Shown: positions 1 to 45,995, numbered from the stretch's first letter. The stretch: 45,995 bases of DNA from Patescibacteria group bacterium (GCA_028865095.1 JAGWLA010000005.1:1-45995), one strand, 5' to 3'. Numbers and translations: made by a program. Notes: generated by a model not told the origin, from the sequence alone.

Positions 1-350
1 AGAGAGGCGTACCCGTTCTGGGGCAAGGACGTGAGGTCGACCCATGCGGAGACCGTGATGGCGCTCGGGTTGAGGGCGGCGTTGTCGGGGACGTTGACGT
101 ATTGGTTGGACGAGCTCGCCACCTGGAGGGCGTACGGACCGATCTTCCCAGTCACATATGTCGCCCCATTGTTGATGGTGCCGTTGTCCCCGGTCGAGCT
201 CGTATCGGTGGCCGTGGTTCCAGATCCTTCGTCGAGCTTCCAATATCCGACGAGGCCCGTCGTGATGTCGGCGTGCGCTTGAGGGGCATATGCCTGTACG
301 CCGACGATGAAGGCGAGGATGGCGAAGATTGTGGCAAGAGGCCTGTGCAT
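1..350 (-). CDS. Secreted LamG-like (concanavalin A-like jellyroll) domain protein, 3' end outside the window
   Basis: Hand translation from CAT at 348-350 gives MHRPLATIFAILAFIVGVQAYAPQAHA (signal peptide), then DITTGLVGYWKLDEGSGTTATDTS...GKIGPYAL...YVNVPDNAALNPSAITVSAWV, a typical LamG start. Absent from the ORF track because it runs off the edge. Confidence 0.8.
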   Translation of the reverse strand, partial: MHRPLATIFAILAFIVGVQAYAPQAHADITTGLVGYWKLDEGSGTTATDTSSTGDNGTINNGATYVTGKIGPYALQVASSSNQYVNVPDNAALNPSAITVSAWVDLTSLPQNGYAS

Positions 351-565
351 GCTTGTGTGATCGGGTTTGATATCGTGGTGACCGTCCGTAGCCCGAAAAT
401 TTCTGGCGGCGCGGGCCTTCCTTGGGCTTTATTATAGCATCCCTATTAAAAAACCGAACAGAAGTTCGTCCGCAGCTGGGGATTCAAAGAGCGCTGATCG
501 GCGTCTTTTTTTGCCGCGCCAGCGTTCCCGATCGTCCGAACCATGTCGATGGCTGTTTCTTGCTG

Positions 566-652
566 CGGAGAGGAAGGGATTCGAACCCTTGATGCCCTTT
601 CGGACATACGTCCTTTCCAGGGACGCCCATTCGACCGCTCTGGCACCTCTCC
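566..652 (-). tRNA. tRNA-Ser (anticodon GGA), CCA not encoded
   Basis: Minus strand reads GGAGAGG...CCTCTCC-G acceptor stem, anticodon arm CGTCC-CTGGAAA-GGACG, long variable arm (ATGTCCGAAAGGGCAT) and T-loop GGTTCGAATCC. Confidence 0.97.
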
Positions 653-748
653 ACGACGGGCCCGCCCAACCGAGGCGCAGGCCCACAGACCGAATGCCAG
701 TGATTTGTACCACAAAACCGGGCGTTTTGCACCCGGAAAGCGCGAGCG

Positions 749-1435
749 CTACTTGGCGGGAGCCGCTTGGACCTCCGATTCGCCGGTCGGCAGCGTGATG
801 AGCGCGAACGATTGGACCATGTTCGTGAAGGCGGCGTCGGCCGTGCTCTTGATGGCTTTGTTGTTGTTCTGCGCCTGCGTCAGGTTAGACCCGGTCAAGC
901 CTTTCGCCTCGGGCGAGAGGGCGATATAGGAGAACATGAACGAGTAGCAGATGCTGCCCTGCTGGAGCGAGTACATCCGGTTGAAATAGGACCGTCCTTG
1001 AACGTCGTTGGACATGGCGATCATGTTGAAGGAGAGCGACCCGACCTTGACGACGCCGCGATCGTCGACGGTGGTGACCGGCGGGAAGGAGCACTTGGCG
1101 GGGACGACGGCGACGTCGGCCTCGAGCTTGGCGACCGTCGATACCTGGGTCTGGTCGATGGGCATGATGAACTGGACGCCCGTGGTGGTCTCGTCCTTCT
1201 CCCACGAGCTCGGATACTGGACCGAGAAGCCCAGCTCGGCATTCTGGTATTGCGAAGACGAGCCGGACACTTTGGTCGTCTCGGAGACGGCTACGGACTG
1301 GGTGGTGCTGCCGGTCGCCTCGCCGAGGGCGGCGGGCGCGGGCGCCTTCGAAGCGCCGTTGCCGAACCAGATGATGGCGCCGATGACCAGGACAGCGGCG
1401 ATGACGATAGCGACGATCTTTGCGTTCTTATTCAT
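749..1435 (-). CDS. Membrane-anchored extracytoplasmic protein (PsbP-like), hypothetical
   Basis: N-terminal TM helix, Ser/Thr/Ala linker, YQNAELGFSVQYPSSW motif and two Cys. Confidence 0.65.
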   Translation of the reverse strand: MNKNAKIVAIVIAAVLVIGAIIWFGNGASKAPAPAALGEATGSTTQSVAVSETTKVSGSSSQYQNAELGFSVQYPSSWEKDETTTGVQFIMPIDQTQVSTVAKLEADVAVVPAKCSFPPVTTVDDRGVVKVGSLSFNMIAMSNDVQGRSYFNRMYSLQQGSICYSFMFSYIALSPEAKGLTGSNLTQAQNNNKAIKSTADAAFTNMVQSFALITLPTGESEVQAAPAK

Positions 1436-1513
1436 TGCGGATGAAGATATTACGTTGTAACGGGTGCATTATAGCACTCGCCGCGCATCGCGCCAGGCCT
1501 TGAGGCGGCGGCT

Positions 1514-2260
1514 CTACGGCGAGAGCGCCTTGAAGCTCTGCACCATGGCCCCAAGGATATTATAGATCGACGCCATATCCGAGGCATGCTGGGCGTCATA
1601 GCGCTGGATGAGGGATGCGTCGTCGACGTAGAAGCCCGCCCCGTTCGTCCCGTGATCGAAGAAGTCTATCCGATAGCAGACGCCGGCGCCGAGCGTGTCG
1701 TACGCCACCTCGGTATAGAGGTTGCCGGCGCCGACATCGGTGCCGACGGTCCGCGTGAACGGGAGGCTGCCCACCGAGAGCTGCTCCGCGGCCGGCTGCG
1801 CGCCCGTCACGGCGGGGCATGTCGAGGTCGCGAAGACGGTCACTCGCGCGTCGTCAAGGAGCGGCCAATGGAAGTAAGGGTTCTTCGGGAATGCGAGCGT
1901 CAGGATCCCCTTTGACGAGCTCATGGTGAGGCCGGGCGGATATTCGATCGAGAACTTGTGGGACGGGTCCACATATATGAGCCACGAAGAGGTGTCCGCC
2001 GTCGAAGATGCCGGAAGGGGGATGGCCGCAGAGAAAGCCTGCGTCGCGGGCGAGACCGAGGAGGACGGGGAGGCGGACGGCGAGCTCCCGACGGCCGAGG
2101 GCGGCTGATAGAAATCGGGGGATGTCGACGAAGACGCCGGCGAAGGCGAGGGCGGAAGGGGCTGGCCGGCGCCATGCCCCGTCGCCATCGCGCCGATGCC
2201 GGCCGCGACCGCGATGACGATGATGATCAGCCCGAGCACGACAAGAGGTCTCGACGTCAT
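1514..2260 (-). CDS. Membrane-anchored extracytoplasmic protein (PsbP-like), paralog of 749..1435
   Basis: N-terminal TM, Pro/Ser linker, YVDPSHKFSIEYP motif and two Cys; TGATATAAT 6 nt before the ATG. Confidence 0.65.
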   Translation of the reverse strand: MTSRPLVVLGLIIIVIAVAAGIGAMATGHGAGQPLPPSPSPASSSTSPDFYQPPSAVGSSPSASPSSSVSPATQAFSAAIPLPASSTADTSSWLIYVDPSHKFSIEYPPGLTMSSSKGILTLAFPKNPYFHWPLLDDARVTVFATSTCPAVTGAQPAAEQLSVGSLPFTRTVGTDVGAGNLYTEVAYDTLGAGVCYRIDFFDHGTNGAGFYVDDASLIQRYDAQHASDMASIYNILGAMVQSFKALSP

Positions 2261-2311
2261 GGGCCTATTATATCAGATGCGGCCGCGCCGCGGGCGCCAG
2301 GCATCCGGACG

Positions 2312-3967
<1,656 letters not shown>

Positions 3968-4017
3968 TTAGTGTGTGGTTATCGTATAGTCGGCGATGAT
4001 AAACGGGCGGGGGCGGC

Positions 4018-4323
4018 TCATTTGAGGACCGCCAGTATCTCCGATTCGCGCACGATGTAGTAGTCTTCGTCGTCGATCCTGACCTTGTCGCCCCACTGGA
4101 AGAGGACGGAGTCGCCGGGCTTGACCGAGAGAGGGACGGCTTTCCCGTCTTCGATCCGGCCGGGGCCGACGGCGATCACCTCGCCCCGCTTGCCCCCTTT
4201 GTCTTCGCTCGCCGTGACGGGGATGATGATGCCGCCGGAGGTCTTCTTCTCGCCCGACGCCTCGTCCTCGCGGATGAGGACGCGGTCGGCGAGCGGCTTG
4301 ATCTTCTTGGAGATGTCTTTCAT
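4018..4323 (-). CDS. groS: Co-chaperonin GroES
   Basis: IKPLADRVLI, TSGGIIIP, GEVIAVGPG, IVRESEILAV; start reset to MKDISKK (CAT 4321-4323). Confidence 0.98.
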   Translation of the reverse strand: MKDISKKIKPLADRVLIREDEASGEKKTSGGIIIPVTASEDKGGKRGEVIAVGPGRIEDGKAVPLSVKPGDSVLFQWGDKVRIDDEDYYIVRESEILAVLK

Positions 4324-4394
4324 GTGGTTGGCTTGGGATGCGCGCGGATTATGCTGATAAGCGCGGGAAGCGCGGCGCGCGCAAGGTGATTGCA

Positions 4395-4422
4395 ATTATA
4401 TGCAGGAATCGGAAGCTGGCAA
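4395..4422 (-). promoter_or_regulatory. sigma70-type promoter of groES-groEL (TTGCCA-N16-TATAAT)
   Basis: Plus-strand attata at 4395-4400 and tggcaa at 4417-4422; no CIRCE element seen. Confidence 0.55.
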
Positions 4423-4504
4423 CTTGACAGCTCGCCAAAACAAGGACCCGTTGCGGCGGACCGCGGGAAGCGCGCCGCAGCGAAAGGCCCGGCCGGCGGA
4501 GCCA

Positions 4505-4533
4505 TTGACGGGACGGGCATCCGGTGCTAGCAT
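4505..4533 (+). promoter_or_regulatory. sigma70-type promoter of secG (TTGACG-N17-TAGCAT, extended TG)
   Basis: TTGACG at 4505-4510, TAGCAT at 4528-4533, ATG 8 nt downstream. Confidence 0.55.
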
Positions 4534-4541
4534 GGGAGCCA

Positions 4542-4763
4542 ATGAAGTCCCTCCTTCCTTACGTCCAGATCATCCTGTCCGTGCTCCTTGTCGCGGCCAT
4601 CGTCCTCCAAAGGACCGGCGCGCAAGTCGGGGGCGCTTTCGGCGGATCGGACAACTTCAGCTCCGCGTTCCACACCCGTCGCGGGCTCGAGAAGGGGCTC
4701 TTCATGACGACTATCGTCATCGGCATCCTGTTCGCCTTGTCGGCGCTGCTCAACCTCATATAA
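4542..4763 (+). CDS. secG: Preprotein translocase subunit SecG
   Basis: Two TM segments with LLVAAIVLQRTGAQVGGAFGGS...TRRGLEKGLFMTTI. Confidence 0.93.
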   Translation: MKSLLPYVQIILSVLLVAAIVLQRTGAQVGGAFGGSDNFSSAFHTRRGLEKGLFMTTIVIGILFALSALLNLI

Positions 4764-4822
4764 CAAGGGGCGCTTCCGGCCGATCGCGCCCTTGCGCGCC
4801 CACCCTACACTATTTACCATTC

Positions 4823-6562
4823 GTGACTGATACAACGGAAAAAGAGCTGCGCCTCGAACGGGGCTCTGCCATAATCGGATACATCCGGAGATTCTCGGCG
4901 ACCGAGAAGGCCGTCTTCGCCGTGTTCGTGATCCTCGCCGCCGCCACCGCCCTTCTCATGGCAGAAGCGGTCAACGACCATTTCATGAAAGAGGTGCCGG
5001 CCGCGGGCGGCGCTTTGCACGAAGGGCTCGTCGGCCTCCCTCACACCATCAACCCGGTCCTCGCCGTGACCGACGCGGACCGCGACCTGTCGGCGCTCGT
5101 CTACGCCGGCCTCACCAGATACGAGGACGGGAAGATCGAGCCGGGCCTCGCTTCGAGCTGGAAAGCCTCTTCCGACGGCCTGACCTACACGTTCGACCTG
5201 GCGCCGGGGCTGTCCTTCCAAGACGGGACGCCGCTCACGGCGGCGGACGTCGTCTTCACCGTCGGCAAGATCCAGGATCCCGCCTTGAAGAGCCCTCTGG
5301 CCGCCGACTGGGCCAACGTGACGGCTACCGCCACTTCGCCGACGGAAGTCGAATTCATCCTCAAGCAGCCGTACGGGTCGTTCCCCGCCAACGCGACCGT
5401 CGGCATACTCCCAAAGCACATCTGGGACAAAGTGAGCGACGACCAGTTCGTCTACAGCCAATACAATATCGACCCGATCGGAGCCGGTCCCTATAAGGTC
5501 ACGAGCTTGAGCCGCGATCAGGGAGGCATACCTACCGGATGCCGCCTCGACGCCTGGAACGGCTATGCCGGCGCGAAGCCCTATATCAAGAGCATATTCT
5601 TCGCGTTCTTCCCCGATCAGGACCACGCCCTCGCGGCGCTCGACAACGGGTCGATCGACAGCCTCCCGTCCGTGCCGGCAGACGCGGCGGCGAAGCTCGC
5701 GTCCAACGCCGGCGAGCCGTATCGGATCATCGCCGCCCCGCTTTCGCGCGTCTTCGGCGTCTTCTTCAACCAGAGCAACAACCCGGTCCTGGCCGACGAT
5801 TCCGTGCGCCAAGCCCTTTCCATGGCGGTGGACCGCCAGGCCATCGTCAGCTCTTCCCTTTACGGCTACGGCGTGCCCCTCGACGGGCCGTTGCCGCCGG
5901 GGATCTCCGCCGTCGGCCCTGTCAGCCAGCCCGACATCGCCGGGGCGCAAGCCCTTCTCGAGAAGGACGGCTGGCGCCCGGGCCCCGACGGCGTCATGGC
6001 GAAAGCCTCGAAGAGCGGCGGGAAGGCCGTCTCCCAGACCCTTTCGTTCACTTTGTATACCGCCGACGCTCCCGACCTGAAGCAGACGGCGCAGTCGTTG
6101 AGCGACGGCTGGGCGAAGATCGGCGCCTCGGTGAGCATCAAGGTCTTCGACCCGAGCGACCTGTACCAGACCGTCATCCGGACGCGCTCATACGACGCTC
6201 TGCTGTTCGGAGAGGCCGTGGGCCGCGATTCCGACGTCTACGCCTTCTGGCACTCGTCGGAGCGCAACTCCCCCGGCCTGAATATCGCCATGTACGCCAA
6301 CAGCAAGGCAGACAAGCTGCTCCAGAGCATACAGAGCGAATCGGACCCCGCGGCGAGAAGCGCAGACTACGCCGCTCTGGACAAGACCATAAAAGCGGAT
6401 TATCCTGCCATATTCCTGTACGCGCCTGATTTCATATACGCCCTCCCGAAGAGCGTCAAAGATGCGCGGATCGGCACGATGACCGCCCCGGCGGATCGAT
6501 GGGCATCGGAAGCCTCATGGTATATGGATACCGAGAGAGTATGGACGATATTCGACAGATAG
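4823..6562 (+). CDS. ABC transporter substrate-binding protein, family 5 (OppA/DppA-like), N-terminal membrane anchor
   Basis: LVYAGLT...PGLASSW..S.DGLTYTF.L...SFQDGTPLTAADVVFT, PIGAGPYKV and VRQALSMAVDR motifs. Start uncertain (GTG 4823 chosen). No permease gene adjacent. Confidence 0.88.
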   Translation: MTDTTEKELRLERGSAIIGYIRRFSATEKAVFAVFVILAAATALLMAEAVNDHFMKEVPAAGGALHEGLVGLPHTINPVLAVTDADRDLSALVYAGLTRYEDGKIEPGLASSWKASSDGLTYTFDLAPGLSFQDGTPLTAADVVFTVGKIQDPALKSPLAADWANVTATATSPTEVEFILKQPYGSFPANATVGILPKHIWDKVSDDQFVYSQYNIDPIGAGPYKVTSLSRDQGGIPTGCRLDAWNGYAGAKPYIKSIFFAFFPDQDHALAALDNGSIDSLPSVPADAAAKLASNAGEPYRIIAAPLSRVFGVFFNQSNNPVLADDSVRQALSMAVDRQAIVSSSLYGYGVPLDGPLPPGISAVGPVSQPDIAGAQALLEKDGWRPGPDGVMAKASKSGGKAVSQTLSFTLYTADAPDLKQTAQSLSDGWAKIGASVSIKVFDPSDLYQTVIRTRSYDALLFGEAVGRDSDVYAFWHSSERNSPGLNIAMYANSKADKLLQSIQSESDPAARSADYAALDKTIKADYPAIFLYAPDFIYALPKSVKDARIGTMTAPADRWASEASWYMDTERVWTIFDR

Positions 6563-6621
6563 CCGGCGCCGAGAAGCGCGAGAGCCCACTATATAAGCAC
6601 CCTAACCGAACACACAAAGAC

Positions 6622-8646
6622 ATGAACGAGCAGAGAACGAACGATGACGGCCGCCTCGAGCGGCAGAACCGGACGAGGACGATCCGCCCGCCGAGCGGAG
6701 CTCCTGCAGCCGCGGCTACGGGCGCAGGCGGCCGGAACGACCAGGGCGCTAACGGCCACCGCATCGTCATGGGCCGGGGCGCGCGCAAGCTCTTCGCCCC
6801 CAAGCACAGGCCGTCCGGCGGCATGCATCATCATAGGGACGGCGGCCGCAAGGCCGACATGCCGCACGCCCCGGGAGCCCGCATGTCCATCGTCCGCAAA
6901 GCCGTCGGCGGCAACCGCCGCGGCGCCCCCCGGCCGCCGGCTCCCGACCGGAGCGGCAGCGTCATCCCCCCGCTCCACGACGGAGCCATCCGCATCATCC
7001 CCATGGGCGGCGTCGAAGAGGTCGGCCGCAACATGACGGCCATCGAATATAAGGGCGACATCATCGTCATCGACATCGGCTTCCAATTCAAGGAGGAAGG
7101 CACGCCCGGCATCGACTATATCCTGCCGAACACCAAGTATCTCGAGGAGCGCCGCGACCGGGTCAAAGCCGTCTTCATCACCCACGGCCACCTGGACCAT
7201 ATCGGCGGCATCCCGTACATCATGCCCCGCATCGGCAATCCTCCCATCTATTCCCGCCAGTTCGGCGCCATCATGATCCAGAAGCGCCAGACGGAGTTCC
7301 CGCATCTGCCGCCCCTCGACATGAGGGTCATCGACAAGGAATCGACCATCACCATCAACCCGCACATGAAAGTGGAGACGTTCGCCATCTCCCATACCAT
7401 CCCCGACTCCATGGGCCTGGTCATCCATACCGACATCGGCGACATCGTCTTCATCGAGGACGTGCGCGTGGACAACGTCAAGGGCGTCCCGACCCAGGAA
7501 GAGGAGCGCCAGTACGCGCGCTTCCAGGGCAAGAAGGTCCTCATGCTCACCATGGACTCGACCTCCATCGAGAAGCACGGCTTCTCGCTCTCCGAGACGA
7601 CGGTGACCGAGAACATCGAGCGCATCATCAAAGGCTCGTCGGGCCGCATCATCATCGGCACGTTCGCCTCGCAGGTGGAGCGCATCATCAACATCGTCAA
7701 GATCGCCGAGCGCTACAACAAGAAGATCGCCATCGAAGGCCGGAGCATGAAGACCAACATGGAGATCATCAAGCAGCTCAAGCTCGCCGAGATCACCAAC
7801 GTCATCCCGATCGAGGAGATCGAGAAATATCCGCCGGACCGCATCATATTGCTCGTGACCGGCGCCCAAGGCGAGGAATTCGCCGCTCTCGGCCGCATCG
7901 CCAACAAGACCCATAAGTTCATCAAGCTCCGGCCGACCGACACGATCATCCTGTCCTCGTCCATCATCCCGACCAACTTCCTGGCCGTGACGAAGCTCAA
8001 GGACAACCTCTACCGCTCCGAGGCCAAGGTCATCACCTATCTCGACTCGGACATCCACGCTTCGGGCCACGGCAACCGCGACGAGCTCAAGTGGATCCAC
8101 GACCACATCGACTACCGCTTCTTCATGCCCCTCCACGGCAACCACTTCATGCTGCGCCAGCACGCCGAGCTCGCCATGTCCCGCGGCATCGCCAAAGAGA
8201 ACGTCGTCGTCCCCGACAACGGCTCGGTCATCGAGATCGACCCGACCGGCGATAAGATCTCCGTGCGCAAAGAGAAAGCCGCCTCGAGCCTAGTCATGGT
8301 GGACGGCTTCTCGGTCGGCGACGTCCAGGAAGTGGTCATCCGCGACAGGCAGATGCTCGCCCAGGACGGCATATTCATCGTCTTCGGCATCATGAGCGCC
8401 CAGAACGGCAAGCTGCGCAAGTCCCCCGACATCATCAGCCGCGGCTTCGTCTATCTGCGCGAGAACCAGGAGCTCCTGCACAAAGTGCGCATCCTGGTCA
8501 AAGACACCGCCGAGCGCGCCGCCCGAGGCCAGAACCCGATCAACATCGATTTCGTCAAGGACGCCATCACCGACGCCGTCTCCAAGTTCCTCCTCCAGGA
8601 GACCGCCAAGAGGCCGATGGTGATACCGGTGATACTGACGATATAA
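6622..8646 (+). CDS. rnj: Ribonuclease J with a long basic/disordered N-terminal extension
   Basis: IIPMGGVEEVGRNM, THGHLDHIGG, SHTIPD, GTFASQVER, TGAQGE, IHASGHG, PDIISRGFVY and KRPMVIPV motifs. Confidence 0.96.
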   Translation: MNEQRTNDDGRLERQNRTRTIRPPSGAPAAAATGAGGRNDQGANGHRIVMGRGARKLFAPKHRPSGGMHHHRDGGRKADMPHAPGARMSIVRKAVGGNRRGAPRPPAPDRSGSVIPPLHDGAIRIIPMGGVEEVGRNMTAIEYKGDIIVIDIGFQFKEEGTPGIDYILPNTKYLEERRDRVKAVFITHGHLDHIGGIPYIMPRIGNPPIYSRQFGAIMIQKRQTEFPHLPPLDMRVIDKESTITINPHMKVETFAISHTIPDSMGLVIHTDIGDIVFIEDVRVDNVKGVPTQEEERQYARFQGKKVLMLTMDSTSIEKHGFSLSETTVTENIERIIKGSSGRIIIGTFASQVERIINIVKIAERYNKKIAIEGRSMKTNMEIIKQLKLAEITNVIPIEEIEKYPPDRIILLVTGAQGEEFAALGRIANKTHKFIKLRPTDTIILSSSIIPTNFLAVTKLKDNLYRSEAKVITYLDSDIHASGHGNRDELKWIHDHIDYRFFMPLHGNHFMLRQHAELAMSRGIAKENVVVPDNGSVIEIDPTGDKISVRKEKAASSLVMVDGFSVGDVQEVVIRDRQMLAQDGIFIVFGIMSAQNGKLRKSPDIISRGFVYLRENQELLHKVRILVKDTAERAARGQNPINIDFVKDAITDAVSKFLLQETAKRPMVIPVILTI

Positions 8647-8647
8647 G

Positions 8648-8684
8648 AGGAGAGAGGAGTTAGAAGAAAGGAGAAAAAAGGGGA
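8648..8684. repeat. Purine-rich heptad repeat tract (AGGAGNN-like), left flank of the four-helix-bundle gene
   Basis: aggagag aggagtt agaagaa aggagaa aaaaggg. Confidence 0.75.
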
Positions 8685-8691
8685 GCCGGGC

Positions 8692-9069
8692 TTAATCCAT
8701 CAACCTCCTTTTTGTTGATCTAATCAGTCCATGCAGTAGAGACTCGGAATCGTGCATGCCGATAACCAACATCGCCCGATCTTCCTTTGAGAGATAGCCG
8801 AGGTCGGCCGCGATACAGGCATGGCTTTGCAATTCTGTCAGGGAGCCATGGGCCTGGTTATAGAAATTTATCTTTTCTTTTATCGAGACACGCCCAAAGC
8901 CTTCGGCTATATTCGCGACGACCGATACAGACGCTCTTCTCATCTGCGATGTAAGGCCGAATCTCTCTTCCTGAGGGAACAGCTTTGTCTTTTCATATAC
9001 GATCAAAGCCACCTCGCGGCCTTTTTGCCAGGCATCCAAATCAAAAAAGGTCTTCACTGCTGAAGCCAT
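8692..9069 (-). CDS. Four helix bundle protein (23S rRNA IVS-protein/TIGR02436 family, Avd-like fold)
   Basis: FFDLDAWQK...FPQEERFGLTSQMRRASVSVVANIAEGFGR...GSLTEL...DLGYL; visibly lower GC than its neighbours. Confidence 0.93.
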   Translation of the reverse strand: MASAVKTFFDLDAWQKGREVALIVYEKTKLFPQEERFGLTSQMRRASVSVVANIAEGFGRVSIKEKINFYNQAHGSLTELQSHACIAADLGYLSKEDRAMLVIGMHDSESLLHGLIRSTKRRLMD

Positions 9070-9103
9070 GGAGAGTATTATAGCTCTCTATTGTGCTGCC
9101 GTC

Positions 9104-9149
9104 TTCTCCCTTCTCCTTGCTCCTAACTTCTTTCTTGCCCCTAGCTCCT
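9104..9149. repeat. Pyrimidine-rich heptad repeat tract, right flank, inverted relative to 8648-8684
   Basis: ttctccc ttctcct tgctcct aacttct ... tgcccct agctcct; reverse complement of 9111-9131 matches 8655-8675 at 18/21. Confidence 0.75.
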
Positions 9150-9171
9150 CGTCTCTTTCTCCGAGCGCCTT

Positions 9172-10545
9172 CTACAGCCCTTGCAGCGGGTCGATCTGGT
9201 CCTGCTGGATGCTGTCGGCCAGGGCAAGGACGTTGTTGCCGTACGGCAAGCCGACGTTGGCCCGTCCGGTCACGGCGTTGTAGCAGGTGGTGCCGGAATA
9301 GTACTTGCACGCGGCGGTGCGCTGCGCCGTGTAGCTGGTCGAATCGGCTCCCAGGTCTGCCAGATAGAGCCCCGATGCCATGAAGGCGTCGAGCGGGTTC
9401 CACGGATTGGGGGCGCTCGACTTCCCGAGAGCGGACTTGATCCTGTCGATGAGGAGGGCCCACGTCGAAGCGATGAACTGGGCCGGGCCCATGGCGCCGC
9501 CATAGCCGACGGATTGCGGGCACGACACCGGCATCGACTTATAGTCGAGGCCGAGCGACGACGTGATGTCGATGAATGGCTGGACGTCGCGCGTCGGCTT
9601 CATGACGTCGGCGACCACGGCGCCCGTCCGGGAATTGACGCCCGACCCGTCCGACGTGTTGGTCAGGAAGCACGTCCCGACGTTCTTCCCGAGATTCGAC
9701 TCCTGGGTCATGATGGCGAGAAGGAACGCCTGCGGCACCCCCGTCTTCTTGTAGACGGTCGTCGCATAGTCATACGCGTCGCCGAACGGGATCGCCTGGG
9801 CGCCGTTCAGCGAGAAGAGCTCCGACCTGATCTGGGCGGCTTTAGCCTGCTTCTGGGAGACGACTTGCGAATAGGCCTGCTCGTTCCCCTGGCTGATGGC
9901 GAGGAGCTGCTTCTCCTGGGTCTGATCGGCCTGGACGTTGGCCTGTTGGACCTGGATGGCGTGCCGGGCGTCCATCTCCGCGTTCTGCCGGGCGGTCAAG
10001 GCGTCCTTCGCTGCGCTCGTCGAAGCCTCGTCCGACTGGAGCTGGGCGAACGTGTCCTGAAGGCCCTGCTGGACCGATTGGAAGGTGTCGAGGTCCTGGA
10101 AGAACCCCGACACTGAGCGCTCGGACAGGACGACTTGGACGACCGAATTGGCGTCGAGCTGGTCCATCTTCCGCAAAAGCTCGGCGAGCGTCTGCTTGCC
10201 CGCCGCTATGCTGGCTTCGAGGTCGTTGATATGGCTCTGCTTGTCGGAGATGTCGTTGCCGAGCGATTGGATGAGCAGATTCTTGGCCTTGATGTCGAGC
10301 TGGGCCGCCTTTATCTTCGCGGCCAGGACGGAGATATCCCGCGCCAACGAGGCGCTCTTGCTCTGGGCGGCTTCGAGCTGAGACTGTGCTTGGGCCTGTT
10401 CGGCCTCCACCTGCTGCAATTCCTGCTCGAGCTGGGCTCTTTGGGCGGCGGTCAGGGCTTGGGCCCGACCCGGGAGAGGCCAGAAAAGGAGCGGCACCGC
10501 CAGAGCGGCGCAAAGCGCGTACGAAAAACGGTGCCTGAGGAGCAT
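9172..10545 (-). CDS. Coiled-coil (PcsB/CwlO-like) lytic murein transglycosylase
   Basis: Signal peptide, long Gln/Ala coiled coil, then AIMTQES (catalytic Glu), GGAMGPAQFIASTW and NPWNPLDAFMASGLYL. Start set at the ATG 7 nt after TATAAT. Confidence 0.85.
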   Translation of the reverse strand: MLLRHRFSYALCAALAVPLLFWPLPGRAQALTAAQRAQLEQELQQVEAEQAQAQSQLEAAQSKSASLARDISVLAAKIKAAQLDIKAKNLLIQSLGNDISDKQSHINDLEASIAAGKQTLAELLRKMDQLDANSVVQVVLSERSVSGFFQDLDTFQSVQQGLQDTFAQLQSDEASTSAAKDALTARQNAEMDARHAIQVQQANVQADQTQEKQLLAISQGNEQAYSQVVSQKQAKAAQIRSELFSLNGAQAIPFGDAYDYATTVYKKTGVPQAFLLAIMTQESNLGKNVGTCFLTNTSDGSGVNSRTGAVVADVMKPTRDVQPFIDITSSLGLDYKSMPVSCPQSVGYGGAMGPAQFIASTWALLIDRIKSALGKSSAPNPWNPLDAFMASGLYLADLGADSTSYTAQRTAACKYYSGTTCYNAVTGRANVGLPYGNNVLALADSIQQDQIDPLQGL

Positions 10546-10583
10546 AGGCACCATTATACGCTATCGAAAGCCTCTCTTGAAGC

Positions 10584-11267
10584 TTATTTCTTTGCCTCCG
10601 GGGCCTTCTTGGCGTCGGCGGCAGGGGCGGCTCCCTCTTCGCCTTCCTTGGCTTCTTTGCCCTTGGCCTCCACCTCTATGGCGGAGAGGTCAGGAGCGGC
10701 AGCGGCTTCAACCGGCTCGTCCTTGATCTCGGCGATGGACGCGACCACTTCATCGGGGCCGATCTTGAGCTCGACGCCGGCGGGAAGAGCGAGGTCCTTC
10801 GCATGGACGGTATCGGTCAGGAGGGCGAGCTTAGATATATCTACGGACAGCTCGTGAGGAAGATCGCGGGGAGCGGCCTCGATCTTGATGGTGCGGAGCA
10901 CTTTGACGAGGATGCCGCCCAGATCCTTGACGGCAGGGGCGACCCCGACGAAAGCGAGCGGGATGTCGACTTCGACTTTCTTGCCCTTCTCGATGACATA
11001 GAAATCGGCATGGCGAGGGACCCCTGATATCGGATGGACGTCGATATCGTGGATGAGCGCCTCATGCTCGGTGCCCTTTTCGTCCTTAAGGATGATGACG
11101 GACGATTCGCCCGCCTTCTTCCAGACCTTGGCGAATTCTTTGGCATTCACAGAAATAGAGGCCGCCTTCTCTTTAGGGCCGTAAAAAACAGCCGGCATCG
11201 AGCCTTCGGCTCGTATCGCGTCGAGCTTCGAAGCCTCCGGACGGGCCTTGTAGGTAAGATTCATCAT
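10584..11267 (-). CDS. rplY: 50S ribosomal protein L25/general stress protein Ctc
   Basis: MPAVFYG, HPISGVPRHADFY, VGVAPAVKDLGG and acidic tail. Confidence 0.95.
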   Translation of the reverse strand: MMNLTYKARPEASKLDAIRAEGSMPAVFYGPKEKAASISVNAKEFAKVWKKAGESSVIILKDEKGTEHEALIHDIDVHPISGVPRHADFYVIEKGKKVEVDIPLAFVGVAPAVKDLGGILVKVLRTIKIEAAPRDLPHELSVDISKLALLTDTVHAKDLALPAGVELKIGPDEVVASIAEIKDEPVEAAAAPDLSAIEVEAKGKEAKEGEEGAAPAADAKKAPEAKK

Positions 11268-11344
11268 GAGGGCATATCATAGCAGAGGGCCCCATTGAAA
11301 TCAAGCTCTGAGGCCTTACCAGAGCCCTCCTGCTCCTTTCGAGG

Positions 11345-12274
11345 CTATCTGACGGCTATGCCGTGCGCCGGAGCGGTTTCGGCATACATATCGTTGATCT
11401 GGGCCGCAGATAGGACCTGGTCGTATATGCGGAAATCATCGATGTAGCCGTCATACACGGGCCCATAGGCCACATCATGGCACATAGTCGGCGCCGTCGG
11501 GGAGTCGGAGAACGGGATCGGGTATCCGGGGTCCGAGCCGACCAGTTGCCCATCTACATAGAGCGTCACAGTGAACGGCGCTACGCCTGCATTCCCGTTA
11601 TTCATCGTCCATGTGACCTGATGCCACTGGTTATCGTATATGGTCTTGTCTATGAAGAAATGGTGGCCGACATAGAAATCAAGGACGCCGGAGGCATTGT
11701 TGAGAAGCCCATCATAGGAGCCGTTGTTCGTATTGGTGTGGGCATAATCTTGGCCAATGGCTAAACTGCCGGGAAAAGAGTTCCGGTTGCTGAAAATGTA
11801 TGTCGCCCCTTGATCGCTGGTCCTGGTCCAGTATGAGAATGTGATAGGAGGCTTCAGCCCGAGAGGCCCCGAGAAGGGGATCCCGCCAGCTGGAGAAGCG
11901 TTGCAATTCAATGAATATCCGCTTCCCGACGGCGCATCCCCAAGATTCGACCACGCGCCTGTCATCGGGGTCGCTGCCGTACCGATGGTGACGCTGCTGC
12001 CGAAATCATCTTTGGCGGAGATGTTGCCGGTCCCTTCGTTGAAAGAGAAGGAATATTGTTTCGAACCCGGCGTCGCATCATAGAGCGCCGTTTTCGTGTG
12101 ATCAGCGAACTGCATCCCCGCTCCGATGCGGCCCTTGGTGCGCGCGCCCTGCAGAGCCACGAGGATGACGCTCGCCAGCATGCCGATGATGGATATGACC
12201 ACCAGAAGCTCGATGAGGGTGAAGCCCCTGGAAGAGCGAGGTGCGGAACGGTCGTTATGGCGGGAGTGCTTCAT
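11345..12274 (-). CDS. Type IV prepilin-like protein with C-terminal LamG domain
   Basis: RG|FTLIELLVVISIIGMLASVILVAL cleavage/methylation motif; LamG motifs FSFNEGTG, DNQWHQVTWT, LYVDG and GYIDDFRIYDQVLS. Confidence 0.9.
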   Translation of the reverse strand: MKHSRHNDRSAPRSSRGFTLIELLVVISIIGMLASVILVALQGARTKGRIGAGMQFADHTKTALYDATPGSKQYSFSFNEGTGNISAKDDFGSSVTIGTAATPMTGAWSNLGDAPSGSGYSLNCNASPAGGIPFSGPLGLKPPITFSYWTRTSDQGATYIFSNRNSFPGSLAIGQDYAHTNTNNGSYDGLLNNASGVLDFYVGHHFFIDKTIYDNQWHQVTWTMNNGNAGVAPFTVTLYVDGQLVGSDPGYPIPFSDSPTAPTMCHDVAYGPVYDGYIDDFRIYDQVLSAAQINDMYAETAPAHGIAVR

Positions 12275-12284
12275 GATGGCGATG

Positions 12285-12404
12285 CTATTGCTGCATAAAA
12301 TATCTGAATATGACATACGTCACGATCGCATTGGCTGCGATGGTCGCGGCGAAGACCAGATAGACCGAGAGCGGGAGCCGGGCCGGATAGAGCTTCATCT
12401 TCAT
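12285..12404 (-). CDS. Small single-pass membrane protein (39 aa), below the ORF-track cutoff
   Basis: Hand translation MKMKLYPARLPLSVYLVFAATIAANAIVTYVIFRYFMQQ*; starts 4 nt after the upstream stop and fills the intergenic gap. Confidence 0.6.
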   Translation of the reverse strand: MKMKLYPARLPLSVYLVFAATIAANAIVTYVIFRYFMQQ

Positions 12405-12408
12405 AGGT

Positions 12409-12654
12409 TTATAGCAAGAAGAATTTGATGACCACGAACATGATGATAATGTTGACGATCACCACCCCGATGAGGATGCCCTGGGCGGCGCGCGAAGACT
12501 TGGCCAGCCCGTGGGCCTTCAGCCAGCGCACCATGCCGGGCTCGGCGCCGGCCGGGCCGGCGCTATAGCCGCCGCTCGGCATCTGTATGCCTCCCGGCCT
12601 TCCGACTCCTCCATACGCCGCTTTATCTTCGTCGAATTCGACTCCTGAAGCCAT
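12409..12654 (-). CDS. Small membrane protein with C-terminal TM helix
   Basis: 81 aa, Gly-rich N-terminus, MVRWLKAHGLAKS amphipathic segment and hydrophobic C-terminus; 3 nt after the fba stop. Confidence 0.7.
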   Translation of the reverse strand: MASGVEFDEDKAAYGGVGRPGGIQMPSGGYSAGPAGAEPGMVRWLKAHGLAKSSRAAQGILIGVVIVNIIIMFVVIKFFLL

Positions 12655-12657
12655 ACG

Positions 12658-13533
12658 TCAGCTATTATAGAATATATCGAGCTTGTCTTCCACGACCTTT
12701 TGCATGGCGAGCTTGGCCGGCTTCATGTACTTATACGGGGCGACCTGGTCCGGGTCCTCCGAAAGGGCTTTGACCAATCCTGAGCGGTATGCCAGCCGGA
12801 GCTCCGTATTGACGTGGACGAGCGCCACTCCGGCGTCGATGCACTTCCTGATGTCGTCGGCGGTATTGCCGGACGCTCCATGAAGGACCAAGGGGACGCC
12901 GACGGCGCCGGATATCTCTTTGACCCGCGTGGGATTGAGAGCGGGGTCGCCTCCCTTGACCACCCCGTGGATGTTGCCGACCGCGGGCGCCAGCATGTCC
13001 ACGCCCGTCTCGCGGACGAAGCGCATGGCGTCCTCCGGCTTGGTCATGTTCGCCTCCCCCACCACGGCCCCCGCCGGTATGGCGTCGAGGACCTTCGACG
13101 ACGTGCCGATGAAGCCGAGCTCGCCTTCGACCAGGATGTCCCGGCCGGCGGATGAGGCTGCGGCCTTGGCATACCGGACGCACTGCGCCGCGATCTTGAT
13201 GTTCTCGTCGAGCGGGAGCTGGGCGCCGTCGAATATGACGCTGTCGAACCCCGCGTCGATCGCTTCTTTGACCCTGTCGAACGAGTAGGTATGGTCGGCG
13301 TTCAGGTATATCTCCTGGCCGCGCCCTTCGCGGATGCTCTTGACCACGGCCGCGATCTCCCCGACGCCGAAATAATCCCTTTCGCCCTCCGACACGCCGA
13401 TGACCACTGGCACGCTCTTGGCATGAGCGGCGTCGGCGACGGCCCATACGCCGTCGATGGTCGATATATTGAAATGCCCTACTGCCCTTCCGGCGGATCG
13501 CGCGTCTTCGATGCACTGACGCAAAGTCTTCAT
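12658..13533 (-). CDS. fba: Class II fructose-bisphosphate aldolase family
   Basis: AVGHFNI, NADH (HxDH-like), GFDSVIFDG, VEGELG, GNIHG, PLVLHGASG and VNTELR motifs; start MKTLRQ. Confidence 0.92.
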   Translation of the reverse strand: MKTLRQCIEDARSAGRAVGHFNISTIDGVWAVADAAHAKSVPVVIGVSEGERDYFGVGEIAAVVKSIREGRGQEIYLNADHTYSFDRVKEAIDAGFDSVIFDGAQLPLDENIKIAAQCVRYAKAAASSAGRDILVEGELGFIGTSSKVLDAIPAGAVVGEANMTKPEDAMRFVRETGVDMLAPAVGNIHGVVKGGDPALNPTRVKEISGAVGVPLVLHGASGNTADDIRKCIDAGVALVHVNTELRLAYRSGLVKALSEDPDQVAPYKYMKPAKLAMQKVVEDKLDIFYNS

Positions 13534-13569
13534 TGGCCCATTGTAGCACAATGCTATATAATCGATGCA

Positions 13570-14619
13570 ATGCTCACGAAGAAGATCGATTTCCTGGCGA
13601 TAGGCGACACGGTGACGGACGCCTTCATCCGCCTGAAAGAAGCGCACGTCAACTGCAAGGTCAACACCGAGGACTGCGAGATCTGCCTTCCGTTCGGCGA
13701 CAAGATCCCGTTCGAATACGTGAAAGTGATCAAGGCCGTCGGCAACAGCGCCAACGCCGCGGTGGCGGCCGCCCGGCTCGGGCTCTCGACGGCGCTGGTC
13801 ACCGACCTGGGCGACGACCAGAACGGCAAGGACTGCCTGGCGGAGCTGCACAAGAACGGCGTGGCCACGACATACGTCACCAGCCATAAGGACAAGCTCA
13901 CCAACTATCACTTCGTCCTCTGGTACGAGGCCGATCGGACGATCCTGGTCAAGCATGTCGAATACGACTATCGTCTGCCCCGCTTCCCGGCCCCGAAATG
14001 GATATACCTCTCGTCGCTCGCCGACAACACGTTCCCGTACCATATGGCGCTCGCCGACTATCTCGAAGCCCACCCGGAGGTCAAGCTCGCGTTCCAGCCC
14101 GGGACGTTCCAGATGCAGCTCGGCACGGAGGAGCTCAAGCGCATATATGCGCGCACCGACCTCTTCGTGGTCAACGTCGAGGAAGCCCAGCGGATACTGA
14201 AGATCGGCCTCGACGCGCCCGGCGGCCGCGACCCGATCATGCTCATGAAGAAGCTGGCCGCCCTCGGCCCGAAGATGGTGGCGGTCACCGACAGCACGAA
14301 CGGCGCCTATTTCTACGACGGCGAGCGCTCCTATAGCGTCCCCATGTATCCCGATCCGCGGCCGGCATTCGACCGGACAGGCTGCGGGGACGCGTGGGCC
14401 TCGACATTCGTCGCGGCCATGGCCATGGGCAAGCCGCCGCTCGAGGCCCTCATATGGGCTCCCGTCAACCCGATGTCGGTAGCGCAGTTCGTCGGCGCCC
14501 AAGAAGGCCTGCTCGAGCGCGACCAGCTCGAATGGTGGCTCGAGCGCGCCCCGGCCGACTTCAAGGTCAAAGAGATCTTAGCAGCTCCTTCTTCAGCTCC
14601 GGGAACGTCCCCTCGATGA
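13570..14619 (+). CDS. PfkB/ribokinase-family carbohydrate kinase
   Basis: GNSANAAVAAARLG, NVEEA and DRTGCGDAW (PfkB signature); divergent from fba; 3' end overlaps tgt by 53 bp. Confidence 0.9.
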   Translation: MLTKKIDFLAIGDTVTDAFIRLKEAHVNCKVNTEDCEICLPFGDKIPFEYVKVIKAVGNSANAAVAAARLGLSTALVTDLGDDQNGKDCLAELHKNGVATTYVTSHKDKLTNYHFVLWYEADRTILVKHVEYDYRLPRFPAPKWIYLSSLADNTFPYHMALADYLEAHPEVKLAFQPGTFQMQLGTEELKRIYARTDLFVVNVEEAQRILKIGLDAPGGRDPIMLMKKLAALGPKMVAVTDSTNGAYFYDGERSYSVPMYPDPRPAFDRTGCGDAWASTFVAAMAMGKPPLEALIWAPVNPMSVAQFVGAQEGLLERDQLEWWLERAPADFKVKEILAAPSSAPGTSPR

Positions 14620-15805
14620 TCGCCCGGCGGAGGCGCGCCACGAGCCCGACCAGGAAATGGAGGTTGTGGATCGAGAGCAAGGTCGCGCCGAACATCTCCT
14701 TGGCGCGGAAGAGGTGCGATATATAGGCGCGGGAATAGCCCGCGCACGCGGGACATGCGCACGCCGGGTCGAGCGGCCCGAAGTCCGCGCCGAAGCGGGC
14801 GTTCAAGATGTTGACCCGGCCTTCGCCGGTGTAGGCGGTGCCGTTCCGGGCCATCCGGGTCGGGGCGACGCAATCGAAGGTGTCCGCCCCGTTCTCCACG
14901 CCGAGGACGAGGTCGGCCGGCTCGCCGATGCCCAAGAGGTGGCGGGGCTTCCCTTCCGGCAGCTCGTCGCACACCCAGCCGACGGCGGTGGCCATGTCGG
15001 CCTTCTCGAACGTCCCGCCGATGCCGAAGCCGTCGAACCTCGTCCCATCGGCCAGCTCCAATGACCCGACGGCCCGGGCGCTCTCCCGGCGCAGGTCCTC
15101 ATGCCTCCCTCCCTGGACGATGCCGAAGAGGGCTTGCTCGCCACCGAGCCGGCGGTGCTCCGCCAGGCAGCGCTCGGCCCAGGCCGTCGTGCGCCTGACC
15201 GCCCGGGCCTGCTCCGCATGCGGCGCGTCGGGCGGCGCGCATTCGTCGAGGACGAACATGATGTCCGCGCCGATGGCGTGCTGGATGGCGACCGATGTCT
15301 CCGGCGTGAAGCGGTGCGCCGACCCGTCGATGACCGACTTGAAGGCCACGCCGTCGTCGTCGACTTTCGCAAGCGCCTCTTCCCCGCCCCTCCCCGCCTC
15401 GCGGGCGGCTTTCGCGCCCCCGGCTCCGGCGCTGCCTGCACCCGCGGCCGCGGGGGCCGCGCCGAACTTGTTCGCCCGCCGCTCCTTCATGCCTCCTTGG
15501 AGGGAGAACGCCTGGAAGCCGCCCGAGTCGGTGAAGGTCGGGCCGTCCCATCCCATGAACTTCCCGAGGCCTCCCGCCTCCCGGACGATGTCCGGGCCCG
15601 GCTGGAGGTAGAGATGGTAGGTGTTGGCGAGGACGGCCTGCGCCCCGACGCCGCTCTTGACCTGCTCGGGCGAGAGGGCCTTGACCGTCGCCTTGGTGCC
15701 GACCGGGATGAAGGCCGGCGTCTCGATGGCGCCGTGCGGAGTGACGATGCGCCCGGCGCGGCCGCGGCCGTTCGGGAGGCGCTTCTCGACGTCGAATGTC
15801 AGCAT
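14567..15805 (-). CDS. tgt: tRNA-guanine transglycosylase
   Basis: TPAFIPVGTKATVK, ANTYHLYLQPG, FTDSGGFQ, LDEC, FGIVQGG, PRHLLGIG, DCVAPTRMARNG and CACPAC...HN zinc site. Confidence 0.96.
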   Translation of the reverse strand: MLTFDVEKRLPNGRGRAGRIVTPHGAIETPAFIPVGTKATVKALSPEQVKSGVGAQAVLANTYHLYLQPGPDIVREAGGLGKFMGWDGPTFTDSGGFQAFSLQGGMKERRANKFGAAPAAAGAGSAGAGGAKAAREAGRGGEEALAKVDDDGVAFKSVIDGSAHRFTPETSVAIQHAIGADIMFVLDECAPPDAPHAEQARAVRRTTAWAERCLAEHRRLGGEQALFGIVQGGRHEDLRRESARAVGSLELADGTRFDGFGIGGTFEKADMATAVGWVCDELPEGKPRHLLGIGEPADLVLGVENGADTFDCVAPTRMARNGTAYTGEGRVNILNARFGADFGPLDPACACPACAGYSRAYISHLFRAKEMFGATLLSIHNLHFLVGLVARLRRAIIEGTFPELKKELLRSL

Positions 15806-15865
15806 CGCTCTAGGATATGCGAAGCGGGCGCGGCAATCAAGGAGCGGTTCTGCTATAATGCGCCC

Positions 15866-16570
15866 ATGACGAACGGCGAAGACCGGCAGGACCCGCTCCC
15901 CCTCACCCGGAAGGATATCCACGAGCACGCCATCGAGGAGCACCTCGAGCGCATCAACCGCGAGTTCCGCCGCGGCTTCGAGTTCCTGGAGAAGTACCCT
16001 CGCTCGGTGAGCATATTCGGCTCGTCCATGGCCTCTCGGGACAGCGAGCACTACCGGAACGCGTACGAGCTCGCCAAGCGCATCGTCGCCGAGACGGGCT
16101 ATGCGGTCATCAGCGGCGGCGGCCCGGGGATCATGGAGGCCGCCAACAAGGGCGCTTTCGAGGCCGGCGGCCCGTCCATCGGACTGCGCATCAACCTGGT
16201 GCGCGAGCGCATCGCCAATCCCTACGAGACCGACGGGCTCGACTTCACTTATTTCTTCGCCCGGAAGACCATGCTCACCTTCGCCGCGGAGGCCTACATC
16301 TTCTGCCCCGGCGGCTTCGGGACGTTCGACGAGCTCTTCAGCATCCTCACCCTCATCCAGACGAACAAGATCCCGCGGGTGCCGATCCTGCTCTTCGGCG
16401 CAGGCTTCTGGGCGCCGATGAAGGGGTTCATCGAGAAAGTCATGTACGAGGGATATCATGCCATCGACCATCCGGACATGGGGCTGTTCGAGATCACGGA
16501 CTCGGCCGACCATATCGTCGAGACGATCAAGAGCGCCCCGACGTCCGACTGGTGGAGGAACATCAACTAG
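15866..16570 (+). CDS. LOG-family (TIGR00730) nucleotide monophosphate phosphoribohydrolase
   Basis: VSIFGSS, SGGGPGIMEAANKGA, YFFARK and PGGFGTFDE motifs. Confidence 0.92.
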   Translation: MTNGEDRQDPLPLTRKDIHEHAIEEHLERINREFRRGFEFLEKYPRSVSIFGSSMASRDSEHYRNAYELAKRIVAETGYAVISGGGPGIMEAANKGAFEAGGPSIGLRINLVRERIANPYETDGLDFTYFFARKTMLTFAAEAYIFCPGGFGTFDELFSILTLIQTNKIPRVPILLFGAGFWAPMKGFIEKVMYEGYHAIDHPDMGLFEITDSADHIVETIKSAPTSDWWRNIN

Positions 16571-16572
16571 CA

Positions 16573-16598
16573 GAAAGCCCGCCATATGGCGGGCTTTC
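16573..16598. terminator. Hairpin terminator between convergent LOG and RRM genes
   Basis: gaaagcccgcca-ta-tggcgggctttc perfect inverted repeat. Confidence 0.7.
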
Positions 16599-16621
16599 CT
16601 TCGCGAGGCCGGAAGCGGCGA

Positions 16622-16876
16622 TTACTGCTGCTTCGGACGGGCCTCCGAGACGACGATCTTGCGGCCGTCGAGCTCGGAGCCGTTCAGCTTCTCGATCGCC
16701 GCAGACGCATCAGCGTCATTGGCCATCTCGACGAAGCCGAAGCCCTTGGAGCGGCCGGACATCTTGTCCATGATGACCGCAGCGGACTCGACCGCGCCGA
16801 CCTGCTCGAAGTGAGCTTTGAGGCCGTCATCGGTCGTGGTCCAGGCTATGCTGCCCACGAAAAGTCTCTTTGACAT
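16622..16876 (-). CDS. Single-RRM RNA-binding protein
   Basis: RNP2 LFVGSI, RNP1 KGFGFVEM and LNGSELDGRKIVVSEARP. Confidence 0.95.
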   Translation of the reverse strand: MSKRLFVGSIAWTTTDDGLKAHFEQVGAVESAAVIMDKMSGRSKGFGFVEMANDADASAAIEKLNGSELDGRKIVVSEARPKQQ

Positions 16877-17075
16877 TTCTTTATTCCCGCACACTACGTT
16901 CTAGAAAAACGCGTTAGCGGATCTCTCGTTCACTATGCTAACGCGTACGGACGAGATACGTACACACGGGCATCATAGCACGGAAGGCCCCGTTATGCAA
17001 GCCAGACATCGCCAAAGAGATATTGTCAAGGAAGCGGCGCTTGTATCGCCCCGCCGTACCTAGTAGACTACCCAT

Positions 17076-18566
17076 ATGGAACATACGCCCGCCCGGCTCA
17101 TCCCCACCATCGGCCTGGAGATCCACGCCGAGCTCAAGACCGCCTCGAAGATGTTCTGCCCGTGCAAGAACGACCCCGACGAAGAGCGGCCGAACGCCAA
17201 CGTCTGCCCGATCTGCCTCGGCCACCCCGGGACCCTCCCTGTCCTGAACCGCGCGGCGATCGAGCGCGTCCTCTCGATCGGCGCCGCCGTCGGCGGGACG
17301 CTCGCCGATTTCACCGAATGGGACCGCAAGAACTATTTCTATCCCGACATCCCCAAAGGGTATCAGATCAGCCAGTACAAGCATCCCCTGGTCTCCGGAG
17401 GCTCTCTCGCAGGCATCGGGCTCGAGCGCATCCACCTCGAAGAAGACACCGCCCGTTCCACTCACGACCAGCACCAGAAGAGCCTCATCGACTTCAACCG
17501 CTCCGGCGTGCCGCTCATGGAGCTCGTGACCGCGCCCGCCATCCACGACGCCGCGACGGCCGTCAGGTTCGCCAAGGAGCTCCAGCTCCTTCTCCGCTAC
17601 CTCGGGGCCGGCGAAGCTAACCTCGAGAAGGGCGAGATGCGCGTCGAAGCCAACGTCTCGGTGGCCACCCCCGAAGACACCGCCGCCGGCAGGCTCGGCG
17701 TGAAGACCGAAGTGAAGAACCTCAACTCGTTCCGGGCCGTCGAGGGAGCCATCGCCTACGAGATCCAACGCCAGTCCGCCATCCTGGAGAAGAACGCCGC
17801 CGGCGACGCGAGCGAGAAAGTCGTCCAGGAGACGCGCGGCTGGGACGACAAGGCCAACGAGACCTATTCCCAGCGCTCCAAGGAGAGCTCCCACGACTAT
17901 CGCTATTTCCCCGACCCCGACATCCCCAAGATGAAGCTGTCGGAGATGCCCGGGCTCTCCGGGCCCGCCATCGCCGCCGCCCTGCCCGAGCTGCCCTGGG
18001 CCAAGCGCGAGCGCCTCGCCCGCGACTACGCCATGACCGAGAAGGAGGCGGCGGTGTTCGTCGACGACGACAAGAACGTGCTGGCCCCGTATCTCGAAGC
18101 CGTCGCCGCCGCCCTGCCGAAAAGAAGCCCGTCGTCCGTCAGGCTGGCGATCAACTATTTCCTCACCGACTACCTCGGCCTCCTGAAGAAGGCGCTCGGC
18201 GCCGCATGGATGCCGTCGCTGCGGACGGCGGTGGCGCCGGGGCCCTTCGCGGAGCTGATCGGCATGATCGACGCGGGCGAGGTCAATTCCCGCGCCGCTA
18301 AGGACATCCTGGCCCTCATGGTCGCCGAGCCGGGCGCCGCCCCTCGGGCGCTCGCCGAGAAGCACGGCCTCCTCCAGAAGAGCGACGCCGCTTCGCTCGA
18401 GCCGGCCATCGACAAGGTCATATCCGAGAACGCCAAAGCGGTCTCCGAATACAAAGCCGGCAAGGCCGCTTCCCTGCAGTTCCTCATCGGCATGGCCATG
18501 AAAGCGACGAAAGGCGCCGGGAATCCCGCCGCCGTCAAGGACATGCTCGTGAAGAAGCTCTCTTAA
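17076..18566 (+). CDS. gatB: Asp-tRNA(Asn)/Glu-tRNA(Gln) amidotransferase subunit B
   Basis: IGLEIHAEL, CPICLGHPGTLP, RKNYFYPDIPKGYQISQ, HLEED, EVKNLNSF and DYRYFPDPD motifs. Confidence 0.98.
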   Translation: MEHTPARLIPTIGLEIHAELKTASKMFCPCKNDPDEERPNANVCPICLGHPGTLPVLNRAAIERVLSIGAAVGGTLADFTEWDRKNYFYPDIPKGYQISQYKHPLVSGGSLAGIGLERIHLEEDTARSTHDQHQKSLIDFNRSGVPLMELVTAPAIHDAATAVRFAKELQLLLRYLGAGEANLEKGEMRVEANVSVATPEDTAAGRLGVKTEVKNLNSFRAVEGAIAYEIQRQSAILEKNAAGDASEKVVQETRGWDDKANETYSQRSKESSHDYRYFPDPDIPKMKLSEMPGLSGPAIAAALPELPWAKRERLARDYAMTEKEAAVFVDDDKNVLAPYLEAVAAALPKRSPSSVRLAINYFLTDYLGLLKKALGAAWMPSLRTAVAPGPFAELIGMIDAGEVNSRAAKDILALMVAEPGAAPRALAEKHGLLQKSDAASLEPAIDKVISENAKAVSEYKAGKAASLQFLIGMAMKATKGAGNPAAVKDMLVKKLS

Positions 18567-19540
18567 GGCCTGCGGGCCAGGCGCCGGGTCAGCTCGTCGC
18601 TCAGCGCCTTCATAGAATCGTCGTCGAGGACGGACGCTTCAAGGATGGCCGTGCCGTGCCCCTTGAGCGCTTCGCGGGCGGCGCTCCTCTTCGCGGCGTC
18701 GGCGAGGTCGGTCTTGGTGAGCAGGATCATCTCCTCCTTCTCGGCGAGGCCCTCGCCGTGCTTCTCCAGCTCGCGCCGCACTTCGCGGTAGGCTTTGGCC
18801 GGGTCTTCGTTCTCGAGCGACACCAGGTGGAGGAGCATCCGGGTGCGCTTCACGTGCTTCAGGAACTTATGGCCGAGGCCTTTGCCTTCCGAGGCCCCTT
18901 CGATGAGGCCCGGGATGTCGGCCAGGATATAGCCTCCGGGCAATGCCCCGAGGTTCGGGTCGAGCGTCGTGAAGGCATAGCTGCCGACTTTGGCGTTGGC
19001 ATGGGTGAGGGCGTTCAGAAGGCTCGACTTGCCGGCATTCGGCAGGCCGATGAGGCCGATGTCGGCGATCAGGTCCAGCTCGACCGTGAAATCGGCCTCT
19101 TCGCCGGGCAAGCCGGGCGTGGACTGCTCCGGGCGTATGTTGGTGGAAGCCTTGAAATGCTCGTTGCCGAGGCCTCCCCTGCCCCCATGCAGGATCTTCG
19201 AGATCTGGCCCTCTTCGACCAGCTCCACCGTGCGGCCGGTCGCCAGGTTCCGGATGACCGAGCCCATCGGGACGTCTATGAAGAGGTCGTCGCCGGCGCC
19301 TCCTTGCCGGGACCAATTGGCTCCCGACCGGCCGTCGCCCGCCCTGAATTCCTTGACCGCTTTGTGGCGGGCAAGGATGTTGATGTCGCGGACCGCCCGG
19401 GCATATACGTCGCCCCCGGCGCCGCCGTTGCCGCCGCCCGCGCCCGCGAACTCCTTGTTCTTCTCATGCCGCCAGCGCACGACGCCGTCCCCGCCTTTGC
19501 CGGCGCGGGCATGGAACATGATCTCGTCTACGAATGCCAT
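18563..19540 (-). CDS. obgE: GTPase Obg/CgtA (short form without C-terminal domain)
   Basis: FVDE, Gly-rich Obg domain, GLPNAGKSS, YAFTTLDP, DIPGLIEGA and TKTD motifs. Confidence 0.97.
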   Translation of the reverse strand: MAFVDEIMFHARAGKGGDGVVRWRHEKNKEFAGAGGGNGGAGGDVYARAVRDINILARHKAVKEFRAGDGRSGANWSRQGGAGDDLFIDVPMGSVIRNLATGRTVELVEEGQISKILHGGRGGLGNEHFKASTNIRPEQSTPGLPGEEADFTVELDLIADIGLIGLPNAGKSSLLNALTHANAKVGSYAFTTLDPNLGALPGGYILADIPGLIEGASEGKGLGHKFLKHVKRTRMLLHLVSLENEDPAKAYREVRRELEKHGEGLAEKEEMILLTKTDLADAAKRSAAREALKGHGTAILEASVLDDDSMKALSDELTRRLARRP

Positions 19541-19569
19541 GATCGGCTCATACTACACTATATCCGCGT

Positions 19570-20058
19570 TTACTCAACCTCCTCGATATGCTTCTCGAGG
19601 ATGACGGCCTGGCGCTCCGCGGTCGACGGCTGGTCGAAAAGGAACCGCGCCTTGAATTTCCTGCCCTTGAGGAAGAGCGGCATCCAGTAGGCGTCGTCGC
19701 TCCACATCTGGGAGAACGGTATCTCGTCGACCGGGAACCATCGCGGCTTCATCTCCTCGCTCTCGACGGGCTCGCCCGACCAGCCCACGGCCTTGAAGAG
19801 ATGGGTCTCGAGGATTTTCGGGTCGTCTTTGAATTCGAAATCGAGCACGCCGACCTCCTCGAGGCCCTCCGCCTCGATGCCGGCCTCTTCGCGCATCTCC
19901 CGGCGGGCGGCATCCTCGACGCTCTCGCCCGGCTCGACTTTGCCGCCGAAGCCGTTCCAGCGCCCGGCGCCGAAGCCGCGCTTCTTCATGCCGAGAAGGA
20001 CCCGCGGGTGGTCGTGGACGATGCAGAGCGTCAGGATCTTCTTGGTTTTCATATCCAT
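19570..20058 (-). CDS. NUDIX hydrolase, MTH1/8-oxo-dGTPase-like
   Basis: LLGMKKRGFGAGRWNGFGGKVEPGESVEDAARREMREEAG, ESEEM.P.WF and MWSDD motifs. Confidence 0.92.
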   Translation of the reverse strand: MDMKTKKILTLCIVHDHPRVLLGMKKRGFGAGRWNGFGGKVEPGESVEDAARREMREEAGIEAEGLEEVGVLDFEFKDDPKILETHLFKAVGWSGEPVESEEMKPRWFPVDEIPFSQMWSDDAYWMPLFLKGRKFKARFLFDQPSTAERQAVILEKHIEEVE

Positions 20059-20172
20059 ACGCCTATTATACTCCCTGATCCCGCGCCAGGAAGAGGGCCT
20101 CCCCGGCTTCGGCAGGCTGAACATTTCCTTGCGATCGCAAGATTATTTTTAATGCCGCGCAGTCAATTTAAT

Positions 20173-20202
20173 AAAGAAAACCGCCCGACGAAAGCCGGGC
20201 GG
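20173..20202 (-). terminator. Rho-independent terminator after 20247..20546
   Basis: ccgcccg/cgggcgg stem followed by a T-rich tract on the minus strand. Confidence 0.65.
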
Positions 20203-20246
20203 CTTCTGTGGGCGGTGAATGAAAAGGATATTCTGACTAAGCGATC

Positions 20247-20546
20247 TCAGTCTTCCGTGCAACCTGCGAGGAGCACGTATTCGATGAACTTTCTCGGGGC
20301 TCCAGGCAATCGGATAGGCCCGAGCAGCTTGCGGGCAGCTTCGAAGTCCGACCGTTTGTCAGAGTAGATGCGCAGGAACGGCACGCGCTTCCCTTCGTGG
20401 TTGAACGAACGGGAAGATACATTCGTTACAGCACATTCTCTGGCTTCGTTTGGTGGCAGCGTAGAAATCAGCTGCCGCCAGATTGCTTCGCCGACTTGAG
20501 AGACTAGACTCTCGTCATTTGGCAGGCCATGCATTTCAATATTCAT
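20247..20546 (-). CDS. Hypothetical protein (99 aa)
   Basis: Lower-GC ORF with its own consensus promoter, GGAG upstream and downstream terminator. Confidence 0.55.
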   Translation of the reverse strand: MNIEMHGLPNDESLVSQVGEAIWRQLISTLPPNEARECAVTNVSSRSFNHEGKRVPFLRIYSDKRSDFEAARKLLGPIRLPGAPRKFIEYVLLAGCTED

Positions 20547-20600
20547 TGTTCACTCCGTGGTTGATTGTTGATGATTTAAAGAACGTGAAATTACGTGTAT

Positions 20601-20630
20601 ATTATACACCACAATATAGACATATGTCAA
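20601..20630 (-). promoter_or_regulatory. Consensus sigma70 promoter TTGACA-N18-TATAAT
   Basis: Plus-strand attata at 20601-20606 and tgtcaa at 20625-20630. Confidence 0.7.
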
Positions 20631-20682
20631 TACATGCCACGGCCCTGTGGGCCTTCAGCATATGCTATCCGCTTCTATTCCC

Positions 20683-23403
20683 TTATTTCCCCGCCATCCT
20701 CTGCCGATGCTCGTCGGTATCCTTCAGCCCGCAGTTCTTGTACTTCTTGCCGCTGCCGCATGGGCAGAGGTCGTTGCGACCCGGCTCTGCAGACGCTGCC
20801 GGCCCGGGGCCCGCAGCCGCTGAAGCCGCGCCGGTGCCGCCGCCGGCCGTTATGGCTTCCGCCTCCTTCTGGATGTCGGTCTTGGCAGGGACGCCGTTCT
20901 GGACGGGCACGATATTGGGGAGGAGCCGCGCGACCTGGCCGGAGACCGCGGCCTGCATCTCCTTGAAGAGGCGGAGCCCCTCTTTCTTGTATTCGACGAG
21001 CGGGTCGCGCTGGCCGTAGGCGCGCAGATTCACGGAGCCGCGGGTGTAATCCATGACTTCCAGATGCTCCACCCAATACATGTCGATGGTCTGCAGCAGG
21101 ACGATGCGCGCCGCCGCCAAGAAGGCATCGCGTCCGAACTCGGCGTATTTCTTCTCGACGATCGCCGCGGGCGAGGGGACGGAAGGAGCAGCGGCATCGA
21201 GCGTCCGAGCTGTCTGAGCGGAGCGGAGCGGAGCGCGTTCCGCAGGACGCGAGGAGGCTGCTGTTCCTTCCGTCCCTGCCGCTCCCGCCGCCCCGACGAC
21301 GGAGAGCAGCTCGGCCTCCACCTCGTCGAGCGAGCCGGTCAAGAGCGTGCGGCGGCGGGCATAGACCGACGAGCGCTGCTGGTTGATGACGTCGTCGAAT
21401 TCGAGGACGTGCTTGCGGGCGTCGAAATTGAAGCCTTCGATCTTCTCCTGGGCGCTCTCGAGGGCGCGCGATATCATCCGATGCTCGATGGCCTCGTCTT
21501 CGGGCATGCCGAGCCTGCCCATCATGTTCTTGAGCATGTCCGAAGCGAAGACGCGCATGAGCGGGTCCTCGAGCGACACGAAGAACTGGGTCTCGCCCGG
21601 GTCTCCTTGGCGGCCGGAGCGGCCGCGCAGCTGGTTGTCGATGCGGCGCGCCTCATGGCGCTCGGTGCCGAGCACGAACAGCCCGCCGAGCCCTTTGACC
21701 TCCTCGTACGACTCGGGAGTGTTCGGGTTGCCGCCGAGCTTGATGTCGACGCCGCGGCCGGCCATGTTGGTGGCGATGGTCACGGCCCCTTTCTTGCCGG
21801 CCTGGGCGACGGTCTCGCCTTCGCGCTCGGCGTATTCCGGCTTGGCGTTGAGCATGGTGTGCGGCACCCCTTCGCTCTTCAGGAACTGCGAGAGGAGCTC
21901 GTTCTTCTCGATGGAGACTGTGCCGATGAGGACGGGCTGGCCCTTGTCATGGGCGGCCTTGACCCGGCGGGCGATGGCCTTGAATTTGCCCGCTTCGGTC
22001 CTGAATATCTGGTCGTTCTTGTCGAGGCGGACCACCGGCTTGTTGGTCGGCACGACATAGACGTCGAGGCCGTAGACCTTGTAGAACTCCTCGCTCGACG
22101 TGGCGGCGGTGCCGGTCATGCCGGAAAGGGTGGGATACATGCGGAAGAAGTTCTGATAGGTGATGGTGGCGTATGTGCGCGACTCCTGCTGGATGGCGAC
22201 CCCTTCTTTGGCCTCGACGGCCTGATGGAGCCCTTCGGACCAGCGGCGCCCGGGCTGGAGGCGGCCGGTGAACTCGTCGACGATGACGACCTCGTTCCCC
22301 TTCACGACGTATTCCTTGTCCTTGCGGTAGAGCGCCTTGGCTTTGACCGCGGTCTCGAGATGATGGACGAACTTGATGCCGGCGTCCGTATAGATGTTGT
22401 CGATGCCGAGCGACTTCTCGGCCTTGGCGATGCCGGCCGGCGTGAGCGATATGGACTTATGCTTCTCGTCGACCGTATAGTCGCCGGCAGGGCCGCCTTC
22501 CTCGGCTTTGTCCTCGGAGAATCCGGCGACCAGGGAGGCGAACTGGCGATACGTGCCCTCGGCGTCGCGGGCGGGGGCGGATATGATGAGCGGCGTCCGG
22601 GCTTCGTCGATCAGGATGGAGTCGATCTCGTCGACGACGGCGTAGTTGAACGGGCGCTGGCGCAGCTTGTCGGCGCTGTATTCGAGGTTGTCGCGGAGAT
22701 AGTCGAAGCCGAATTCGACGTTGGTGCCGTAGGTGATGTCGGCGCGATATGCTTCGCGGCGCGAGACCGGGCGCAGGAATTCATGGACGACCTTGAAGCC
22801 GCCGGTGGCGTCGCGCTCCTTGTCGAGAGGGTCGGACGGAGAGGCTGCGCCCGCCGGGAGCCCTGCTCCGGGCTCGGCCGCCCTATGCGACGGGTCATAT
22901 ATGAACGACGCCTCGTGATTGATGACCGCCACCGACAGGCCGAGGGCGTCGTAGATCTGCCCCATCCAGACGGCGTCGCGGCGGGAGAGATAATCGTTGA
23001 CCGTGACCACATGGACGCCGCGCCCGGAGAGGGCGTTGACATAGGCGGGAAGGGTGGCGACGAGCGTCTTGCCCTCGCCGGTGCGCATCTCGGCGATGGC
23101 GCCGCTGTTGAGCACCATGCCGCCGAGGAGCTGGACGTCGAAATGGCGCTGGCCCAGGGTACGGCGCGCCGCTTCGCGCACGACGGCGAACGCTTCGGGC
23201 ACGATGGCCGAAAGGACGGCCTTCTCCTCTTCTCCTTCTTTCCCCGCCAGCTTAGCCCTGAACTCCGCGGTCTTGCCTTTGAGCTCCGGGTCGGAAAGCG
23301 CCCGGAGCGCGGGCTCGAAAGCGTTGATCTCGGGCACCATGGGCTCGAATCTCTTCAGGCCTTTGGTGTGGGCGTCGCCCCGCAATCTATCCCAGAATGA
23401 CAT
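20683..23403 (-). CDS. secA: Preprotein translocase ATPase SecA
   Basis: AEMRTGEGKT, VVDEIDSILIDEARTPLIIS, GMTGTA, IATNMAGRGVDI, QLRGRSGRQGDPG and SEC-C GRNDLCPCGSGKKYKNC. Confidence 0.99.
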   Translation of the reverse strand: MSFWDRLRGDAHTKGLKRFEPMVPEINAFEPALRALSDPELKGKTAEFRAKLAGKEGEEEKAVLSAIVPEAFAVVREAARRTLGQRHFDVQLLGGMVLNSGAIAEMRTGEGKTLVATLPAYVNALSGRGVHVVTVNDYLSRRDAVWMGQIYDALGLSVAVINHEASFIYDPSHRAAEPGAGLPAGAASPSDPLDKERDATGGFKVVHEFLRPVSRREAYRADITYGTNVEFGFDYLRDNLEYSADKLRQRPFNYAVVDEIDSILIDEARTPLIISAPARDAEGTYRQFASLVAGFSEDKAEEGGPAGDYTVDEKHKSISLTPAGIAKAEKSLGIDNIYTDAGIKFVHHLETAVKAKALYRKDKEYVVKGNEVVIVDEFTGRLQPGRRWSEGLHQAVEAKEGVAIQQESRTYATITYQNFFRMYPTLSGMTGTAATSSEEFYKVYGLDVYVVPTNKPVVRLDKNDQIFRTEAGKFKAIARRVKAAHDKGQPVLIGTVSIEKNELLSQFLKSEGVPHTMLNAKPEYAEREGETVAQAGKKGAVTIATNMAGRGVDIKLGGNPNTPESYEEVKGLGGLFVLGTERHEARRIDNQLRGRSGRQGDPGETQFFVSLEDPLMRVFASDMLKNMMGRLGMPEDEAIEHRMISRALESAQEKIEGFNFDARKHVLEFDDVINQQRSSVYARRRTLLTGSLDEVEAELLSVVGAAGAAGTEGTAASSRPAERAPLRSAQTARTLDAAAPSVPSPAAIVEKKYAEFGRDAFLAAARIVLLQTIDMYWVEHLEVMDYTRGSVNLRAYGQRDPLVEYKKEGLRLFKEMQAAVSGQVARLLPNIVPVQNGVPAKTDIQKEAEAITAGGGTGAASAAAGPGPAASAEPGRNDLCPCGSGKKYKNCGLKDTDEHRQRMAGK
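21176..21276. repeat. Palindromic element inserted in frame in secA
   Basis: Arms GGGACGGAAGGAGCAGCGGC.../...GCTGCTGTTCCTTCCGTCCC with internal (GAGCG)x4 tandem. Confidence 0.7.
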
Positions 23404-23424
23404 AGTAGGGCCACTCTACCATAT

Positions 23425-24438
23425 TTAGTTGACCCACTCCACTTCCGCTTCGATGCCGATGCCGGTCGCGTCCTTGACCCGCTTCATGAGCTCCTGGGCG
23501 AGGGCGACCACTTCGGCCGCCGAAGCGCCCGGCTTGGCCACCACCACCAGCGCCTGCTTCTCATAGACGCAGGCGCCGCCGACGCAGAGCTCTTTGACCG
23601 CGCAGACTTTGTCGAGGATCCATGCGAGGGAGAGCTTGACGCGCCCGTCGGGCTCCGGGAATCCCGGCAGCCCGGGATAGCGCGCCTTGAGGGCCTCGTA
23701 TGCTTCCGCGGCCACGATCGGGTTCTTGAAGAAAGAGCCCGCGGTGCCCCAGAGCTTCCAGTCGGGCAGCTTATGCCAGCGGATGTCGATGACGGCGTCC
23801 CGCACGGCGGCGAGGGTCGGCTCGGTGCCCGCGCCTTTCCCTTCGCTGAAATAGAGCTTCAGGTCGCGATAGCCGATGTCCGTCATCCCGTCCTTCTTCA
23901 GGGCGAGGTCGACGCGGACGACGGCATACCTCCCTTTCTCATGCTTGAAGAGGCTGTCGCGGTAGCCGAAGCGGCAGTCCGTTCCCGCAAGCTCGACGAA
24001 GCGGCCCTCCTTCAGGTCGAACGCGCGCACTGTCCGGATTGCGGAGGCCGCCTCCGCGCCGTATGCGCCGATGTTCTGGATGGGAGCGGCGCCGACGGTG
24101 CCAGGGATGGCGGAGAGGTTCTCGATGCCGTACAGCCCTTTCGAGACGGCGAAGCTGACGGCATCGTCCCAGAGCTCGCCCGCTCCGGCCGAGAGGACGC
24201 CGTCGCGCTCTGTCATGCCCATGATCCCCATCTTGATGACCAGGCCCGGGAAGCCTTCGTCGGAGACGAGCACGTTCGAGCCGCCGCCGAGGATGAAGGC
24301 TTTCATGCCTCTCTCGCGGGCGAGCGCCGCCGCTTCTTCGAGCTCCCGCTCGTCCGTCACAGAGCAAAACAGGCGGGCCGGCCCGCCTATCTTGAACGTC
24401 GTATGCTCCGCGAGGGGGATATTCTCTTGTATGTTCAT
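23425..24438 (-). CDS. murB: UDP-N-acetylmuramate dehydrogenase
   Basis: HTTFKIGGPA, LGGGSNVL, IPGTVGAAPIQNIGAYG, FGYRDSLFK, GTAGSFFKNP and IEAEV motifs. Confidence 0.97.
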   Translation of the reverse strand: MNIQENIPLAEHTTFKIGGPARLFCSVTDERELEEAAALARERGMKAFILGGGSNVLVSDEGFPGLVIKMGIMGMTERDGVLSAGAGELWDDAVSFAVSKGLYGIENLSAIPGTVGAAPIQNIGAYGAEAASAIRTVRAFDLKEGRFVELAGTDCRFGYRDSLFKHEKGRYAVVRVDLALKKDGMTDIGYRDLKLYFSEGKGAGTEPTLAAVRDAVIDIRWHKLPDWKLWGTAGSFFKNPIVAAEAYEALKARYPGLPGFPEPDGRVKLSLAWILDKVCAVKELCVGGACVYEKQALVVVAKPGASAAEVVALAQELMKRVKDATGIGIEAEVEWVN

Positions 24439-24559
24439 GCCGGCATGGTTTGTACCAACCGATGGCCGCGGGTGCGAGCTCCAAATATAATGTCTAATTA
24501 AGATGTGAGTACAGCCGCGGCCGTCGCTTGGTGCAATCTGCGGTGCATTATAGCTCGGC

Positions 24560-24592
24560 ACGCAAAAGGCCGCCAGAGGCGGCGCTTTGCGT
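24560..24592. terminator. GC hairpin with T-rich flanks
   Basis: acgcaaaaggccgcc-aga-ggcggcgctttgcgt. Confidence 0.55.
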
Positions 24593-24691
24593 TAGACATT
24601 TTGGAGAGTGCCCACACAGGGTACTCACGGCGCTACGATAGCATATTTTGGGAGAAATGCAACCTCGCAGTGGGGATATCCGGCCCGGATC

Positions 24692-26923
24692 TTACATGCT
24701 TTGGACCTGCTTTATGGCCGCATCGATCTGGGCCTTGTATTCGGGATGGGCCTTCTCGAGAGCCTGGAGAGTGACGACCGCCGCCGCTTTCTGGCCCGCT
24801 TGCGCCTGGGCCTGGGCCAGCTGGGCGCCGGCTTGGAGGTTGGTAGGATCGGCGTCGTACGCCGCCTGATATATGGCGATGGCTTTCGGATATTCCTTGA
24901 CCATCATATAGGCCTGCGCCATCTGCGGGGTACCGAAGATCGACGACTCCGCCCCGAAGAGGTCGTGGGCCTGCGCTTCTTTGCCGTCGAGCACGAGGGT
25001 CAGGGCGTAGGCCTGGGCGACTTGGGCGTCGTCGGTGGCGGACTGATAGGCTTGGGCGAGGAGCGCTTCGGCCTGGGCCGCTTTGCCGCTGTTGATGAGG
25101 GCATTGGCGAGCTCGAGGTCGATGGATTGCTTGGCAGGCGACAGCTCATGGGCGGTCTGGAGCAGCTGGACGCCTTGGCTGAACTGGCCGATAGAGTCCA
25201 TGAATGAGCCGCCGAGAGTGTATATGCGCGCGTCCTTCAGCGGCGTCGCGGCGATCTGGTCTTGGATGGCCTGCTCCGAGAGCGTGAAGAAGGCCTGCTT
25301 GACCGGGCCGGGCACGGACTGGCTCGATATGACGCTCGACGCGCAGGAGAGGAGCTGCTCCCTGATCTCCTGGTTGGCCACATACGTCCCGACGGACAGC
25401 GCGTCCTGGAAGAGGGCCGCGTCGGGCTGGGACCCGCACCCTTGGAGGGCGGCGATCAGCTTGGTATTCGCTTCGATCGGCCTGACATTGAACGCATAGA
25501 CCGTCGCGACCAGAGCGACGACCGCTGCGGGGACCGCGATATATTCGACGGATTCGAGAGAGAGCGTCTCCGAGCCGGTCCAGCGCTTGAGGAGCTTCGT
25601 GGACCAGCAATTCTCGGGGCGGTCCTTCAAGGACTGGACGAAAGCGAGGAGCGCGAAGAAGAGGATGTAGCTGGCGAGGTTGTCGAAGACGAAAGCGTTG
25701 TGCACCGCATAGCCGGCGACCAGGCCGGTCAGGACGCTCTTCGGGCCGATGCCGAGGTCGGACTTCCAGATGACGGAAAGGAGGATGGCGTAGAGCGCGA
25801 GGTAGGCGATGAGGCCCACGATGCCGCTGTTCACGAGCCAGTCGAGATAGACGCTATGGGCGCGGTCGAACCACTGTTCCTGGCCCCAGAGGCGCGGATC
25901 ATAGTTCGCGTTGAAGATGTAATTGAAATTCTCCTGGCCCCAGCCGAGGACGGGCCGCTCGGCGAAGCCGGTGAGGGCCATGTGCCAGATATAGAGGCGC
26001 GCCGTCGTCTCGCCGTTGGAGAGCGATATGCTCGCCATGCGGCCGAGCACGGGGTTGTTCTGCAGGAACGGCTGATGGCGGAGCGCGATGAACGCGAGGA
26101 TGATGGCGACGATGCCGAGGACGATGCCGCCCGATATCCAGCGCGACCGGGCCGACGCCGGCTTGCCCTTCTTGACCATGCCGCCGAACACGGCGTAGAC
26201 CGTCAAAGCCGCCATGGCGCCCCCGACGAGGCCGAGGATGGTGCCGCGCGTGGCGGTCTCGAAGAGGAGGAACGAGAAGAAGGCGGCGAGGATGGGGTAC
26301 GCCCAGACGAGGAAGCCCGCGTTGGCGATCTTCTTGGCCTTGGCCACGAAGAAGAGGTACGCCGCGATGCCGGCATTCATGAGCATATAGACGGCCATGT
26401 ATGCCGAATTGCCGAGAGAAGCGTCGATGCGGGTCGACCCCTGATGGATGGCGAACATCCCCAGGAGCTGCCCGACGCCGTAGAGCCCGACGACGAAAGC
26501 GACGGCCAGCTCGAAATTGAACCAGCGATGCCACATGCGCTTCCCTTCCTCGCCCGAGCCGAAGACCGCCGTCGCCACCATGAAGAATGCCCAGAGGTGG
26601 ATGATGGTGATCCAGCCTTCCATGCGCTCGAAGTTAGACCACATGCTGCGGATCGGGTTGACGCCGAGAAGGTCGGCGACGAGGGCGACGAGGGCGAATG
26701 CGGTCACTCCGACGGTGAGAGGCGACCATTTCGGCCGGTACTTCGTGTCGAGGCATGCCAGGACGAGCCAGCCGGCGAAGGCGATCTCGATGAGGATCCG
26801 GAAATAGAACGCTTTCCCTGTGATGAACGGGAAGAAGAGGTCGTTGGCGACGATCAGGGCGAATACAGGGACGAGGAACAGGGCGGATAAGACGATGCCT
26901 TTGGCGATTTTGTTCATGGTCAT
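24692..26923 (-). CDS. O-antigen ligase/oligosaccharyltransferase-like (Wzy_C) membrane protein with C-terminal TPR-like repeats
   Basis: FFPFITGK, SNFERMEG, SLGNSAY, TATRG, RLYIW...RPVLGWGQENF and FDRAHS motifs; many TM helices; helical repeat tail. Confidence 0.88.
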   Translation of the reverse strand: MTMNKIAKGIVLSALFLVPVFALIVANDLFFPFITGKAFYFRILIEIAFAGWLVLACLDTKYRPKWSPLTVGVTAFALVALVADLLGVNPIRSMWSNFERMEGWITIIHLWAFFMVATAVFGSGEEGKRMWHRWFNFELAVAFVVGLYGVGQLLGMFAIHQGSTRIDASLGNSAYMAVYMLMNAGIAAYLFFVAKAKKIANAGFLVWAYPILAAFFSFLLFETATRGTILGLVGGAMAALTVYAVFGGMVKKGKPASARSRWISGGIVLGIVAIILAFIALRHQPFLQNNPVLGRMASISLSNGETTARLYIWHMALTGFAERPVLGWGQENFNYIFNANYDPRLWGQEQWFDRAHSVYLDWLVNSGIVGLIAYLALYAILLSVIWKSDLGIGPKSVLTGLVAGYAVHNAFVFDNLASYILFFALLAFVQSLKDRPENCWSTKLLKRWTGSETLSLESVEYIAVPAAVVALVATVYAFNVRPIEANTKLIAALQGCGSQPDAALFQDALSVGTYVANQEIREQLLSCASSVISSQSVPGPVKQAFFTLSEQAIQDQIAATPLKDARIYTLGGSFMDSIGQFSQGVQLLQTAHELSPAKQSIDLELANALINSGKAAQAEALLAQAYQSATDDAQVAQAYALTLVLDGKEAQAHDLFGAESSIFGTPQMAQAYMMVKEYPKAIAIYQAAYDADPTNLQAGAQLAQAQAQAGQKAAAVVTLQALEKAHPEYKAQIDAAIKQVQSM

Positions 26924-26930
26924 GGATGCG

Positions 26931-26938
26931 AGTATACT
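26931..26938. promoter_or_regulatory. Palindromic AGTATACT, a bidirectional -10 element
   Basis: TATACT on both strands, 6 and 7 nt from the two divergent ATGs in a 21-bp intergenic gap. Confidence 0.7.
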
Positions 26939-26944
26939 ACACGG

Positions 26945-27397
26945 ATGGCAAACAAAAAAGTCTTCGTCTCCGGCACCTATGACATCCTCCATGCCGGCCA
27001 CATCAAGTTCTTCAAGGACGCCCGGGCCCTCGGCGGGCATCTGACCGTCTGCTCGGCGAGCAGCGAGGTCATCAAGCTCTCCAAGAAGCGCACGTCCGCC
27101 CTGCCCGACCGCCACAAGCTCGCCATCATCGGGGAGCTCCGGTGCGTCGACAAGGCGCTCATCAGCTCCGACCTCGACCCCGTCTTCGATTTCCTCGGGC
27201 ATTGGAAGCGCGACGGGGCGCCGGATATCCTGGCCGTCACGGACGACGACCGCAACGCCGAGCGCAAGCGCGCCGTCTGCCGGGACTACGGCGTCGAGCT
27301 CGTCGTCCTGCCCAAGACGCCGCCTTCGGCCGACGAGCCCGAGCCCATATCGACGACGGCGATCCGGAAGCGGATCAAAGCCGATCAGGGGGTGTAG
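26945..27397 (+). CDS. Cytidylyltransferase-like (HxGH) nucleotidyltransferase (TagD/RfaE-II type)
   Basis: VFVSGTYDILHAGH, LRCVD and ISTTAIRKRI motifs. Confidence 0.85.
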   Translation: MANKKVFVSGTYDILHAGHIKFFKDARALGGHLTVCSASSEVIKLSKKRTSALPDRHKLAIIGELRCVDKALISSDLDPVFDFLGHWKRDGAPDILAVTDDDRNAERKRAVCRDYGVELVVLPKTPPSADEPEPISTTAIRKRIKADQGV

Positions 27398-27427
27398 GAA
27401 AACGCTGATTCGTGCTACCATGGCGCA

Positions 27428-28252
27428 ATGGCAACGCCGATCCTGGTGATAAAACCGAAGAAAGTCTTCAGTTTCGGAGACCTGCGCGAGCTATGGCTCT
27501 ATCGCGAGCTCCTCTATTTCTTCTCCTGGCGGGACATCAAGGTCCGTTACAAGCAGACGGCAATCGGCGTCCTCTGGGCGATTTTCCAGCCGTTCATCAC
27601 CATGGTCGTATTCACGGTCCTTTTCGGCACTCTCGCGAAAGTGCCGTCCGACAACGTGCCTTATCCAATCTTCGTCTATGTCGGGCTGCTCTTCTGGCAG
27701 TTCTTCTCCGATTCCCTGAGCGACACCTCGAACGCCCTCGTCAATAACCAGTCGATCGTCACCAAAGTCTACTTCCCCCGGCTCATCCTCCCCATCTCGT
27801 CCGTGACCACGAAGCTCGTCGATTTCGCAGTCGCCGCGGTCATCCTGGTCGGCATGATGCTCTATTACGACTATACGCCAAACCTGCTCGGCCTGCTCAT
27901 CCTGCCGCTCCTCCTCGCCATATCGTTCATGGCGGCGGTGGGGGGTGGCCTCCTGCTCTCCGCAATCAACGTCAAGTACCGCGACGTGCGCTACGCCCTG
28001 CCATTCTTCATCCAGATCCTGCTCTTCCTCACGCCGGTCATATATCCCTCGTCGATCGCGGGCAAGTTTTCGAAGCTGCTGGCCTTGAACCCCATGACCG
28101 GCGTCATCCAGAGCGCCCGCGCCGCCCTCCTCGGCACGACCCCTCTCAACTGGTGGCTCGTCGCAGATTCGCTGCTCGCCACCGTGGTCCTCCTGGCGGT
28201 CGGCGTATACGTCTTCAAGAAGACCGAGCGGACTTTCGCTGATATCATATAG
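27428..28252 (+). CDS. wzm: ABC-2 polysaccharide export permease (Wzm/RfbA-like)
   Basis: WRDIKVRYKQTAIGVLWA, KVYFPR, YRDV, LTPVIYP and LNPM motifs. Confidence 0.93.
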   Translation: MATPILVIKPKKVFSFGDLRELWLYRELLYFFSWRDIKVRYKQTAIGVLWAIFQPFITMVVFTVLFGTLAKVPSDNVPYPIFVYVGLLFWQFFSDSLSDTSNALVNNQSIVTKVYFPRLILPISSVTTKLVDFAVAAVILVGMMLYYDYTPNLLGLLILPLLLAISFMAAVGGGLLLSAINVKYRDVRYALPFFIQILLFLTPVIYPSSIAGKFSKLLALNPMTGVIQSARAALLGTTPLNWWLVADSLLATVVLLAVGVYVFKKTERTFADII

Positions 28253-28258
28253 ACCGCC

Positions 28259-29134
28259 ATGAATACCGGGCTCAACAGCTACAAGAAGACTATATTCTCC
28301 CAATGGGGCGAGGACGGCATCATCGAGGAGATATTCAAACGCATCGGCGAGACGAATCGCCTCTGCGTCGAATTCGGGGCCGGCGACGGCTTCGAATGCT
28401 CGAACGTCTGGCATCTCATAAAGGACCGGGGCTGGAACGCCCTTCTCATGGAGCCTGACGAGGCACGGTACGAGAAGTGGATGGCCCTGAAGAAGGAGGC
28501 TCCGCGTCTCGAAGTGCTCAAGACGGCCGTCGCGCCCGAAGGAGACGCGTCCCTTGAGAGCATCCTCGAGAGGAATGGCGCGCCCCGCAGCCTCGACCTC
28601 CTCTCTATCGACATCGACGGCGACGATTATCACATATTCAAGGACATGAAGGCATTCAAGCCACGCGTGCTCATCATCGAGCACAATCCGACCATCCCGC
28701 CCGAAGACAGCATCGTCCAGGCGTACGGCGAGAAAGAGCCGTTCGGCGCCTCCGCGCGCGCAAACCTCGATCTGGCGCATGAAAAGGGATATTCGCTGGC
28801 AGCCATGACGCATACGAACTGCATATTCGTGCGCTCCGACGAATTCGCGAAGCTGGGCATCGAGGAACCAGGCCTTGAAGAGGTGTTCGACCGTTCCGGC
28901 CTATCCTATGTCGTATCGGCTTATAACGGATCGCTCTATCTGCGAGGGTTGCGAGGGAAAGGGCAGCCGGCGTTCGGCTGGATCTATCGGGGCTTCCGCG
29001 TCTCTTTCTTCTGGTCGAGGATCCATGCATTCGCGTTCGGACTGGCCTTCAAGGCCAAGATATCGGCGACATTGGCGCGCCGATACGGAGCCATCGTCGC
29101 TTTCTATTCCGGGAAAAGGCATACACAGCCATGA
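28259..29134 (+). CDS. FkbM-like SAM-dependent methyltransferase
   Basis: FSQWGEDG, CVEFGAGDG, DLLSIDIDGDDY and PRVLIIEHN motifs. Confidence 0.8.
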   Translation: MNTGLNSYKKTIFSQWGEDGIIEEIFKRIGETNRLCVEFGAGDGFECSNVWHLIKDRGWNALLMEPDEARYEKWMALKKEAPRLEVLKTAVAPEGDASLESILERNGAPRSLDLLSIDIDGDDYHIFKDMKAFKPRVLIIEHNPTIPPEDSIVQAYGEKEPFGASARANLDLAHEKGYSLAAMTHTNCIFVRSDEFAKLGIEEPGLEEVFDRSGLSYVVSAYNGSLYLRGLRGKGQPAFGWIYRGFRVSFFWSRIHAFAFGLAFKAKISATLARRYGAIVAFYSGKRHTQP

Positions 29135-30411
29135 ATCAGGACCAGCCCATCATCGAAGCGGCGCATGTCGGGAAGCGCTATGACATCATCCACCAGCGCG
29201 GGCGCTATGTCTCCTTGCGCGACGTCATGATGAACATCGTCCGATCGCCTTTCAAGATCCTCTCCACTAAAGTCAGGCGCGCTGCAGGCATAGAGAAGCG
29301 GGAAGAGTTCTGGGCCCTTAGAGACGTCAGCTTCTCGATCGGGCGCGGCGAGGTGGTAGGCATCATCGGGCGCAACGGTGCAGGCAAATCGACGCTGCTC
29401 AAGATCCTCTCCCAGATCACACCCCCTACGACAGGAGAGATCGCCATCCGCGGAAAGATTGGTTCTCTTCTCGAGGTCGGCACAGGCTTCCATCCGGAGC
29501 TGACCGGCCGCGAAAACATCTTCTTGAATGGAGCGATTCTGGGCATGGCGCGGCGCGAGATCGCCCGTAAATTCGACGAGATCGTCACGTTCGCCGGCGT
29601 CGAGAAGTTCCTGGATACCCCAGTCAAGCATTATTCGAGCGGCATGTATGTGCGCTTGGCTTTCTCGGTCGCGGCGCACATGGAACCGGACATCCTCATC
29701 GTCGACGAAGTGCTGGCGGTCGGCGATGCCGAATTCCAGAAGAGATGCCTCGGGAAGATGGATGAGATAACGAAGAAAGACGGGAGGACGATCCTGTTCG
29801 TCAGCCATAATATGGGAGCCATCAGAGAGCTCTGCAAGAAGACCATCCTCATGGAAAACGGCCGTATCAAGGATGTCGGTCCCACCGAGAAAGTCATCGA
29901 CGGATATCTCGGACTCGATCCTGCGGCATCTCCCGCCAAAGCGGCAGCCGTGAGGTTCGACGACGACCCGGCGAAGCAGTTCCAGATCGGCTCGATATCG
30001 GTGAGAGCCGCCGCCGACGGCATGCCCCGGTCGTCGCTGCCGATCGAAGAGCAGTTCTTCATCGATATCGAATGCGTGATACGGGATACGATCGACAGCG
30101 TCTGCCTTATCATCGTCTTTTCCAACGACGAAGGCCGTCAGGTCGCCAATTTCATGGAGCTCGACTCCGATCCGCGCGCCTTGGCGGAAAGGAAGCCCGG
30201 GACATACCGCGTCCGCGCCGCCATCCCAGGCATATTCAATATCGGCTCATTCGGCACGCGCGTCATCGTCGAACGCGGCGACGAAGTGCTGGACTCCGTC
30301 GACGGGCCGCTCATACGCATCGTCGACAATAAGCCCCGCTCCTATCGGATGGAGCTCCGACGGGCGCCGCTCATCCCGAAGGCGGTCTGGACGACCGATA
30401 TCGCGGCATAA
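29131..30411 (+). CDS. wzt: Polysaccharide ABC exporter ATPase with C-terminal Wzt_C domain
   Basis: GRNGAGKST, GFHPELTGREN, YSSGMYVRLAF, IVDEVLAVGD and VSH motifs; about 150 aa C-terminal extension. Confidence 0.93.
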   Translation: MNQDQPIIEAAHVGKRYDIIHQRGRYVSLRDVMMNIVRSPFKILSTKVRRAAGIEKREEFWALRDVSFSIGRGEVVGIIGRNGAGKSTLLKILSQITPPTTGEIAIRGKIGSLLEVGTGFHPELTGRENIFLNGAILGMARREIARKFDEIVTFAGVEKFLDTPVKHYSSGMYVRLAFSVAAHMEPDILIVDEVLAVGDAEFQKRCLGKMDEITKKDGRTILFVSHNMGAIRELCKKTILMENGRIKDVGPTEKVIDGYLGLDPAASPAKAAAVRFDDDPAKQFQIGSISVRAAADGMPRSSLPIEEQFFIDIECVIRDTIDSVCLIIVFSNDEGRQVANFMELDSDPRALAERKPGTYRVRAAIPGIFNIGSFGTRVIVERGDEVLDSVDGPLIRIVDNKPRSYRMELRRAPLIPKAVWTTDIAA

Positions 30412-30416
30412 TCCCC

Positions 30417-31208
30417 ATGCTCGCAAGCTTCGCATTCTTAAAGCGCGTAGCGGCGAATCCCGGGATCGGGAAGATCCGCACCATCGTGGAGATCGGCGCG
30501 AACAAATGCACAGAGAGCCTCGATTTCTTCGATTCATTCCCTGATGCCGATATCTATCCGTTCGAGTGCAATCCTGACACCATCCCGATCTGCAGGGACG
30601 CGATCAAGGGCAAGGCGCGGATCCATCTGATAGAGAAAGCCGCGAGCGACCGGGATGGGACGATCGATTTCTTCCCCATCGATACAGCCCATGCTGCGAC
30701 GATCCATGAGGATGGAAACACCGGCGCCTCGTCCCTCTTCCTCCGCAATGACGACAACGGGGTCACCCGCGAACGGCTCCCCCAGAGACAAGTGACTGTG
30801 GGATCGATTGCTCTGGAGACCTTCATGCGCGAGCATGAGCTCGGCTCGATCGACATGCTCTGGCTCGATGCCCAAGGGGCGGAGCTCATGATCCTGAAAG
30901 GCCTTGGCCCGCGCATCGGCGACGTAAAACTCATCCAATGCGAGACCGAGTTCGTCGAAGAATACTCCAGGCAGCCACTCTATCCCGAGATACGCTCGTT
31001 CATGGAGCGGCATGGCTTCGTCTTCTGCGGATTCTCGTCGGAATGGTATCCGCATGCCGCCGATTCAATCTTCATCCGGCGCGACATCTTCGAAGCCATG
31101 CCGCTCCTGGCGAAGATATTCTTCCGGTTCTTCGCAGCGCTGCCGGTCGGACCGGCATGGTCGCGAAAGATGACATACCGGATGCGCCGCTGGTACGCCG
31201 GGGTATAA
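30417..31208 (+). CDS. FkbM-family methyltransferase
   Basis: IVEIGAN, PFECNP, GASSL and IDMLWLDAQGAELMILKG motifs. Confidence 0.87.
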   Translation: MLASFAFLKRVAANPGIGKIRTIVEIGANKCTESLDFFDSFPDADIYPFECNPDTIPICRDAIKGKARIHLIEKAASDRDGTIDFFPIDTAHAATIHEDGNTGASSLFLRNDDNGVTRERLPQRQVTVGSIALETFMREHELGSIDMLWLDAQGAELMILKGLGPRIGDVKLIQCETEFVEEYSRQPLYPEIRSFMERHGFVFCGFSSEWYPHAADSIFIRRDIFEAMPLLAKIFFRFFAALPVGPAWSRKMTYRMRRWYAGV

Positions 31209-31217
31209 TAGAATCCC

Positions 31218-32201
31218 ATGAGAAGGATCTACATCACTTTCAGCGGCTCTGTATACGACAAGACGACCAAGCTTATTGTCCGCGACGGCCCACGCCTGGG
31301 AGCGGACGAGGTATGGGTATATGACGATGTGTGGCTCACAATGCAAGAATTCTATTCCCATAACCATTGGCTATGGGAGCATCATCACAAACGAGGCTTC
31401 GGCTGGTACGCATGGAAGCCGTTCATCATTCTCGACGCGCTTTCCCGTCTTGAAGAAGGCGACATCGTCCTCTATACCGATGCGGACACATATCCCATCC
31501 GCGACCTCTCCGCGCTTTACGACCGATGCGCCCGCGACGGCATCATGCTTTTCGAGTCTTCGGGCGAACCCCATGTCAAGTGGTGCAAACGGGATTGTTA
31601 TATCGTCATGGGGCAGGATGAGGAAAAGTATCACGGAGGGCAACACGGCGTAGCCCGCTTCATGGCATTCCAAAAAGGCCGATGGAGGCCGTACCAGTTC
31701 CTTATGGAATGGCTCGCTTACTGCGTCAATCCCCTGGCGACCACCTTCGATCCGAGCGTCCTGGGCAAACCGGAATTGCCCGGCTTCGTCGAGCATCGGA
31801 CCGAACAGGCGATCATGACGAACCTGGCGCATAAGTATGGCTACCGGCTGCACCGTGAAGCGGACCAGGCCGGCGAGGGAAGGACGAACGACCGCGACCT
31901 GTATGACCAGCTCTTCATCCAAAAAGATGACTGGGTCAAGAAGACGGGAAGGAATATGACGGCGCCCGTCGAGGGGAGCGCTTACCGGAACATACCTGGA
32001 TTCAAGGCCGAAGGGAACGCCTCCCAAAAAGACGTGGCTTCGGGGAGACGAAGAGACCTCGGGTCCCGCCTGATCGCCATAAGGAATATCGCCATCGTCA
32101 AGACCCGCAGAACTCTCATGAAGGCGGCCTTCCGCATCACTCCCCGGCCGGTCAAGACATTCATCAAGAGGCGGATGGGCCGTCTAAAGCGATCGGTTTA
32201 A
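31218..32201 (+). CDS. Putative glycosyltransferase-like protein
   Basis: G.YAWKPFII, LYTDAD (DxD) and FVEHRTEQAI motifs; glycan-locus context. Confidence 0.6.
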   Translation: MRRIYITFSGSVYDKTTKLIVRDGPRLGADEVWVYDDVWLTMQEFYSHNHWLWEHHHKRGFGWYAWKPFIILDALSRLEEGDIVLYTDADTYPIRDLSALYDRCARDGIMLFESSGEPHVKWCKRDCYIVMGQDEEKYHGGQHGVARFMAFQKGRWRPYQFLMEWLAYCVNPLATTFDPSVLGKPELPGFVEHRTEQAIMTNLAHKYGYRLHREADQAGEGRTNDRDLYDQLFIQKDDWVKKTGRNMTAPVEGSAYRNIPGFKAEGNASQKDVASGRRRDLGSRLIAIRNIAIVKTRRTLMKAAFRITPRPVKTFIKRRMGRLKRSV

Positions 32202-32203
32202 AC

Positions 32204-32226
32204 AAAAAAGGAGGGTAGACCCTCCT
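32204..32226 (-). terminator. Rho-independent terminator of the SDR gene
   Basis: aggagggt-ag-accctcct stem followed by a T-run on the minus strand. Confidence 0.65.
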
Positions 32227-32255
32227 CGACAGCGGCGTTATCGGACATGCGCGCA

Positions 32256-32984
32256 TCACGGGCTCTTGGCCGGCTCGGTCCGGCGCAAGAAGCCCCATCC
32301 ATCGTCTCCACTGGCCGCATCCCGCCAGGGATCCCATTGGGCAGCGATGAGACGGCCCCTCAAGCGGGACCCTTCGGGTCCGAGCAGGAATTCGACAAGC
32401 TCGAGCACTGCGGGCAACCCCTTAGTGTCGAACTTGAGCGCCTTTGCATATTCCTCGTCTCCTGCCAATCTGGGACCGGCGGCGATGACCTCAGCCGACA
32501 TCTTGGTCCTCACAGCCCCGGGAGCGATGACGAAGAAATCCTCCCCAGGATGCTCGTTAGCCAATACCTCCGCTAGCCTGACCACGCCGGCTTTCGCAGA
32601 AGCATAGGCAGAGAAATTCGGCCTCGGCTTCGTCGCGCCGCCACCCCCGAATAATATGACCTTCGGCCTCTTCGATCCCGATAACAACGCATGGAAGGCG
32701 CGCCAGACATAGAATGGGCCTTTAAGGTCCACATCGATGGTCTTGGACCATTCTCTGGGATCGACCACGCTTGATGGACCGATCGATCCTTGGATGCCGG
32801 CGCAATGTATCAGAGCATCGATATGGGATATATCGAGCCGTGAAGCCCAGCGTTCGAGAGCTCCATAATCCGAGACATCGCACAAAACGTGCGGAAGCTC
32901 AAGGATATGATGCCCCTTCTGTGACAGGCTTTCGGCGAGATAACGGCCGATGCCAGAACCGGTTCCGGTGATTAATATATTCAT
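32256..32984 (-). CDS. SDR-family oxidoreductase
   Basis: ITGTGSGIG, HCAG, YASAK (YxxxK) and IAPGAVRT motifs. Confidence 0.9.
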   Translation of the reverse strand: MNILITGTGSGIGRYLAESLSQKGHHILELPHVLCDVSDYGALERWASRLDISHIDALIHCAGIQGSIGPSSVVDPREWSKTIDVDLKGPFYVWRAFHALLSGSKRPKVILFGGGGATKPRPNFSAYASAKAGVVRLAEVLANEHPGEDFFVIAPGAVRTKMSAEVIAAGPRLAGDEEYAKALKFDTKGLPAVLELVEFLLGPEGSRLRGRLIAAQWDPWRDAASGDDGWGFLRRTEPAKSP

Positions 32985-33059
32985 AAGTCAAATGTTCGAA
33001 TCGCTTGATAGGAAACTACCACTGCAAGGGAATTTGTCAATCTCCCTCACCGGCCTTCT

Positions 33060-34112
33060 TCACCGTCCGTCGAGCCTCTTTTTCCATCCTAACGCGCGAT
33101 AATGGTCGAAATATATCTCGGTAGGCGAAATAGGGATCGCCGGTTTCCCTTCCAGGATCTCATGGATGCTCACCGCTCTGGCTTCGGCGGTATTGATGAT
33201 GAGCTTCTTGGGGCTTGTCGGCTCCTTTTCGCGCCTCTTGAAGCTGACGACCACCCCATCTTCAGCGGCTTTCCGAAGCTCATCGGCCGTACCGTCCACA
33301 TAGTATCCTGATACCTGTATAGCAGGGGCCTTTCGGAAGCTTTCGAGCGATGCTTTGATGCCGCCGCCCCGTGCCGGATGGAAATACTCGTCGACATCGC
33401 AGGCGAGCAACCATTCTGTCTCATGGGCAAATCTGTAAATAGCGTGGTGTATCTGCGATATCTGCGTGTAAAAATGGGCGTCTTCGGGCCAGAACGGCTT
33501 GAGCCTGTAATCATACAGCCGATAAGGGTAAGGCCAGGGGATATATGTCACCAGGCCTTCCTGGACATACCTACCGACGGCTTCTCTTATGGGGGAAGAC
33601 CCGCCAGCGGCGTTATTGTCATATATATAGAAATGCTCGACCCCGATCTTCGAATGATGCTCTATCCATTCCGGCACGAATGCCGCCTCATATTTTATCA
33701 ACGTCGTTATCGACAGAAGGTGCTTTTTGGGTGGGATACGGATGTTCCGAACCAAACCTTCATAGATCGGCTTGCCTTTCCTTCTGATCGACAGGCCGAG
33801 CACGGGTGCCTCTTCCATATGCTCCGGTATCGGATAGAGGGCTATGAGGCAGCTGCTTTCCGGCTCTTCCACGAAAGAGACCGGCACGGCTCTCGCTTCG
33901 GAGCCGTCGAAGGAACATGCCGAACCGAGAAAGGCATTCTTCGAGAAGTAGGGGGCGATGGCGCATACAGAACGCCCTTTCGCAGTGATGAACACATCGA
34001 ATATCACGGGCCCTGCGGAAAGGTTGCGCACCAGCCTCGGTATCTTCATGCCTACCACGAAATATCGGCTATAGAGGATGCGGCGGTATATTTTCCGGAT
34101 GGATGAGAACAT
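33060..34112 (-). CDS. GT92/DUF23-like (GT-A fold) glycosyltransferase
   Basis: IKYEAAFVPEWIEHH..IGVEHFYIYDN and WLLACDVDEYF motifs. Confidence 0.75.
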   Translation of the reverse strand: MFSSIRKIYRRILYSRYFVVGMKIPRLVRNLSAGPVIFDVFITAKGRSVCAIAPYFSKNAFLGSACSFDGSEARAVPVSFVEEPESSCLIALYPIPEHMEEAPVLGLSIRRKGKPIYEGLVRNIRIPPKKHLLSITTLIKYEAAFVPEWIEHHSKIGVEHFYIYDNNAAGGSSPIREAVGRYVQEGLVTYIPWPYPYRLYDYRLKPFWPEDAHFYTQISQIHHAIYRFAHETEWLLACDVDEYFHPARGGGIKASLESFRKAPAIQVSGYYVDGTADELRKAAEDGVVVSFKRREKEPTSPKKLIINTAEARAVSIHEILEGKPAIPISPTEIYFDHYRALGWKKRLDGR

Positions 34113-34141
34113 GGTAGTATTTGCCTTACATTGTATCAGAC

Positions 34142-34927
34142 ATGGAGAAAAGCGGATTCTCAAAGCTGAAGAGCTGGCTAGCCCAATATTCTATCGCCCG
34201 GGGCATCTATTTTTCGGCGCTATGGATAGCGCACCTGCCCGGCTTCATCAAAGACTATGCGGCATTCCGCAGCATGGCGAGAGGTAGACGCCGGTTCACC
34301 ATGAAAGCCACGGATATCTTCCCGAAGTTGCTCGATGATACCGGGTCTACCGGTTTCGATCCTCATTACGTATATCATCCGGCCTGGGCGGCCCGCATCA
34401 TAGCGGAGCGGAAACCGGCGAAACACGTCGACATATCTTCATTCTTGCAGTTCAGCACGCTCGTTTCCGCTTTCATCCCGGTAGAATTCTATGATTACAG
34501 GCCCGCTGACGTGCGGCTTCCCGGGCTTACAAGCAGAAGGGGCGACCTCATGTCTCTCCCCTTCCCAGACGACAGCGTCGAGTCGATATCCTGCATGCAT
34601 ACCGTGGAGCATGTAGGGCTAGGAAGATACGGGGACAGGATAGACCCGGATGGAGACGTCAAGGCGGCCCGGGAACTAGCGCGAGTGGTCAAGCCGGGCG
34701 GCACTCTCATATTCGTGACACCGGTCGGCCAGCCGAAGATATGCTTCAACGCCCATAGGATATATTCATACGAGCAAGTGCTGGGCATGTTCGGAGGATT
34801 GGAGCTCCGAGAATTCTCCATGGTGCCGGACGACTTCAGGAGATACGGCCTGATCAAAGACGCGGATCCGGCGATGATCAAGGATCAATCGTATGCATGC
34901 GGCTGTTTTTGGTTCACCAAACGATGA
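34142..34927 (+). CDS. DUF268-type SAM-dependent methyltransferase
   Basis: FDPHYVYHPAWAAR, HVDISS, SCMHTVEHVGLGRYGD..DP.GD and FNAHRIY motifs. Confidence 0.82.
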   Translation: MEKSGFSKLKSWLAQYSIARGIYFSALWIAHLPGFIKDYAAFRSMARGRRRFTMKATDIFPKLLDDTGSTGFDPHYVYHPAWAARIIAERKPAKHVDISSFLQFSTLVSAFIPVEFYDYRPADVRLPGLTSRRGDLMSLPFPDDSVESISCMHTVEHVGLGRYGDRIDPDGDVKAARELARVVKPGGTLIFVTPVGQPKICFNAHRIYSYEQVLGMFGGLELREFSMVPDDFRRYGLIKDADPAMIKDQSYACGCFWFTKR

Positions 34928-35844
34928 AAGAGGCGGCAGACCAAAACGTGCCTCCCGTCCTGCTCATGCTCTTCAACAGGGCCGATACCACGCGCAAAGT
35001 GTTCGAGACGGTCAGGGCGGCAAGGCCATCCAAGCTATTCATAGCGGCTAACGGCCCCCGCCCAAACATGGCTTCCGATATCGACAAGTGCCGGGCTGTG
35101 CGCGAGATATTCAGCGGCATAGACTGGGAGTGCGACGTGCATACCAATTTCCGGGAGAAGAACATCGGCATGCAGCCGCATTGGCGGCTAGCGCTGGACT
35201 GGTTCTTCGAAGGGGCGGATGCTGGCATCATCCTCGAGGATGATTGCGTGCCGCATCCGTCTTTCTTCGGCTATTGCGGCGAGCTCCTGAAACGCTACAA
35301 GGATGAGCCGCGCATTATGCATATCAACGGTTCGAATTTCCAGTTCGGCATTCCAAGAGGCGATGCCAGCTATTATTTCTCGCGTTACCCTCACGTATGG
35401 GGATGGGCCACCTGGAAGAGGGCGTGGCAGGGATATGACGACAGCCTCTCCACCTTCCCGAGATTCGAGAAGGACGATGACATCGGCGAGATGGTCTCCG
35501 ATCGCAGGCAGAGGGATTATTGGATGAAGTTCTTCAGGGGCCTTCGGGATGGCAGATATGACACCTGCGATGCCAAGTGGATATATTCGATATGGGCCAA
35601 TGACGGCCTCTGCATAACGCCTAACACAAACCTGATCGAGAACATCGGCTATGGCGCTCAAGCCACGCACACGTTCCATAAGGATCGGATACTCGGGCAG
35701 AGCGCGCGGGACATAAGGCCGATCAGTCATCCTGCCCCGGTCTATACGGCCGACCGCGCTGCGGACGATCGCACTTTCGAGGTTTATTTCAAGAAGAACC
35801 TCCTACAAAAAGCCCTCTATAAGATAAGGCAGCATCTCTCATGA
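34924..35844 (+). CDS. Nucleotide-diphospho-sugar transferase (GT-A, HlpA-like)
   Basis: FNR, LDWFF...GIILEDDC, HVWGWATWKRAW and PNTNLIENIGYG motifs. Confidence 0.82.
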   Translation: MKEAADQNVPPVLLMLFNRADTTRKVFETVRAARPSKLFIAANGPRPNMASDIDKCRAVREIFSGIDWECDVHTNFREKNIGMQPHWRLALDWFFEGADAGIILEDDCVPHPSFFGYCGELLKRYKDEPRIMHINGSNFQFGIPRGDASYYFSRYPHVWGWATWKRAWQGYDDSLSTFPRFEKDDDIGEMVSDRRQRDYWMKFFRGLRDGRYDTCDAKWIYSIWANDGLCITPNTNLIENIGYGAQATHTFHKDRILGQSARDIRPISHPAPVYTADRAADDRTFEVYFKKNLLQKALYKIRQHLS

Positions 35845-36719
35845 TCGTCGTCGCCATCAAAGCCGGCCTCGGCAACCAATTGTTCCAATATGCCTGCGGG
35901 CGGGCCCTCTCCCTACGCAACGGCGAGCCTATCAAGTTCGACATCACCAGTTATGCCAGGACCGTGAATTCAGATACGCCTCGACAATATCTCCTCGACC
36001 GATTCAATATAGCCGACGTGGCCTTCGCCGGAGAGGATGAGGTCCGCAGGCTCAAATATCCGCACGGCGGGCTTTCGATGCTCTATCGCCGCCTGCGCAC
36101 CAAGCTCGGCCTGCACAATGTGGGCTGGGTGCCTCGCATCCTCCGCGCGCGCGGAGACATATATCTCGACGGCTATTGGCAGACCGAGAAGTACTTCGCC
36201 GACCGGGCCGACGTCATCCGCGCGGAGCTCTCCTTGAAAGGGCCGCTCAGCCCTGCAGCGCAGGCGGTCGCGGACGATATCGGCGCAGGAAGCATGCCCG
36301 CCGTCTCCCTTCACGTCCGCCGCGGTGACGTGGCCCGCGACTGGAAGACCAATCCTTATGCCGGCATATGCACCCCCGCGTATTACGAAGCGGCCCTCGC
36401 CCGGATGAAGGACGAGCTCGCCAAGCGAGGGATATCCTCCTTCCGCGCCTTCGTCTTCTCTGACGGCATGGAATGGGCGAAGGAGAACATCCGCATCCCC
36501 TTCCCGACCGTCTACGTGCCTGATGAGGCGCCCGATTACGAGCAGCTCATCCTCATGTCCCGGTGCGCGCACCACATCATCGCCAACTCCTCGTTCAGCT
36601 GGTGGGGCGCATGGCTCGATCCCAAGCCGGACAAGATCGTCATAGCCCCCAAGCGGTGGATACAGAAGCACGGATATAGGCACAGAGACACGGTTCCTGA
36701 AAGCTGGATACGGATATAG
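35841..36719 (+). CDS. Alpha-1,2-fucosyltransferase (GT11)
   Basis: GLGNQLFQYA, YLDGYWQTEKYF, SLHVRRGD, FSD and IIANSSFSWWGAWL motifs. Confidence 0.93.
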   Translation: MIVVAIKAGLGNQLFQYACGRALSLRNGEPIKFDITSYARTVNSDTPRQYLLDRFNIADVAFAGEDEVRRLKYPHGGLSMLYRRLRTKLGLHNVGWVPRILRARGDIYLDGYWQTEKYFADRADVIRAELSLKGPLSPAAQAVADDIGAGSMPAVSLHVRRGDVARDWKTNPYAGICTPAYYEAALARMKDELAKRGISSFRAFVFSDGMEWAKENIRIPFPTVYVPDEAPDYEQLILMSRCAHHIIANSSFSWWGAWLDPKPDKIVIAPKRWIQKHGYRHRDTVPESWIRI

Positions 36720-36724
36720 CGGGA

Positions 36725-36847
36725 AGAGACGCGGGAGCGAGGCTTGAAGGACACTTCGCAGGCGATTTCCAGCAGGAAATCGCCGAGATGTAGCGCGGCC
36801 CCTGCAGGGGCCGACGCGCGTCCTGAAGGCCTCGCTCACGCGTCTCT
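36725..36847. repeat. Y-shaped palindromic intergenic element (MITE/REP-like or structured RNA)
   Basis: 28-bp terminal arms matching at 24/28 enclose hairpins ggcgatttcc-agca-ggaaatcgcc and cggcccc-tgca-ggggccg. Confidence 0.7.
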
Positions 36848-36874
36848 GACCGAGCCATATGCTACAATTCTGGC

Positions 36875-37645
36875 ATGGCTTCCCCCCGCATATCCGTCAT
36901 CATGCCCGCGTTCAACCGCGAAAGATACGTCGCCGAGAGCATGCGGAGCGTGCTGGCGCAGTCGTTCAAGGGCTTCGAGCTCATCGTCGTCGACGACGGG
37001 TCGACCGACCGCACCCTCGAGATCGCCCGGGAGATCGCCGCGACCGACCCGCGAGTGCGCATCGAGAGCAACAGCAAGAACCTCGGCATCGCCCGGACCC
37101 GCAACAAAGCCCTCGGCGTGGCGCAGGCCGAGTACGTCGCCCTCCTGGACAGCGACGACATCTGGGTCGACCGCGACAAGCTCGCCAAGCAGGCGGCGTT
37201 CCTCGACGCCCATCCCGACCATGCCTTGGTCGGCGGCGCCATCCGGCATATCGACCCCGACGGCAAAGCCCTCCGGGTCGCCGTCTTCCCCGAATCGGAC
37301 GCGAGCATCCGCAAGATCATCCTGCGCTTCAACCCGTTCGCCCAGTCGACCCTCATGTACCGGAAGGACGCCATCCTCGAAGCGGGAGGCTATAGCCCCG
37401 CCTATCAGGTATGCGACGACTATGCGCTCTGGCTCGCCGTCGGCAAGAAATATAAGTTCGCCAATTTCGGCGACATCTTCACCGGCTACCGCATCCACGG
37501 GAGCAACATCACCCGCACCAAGCGCCTCACCGCCGCCCGCGAGATATTCGAGATCGTCCGCGCGAACAGCGCCGCTTATCCGCGGCCGTGGATCGGCATC
37601 GCCAAAGCGTACGTCCGCTTGGTCGTGGCGTTCTTCAGGACATAA
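36875..37645 (+). CDS. Glycosyltransferase family 2
   Basis: ISVIMPAFN, VVDDGSTD, LLDSDD and DDYALWL motifs. Confidence 0.93.
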   Translation: MASPRISVIMPAFNRERYVAESMRSVLAQSFKGFELIVVDDGSTDRTLEIAREIAATDPRVRIESNSKNLGIARTRNKALGVAQAEYVALLDSDDIWVDRDKLAKQAAFLDAHPDHALVGGAIRHIDPDGKALRVAVFPESDASIRKIILRFNPFAQSTLMYRKDAILEAGGYSPAYQVCDDYALWLAVGKKYKFANFGDIFTGYRIHGSNITRTKRLTAAREIFEIVRANSAAYPRPWIGIAKAYVRLVVAFFRT

Positions 37646-37669
37646 GGCCGGCGCGCCGCGGGCGCTCGG

Positions 37670-39559
37670 CTAATCGACTTTCAGCACCTTCTTCAGGACC
37701 TCCTCGGGGACCTCTCTCTGCTGCGGGTCGGCTTTCGGCACCGGCTTCAGGCCGGCGGGCGCCGGGGTCGGGGCCGGCGCCGGCGAAGACGCCGCCGGCA
37801 TCGGCTTCGCGGCCGCATTCTTGGCCAGGATCGACTGCAAGGCGCTCTTCAGCTGGCTGACGTTCTCGGGAGTGGGGATCTTCGGATCGGGCCTCGAAGG
37901 AGGCTTGGCCGCCGGCGCCGCGCCCGAAGGCTTCGGGGCGAGAGCGGAGAGGGACACGGGCTTCGGCGCCTGGGCTTGCTTCAAGACGTCGGCAAGGGCG
38001 GCCTTGAACGGCTGATGCACGGGCTTATCGGCCGGCGCCGGAGCGCGAGGAGCGGACGGCGCGGCTTTCGGCGGCATCGCTGGGATAGGCGCGGCGGCAG
38101 GGGCCGCTTTCGGGAGCGCCGTCGGCGCGGCAGGGCGCGCGACAGGGGCCGTCTGCGGCTTGGCGGGAGCGACAGCGCTCGCAGCCGGCACAGAAGGGGC
38201 GGCGGAGGCAGCGGCCGCGGCGGGCGCGATGGCCGCAGGAGACGCCGCTTTCGGCGCCGGCCTCGGGACGGGAGTCGGCTCGTGGAACTTGACGATCTCT
38301 GCTTCGACGTCGGCGCGCGGCTTGGCGAACTGCTCGCGCGACGCGGCGATGATCTCCTTGACGTACGACGTGTCAGGATGCGGGATGGGCAGCATGGTCA
38401 CCGCCGAGAACGGCGCCGACGACAGGCCGTCGATCATGAGCTTCAGATATATCTGGGCGAAGCCGAGATTGACCAGGTCTTCGGTGGTGAATTGGGGCAT
38501 GAACTCCTTCTCGAGGATCTCGGCGTCGCTCGCCCCCACCCGGAAGACGATCATGGTGCCGACGTTGCCGAAGACGGCCGGCCTGACGATCTCGTCCATC
38601 TGCTCGACGTATTGATGGGCGATGGTCAGGTTGAGCTTGTACTTGCGGGCCTCCGAGAGGATGTCTGCGAACGAGGCGTTGGCGAAGTTCTGGAACTCGT
38701 CCACATATAGGTAGAAGTTCGGCATGATCTTCATGACCCGGTCGGGGATGTCGGCGCGCGACATGGCCGCCAGATAGATCTTGGTGACCAGGAGGCCGCC
38801 GAGGAGCTTCATGTTCTCGTCGCCGATCTTGCCCTTGGACAGGTTGATGATCATGATCTTCCGCTTGTCCATGGCTTCGCGGAAATCGAACGACGACGTG
38901 GGCTGGCCGATCATGTTGCGGATGAGAGGGTTGGCGGTGAATTGGCCGACCTTGTTCTGGATGGCGGGCACGGCTTCCGCGGCCTGGCGCTCGGTGTAAT
39001 TGGCGAATTCCTTGGTCCAGAAAGCCTTCACGGAAGGGTCTTTGACGTGCGAGACGATCTCATTCCGGTACGCCTTGTCGGACAGCATCCGGTTCACGCC
39101 GAGAAGGGTCGAGCCGGGCGCTTCGAGCAGGGCGAGGAGGGTGTTGGTCAGGATATATTCCATGCGGGCCGACCAGGCGTCGACCCAGATCTTCTTGAAC
39201 GTGCTCATCAGGCCCGACACGACCAGGTGGCGCTTGTCGGGATCGACGCTCTCGAGGACGTTGAACGAGATCGGATATTCGGTGTCGAACGGGGCGATAT
39301 ATATGACGTCGCGGATGCGCTTCTCCGGGACATATTCCATGAGAAGGTCGGCGGTCTTGCCGTGAGGGTCGATGAAGCACATCCCTTCCCCGTTCTGGAT
39401 GTCCTGGACGGCCATGTTCTCCAGGAGCGTCGACTTTCCCATGCCCGTCTTCCCGAGCACATAGACGTGGCGGGTGCGGTCTTTGGCTTTTATGCCGAAG
39501 CGGACCCGCTTGTTGCGGGCGTCGGTCTCGGCGAAATATGTGATGCGGTTCTCGTCCAT
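37670..39559 (-). CDS. VirD4/TrwB/DUF87-like P-loop ATPase with long Pro/Ala-rich tail
   Basis: HVYVLGKTGMGKST, IDPHG, LYVDEFQNF, LSEARKY, AHQY..Q and AVFGNVGT motifs. Confidence 0.88.
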   Translation of the reverse strand: MDENRITYFAETDARNKRVRFGIKAKDRTRHVYVLGKTGMGKSTLLENMAVQDIQNGEGMCFIDPHGKTADLLMEYVPEKRIRDVIYIAPFDTEYPISFNVLESVDPDKRHLVVSGLMSTFKKIWVDAWSARMEYILTNTLLALLEAPGSTLLGVNRMLSDKAYRNEIVSHVKDPSVKAFWTKEFANYTERQAAEAVPAIQNKVGQFTANPLIRNMIGQPTSSFDFREAMDKRKIMIINLSKGKIGDENMKLLGGLLVTKIYLAAMSRADIPDRVMKIMPNFYLYVDEFQNFANASFADILSEARKYKLNLTIAHQYVEQMDEIVRPAVFGNVGTMIVFRVGASDAEILEKEFMPQFTTEDLVNLGFAQIYLKLMIDGLSSAPFSAVTMLPIPHPDTSYVKEIIAASREQFAKPRADVEAEIVKFHEPTPVPRPAPKAASPAAIAPAAAAASAAPSVPAASAVAPAKPQTAPVARPAAPTALPKAAPAAAPIPAMPPKAAPSAPRAPAPADKPVHQPFKAALADVLKQAQAPKPVSLSALAPKPSGAAPAAKPPSRPDPKIPTPENVSQLKSALQSILAKNAAAKPMPAASSPAPAPTPAPAGLKPVPKADPQQREVPEEVLKKVLKVD

Positions 39560-39592
39560 AGAAACGTATGATTCATGAGGATTATACCACAG

Positions 39593-39630
39593 AAACAGCC
39601 CGGTCTCCGCGAGGAGCCGGGCTGGGTTTT
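39593..39630. terminator. Hairpin terminator
   Basis: cagcccgg(t)ctcc-gcga-ggagccgggctg with A- and T-rich flanks. Confidence 0.55.
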
Positions 39631-39646
39631 GTCATTGTTACGAAGG

Positions 39647-39835
39647 TCACTGGGCGACTTGCCTCACCTGAAAGGTGCCTCCTGCACCGTCGATGCTGCG
39701 CAGACCTTGATACCTTACCTCTTCCTGATGAGCTCTCTCTTCAGGAGTCAGTTGCCGCGCCGTCTTAGAGGCGCTCTTCAAGATATCGGCCGCTGAAACA
39801 GGGCCCCGAACCTTGCCTGCATTTTCTTTTGCCAT
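39647..39835 (-). CDS. Hypothetical small protein
   Basis: 62-aa ORF ending just before a terminator; no motif recognised. Confidence 0.35.
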   Translation of the reverse strand: MAKENAGKVRGPVSAADILKSASKTARQLTPEERAHQEEVRYQGLRSIDGAGGTFQVRQVAQ

Positions 39836-39989
39836 ACACAATGAACGATCTGTCCTCGAGATGCCCGATCGTCCCGGCGCTGATTGCGCGATGCCGGTCT
39901 AGATCCGGCATGCCCACGGAGCCAAAGCCGCGGGCTCGGCAACGAAAAGGCTATCTGGGAGCAAACCTGGAATGATATAGTACTCCTTC

Positions 39990-40247
39990 CTATCTGATTT
40001 GCAAATGATCTTCCGCGGGCGATCCGGCGGGAGAAGACGGCCCGCTCTCTTGGGAAGCATGCTCCTCATACGGCCGGTCGGGGCCGGTCTTTCCGGCAGC
40101 AGCCGGAGGCTTCATGAGATATGCGACGGCTATGATGACCAGGCCGGTGACGAAGCCGAGAAAGCGCTCCCAGCTGCCCGGGAAGCCCAAGAATGGGAGC
40201 ACCAGGACCCAGACGCCTAAGAGCATGATGGCTTGCCGTTTCGACAT
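39990..40247 (-). CDS. Small two-TM membrane protein
   Basis: MSKRQAIMLLGVWVLVLPFLGFPGSWERFLGFVTGLVII; TATAAT 6 nt before the ATG. Confidence 0.75.
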   Translation of the reverse strand: MSKRQAIMLLGVWVLVLPFLGFPGSWERFLGFVTGLVIIAVAYLMKPPAAAGKTGPDRPYEEHASQESGPSSPAGSPAEDHLQIR

Positions 40248-40302
40248 GTTGTGATTATAGCCCACAGTGGTACGATTATGCCAGGACCAGTCCCTGATAC
40301 GT

Positions 40303-40713
40303 ATGAAAACGACCGAACCGCTCCCGCTCCTTGAAGAGCACGTCAGGCCGTTCTTGGCGGCGGACGCTGCCGCTCGGCTCTGTATAAACGGAAAGTGGTT
40401 CGTAGGCTTCCTCGAACGATTCACTTTCCAGAATAGGCCGCACCTCCTCGGTATATGCCCGAGAGCCTGCCTCAATCAACGCCTCGACCGCGACCCCGGC
40501 GGCACGGATCGGCTGATCGGAGACGGAGACTGGGCAGTCGGGCACAGCTTCGCCGACGACCATCAGCCGTTCCTGCTTGACCAGGCGCAGTTCATAGGAT
40601 CCGACGACGGCGAAGCCCTCGAGGTCTCGTTCTCCAACGGGGCCGTCCTCGTGCTCTCTAAGCGCCCTTCCGACAAAGAAGCGGTCGAAAAGCTCCTCGA
40701 AAAAGCGTGCTGA
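40303..40713 (+). CDS. Hypothetical protein
   Basis: ORF followed by a terminator; no motif recognised; start uncertain. Confidence 0.5.
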   Translation: MKTTEPLPLLEEHVRPFLAADAAARLCINGKWFVGFLERFTFQNRPHLLGICPRACLNQRLDRDPGGTDRLIGDGDWAVGHSFADDHQPFLLDQAQFIGSDDGEALEVSFSNGAVLVLSKRPSDKEAVEKLLEKAC

Positions 40714-40730
40714 CGCCCTTCCCCGCTCCC

Positions 40731-40757
40731 GCGCCGGACTCCCCTCCGGCGCTTTTT
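40731..40757 (+). terminator. Rho-independent terminator
   Basis: gcgccgga-ctcccc-tccggcgc-ttttt. Confidence 0.7.
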
Positions 40758-41481
40758 ATTCGCCGGCCTTGTCCGGCTTCCCGGCCGCCGACACGATGAT
40801 CGCCAGCTCGCCGCGGACTTTTCCGGGCGCGGCGGCGAAATAGGCCCTTGCTTCGGCGGCAGTCCCCGCCACGACCTCTTCGAACACTTTCGTGAGCTCC
40901 CGGCAGACGGTCACCCGCTTCGGAGCGGGACCGATATGCTCGACGAGCGAGCCGAGCGCTTTCATGAGCCGATGCGGCGACTCGTAGAACACCGCCGTCC
41001 GTTCCATGGCGGCGATCTCCTTGAAGAGGGTCTCCCTGCCCTTCTTGTGCGGCAGGAAGCCGAAGAAGGTGAAATCGGCGCAGGGGACGCCGGCGACGGA
41101 CAGAGCGGCCGTCAGGGCCGAAGGGCCCGGCACCGCTTCGATCTTCAGGCGGCCGTCGGCGAGCTCGCCGGCGAGCTCGCGCCGGACTCTCGCCACGAGC
41201 TCGGCGCCCGGGTCCGATATGCCCGGCGTGCCGGCGTCAGAGACGAGAGCGAGACTCTTCCCTTCCCGCAGCATGGCTACCGCCAGGTCGGCGCGCGCAG
41301 CGCCGCTATGGGCGTGATACGAGAGCGTCGGCCTGTCGATGCCATGGCGGCCGAGCAGCCGCTTCGTCACCCGGGTGTCCTCGCACAGGATCGTGTCGGC
41401 GGCGGCCAAAGCCTTCAACGCCCGGAGCGTGACGTCTTCGAGGTTGCCGATGGGCGTCCCGACGATAGAGAGAGTGGCCAT
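40756..41481 (-). CDS. rsmI: 16S rRNA (cytidine1402-2'-O)-methyltransferase
   Basis: TPIGNLEDVTLRA, CEDTR, VSDAGTPGISDPG, YESPHR and RELTKVFEE motifs. Confidence 0.96.
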   Translation of the reverse strand: MATLSIVGTPIGNLEDVTLRALKALAAADTILCEDTRVTKRLLGRHGIDRPTLSYHAHSGAARADLAVAMLREGKSLALVSDAGTPGISDPGAELVARVRRELAGELADGRLKIEAVPGPSALTAALSVAGVPCADFTFFGFLPHKKGRETLFKEIAAMERTAVFYESPHRLMKALGSLVEHIGPAPKRVTVCRELTKVFEEVVAGTAAEARAYFAAAPGKVRGELAIIVSAAGKPDKAGE

Positions 41482-41549
41482 AGGGATCGGGGGGTCCCCG
41501 ATGCCGACACCTTACCATATCGGGAGCTATTGTGATAATGTATGCCCAT

Positions 41550-42791
41550 ATGAAGCCGTCCTCCGGAACGATCGTCTATGTCAGCCGCGAGATAGAGCGG
41601 GCTCTCGGCATGGAGCCCTGCGAAGGCTATCGCATCGTCTCCAACCGCTCGCCGTACGGCGAGACGGTCAAAGAGCGCTTCCCGGGCTTCGTCGCCCTCG
41701 TCGACGCCCCCGACGGCGCGGCCCTCGGCACGGCGGAGCTCATCCGCCATCCGGAGACGGAGAAGCTCGTCGGCGAGCTCGAGCGCTCCGGCACCCAGCC
41801 CTCTATCCTCGTATTCAAGAACACCGCCCGCATCGAGCCGCTCATCCGCGAGAAAGGATGGCGCCTCCTCAACCCGCCCGCGGCCGCCTCCGAGAGGATC
41901 GAGAATAAGGTCTCCCAAGTCCAATGGCTCGGCGAGCTCGAGCGGCGCCTGCCGCCGCACCGGCTCCAGTTCATGAAGAGCGTCGAGTGGCGGGGCGAGC
42001 CCTTCATCGTCCAATGGGCCCATGGGCATACCGGCGCCGGCACCATCCTCGTCGATTCCGAAGAGGCCCTCCGGCCGCTCAAGGAGCGCTTCCCGGAGCG
42101 CCGGGCGCGGATCGCCCGCTATATCGACGGCCCCTCGTTCACGGTGAACGTGGTCGTCTCGCCGGAGTCGATCGAGGCCGCCGGCATCAGCTACCAGATC
42201 ACCGGCCTCGCGCCTTTCACCGACAGCCCGTTCACCACCGTCGGCAACGATTGGGGCGTGGTCGGGTCGCTCCTCACCGGCGCCGACGTCGATGCCGTGC
42301 GCACGCTGGTCGGCGACCTCGGAGCGAAGATGCGGGCGGAATCGTGGCGCGGCCTCTTCGGCATCGACCTCATCAAGGACCGCTCGTCCGGCGAGCTCCG
42401 CCTCATCGAGGTCAACGCGCGCCAGCCCGCGTCGGCCACGTTCGAGTCGTCTCTGCAAGAAGCTGAGCGGGCCAAGGGCGCCGACGGCCTCACCACCTTC
42501 GAAGCGCATATCGCCGCCCTCTCCGGGCAGCCGCTCGAGAAGCCCGTCATCGAGATCGCGGCCGGCGCCCAGATCGTCCAGCGGGTCACGGCGACGGTAT
42601 CGTCCGTCCCCGCCGGCGCCGCTGCGGCCCTGGAGAAAGAGGGCTTCACCGTCGTCTCCTACGGCAATTCGAAGGAGCATGAAGACCTTCTCCGGGTCCA
42701 GAGCGCCGGCAGCCTCATGGCCGGGCACGGAGCCCTTAACGATGCCGGCCGGATGATAGCGGGCATAGTCTCCCCCGGCCCGCGCGCCTGA
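41550..42791 (+). CDS. ATP-grasp domain protein (putative amino-acid/peptide ligase)
   Basis: IENK, PFIVQ...GHTGAGT loop, RYIDG, GNDW, GLFGIDLI and LIEVNAR (ExN) motifs; start uncertain. Confidence 0.8.
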   Translation: MKPSSGTIVYVSREIERALGMEPCEGYRIVSNRSPYGETVKERFPGFVALVDAPDGAALGTAELIRHPETEKLVGELERSGTQPSILVFKNTARIEPLIREKGWRLLNPPAAASERIENKVSQVQWLGELERRLPPHRLQFMKSVEWRGEPFIVQWAHGHTGAGTILVDSEEALRPLKERFPERRARIARYIDGPSFTVNVVVSPESIEAAGISYQITGLAPFTDSPFTTVGNDWGVVGSLLTGADVDAVRTLVGDLGAKMRAESWRGLFGIDLIKDRSSGELRLIEVNARQPASATFESSLQEAERAKGADGLTTFEAHIAALSGQPLEKPVIEIAAGAQIVQRVTATVSSVPAGAAAALEKEGFTVVSYGNSKEHEDLLRVQSAGSLMAGHGALNDAGRMIAGIVSPGPRA

Positions 42792-42815
42792 CCTCATCGC
42801 ATCGCCTCCCCTCCT

Positions 42816-43592
42816 ATGAACACCAAGACCCTCACCCCCCGCGCCCTGTCCGTCATCGACCAATATCTCCACTTCAAGGTCGGCGGCGCCGTCTGCTCCG
42901 TCCCTTATTTCAATAACAAGACCGTCCGGGCACGGGCGGCGCTCCCCGTCTTTGTCGGCAAAGGGAGCCCTAAAGAGATATTCGACGAGATGAGCGCTTT
43001 TCTGGTGAAGAGCCATGTCTCACCTGACAGCGTGGCCGATGATGCGTTGAAGAAGCTGCTGGTGGACAACTCCATCGGCATAGACTGCTCGGCCTTCGCG
43101 TACTATGTATTGGATGCGGAGAGCAGAGAAGCCGGCAAAAAACCGCTCGACCGGCGCTTGTCGCCTATACGGGCGTCGGGTCTGCTCGGCCGGATCGCAT
43201 TCAAGCTGAACCCTGCAAAGAACATCGACGTAGCGACGTTCGCCAACGACAAGAATAGCGTCGTCATCCGGCCCGAGGATTCCCAGCCTGGAGACGTCAT
43301 CACGATGATGAAAGATGACGGCCACGACAGCCGCAACCACATCCTCGTCATCCATCAGGTCGAATACCAGAATTTCGCGGCCACGAAGATCCATTACTCG
43401 CACGCCATCGCGTACCCGGAAGACGGCCTCTACGGCAGCGGCATCCGGCAAGGGACGATCGAGATCGCCGACCCCGGCAAGCCGCTGCTCGACCAGGCCT
43501 GGACCGAGGACGGGAAGACGGGCGCCGACAGCCGCATCGCGGCGCGCGCCCGCGAGTCGACCACGGAGCTGCGCAGATTGTCCGCGTCATAG
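42816..43592 (+). CDS. NlpC/P60-like (papain-fold) cysteine amidase/peptidase
   Basis: VPY, GIDCSAFAYYVL, QPGDVI, NHILVI and IHYSHA give a Cys-His-His arrangement; no signal peptide. Confidence 0.72.
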   Translation: MNTKTLTPRALSVIDQYLHFKVGGAVCSVPYFNNKTVRARAALPVFVGKGSPKEIFDEMSAFLVKSHVSPDSVADDALKKLLVDNSIGIDCSAFAYYVLDAESREAGKKPLDRRLSPIRASGLLGRIAFKLNPAKNIDVATFANDKNSVVIRPEDSQPGDVITMMKDDGHDSRNHILVIHQVEYQNFAATKIHYSHAIAYPEDGLYGSGIRQGTIEIADPGKPLLDQAWTEDGKTGADSRIAARARESTTELRRLSAS

Positions 43593-43664
43593 GAGCGCGG
43601 GAACGACCGGCAGAAGCGCCTCTGCGCTTCGACACAGAGCGGCGAAAGTGATATTCTTGGCACG

Positions 43665-44792
43665 ATGATCACCATCCTTCAGGGAACGGCCGACTTGGCC
43701 TACATACTCGGCTTCGCCCTCATCGGCGCGGCCGCGGCTTTCCTCTGGGCGCCCCTGCTGTCCCGCCTCCTCTATCGGTATAAGGTCGTCAAAGGGCCCA
43801 AGACCGAGCTCGTCGCCCTCGGCTCGCACGCTTACAAAGCCACGACTCCCGTCATGGGAGGCTTGCTCGTCATCCTGACGGTCGCCGCGGTCACGTACCT
43901 CTTCGACTGGTCGCGCTCGTTCACCTGGGTGCCGGTCGGCGTCATGCTCATATCCGCCCTCCTCGGCGCCCTCGACGACGTCATGAACATATTCGGCGCC
44001 GAGCGCCGCTCGCGCAAGCTCAGCCATGTCCTGCGGCTCATCCGCGTCCACCGCGACCTGAAGATGCGGATCTGGTACGCCCTCACGCTCCCGTGGACCG
44101 CTTTCAAGCGCCTCTCCGTCTGGTTCGGGTCGCGCACCAGCCGCGGCATCCTCGTCCACGAGAAGCTCATCCTCCAATTCATCGCCGGCAGTATCACCGC
44201 CTGGTGGATATTCGACAAGCTCGGCCCCGCCTGGCACTTCGTCTATTTCCCCTTCGGCTGGGACTGGGACGCCGGCTGGCTGATCGTGCCGATCATCATC
44301 CTGACGGTCATGTTCACCGCCAACGCCGTCAACATCGCCGACGGCATGGACGGCCTGGCGGGCGGCATGCTCATCATCACTTTCAGCGCCCTGACCCTCC
44401 TGTCATGGATCAACGGCTTCGGGGAGGTCGCCATCATGAACGCCGCCACGGTCGGAGCCTTGGTGGCCTATACGTATTACAACATCAAGCCTGCCCGCTT
44501 CATGATGGGCGACGTGGGATCATTGGGCCTCGGCGCCCTTCTGGCGGTCAACGCCATGGCCATCGGCGAGATAGGCTCCCTCTTCTTCCTGGGCTTCATG
44601 TTCTACGTCGAAGCCCTGTCCGTCATCGCCCAAGTCGGCTCGCGCTACCTCTTCGGCCGCAAGCTCCTGGCCATGGCCCCTCTCCATCACCACTTCGAGG
44701 TCAAAGGCTGGAGCGAGGAGAAGACCGTCATGCGCTTCTGGGTCATCCATTTCTTCTTCGTGGTCTTCGGTTTCTGGCTGGCGCTGCATTAG
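43665..44792 (+). CDS. mraY: Phospho-N-acetylmuramoyl-pentapeptide transferase (MraY family) with an internal insertion
   Basis: TPVMGG, GALDD, NAVNIADGMDGL, PARFMMGDVGS and MAPLHHHFE.KGWSE motifs. Confidence 0.88.
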   Translation: MITILQGTADLAYILGFALIGAAAAFLWAPLLSRLLYRYKVVKGPKTELVALGSHAYKATTPVMGGLLVILTVAAVTYLFDWSRSFTWVPVGVMLISALLGALDDVMNIFGAERRSRKLSHVLRLIRVHRDLKMRIWYALTLPWTAFKRLSVWFGSRTSRGILVHEKLILQFIAGSITAWWIFDKLGPAWHFVYFPFGWDWDAGWLIVPIIILTVMFTANAVNIADGMDGLAGGMLIITFSALTLLSWINGFGEVAIMNAATVGALVAYTYYNIKPARFMMGDVGSLGLGALLAVNAMAIGEIGSLFFLGFMFYVEALSVIAQVGSRYLFGRKLLAMAPLHHHFEVKGWSEEKTVMRFWVIHFFFVVFGFWLALH

Positions 44793-44794
44793 CC

Positions 44795-45523
44795 ATGGAT
44801 GAGAAGCCGGCGAAAAGCTACCTGCACTGGGACGAGAAGGTTGTAACAGACTTCTCCGACGGAGCCGTCGCGGCCCTGTACGAGCGCGGCTATGTCTTCA
44901 CCCGCAAAGGCAGAGGCGTCATGCAGCAGACCCGCTCCGTGCGCGTGGACCTCTCGAAGCTCGAGCCCTCCAGCGAGAACCGGCGCATCCTGAAGAAGAT
45001 GGCCGGCATATCGCTGGCGCTCGAAGGGCTCCCGTTGAAGGGATACGACTATACCCTCGGCCGCGACGCCAAATATTTCTATGACATGAAGTTCGGCCCC
45101 GGCGTCATGAGCGCCCAGAAAGTGAAAGAGATGCTGACCGACCCGGCGAAGAGCAATTTCAACGCTTTCCTGACCTATTCGCAGGAAGGGGCCGGGCTCG
45201 GCTACGCCATCTGCCGCCAAGGCGCCGGCCTGCTCCATTATTCCTATCCGTTCTATCATATCGACCGGGCGCCGAAGGACATGGGCCTCGGCATGATGAC
45301 CATGGCGATCATGTGGGCAAAGGACGCCGGCAAGCGGCACGCCTACCTCGGCTCCCTCCAGCGCCCAGGCGACGCCTACAAGCTGCAATTCGCCGGCCTC
45401 GAATGGTTCGACGGCGAGAGGTGGCGCAGCGACACGGAAGGAGCGAAGCAGGCGCTGGCAGGCCTGCCGGGGACAAAAAAAGCCGCCGAGGGGCGGCCTG
45501 ATACGGACGGCGAGCCTGCGTGA
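44795..45523 (+). CDS. Ate1/Bpt-like aminoacyl-tRNA-dependent transferase (GNAT fold)
   Basis: RSVRVDL....PSSENRRIL (ATE_N-like), then YSYPFY......DMGLGMM..AI.WAK..G..HAYLG......YKLQF.GLEWFDG..W (ATE_C-like). Confidence 0.75.
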   Translation: MDEKPAKSYLHWDEKVVTDFSDGAVAALYERGYVFTRKGRGVMQQTRSVRVDLSKLEPSSENRRILKKMAGISLALEGLPLKGYDYTLGRDAKYFYDMKFGPGVMSAQKVKEMLTDPAKSNFNAFLTYSQEGAGLGYAICRQGAGLLHYSYPFYHIDRAPKDMGLGMMTMAIMWAKDAGKRHAYLGSLQRPGDAYKLQFAGLEWFDGERWRSDTEGAKQALAGLPGTKKAAEGRPDTDGEPA

Positions 45524-45529
45524 CGGCGG

Positions 45530-45757
45530 TCAGGCGGCTATCGGATCCCCCGCCGCGCGGTGGAAAACCTTGATCTCCGCTCCTTCGACGATGGTCGCGT
45601 CGGGAGGGACTTCGAGCTCGTTCATGACGAACCTCCAGGACCCGTGGCCCTGAGAGGGATACCAGAGCTCGGGAAGGACCTGCTCGATCCTCCGTCCGAC
45701 CCAAGCACCCGCGTCCACGGCTTTGGCTGCATGCATGATGCGAATGGTAGCGTTCAT
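45530..45757 (-). CDS. Small hypothetical protein, possible MoaD/ThiS-like beta-grasp fold
   Basis: FVMNELEVPPDATIVEGAEIKVFHRAAG pattern; AAGGA upstream of the ATG. Confidence 0.45.
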   Translation of the reverse strand: MNATIRIMHAAKAVDAGAWVGRRIEQVLPELWYPSQGHGSWRFVMNELEVPPDATIVEGAEIKVFHRAAGDPIAA

Positions 45758-45995
45758 AGCGTATTCCTTTGTCAGCGTTCGCGAGCGTCAGCTTCGCTGC
45801 GCCCAGTATAGCTCCGCCTGGCGAAAAGTCACGCGAGCGCGCACGAGTCGCACAACCTCCTTTGATAGACATATCACTGTAGGAGCACTATTTTGATAGG
45901 TTCTCTGGCAATTGGACTAGCTCAAATCCTAGAATCGTTTTGTAATTTTTTAGCTTCCTTCCGTTCATAACTACACCGCCATTAAAGCATGCTCT

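Follow-up and report, generated by a model that had tools for sequence, protein, structure and literature searches.

FemX and the related FemABX and MurM enzymes (PF02388) transfer residues from aminoacyl-tRNA to peptidoglycan precursors. The substrates of ATE1 transferases are protein N-termini; in PMC9351520, the pocket for acidic N-termini is placed in ATE_N, and K. lactis Ate1 is reported to be inactive once the Lys of a Tyr-Lys pair, equivalent to FemX Lys305, is changed to Ala. It is established for LysW pathways that LysX or ArgX joins an amino acid to LysW at its C-terminal Glu (PMC12998189). Here we compare these systems with a locus of a Patescibacteria bacterium in which a putative aminoacyl-tRNA transferase and a LysW-like carrier are encoded together with enzymes of peptidoglycan precursor synthesis. 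No description of such a cluster was found in our literature searches.

Gene content of the locus

The window, that is, the whole stretch of DNA analyzed, is an entire contig (C13; 45,995 nt) of a 758 kb genome that is 99.9% complete. The initial annotation had reported four co-oriented genes in it, and their ORFs were confirmed on the plus strand with intergenic gaps of 24, 72 and 2 nt. The first (41550–42791) codes for an ATP-grasp ligase of 413 aa, a candidate loader of the LysW-like carrier; an alternative start, GTG, is located at 41532. It is followed by genes for an NlpC/P60-like cysteine hydrolase of 258 aa, apparently cytoplasmic and a candidate releaser (42816–43592), for MraY of 375 aa (43665–44792) and for an Ate/Bpt-fold aminoacyl-tRNA transferase-like protein of 242 aa without ATE_N (44795–45523; hereafter, the Ate-like protein). 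Promoter-like sites, in both cases consensus matches only, precede the ATP-grasp gene (41512–41539, plus strand; TTACCA-16-GATAAT with TG in front) and mraY (43629–43657, plus strand; TCGACA-17-TATTCT, also with TG in front).

The Ate-like gene is split from the remaining genes of the module by a lower-GC insert of about 1.06 kb, which begins in the window (45524–45995). Since the final 149 nt of the contig are identical to the first 149 nt of another one (C5), the gene set could be followed beyond the insert. There we found genes for a MurC-like (MurC/Mpl-like) ligase (C5 740–2149, plus strand), a LysW-like zinc-ribbon carrier of 59 aa (C5 2161–2337, minus strand) and a PLP-dependent PALP enzyme (C5 2404–3294, plus strand), the carrier gene being on the strand opposite to that of the adjoining genes. 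MurD is encoded directly beyond the PALP gene (C5 3311–4864, minus strand). The genes found downstream in relatives of the same genus have their orthologs in this region (C5 740–3294).

The four genes of the window are therefore a portion of a seven-gene module (ATP-grasp, NlpC/P60-like, MraY, Ate-like, MurC-like, LysW-like carrier ending in Lys and PALP) arranged around the only mraY and the only murC-type ligase gene of the genome. The four-gene system proposed at first was incomplete, as the window edge hid the MurC-like ligase, the carrier and the PALP enzyme. Likewise, the reported lack of murD, murF and ftsW neighbors is true inside the window but not beyond it, where a MurC-like ligase and MurD are encoded.

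Conservation and modularity of the gene set

The module has so far been found only in Patescibacteria. Of 34 loci, 23 have all six tblastn-detectable genes; most of the other 11 are interrupted by contig ends. The order ATPgrasp-NlpC-MraY-Ate-MurC-PALP is found in the genus of the window and in six loci of families f47 and f120. A different order, Ate-MurC-NlpC-MraY-PALP-ATPgrasp, is present in seven loci of families f61 and f84, at 24–38% identity. The linkage thus persists in other classes of the phylum even though the genes are rearranged there, in line with the original claim that the set is tied to peptidoglycan precursor synthesis. The MurC-like gene adjoins the Ate-like gene in 33 of the 34 loci, across three different gene orders. 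In two loci, MurC and the NlpC/P60-like protein are fused into a single ORF of 695 aa (L082) or 697 aa (L085), the latter protein being at the C-terminus of MurC.

Within the genus, synteny reaches unrelated neighbors such as rsmI and a VirD4-like gene, and adjacency alone therefore proves little. Inheritance could account for the order inside one genus, and it might be argued that the arrangement is due to chance or history, the functions being unrelated. This is very unlikely, to the point of being almost negligible: the gene set survives rearrangement at the low sequence identity given above, the presence and absence of its genes coincide, and two genomes carry the fusion.

Among 301 sampled genomes of the phylum, the profiles matched an Ate-like protein in 15 and an NlpC-like protein in 17, of which 14 (the genome studied here, G000, and 13 others) are common to both. 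As only 14 of the 300 other genomes have the Ate-like gene, the module is a lineage speciality. It consists of two separable sub-modules, one (A) comprising the Ate-like and MurC-like genes and the other (B) comprising the carrier, ATP-grasp, PALP and NlpC/P60-like genes. The Ate-like gene is missing from one genome (G093) that does contain the genes for MurC, carrier/PALP, ATP-grasp, NlpC-like and MraY proteins, whereas two others (G096 and G033) have the Ate-like and MurC pair without the carrier set. In yet another genome (G014), the ATP-grasp/NlpC pair has been relocated jointly to a separate contig. Such distribution makes it unlikely that the genes form one linear pathway of cutting, re-ligation, lipid loading and aminoacylation, as had been envisaged for the four genes.

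The Ate-like protein

The Ate-like protein matches ATE_C below the Pfam cut-off (E = 0.048; 14.7 bits versus 25), but at least 25 bits are reached by 16 of the 23 relatives scanned. None of 24 family members matches ATE_N. The NCBIfam arginyltransferase model gives E = 6.4e-9, the score (35.6 bits) being below the cut-off of 170, and the FemAB profile does not match the protein at E ≤ 1. In Foldseek, the structure model (pLDDT 93.4) is most similar to human ATE1 (8tzv, E = 7e-9, TMq 0.65), followed by FemX, A-PGS/MprF, LFTR and Sba18; there are 112 matches at E ≤ 0.001 and, among the matches listed, all are aminoacyl-tRNA transferases. As judged from the model, the protein has a GNAT-type aminoacyl-tRNA transferase fold, just as had been supposed at the outset. 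The YLG and YK motifs align to yeast ATE1, although the overall alignment is weak (E = 0.28). The pair within the latter motif, Y195-K196, is invariant in all 72 sequences and corresponds to the catalytic Lys, with Tyr or Phe in front of it, of the aminoacyl-tRNA transferase superfamily.

The closest structural relatives, ATE1 enzymes, target protein N-termini (PMC9351520). Accordingly, the Ate-like protein might modify proteins in the manner of N-degron enzymes, or might act on the carrier, and owe its place beside mraY and murC to operon economy in a tiny genome; the inclusion of unrelated genes in genus synteny would fit such a view. We nevertheless consider this view, which leaves the enzyme without a role on wall precursors, decidedly improbable. 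ATE_N, which holds the acidic N-terminus pocket according to PMC9351520, is missing from the matches of every member scanned, and the MurC-like neighbor is retained almost throughout. Moreover, G096 and G033 possess the Ate-like gene but lack the carrier, which therefore cannot be an obligate substrate of the enzyme.

The carrier and its associated enzymes

All 36 sequences of the carrier family match PF21344 (Zn_ribbon_LysW) at E ≤ 0.01, the best at 1.2e-13; for the carrier of this genome, the score is 24.3 bits (cut-off, 27). In a search of the carrier profile against the PDB, LysW is at the top (3wwl, E = 1.7e-7), followed by 5k2m_E. The carrier sequences all share four Cys residues, one Gly and the Lys at the C-terminus. 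The tail reads ...DEGK or ...(Q/E)K, and all 36 sequences end in Lys, not Glu. Since attachment to LysW takes place at Glu, the LysW chemistry is not directly transferable. The PALP enzyme weakly resembles threonine synthase and serine dehydratase (E = 4e-7).

Both gene orders of the module retain the ATP-grasp gene, which shows linkage to that of the carrier. Its product scores above the cut-off for PF02655 (28.7 versus 23.2 bits) and has 1114 relatives; all relatives whose source records name a taxon are from Patescibacteria. The PDB profile search returned only weak, generic ATP-grasp matches, with no specific relative and without LysX among them.

For the NlpC/P60-like protein, the Pfam NLPC_P60 score is 13.7 bits, below the cut-off of 23, and Foldseek alone yields weak matches. 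With VIA-align, however, the model aligns to MepS with Z = 10.9 and rmsd 3.3 over 127 residues, which supports an NlpC/P60 fold; 22 chains have Z of at least 8, nearly all of them titled NlpC/P60 or D,L-endopeptidase. Cys91, His175 and His196, which we take to be the Cys-His-(His/polar) catalytic triad of NlpC/P60, are conserved without exception in 42 sequences. No hydrophobic signal-like segment was seen in the N-terminal sequence.

Cell wall genes of the genome

MraY matches PF00953 (Glycos_transf_4) above the cut-off (E = 1.8e-24, 87 bits) and TIGR00445 below it (170 versus 192 bits), the match being in two stretches. A whole-genome search for mraY found this locus only; the gene is not a dedicated extra copy. 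The genome codes for exactly four Mur ligases, the MurC-like protein being the sole murC candidate; it scores 230 bits with murC and 220 bits with mpl, both under the respective cut-offs. FemAB was not found in the genome. The genome also codes for canonical Ddl, Alr, MurD, MurE and MurF. Therefore, there is no visibly missing step for the module to fill, except for the source of D-glutamate.

The closeness of the mpl and murC scores is compatible with muropeptide salvage, in which the NlpC/P60-like enzyme would cut imported stem peptides, the ATP-grasp enzyme would re-ligate residues, and the MurC-like ligase, acting as an Mpl, would join the ready-made peptide to UDP-MurNAc before MraY. The NlpC-like model also resembles the gamma-D-glutamyl-diamino-acid endopeptidases 2evr (Z = 9.9) and 3m1u (Z = 8.1), and a genome of only 758 kb is of a size at which scavenging is expected. 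Yet, as the sole murC candidate in a nearly complete genome, the ligase must perform the de novo step too, MurD, MurE, MurF and Ddl are all encoded, and salvage leaves the carrier, the PALP enzyme and the aminoacyl-tRNA transferase unexplained. We regard it as rather improbable. With a carrier present, the ATP-grasp/NlpC pair, taken at first to cut and re-ligate scavenged muropeptides, is better read as a loader and a releaser of a carrier-bound amino acid.

As for D-glutamate, neither MurI (PF01177) nor Aminotran_4 (PF01063, D-amino-acid aminotransferase) was found in the genome. Outside it, PF01177 matches occur in 1 of 14 Ate-positive genomes, as compared with 125 of 286 genomes that lack the Ate-like gene (a tally that includes G194, flagged as unpublished). 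These data could mean that the carrier set supplies MurD with D-glutamate or another D-amino acid: the PLP enzyme would epimerize an L-amino acid placed on the carrier Lys, and a D-specific hydrolase of the NlpC/P60 type would then set the product free. The position of murD directly beyond the PALP gene is consistent with this, as is the specificity of characterized NlpC/P60 enzymes, which cleave after gamma-D-Glu. Still, PF01177 is likewise absent from 161 of the 286 genomes without the module, and the genomes are mutually related, so that the anticorrelation between MurI and the module is weak. D-amino acid supply would also leave the Ate-like enzyme without a role, and overall we find it improbable.

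Proposed mechanism

The gene content of the module suggests a candidate for unusual chemistry in the building of the wall peptide. The best explanation of the whole, which we would give about even chances, is that an amino-acid unit for the stem peptide is made or tailored by the carrier part, while the Ate-like enzyme adds a residue from aminoacyl-tRNA. Sub-module B would operate as a LysW-type carrier pathway. The ATP-grasp enzyme would attach an amino acid to the carrier tail, at or beside the invariant C-terminal Lys, the PLP enzyme would modify the tethered unit or add to it, and the cysteine hydrolase would free the product next to the Mur ligases that consume it. In sub-module A, the Ate-fold enzyme would transfer an amino acid from aminoacyl-tRNA to a free amine of a muramyl-peptide precursor, a step of the Fem type performed by another enzyme family. 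The altered precursor would then be placed on lipid by MraY.

A more specific reading is that the wall peptide holds a residue made on the carrier. The PLP enzyme would extend either the carrier Lys or the ligated amino acid, to give a non-standard and possibly diamino-dicarboxylic unit; the MurC-associated NlpC/P60 enzyme would cut this unit off, the ATP-grasp enzyme would recharge the carrier, and the ATE-fold enzyme would add the tRNA-borne residue. Such a combination is unlikely, though not remotely so. If true, peptidoglycan synthesis would have its first step that depends on a carrier protein, as well as its first enzyme of the ATE family.

Comparison with known systems

Glutathionylspermidine synthetase/amidase (Gsp) similarly unites two activities that make and break one bond, those of an ATP-dependent amide ligase and of a papain-like Cys amidase. 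The structural similarity of the NlpC-like model to the amidase is weak (Z = 6.6 for 3a30 and 6.0 for 2io7), and Gsp differs in acting on small thiol and polyamine molecules without a carrier protein. Mpl/YkfC-type recycling of murein peptides also places a MurC-family ligase by a cytoplasmic NlpC/P60-type peptidase, and here the mpl score is near that of murC. In contrast, the ligase of the module is the only murC candidate of its genome, and to our knowledge no recycling pathway includes a carrier, a PLP enzyme or an aminoacyl-tRNA transferase.

The activity proposed for the Ate-like protein is that of FemX, with which it shares the GNAT-type fold (1xe4 versus the model, E = 1.1e-6). However, FemX is longer (~335 versus ~240 aa), and the Ate-like fold is nearer to ATE1. 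In the FemABX cases known to us the gene is not locked beside murC, unlike the Ate-like gene. A further likeness to FemX is the catalytic Lys preceded by an aromatic residue (PMC9351520). Bpt/ATE1 enzymes share with the Ate-like protein the top structural match, ATE_C in most of the relatives scanned, and the YLG and YK motifs. They differ in having ATE_N and in the arginyltransferase score (35.6 for the Ate-like protein versus the cut-off of 170), and the Ate-like gene belongs to a context of cell wall synthesis rather than proteolysis.

Like LysW/ArgW pathways, the module includes a small LysW-family zinc-ribbon carrier, an ATP-grasp ligase, a tailoring enzyme and a hydrolase. The components themselves are distinct: the carrier tail ends in Lys instead of Glu, the ATP-grasp enzyme does not resemble LysX in sequence, the hydrolase is of the Cys NlpC/P60 type where LysW pathways have LysK, the role of tailoring enzyme would fall to a PLP enzyme of the PALP type, and the whole is set within a murC-mraY operon. 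The logic of the module nevertheless parallels the loading of LysW by LysX, as described in PMC12998189.

Gene content of the cluster and its continuation

The four genes that the initial annotation had described as co-oriented, with gaps of 24, 72 and 2 nt, are borne out by the ORF coordinates. All are on the plus strand. They code for an ATP-grasp enzyme (41550-42791; PF02655 with 28.7 bits, over its cut-off), a 258-residue NlpC/P60-like cysteine hydrolase (NlpC-like; 42816-43592), which matches the NlpC/P60 Pfam model weakly (13.7 bits versus a cut-off of 23), MraY (43665-44792; PF00953 with an E-value of 1.8e-24) and a 242-residue protein resembling aminoacyl-tRNA transferases of the Ate/Bpt fold (Ate-like; 44795-45523). 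The latter matches ATE_C weakly (E-value 0.048) and the NCBIfam 'arginyltransferase' models with an E-value of 6.4e-9, far under their cut-offs. MraY scores 170 bits against TIGR00445 (cut-off 192) in two stretches, separated by about 45 extra residues (roughly 111-156) that could be a lineage-specific cytoplasmic loop. A consensus scan placed promoter-like sites immediately 5' of the ATP-grasp gene and of mraY, and found no plus-strand terminator-like site inside the four-gene cluster. There are no tRNA genes near the cluster, the sole one in the window being tRNA-Ser (565-652). Elsewhere in the window, long N-terminal parts are unmatched in the longest minus-strand ORFs for class II fructose-bisphosphate aldolase (12658-14502; 614 residues, domain from residue 326) and TGT (14567-16585; 672 residues, best stretch from residue 405). 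They may be real additional domains or result from over-extended ORF calls, the DNA being GC-rich.

The genome comprises 757,716 bases in 14 contigs and is rated 99.86% complete; records of its relatives carry the labels Patescibacteria, Paceibacterota or Taylorbacteria. The window spans all of contig C13, and its final 149 nt also form, without any difference, the beginning of contig C5. An overlap of exactly 149 nt links most contig ends of the assembly to another contig (one pair shares 110 nt), so that most of the 14 contigs could be put in order, with C5 coming after C13 for example. In relatives, the Ate-like gene is followed by a Mur ligase of roughly 480 residues and then by a PLP enzyme (PALP), the orthologues of which map to C5:740-2149 and C5:2410-3294, respectively. 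The Ate-like and MurC-like genes are separated by an insert of about 1.06 kb (window positions 45524-45995 plus C5:150-739) with lower GC, dropping to 0.35-0.40, which is missing there in most relatives. On its minus strand are small ORFs (75, 116 and 57 residues), and the two that were scanned have no Pfam matches.

Mur enzymes encoded in the genome

The initial annotation had suggested looking for a second mraY in a dcw cluster; the mraY of the cluster turned out to be the sole copy found in the genome. There are exactly four Mur-ligase loci: the MurC-like ligase, MurD (on C5, immediately after the PALP gene, opposite strand), MurE (contig C10, 5848-7152, minus strand) and MurF (contig C14, in a remnant mraZ-rsmH-x-ftsI-murF cluster). 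Thus, the cluster contains the housekeeping mraY along with the genome's sole candidate for murC. These assignments bear on muropeptide salvage, one of the rivals to the mechanism proposed below: the MurC-like ligase scores 230 bits with the murC model and 220 bits with mpl, both under the cut-off. Ddl and alanine racemase are both present in the genome, and a genome-wide search did not find FemAB.

MurI (PF01177) and the Aminotran_4 D-amino-acid aminotransferase (PF01063) were not found in this 99.86% complete genome, and MurD is present. Another rival reading is accordingly that the module supplies D-Glu. PF01177 matches occur in 126 of the 301 sampled genomes (a tally that includes G194, a genome flagged as unpublished) and in one of the 14 other Ate-positive ones. 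Since most genomes devoid of the module also have no match, and since the genomes are interrelated, this pattern is at most a weak hint. The absence of MurI was rejected as an explanation for the module, the anticorrelation being weak. MurE reads DEDPY at the site of the DNPR motif of mDAP-type enzymes. Stem position 3 may not be mDAP, and the diamino acid may differ; this is only a lead.

Conservation and rearrangement of the module

Within the genus, linkage was analyzed in 19 loci. The Ate-like gene comes immediately after mraY in 18 of them, the 19th having a 2.8 kb insert. Sixteen loci have the ATP-grasp and NlpC-like genes, and two of the remaining ones begin at mraY. Linkage at this level is only suggestive, as synteny also extends to rsmI and a VirD4-like gene. 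At 37670-39559 on the minus strand, the window encodes a 629-residue VirD4/TraG/HerA-like coupling ATPase, the long C-terminal half of which is rich in Ala and Pro; its N-terminus is 87-92% identical across the genus. Among the genus relatives, mraY of locus L045 and the ATP-grasp gene of locus L047 each match in two pieces, which could be frameshifts or assembly errors. A separate locus search with a single protein yielded 20 close loci only.

At the phylum level, we used an even set of 300 other genomes in addition to the source genome. The Ate-like profile matched 14 of the 300, all outside the window's class and belonging to five families. Six loci (families f47 and f120) retain the window's gene order, seven (f61 and f84; 24-38% identity) have the order Ate-MurC-NlpC-MraY-PALP-ATPgrasp, and one (f70) has MurC-Ate only, adjoining mraY-ftsW-murG. 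Families f61 and f84 therefore keep the gene set in rearranged order, and it is this phylum sample that decides in favor of the linkage on which the initial annotation had staked its proposal. In 33 of all 34 loci examined, no more than about 2.1 kb separates the Ate-like gene from a MurC-like one; the 34th is cut by a contig edge. All six module genes detectable by tblastn were found in 23 of the 34. The NlpC-like profile matched 17 of the 301 genomes, among them the source genome and all but one of the 14 other genomes with an Ate-like match. In loci L082 and L085, the MurC-like and NlpC-like proteins are encoded by a single ORF (695 and 697 residues, respectively). Chance, a further rival, has to be weighed against a module built around murC and mraY that is conserved, survives rearrangement and is partly fused.

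The module splits into two sub-modules, the Ate-like and MurC pair on one side and the carrier set on the other, and several genomes have only parts of it. G096 and G033 have the Ate-like and MurC pair and no match to the carrier (described below), ATP-grasp or NlpC-like proteins. G093 has no Ate-like match, and it has the genes for MurC, a small unrelated protein, carrier/PALP, ATP-grasp, NlpC-like, MraY, FtsW, MurG and GltX. Situated between the MurC and carrier genes of G093, a 118-residue ORF was rejected as a remnant of the Ate-like gene (hhalign probability 0.2) and identified as coding for a 23S rRNA IVS-type protein. In the same genome, a glutamyl/glutaminyl-tRNA synthetase gene (contig C8, 529-2058, minus strand; locus L091) immediately follows murG, closing the module-containing wall cluster. 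G014 has the ATP-grasp and NlpC pair together on another contig. In G011, rated 94% complete, the Ate-like, NlpC-like and ATP-grasp genes are jointly missing.

A LysW-like carrier

The seventh gene of the module is a 59-residue ORF (C5:2161-2337) on the opposite strand between the MurC-like ligase and the PALP gene; same-strand small ORFs upstream of PALP were discarded as junk. A motif scan located the carrier gene at 46 of the 55 loci. Four cysteines, one glycine and the C-terminal lysine are all invariant among 36 aligned copies, the tails of which take the form DEGK or (Q/E)K. All 36 match Pfam Zn_ribbon_LysW (best E-value 1.2e-13), the source-genome copy scoring 24.3 bits versus a cut-off of 27. 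The top PDB matches of the carrier profile are LysW structures (3wwl, E-value 1.7e-7; 5k2m_E, 6e-6; 3vpb_E, 0.006). As described in PMC12998189, LysW is an amino-group carrier, and ATP-grasp enzymes LysX/ArgX load the substrate onto its C-terminal Glu. Because the terminal residue here is Lys rather than Glu, the chemistry must differ. A carrier homologue in L086 (genome G258, contig C13), encoded upstream of PALP, has lost all four zinc-binding cysteines and retained its tail, DYLLVEK. Prediction of the complex between the ATP-grasp enzyme and the carrier, using separate alignments, scored 0.01 against a mark of 0.32, a value that speaks neither for binding nor against it.

Ate-like, NlpC-like, ATP-grasp and PALP proteins

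The Ate-like protein has 1132 relatives at E-values of 0.001 or lower, named 'arginyltransferase' (JGI) or 'GNAT' (NCBI), and 253 matches among 50%-identity representatives. A protein-directed function, as for ATE1, is a rival to be considered. Out of 23 relatives scanned, 16 reached the cut-off of ATE_C and several matched Acetyltransf_6 as well; there were no matches to ATE_N. In ATE1, the pocket for acidic N-termini is located in ATE_N, and the K304A mutant of K. lactis Ate1, in which the Lys corresponds to Lys305 of FemX, is inactive (both from PMC9351520). The AlphaFold model of the Ate-like protein (pLDDT 93.4) matched, in Foldseek order, human ATE1 (E-value 7e-9, TMq 0.65), yeast ATE1, FemX, A-PGS/MprF, LFTR and Sba18, all of them aminoacyl-tRNA users. 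Y195-K196 is invariant in 72 of 72 sequences and aligned to the Tyr-Lys of yeast ATE1, in an overall weak alignment (E-value 0.28). Given the fold, the invariant Tyr-Lys and the missing ATE_N, the protein looks like an active aminoacyl-tRNA transferase with a different acceptor site.

For the NlpC-like model (pLDDT 88.8), Foldseek gave weak matches and nothing at E-values of 0.001 or lower; VIA-align ranked NlpC/P60 D,L-endopeptidases at the top (MepS Z-score 10.9; 22 chains with Z-scores of at least 8). C91, H175 and H196 are invariant. By eye, the N-terminus has no hydrophobic stretch, and the fusions to MurC speak for a cytoplasmic location.

Relatives of the ATP-grasp protein number 1114, and the source records naming a taxon are all of Patescibacteria-type lineages. 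A PDB search revealed no specific solved relative: the single sequence matched nothing relevant, and the profile gave weak generic ATP-grasp matches and no LysX. In the Protein Atlas, the names of ATP-grasp look-alike clusters do not go beyond generic ATP-grasp or 'putative biotin carboxylase'; the nearest clusters are Patescibacteria-type and the further ones come from Actinomycetota and Pseudomonadota. PALP clusters go by 'PLP-dependent enzyme' or 'threonine synthase family', and the second structural row is a 'putative threonine ammonia-lyase' cluster. Neither Protein Atlas result points to a substrate. The PALP enzyme shows only distant likeness to threonine synthase and serine dehydratase.

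A possible role in wall-precursor tailoring

Overall, we consider it probable that the cluster is a functional wall-precursor tailoring system. For a specific two-part mechanism, combining a carrier pathway with Fem-like transfer by the Ate-fold enzyme, the chances seem evenly balanced. In the first part, the ATP-grasp enzyme would load the carrier in a LysW-pathway-like manner, the PLP enzyme would tailor the carrier-borne unit, and the NlpC/P60-type enzyme would release the product beside the Mur ligases. In the second, the Ate-fold enzyme would move a residue from tRNA onto a precursor amine. The seven proteins are small and all but MraY are soluble, making in vitro tests feasible without culturing the organism.

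Few bacterial pathways are as well charted as the synthesis of peptidoglycan precursors, which is also a major target of antibiotics. Patescibacteria constitute a large, mostly uncultivated share of bacterial diversity, and their wall chemistry is almost unknown. If the module works as proposed, the Fem role would be filled by a new enzyme family, carrier pathways of the LysW type would extend beyond amino-acid biosynthesis and natural-product synthesis, and a Mur ligase would be tied directly in function to an NlpC/P60 hydrolase of the cytoplasm, all three being new. We found no published description of the cluster in the main texts searched. Among known systems, FemABX, Bpt/ATE1, LysW-LysX-LysK, Gsp synthetase/amidase and Mpl-type recycling come closest. 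The cluster misses at least one defining feature of every family that it resembles.
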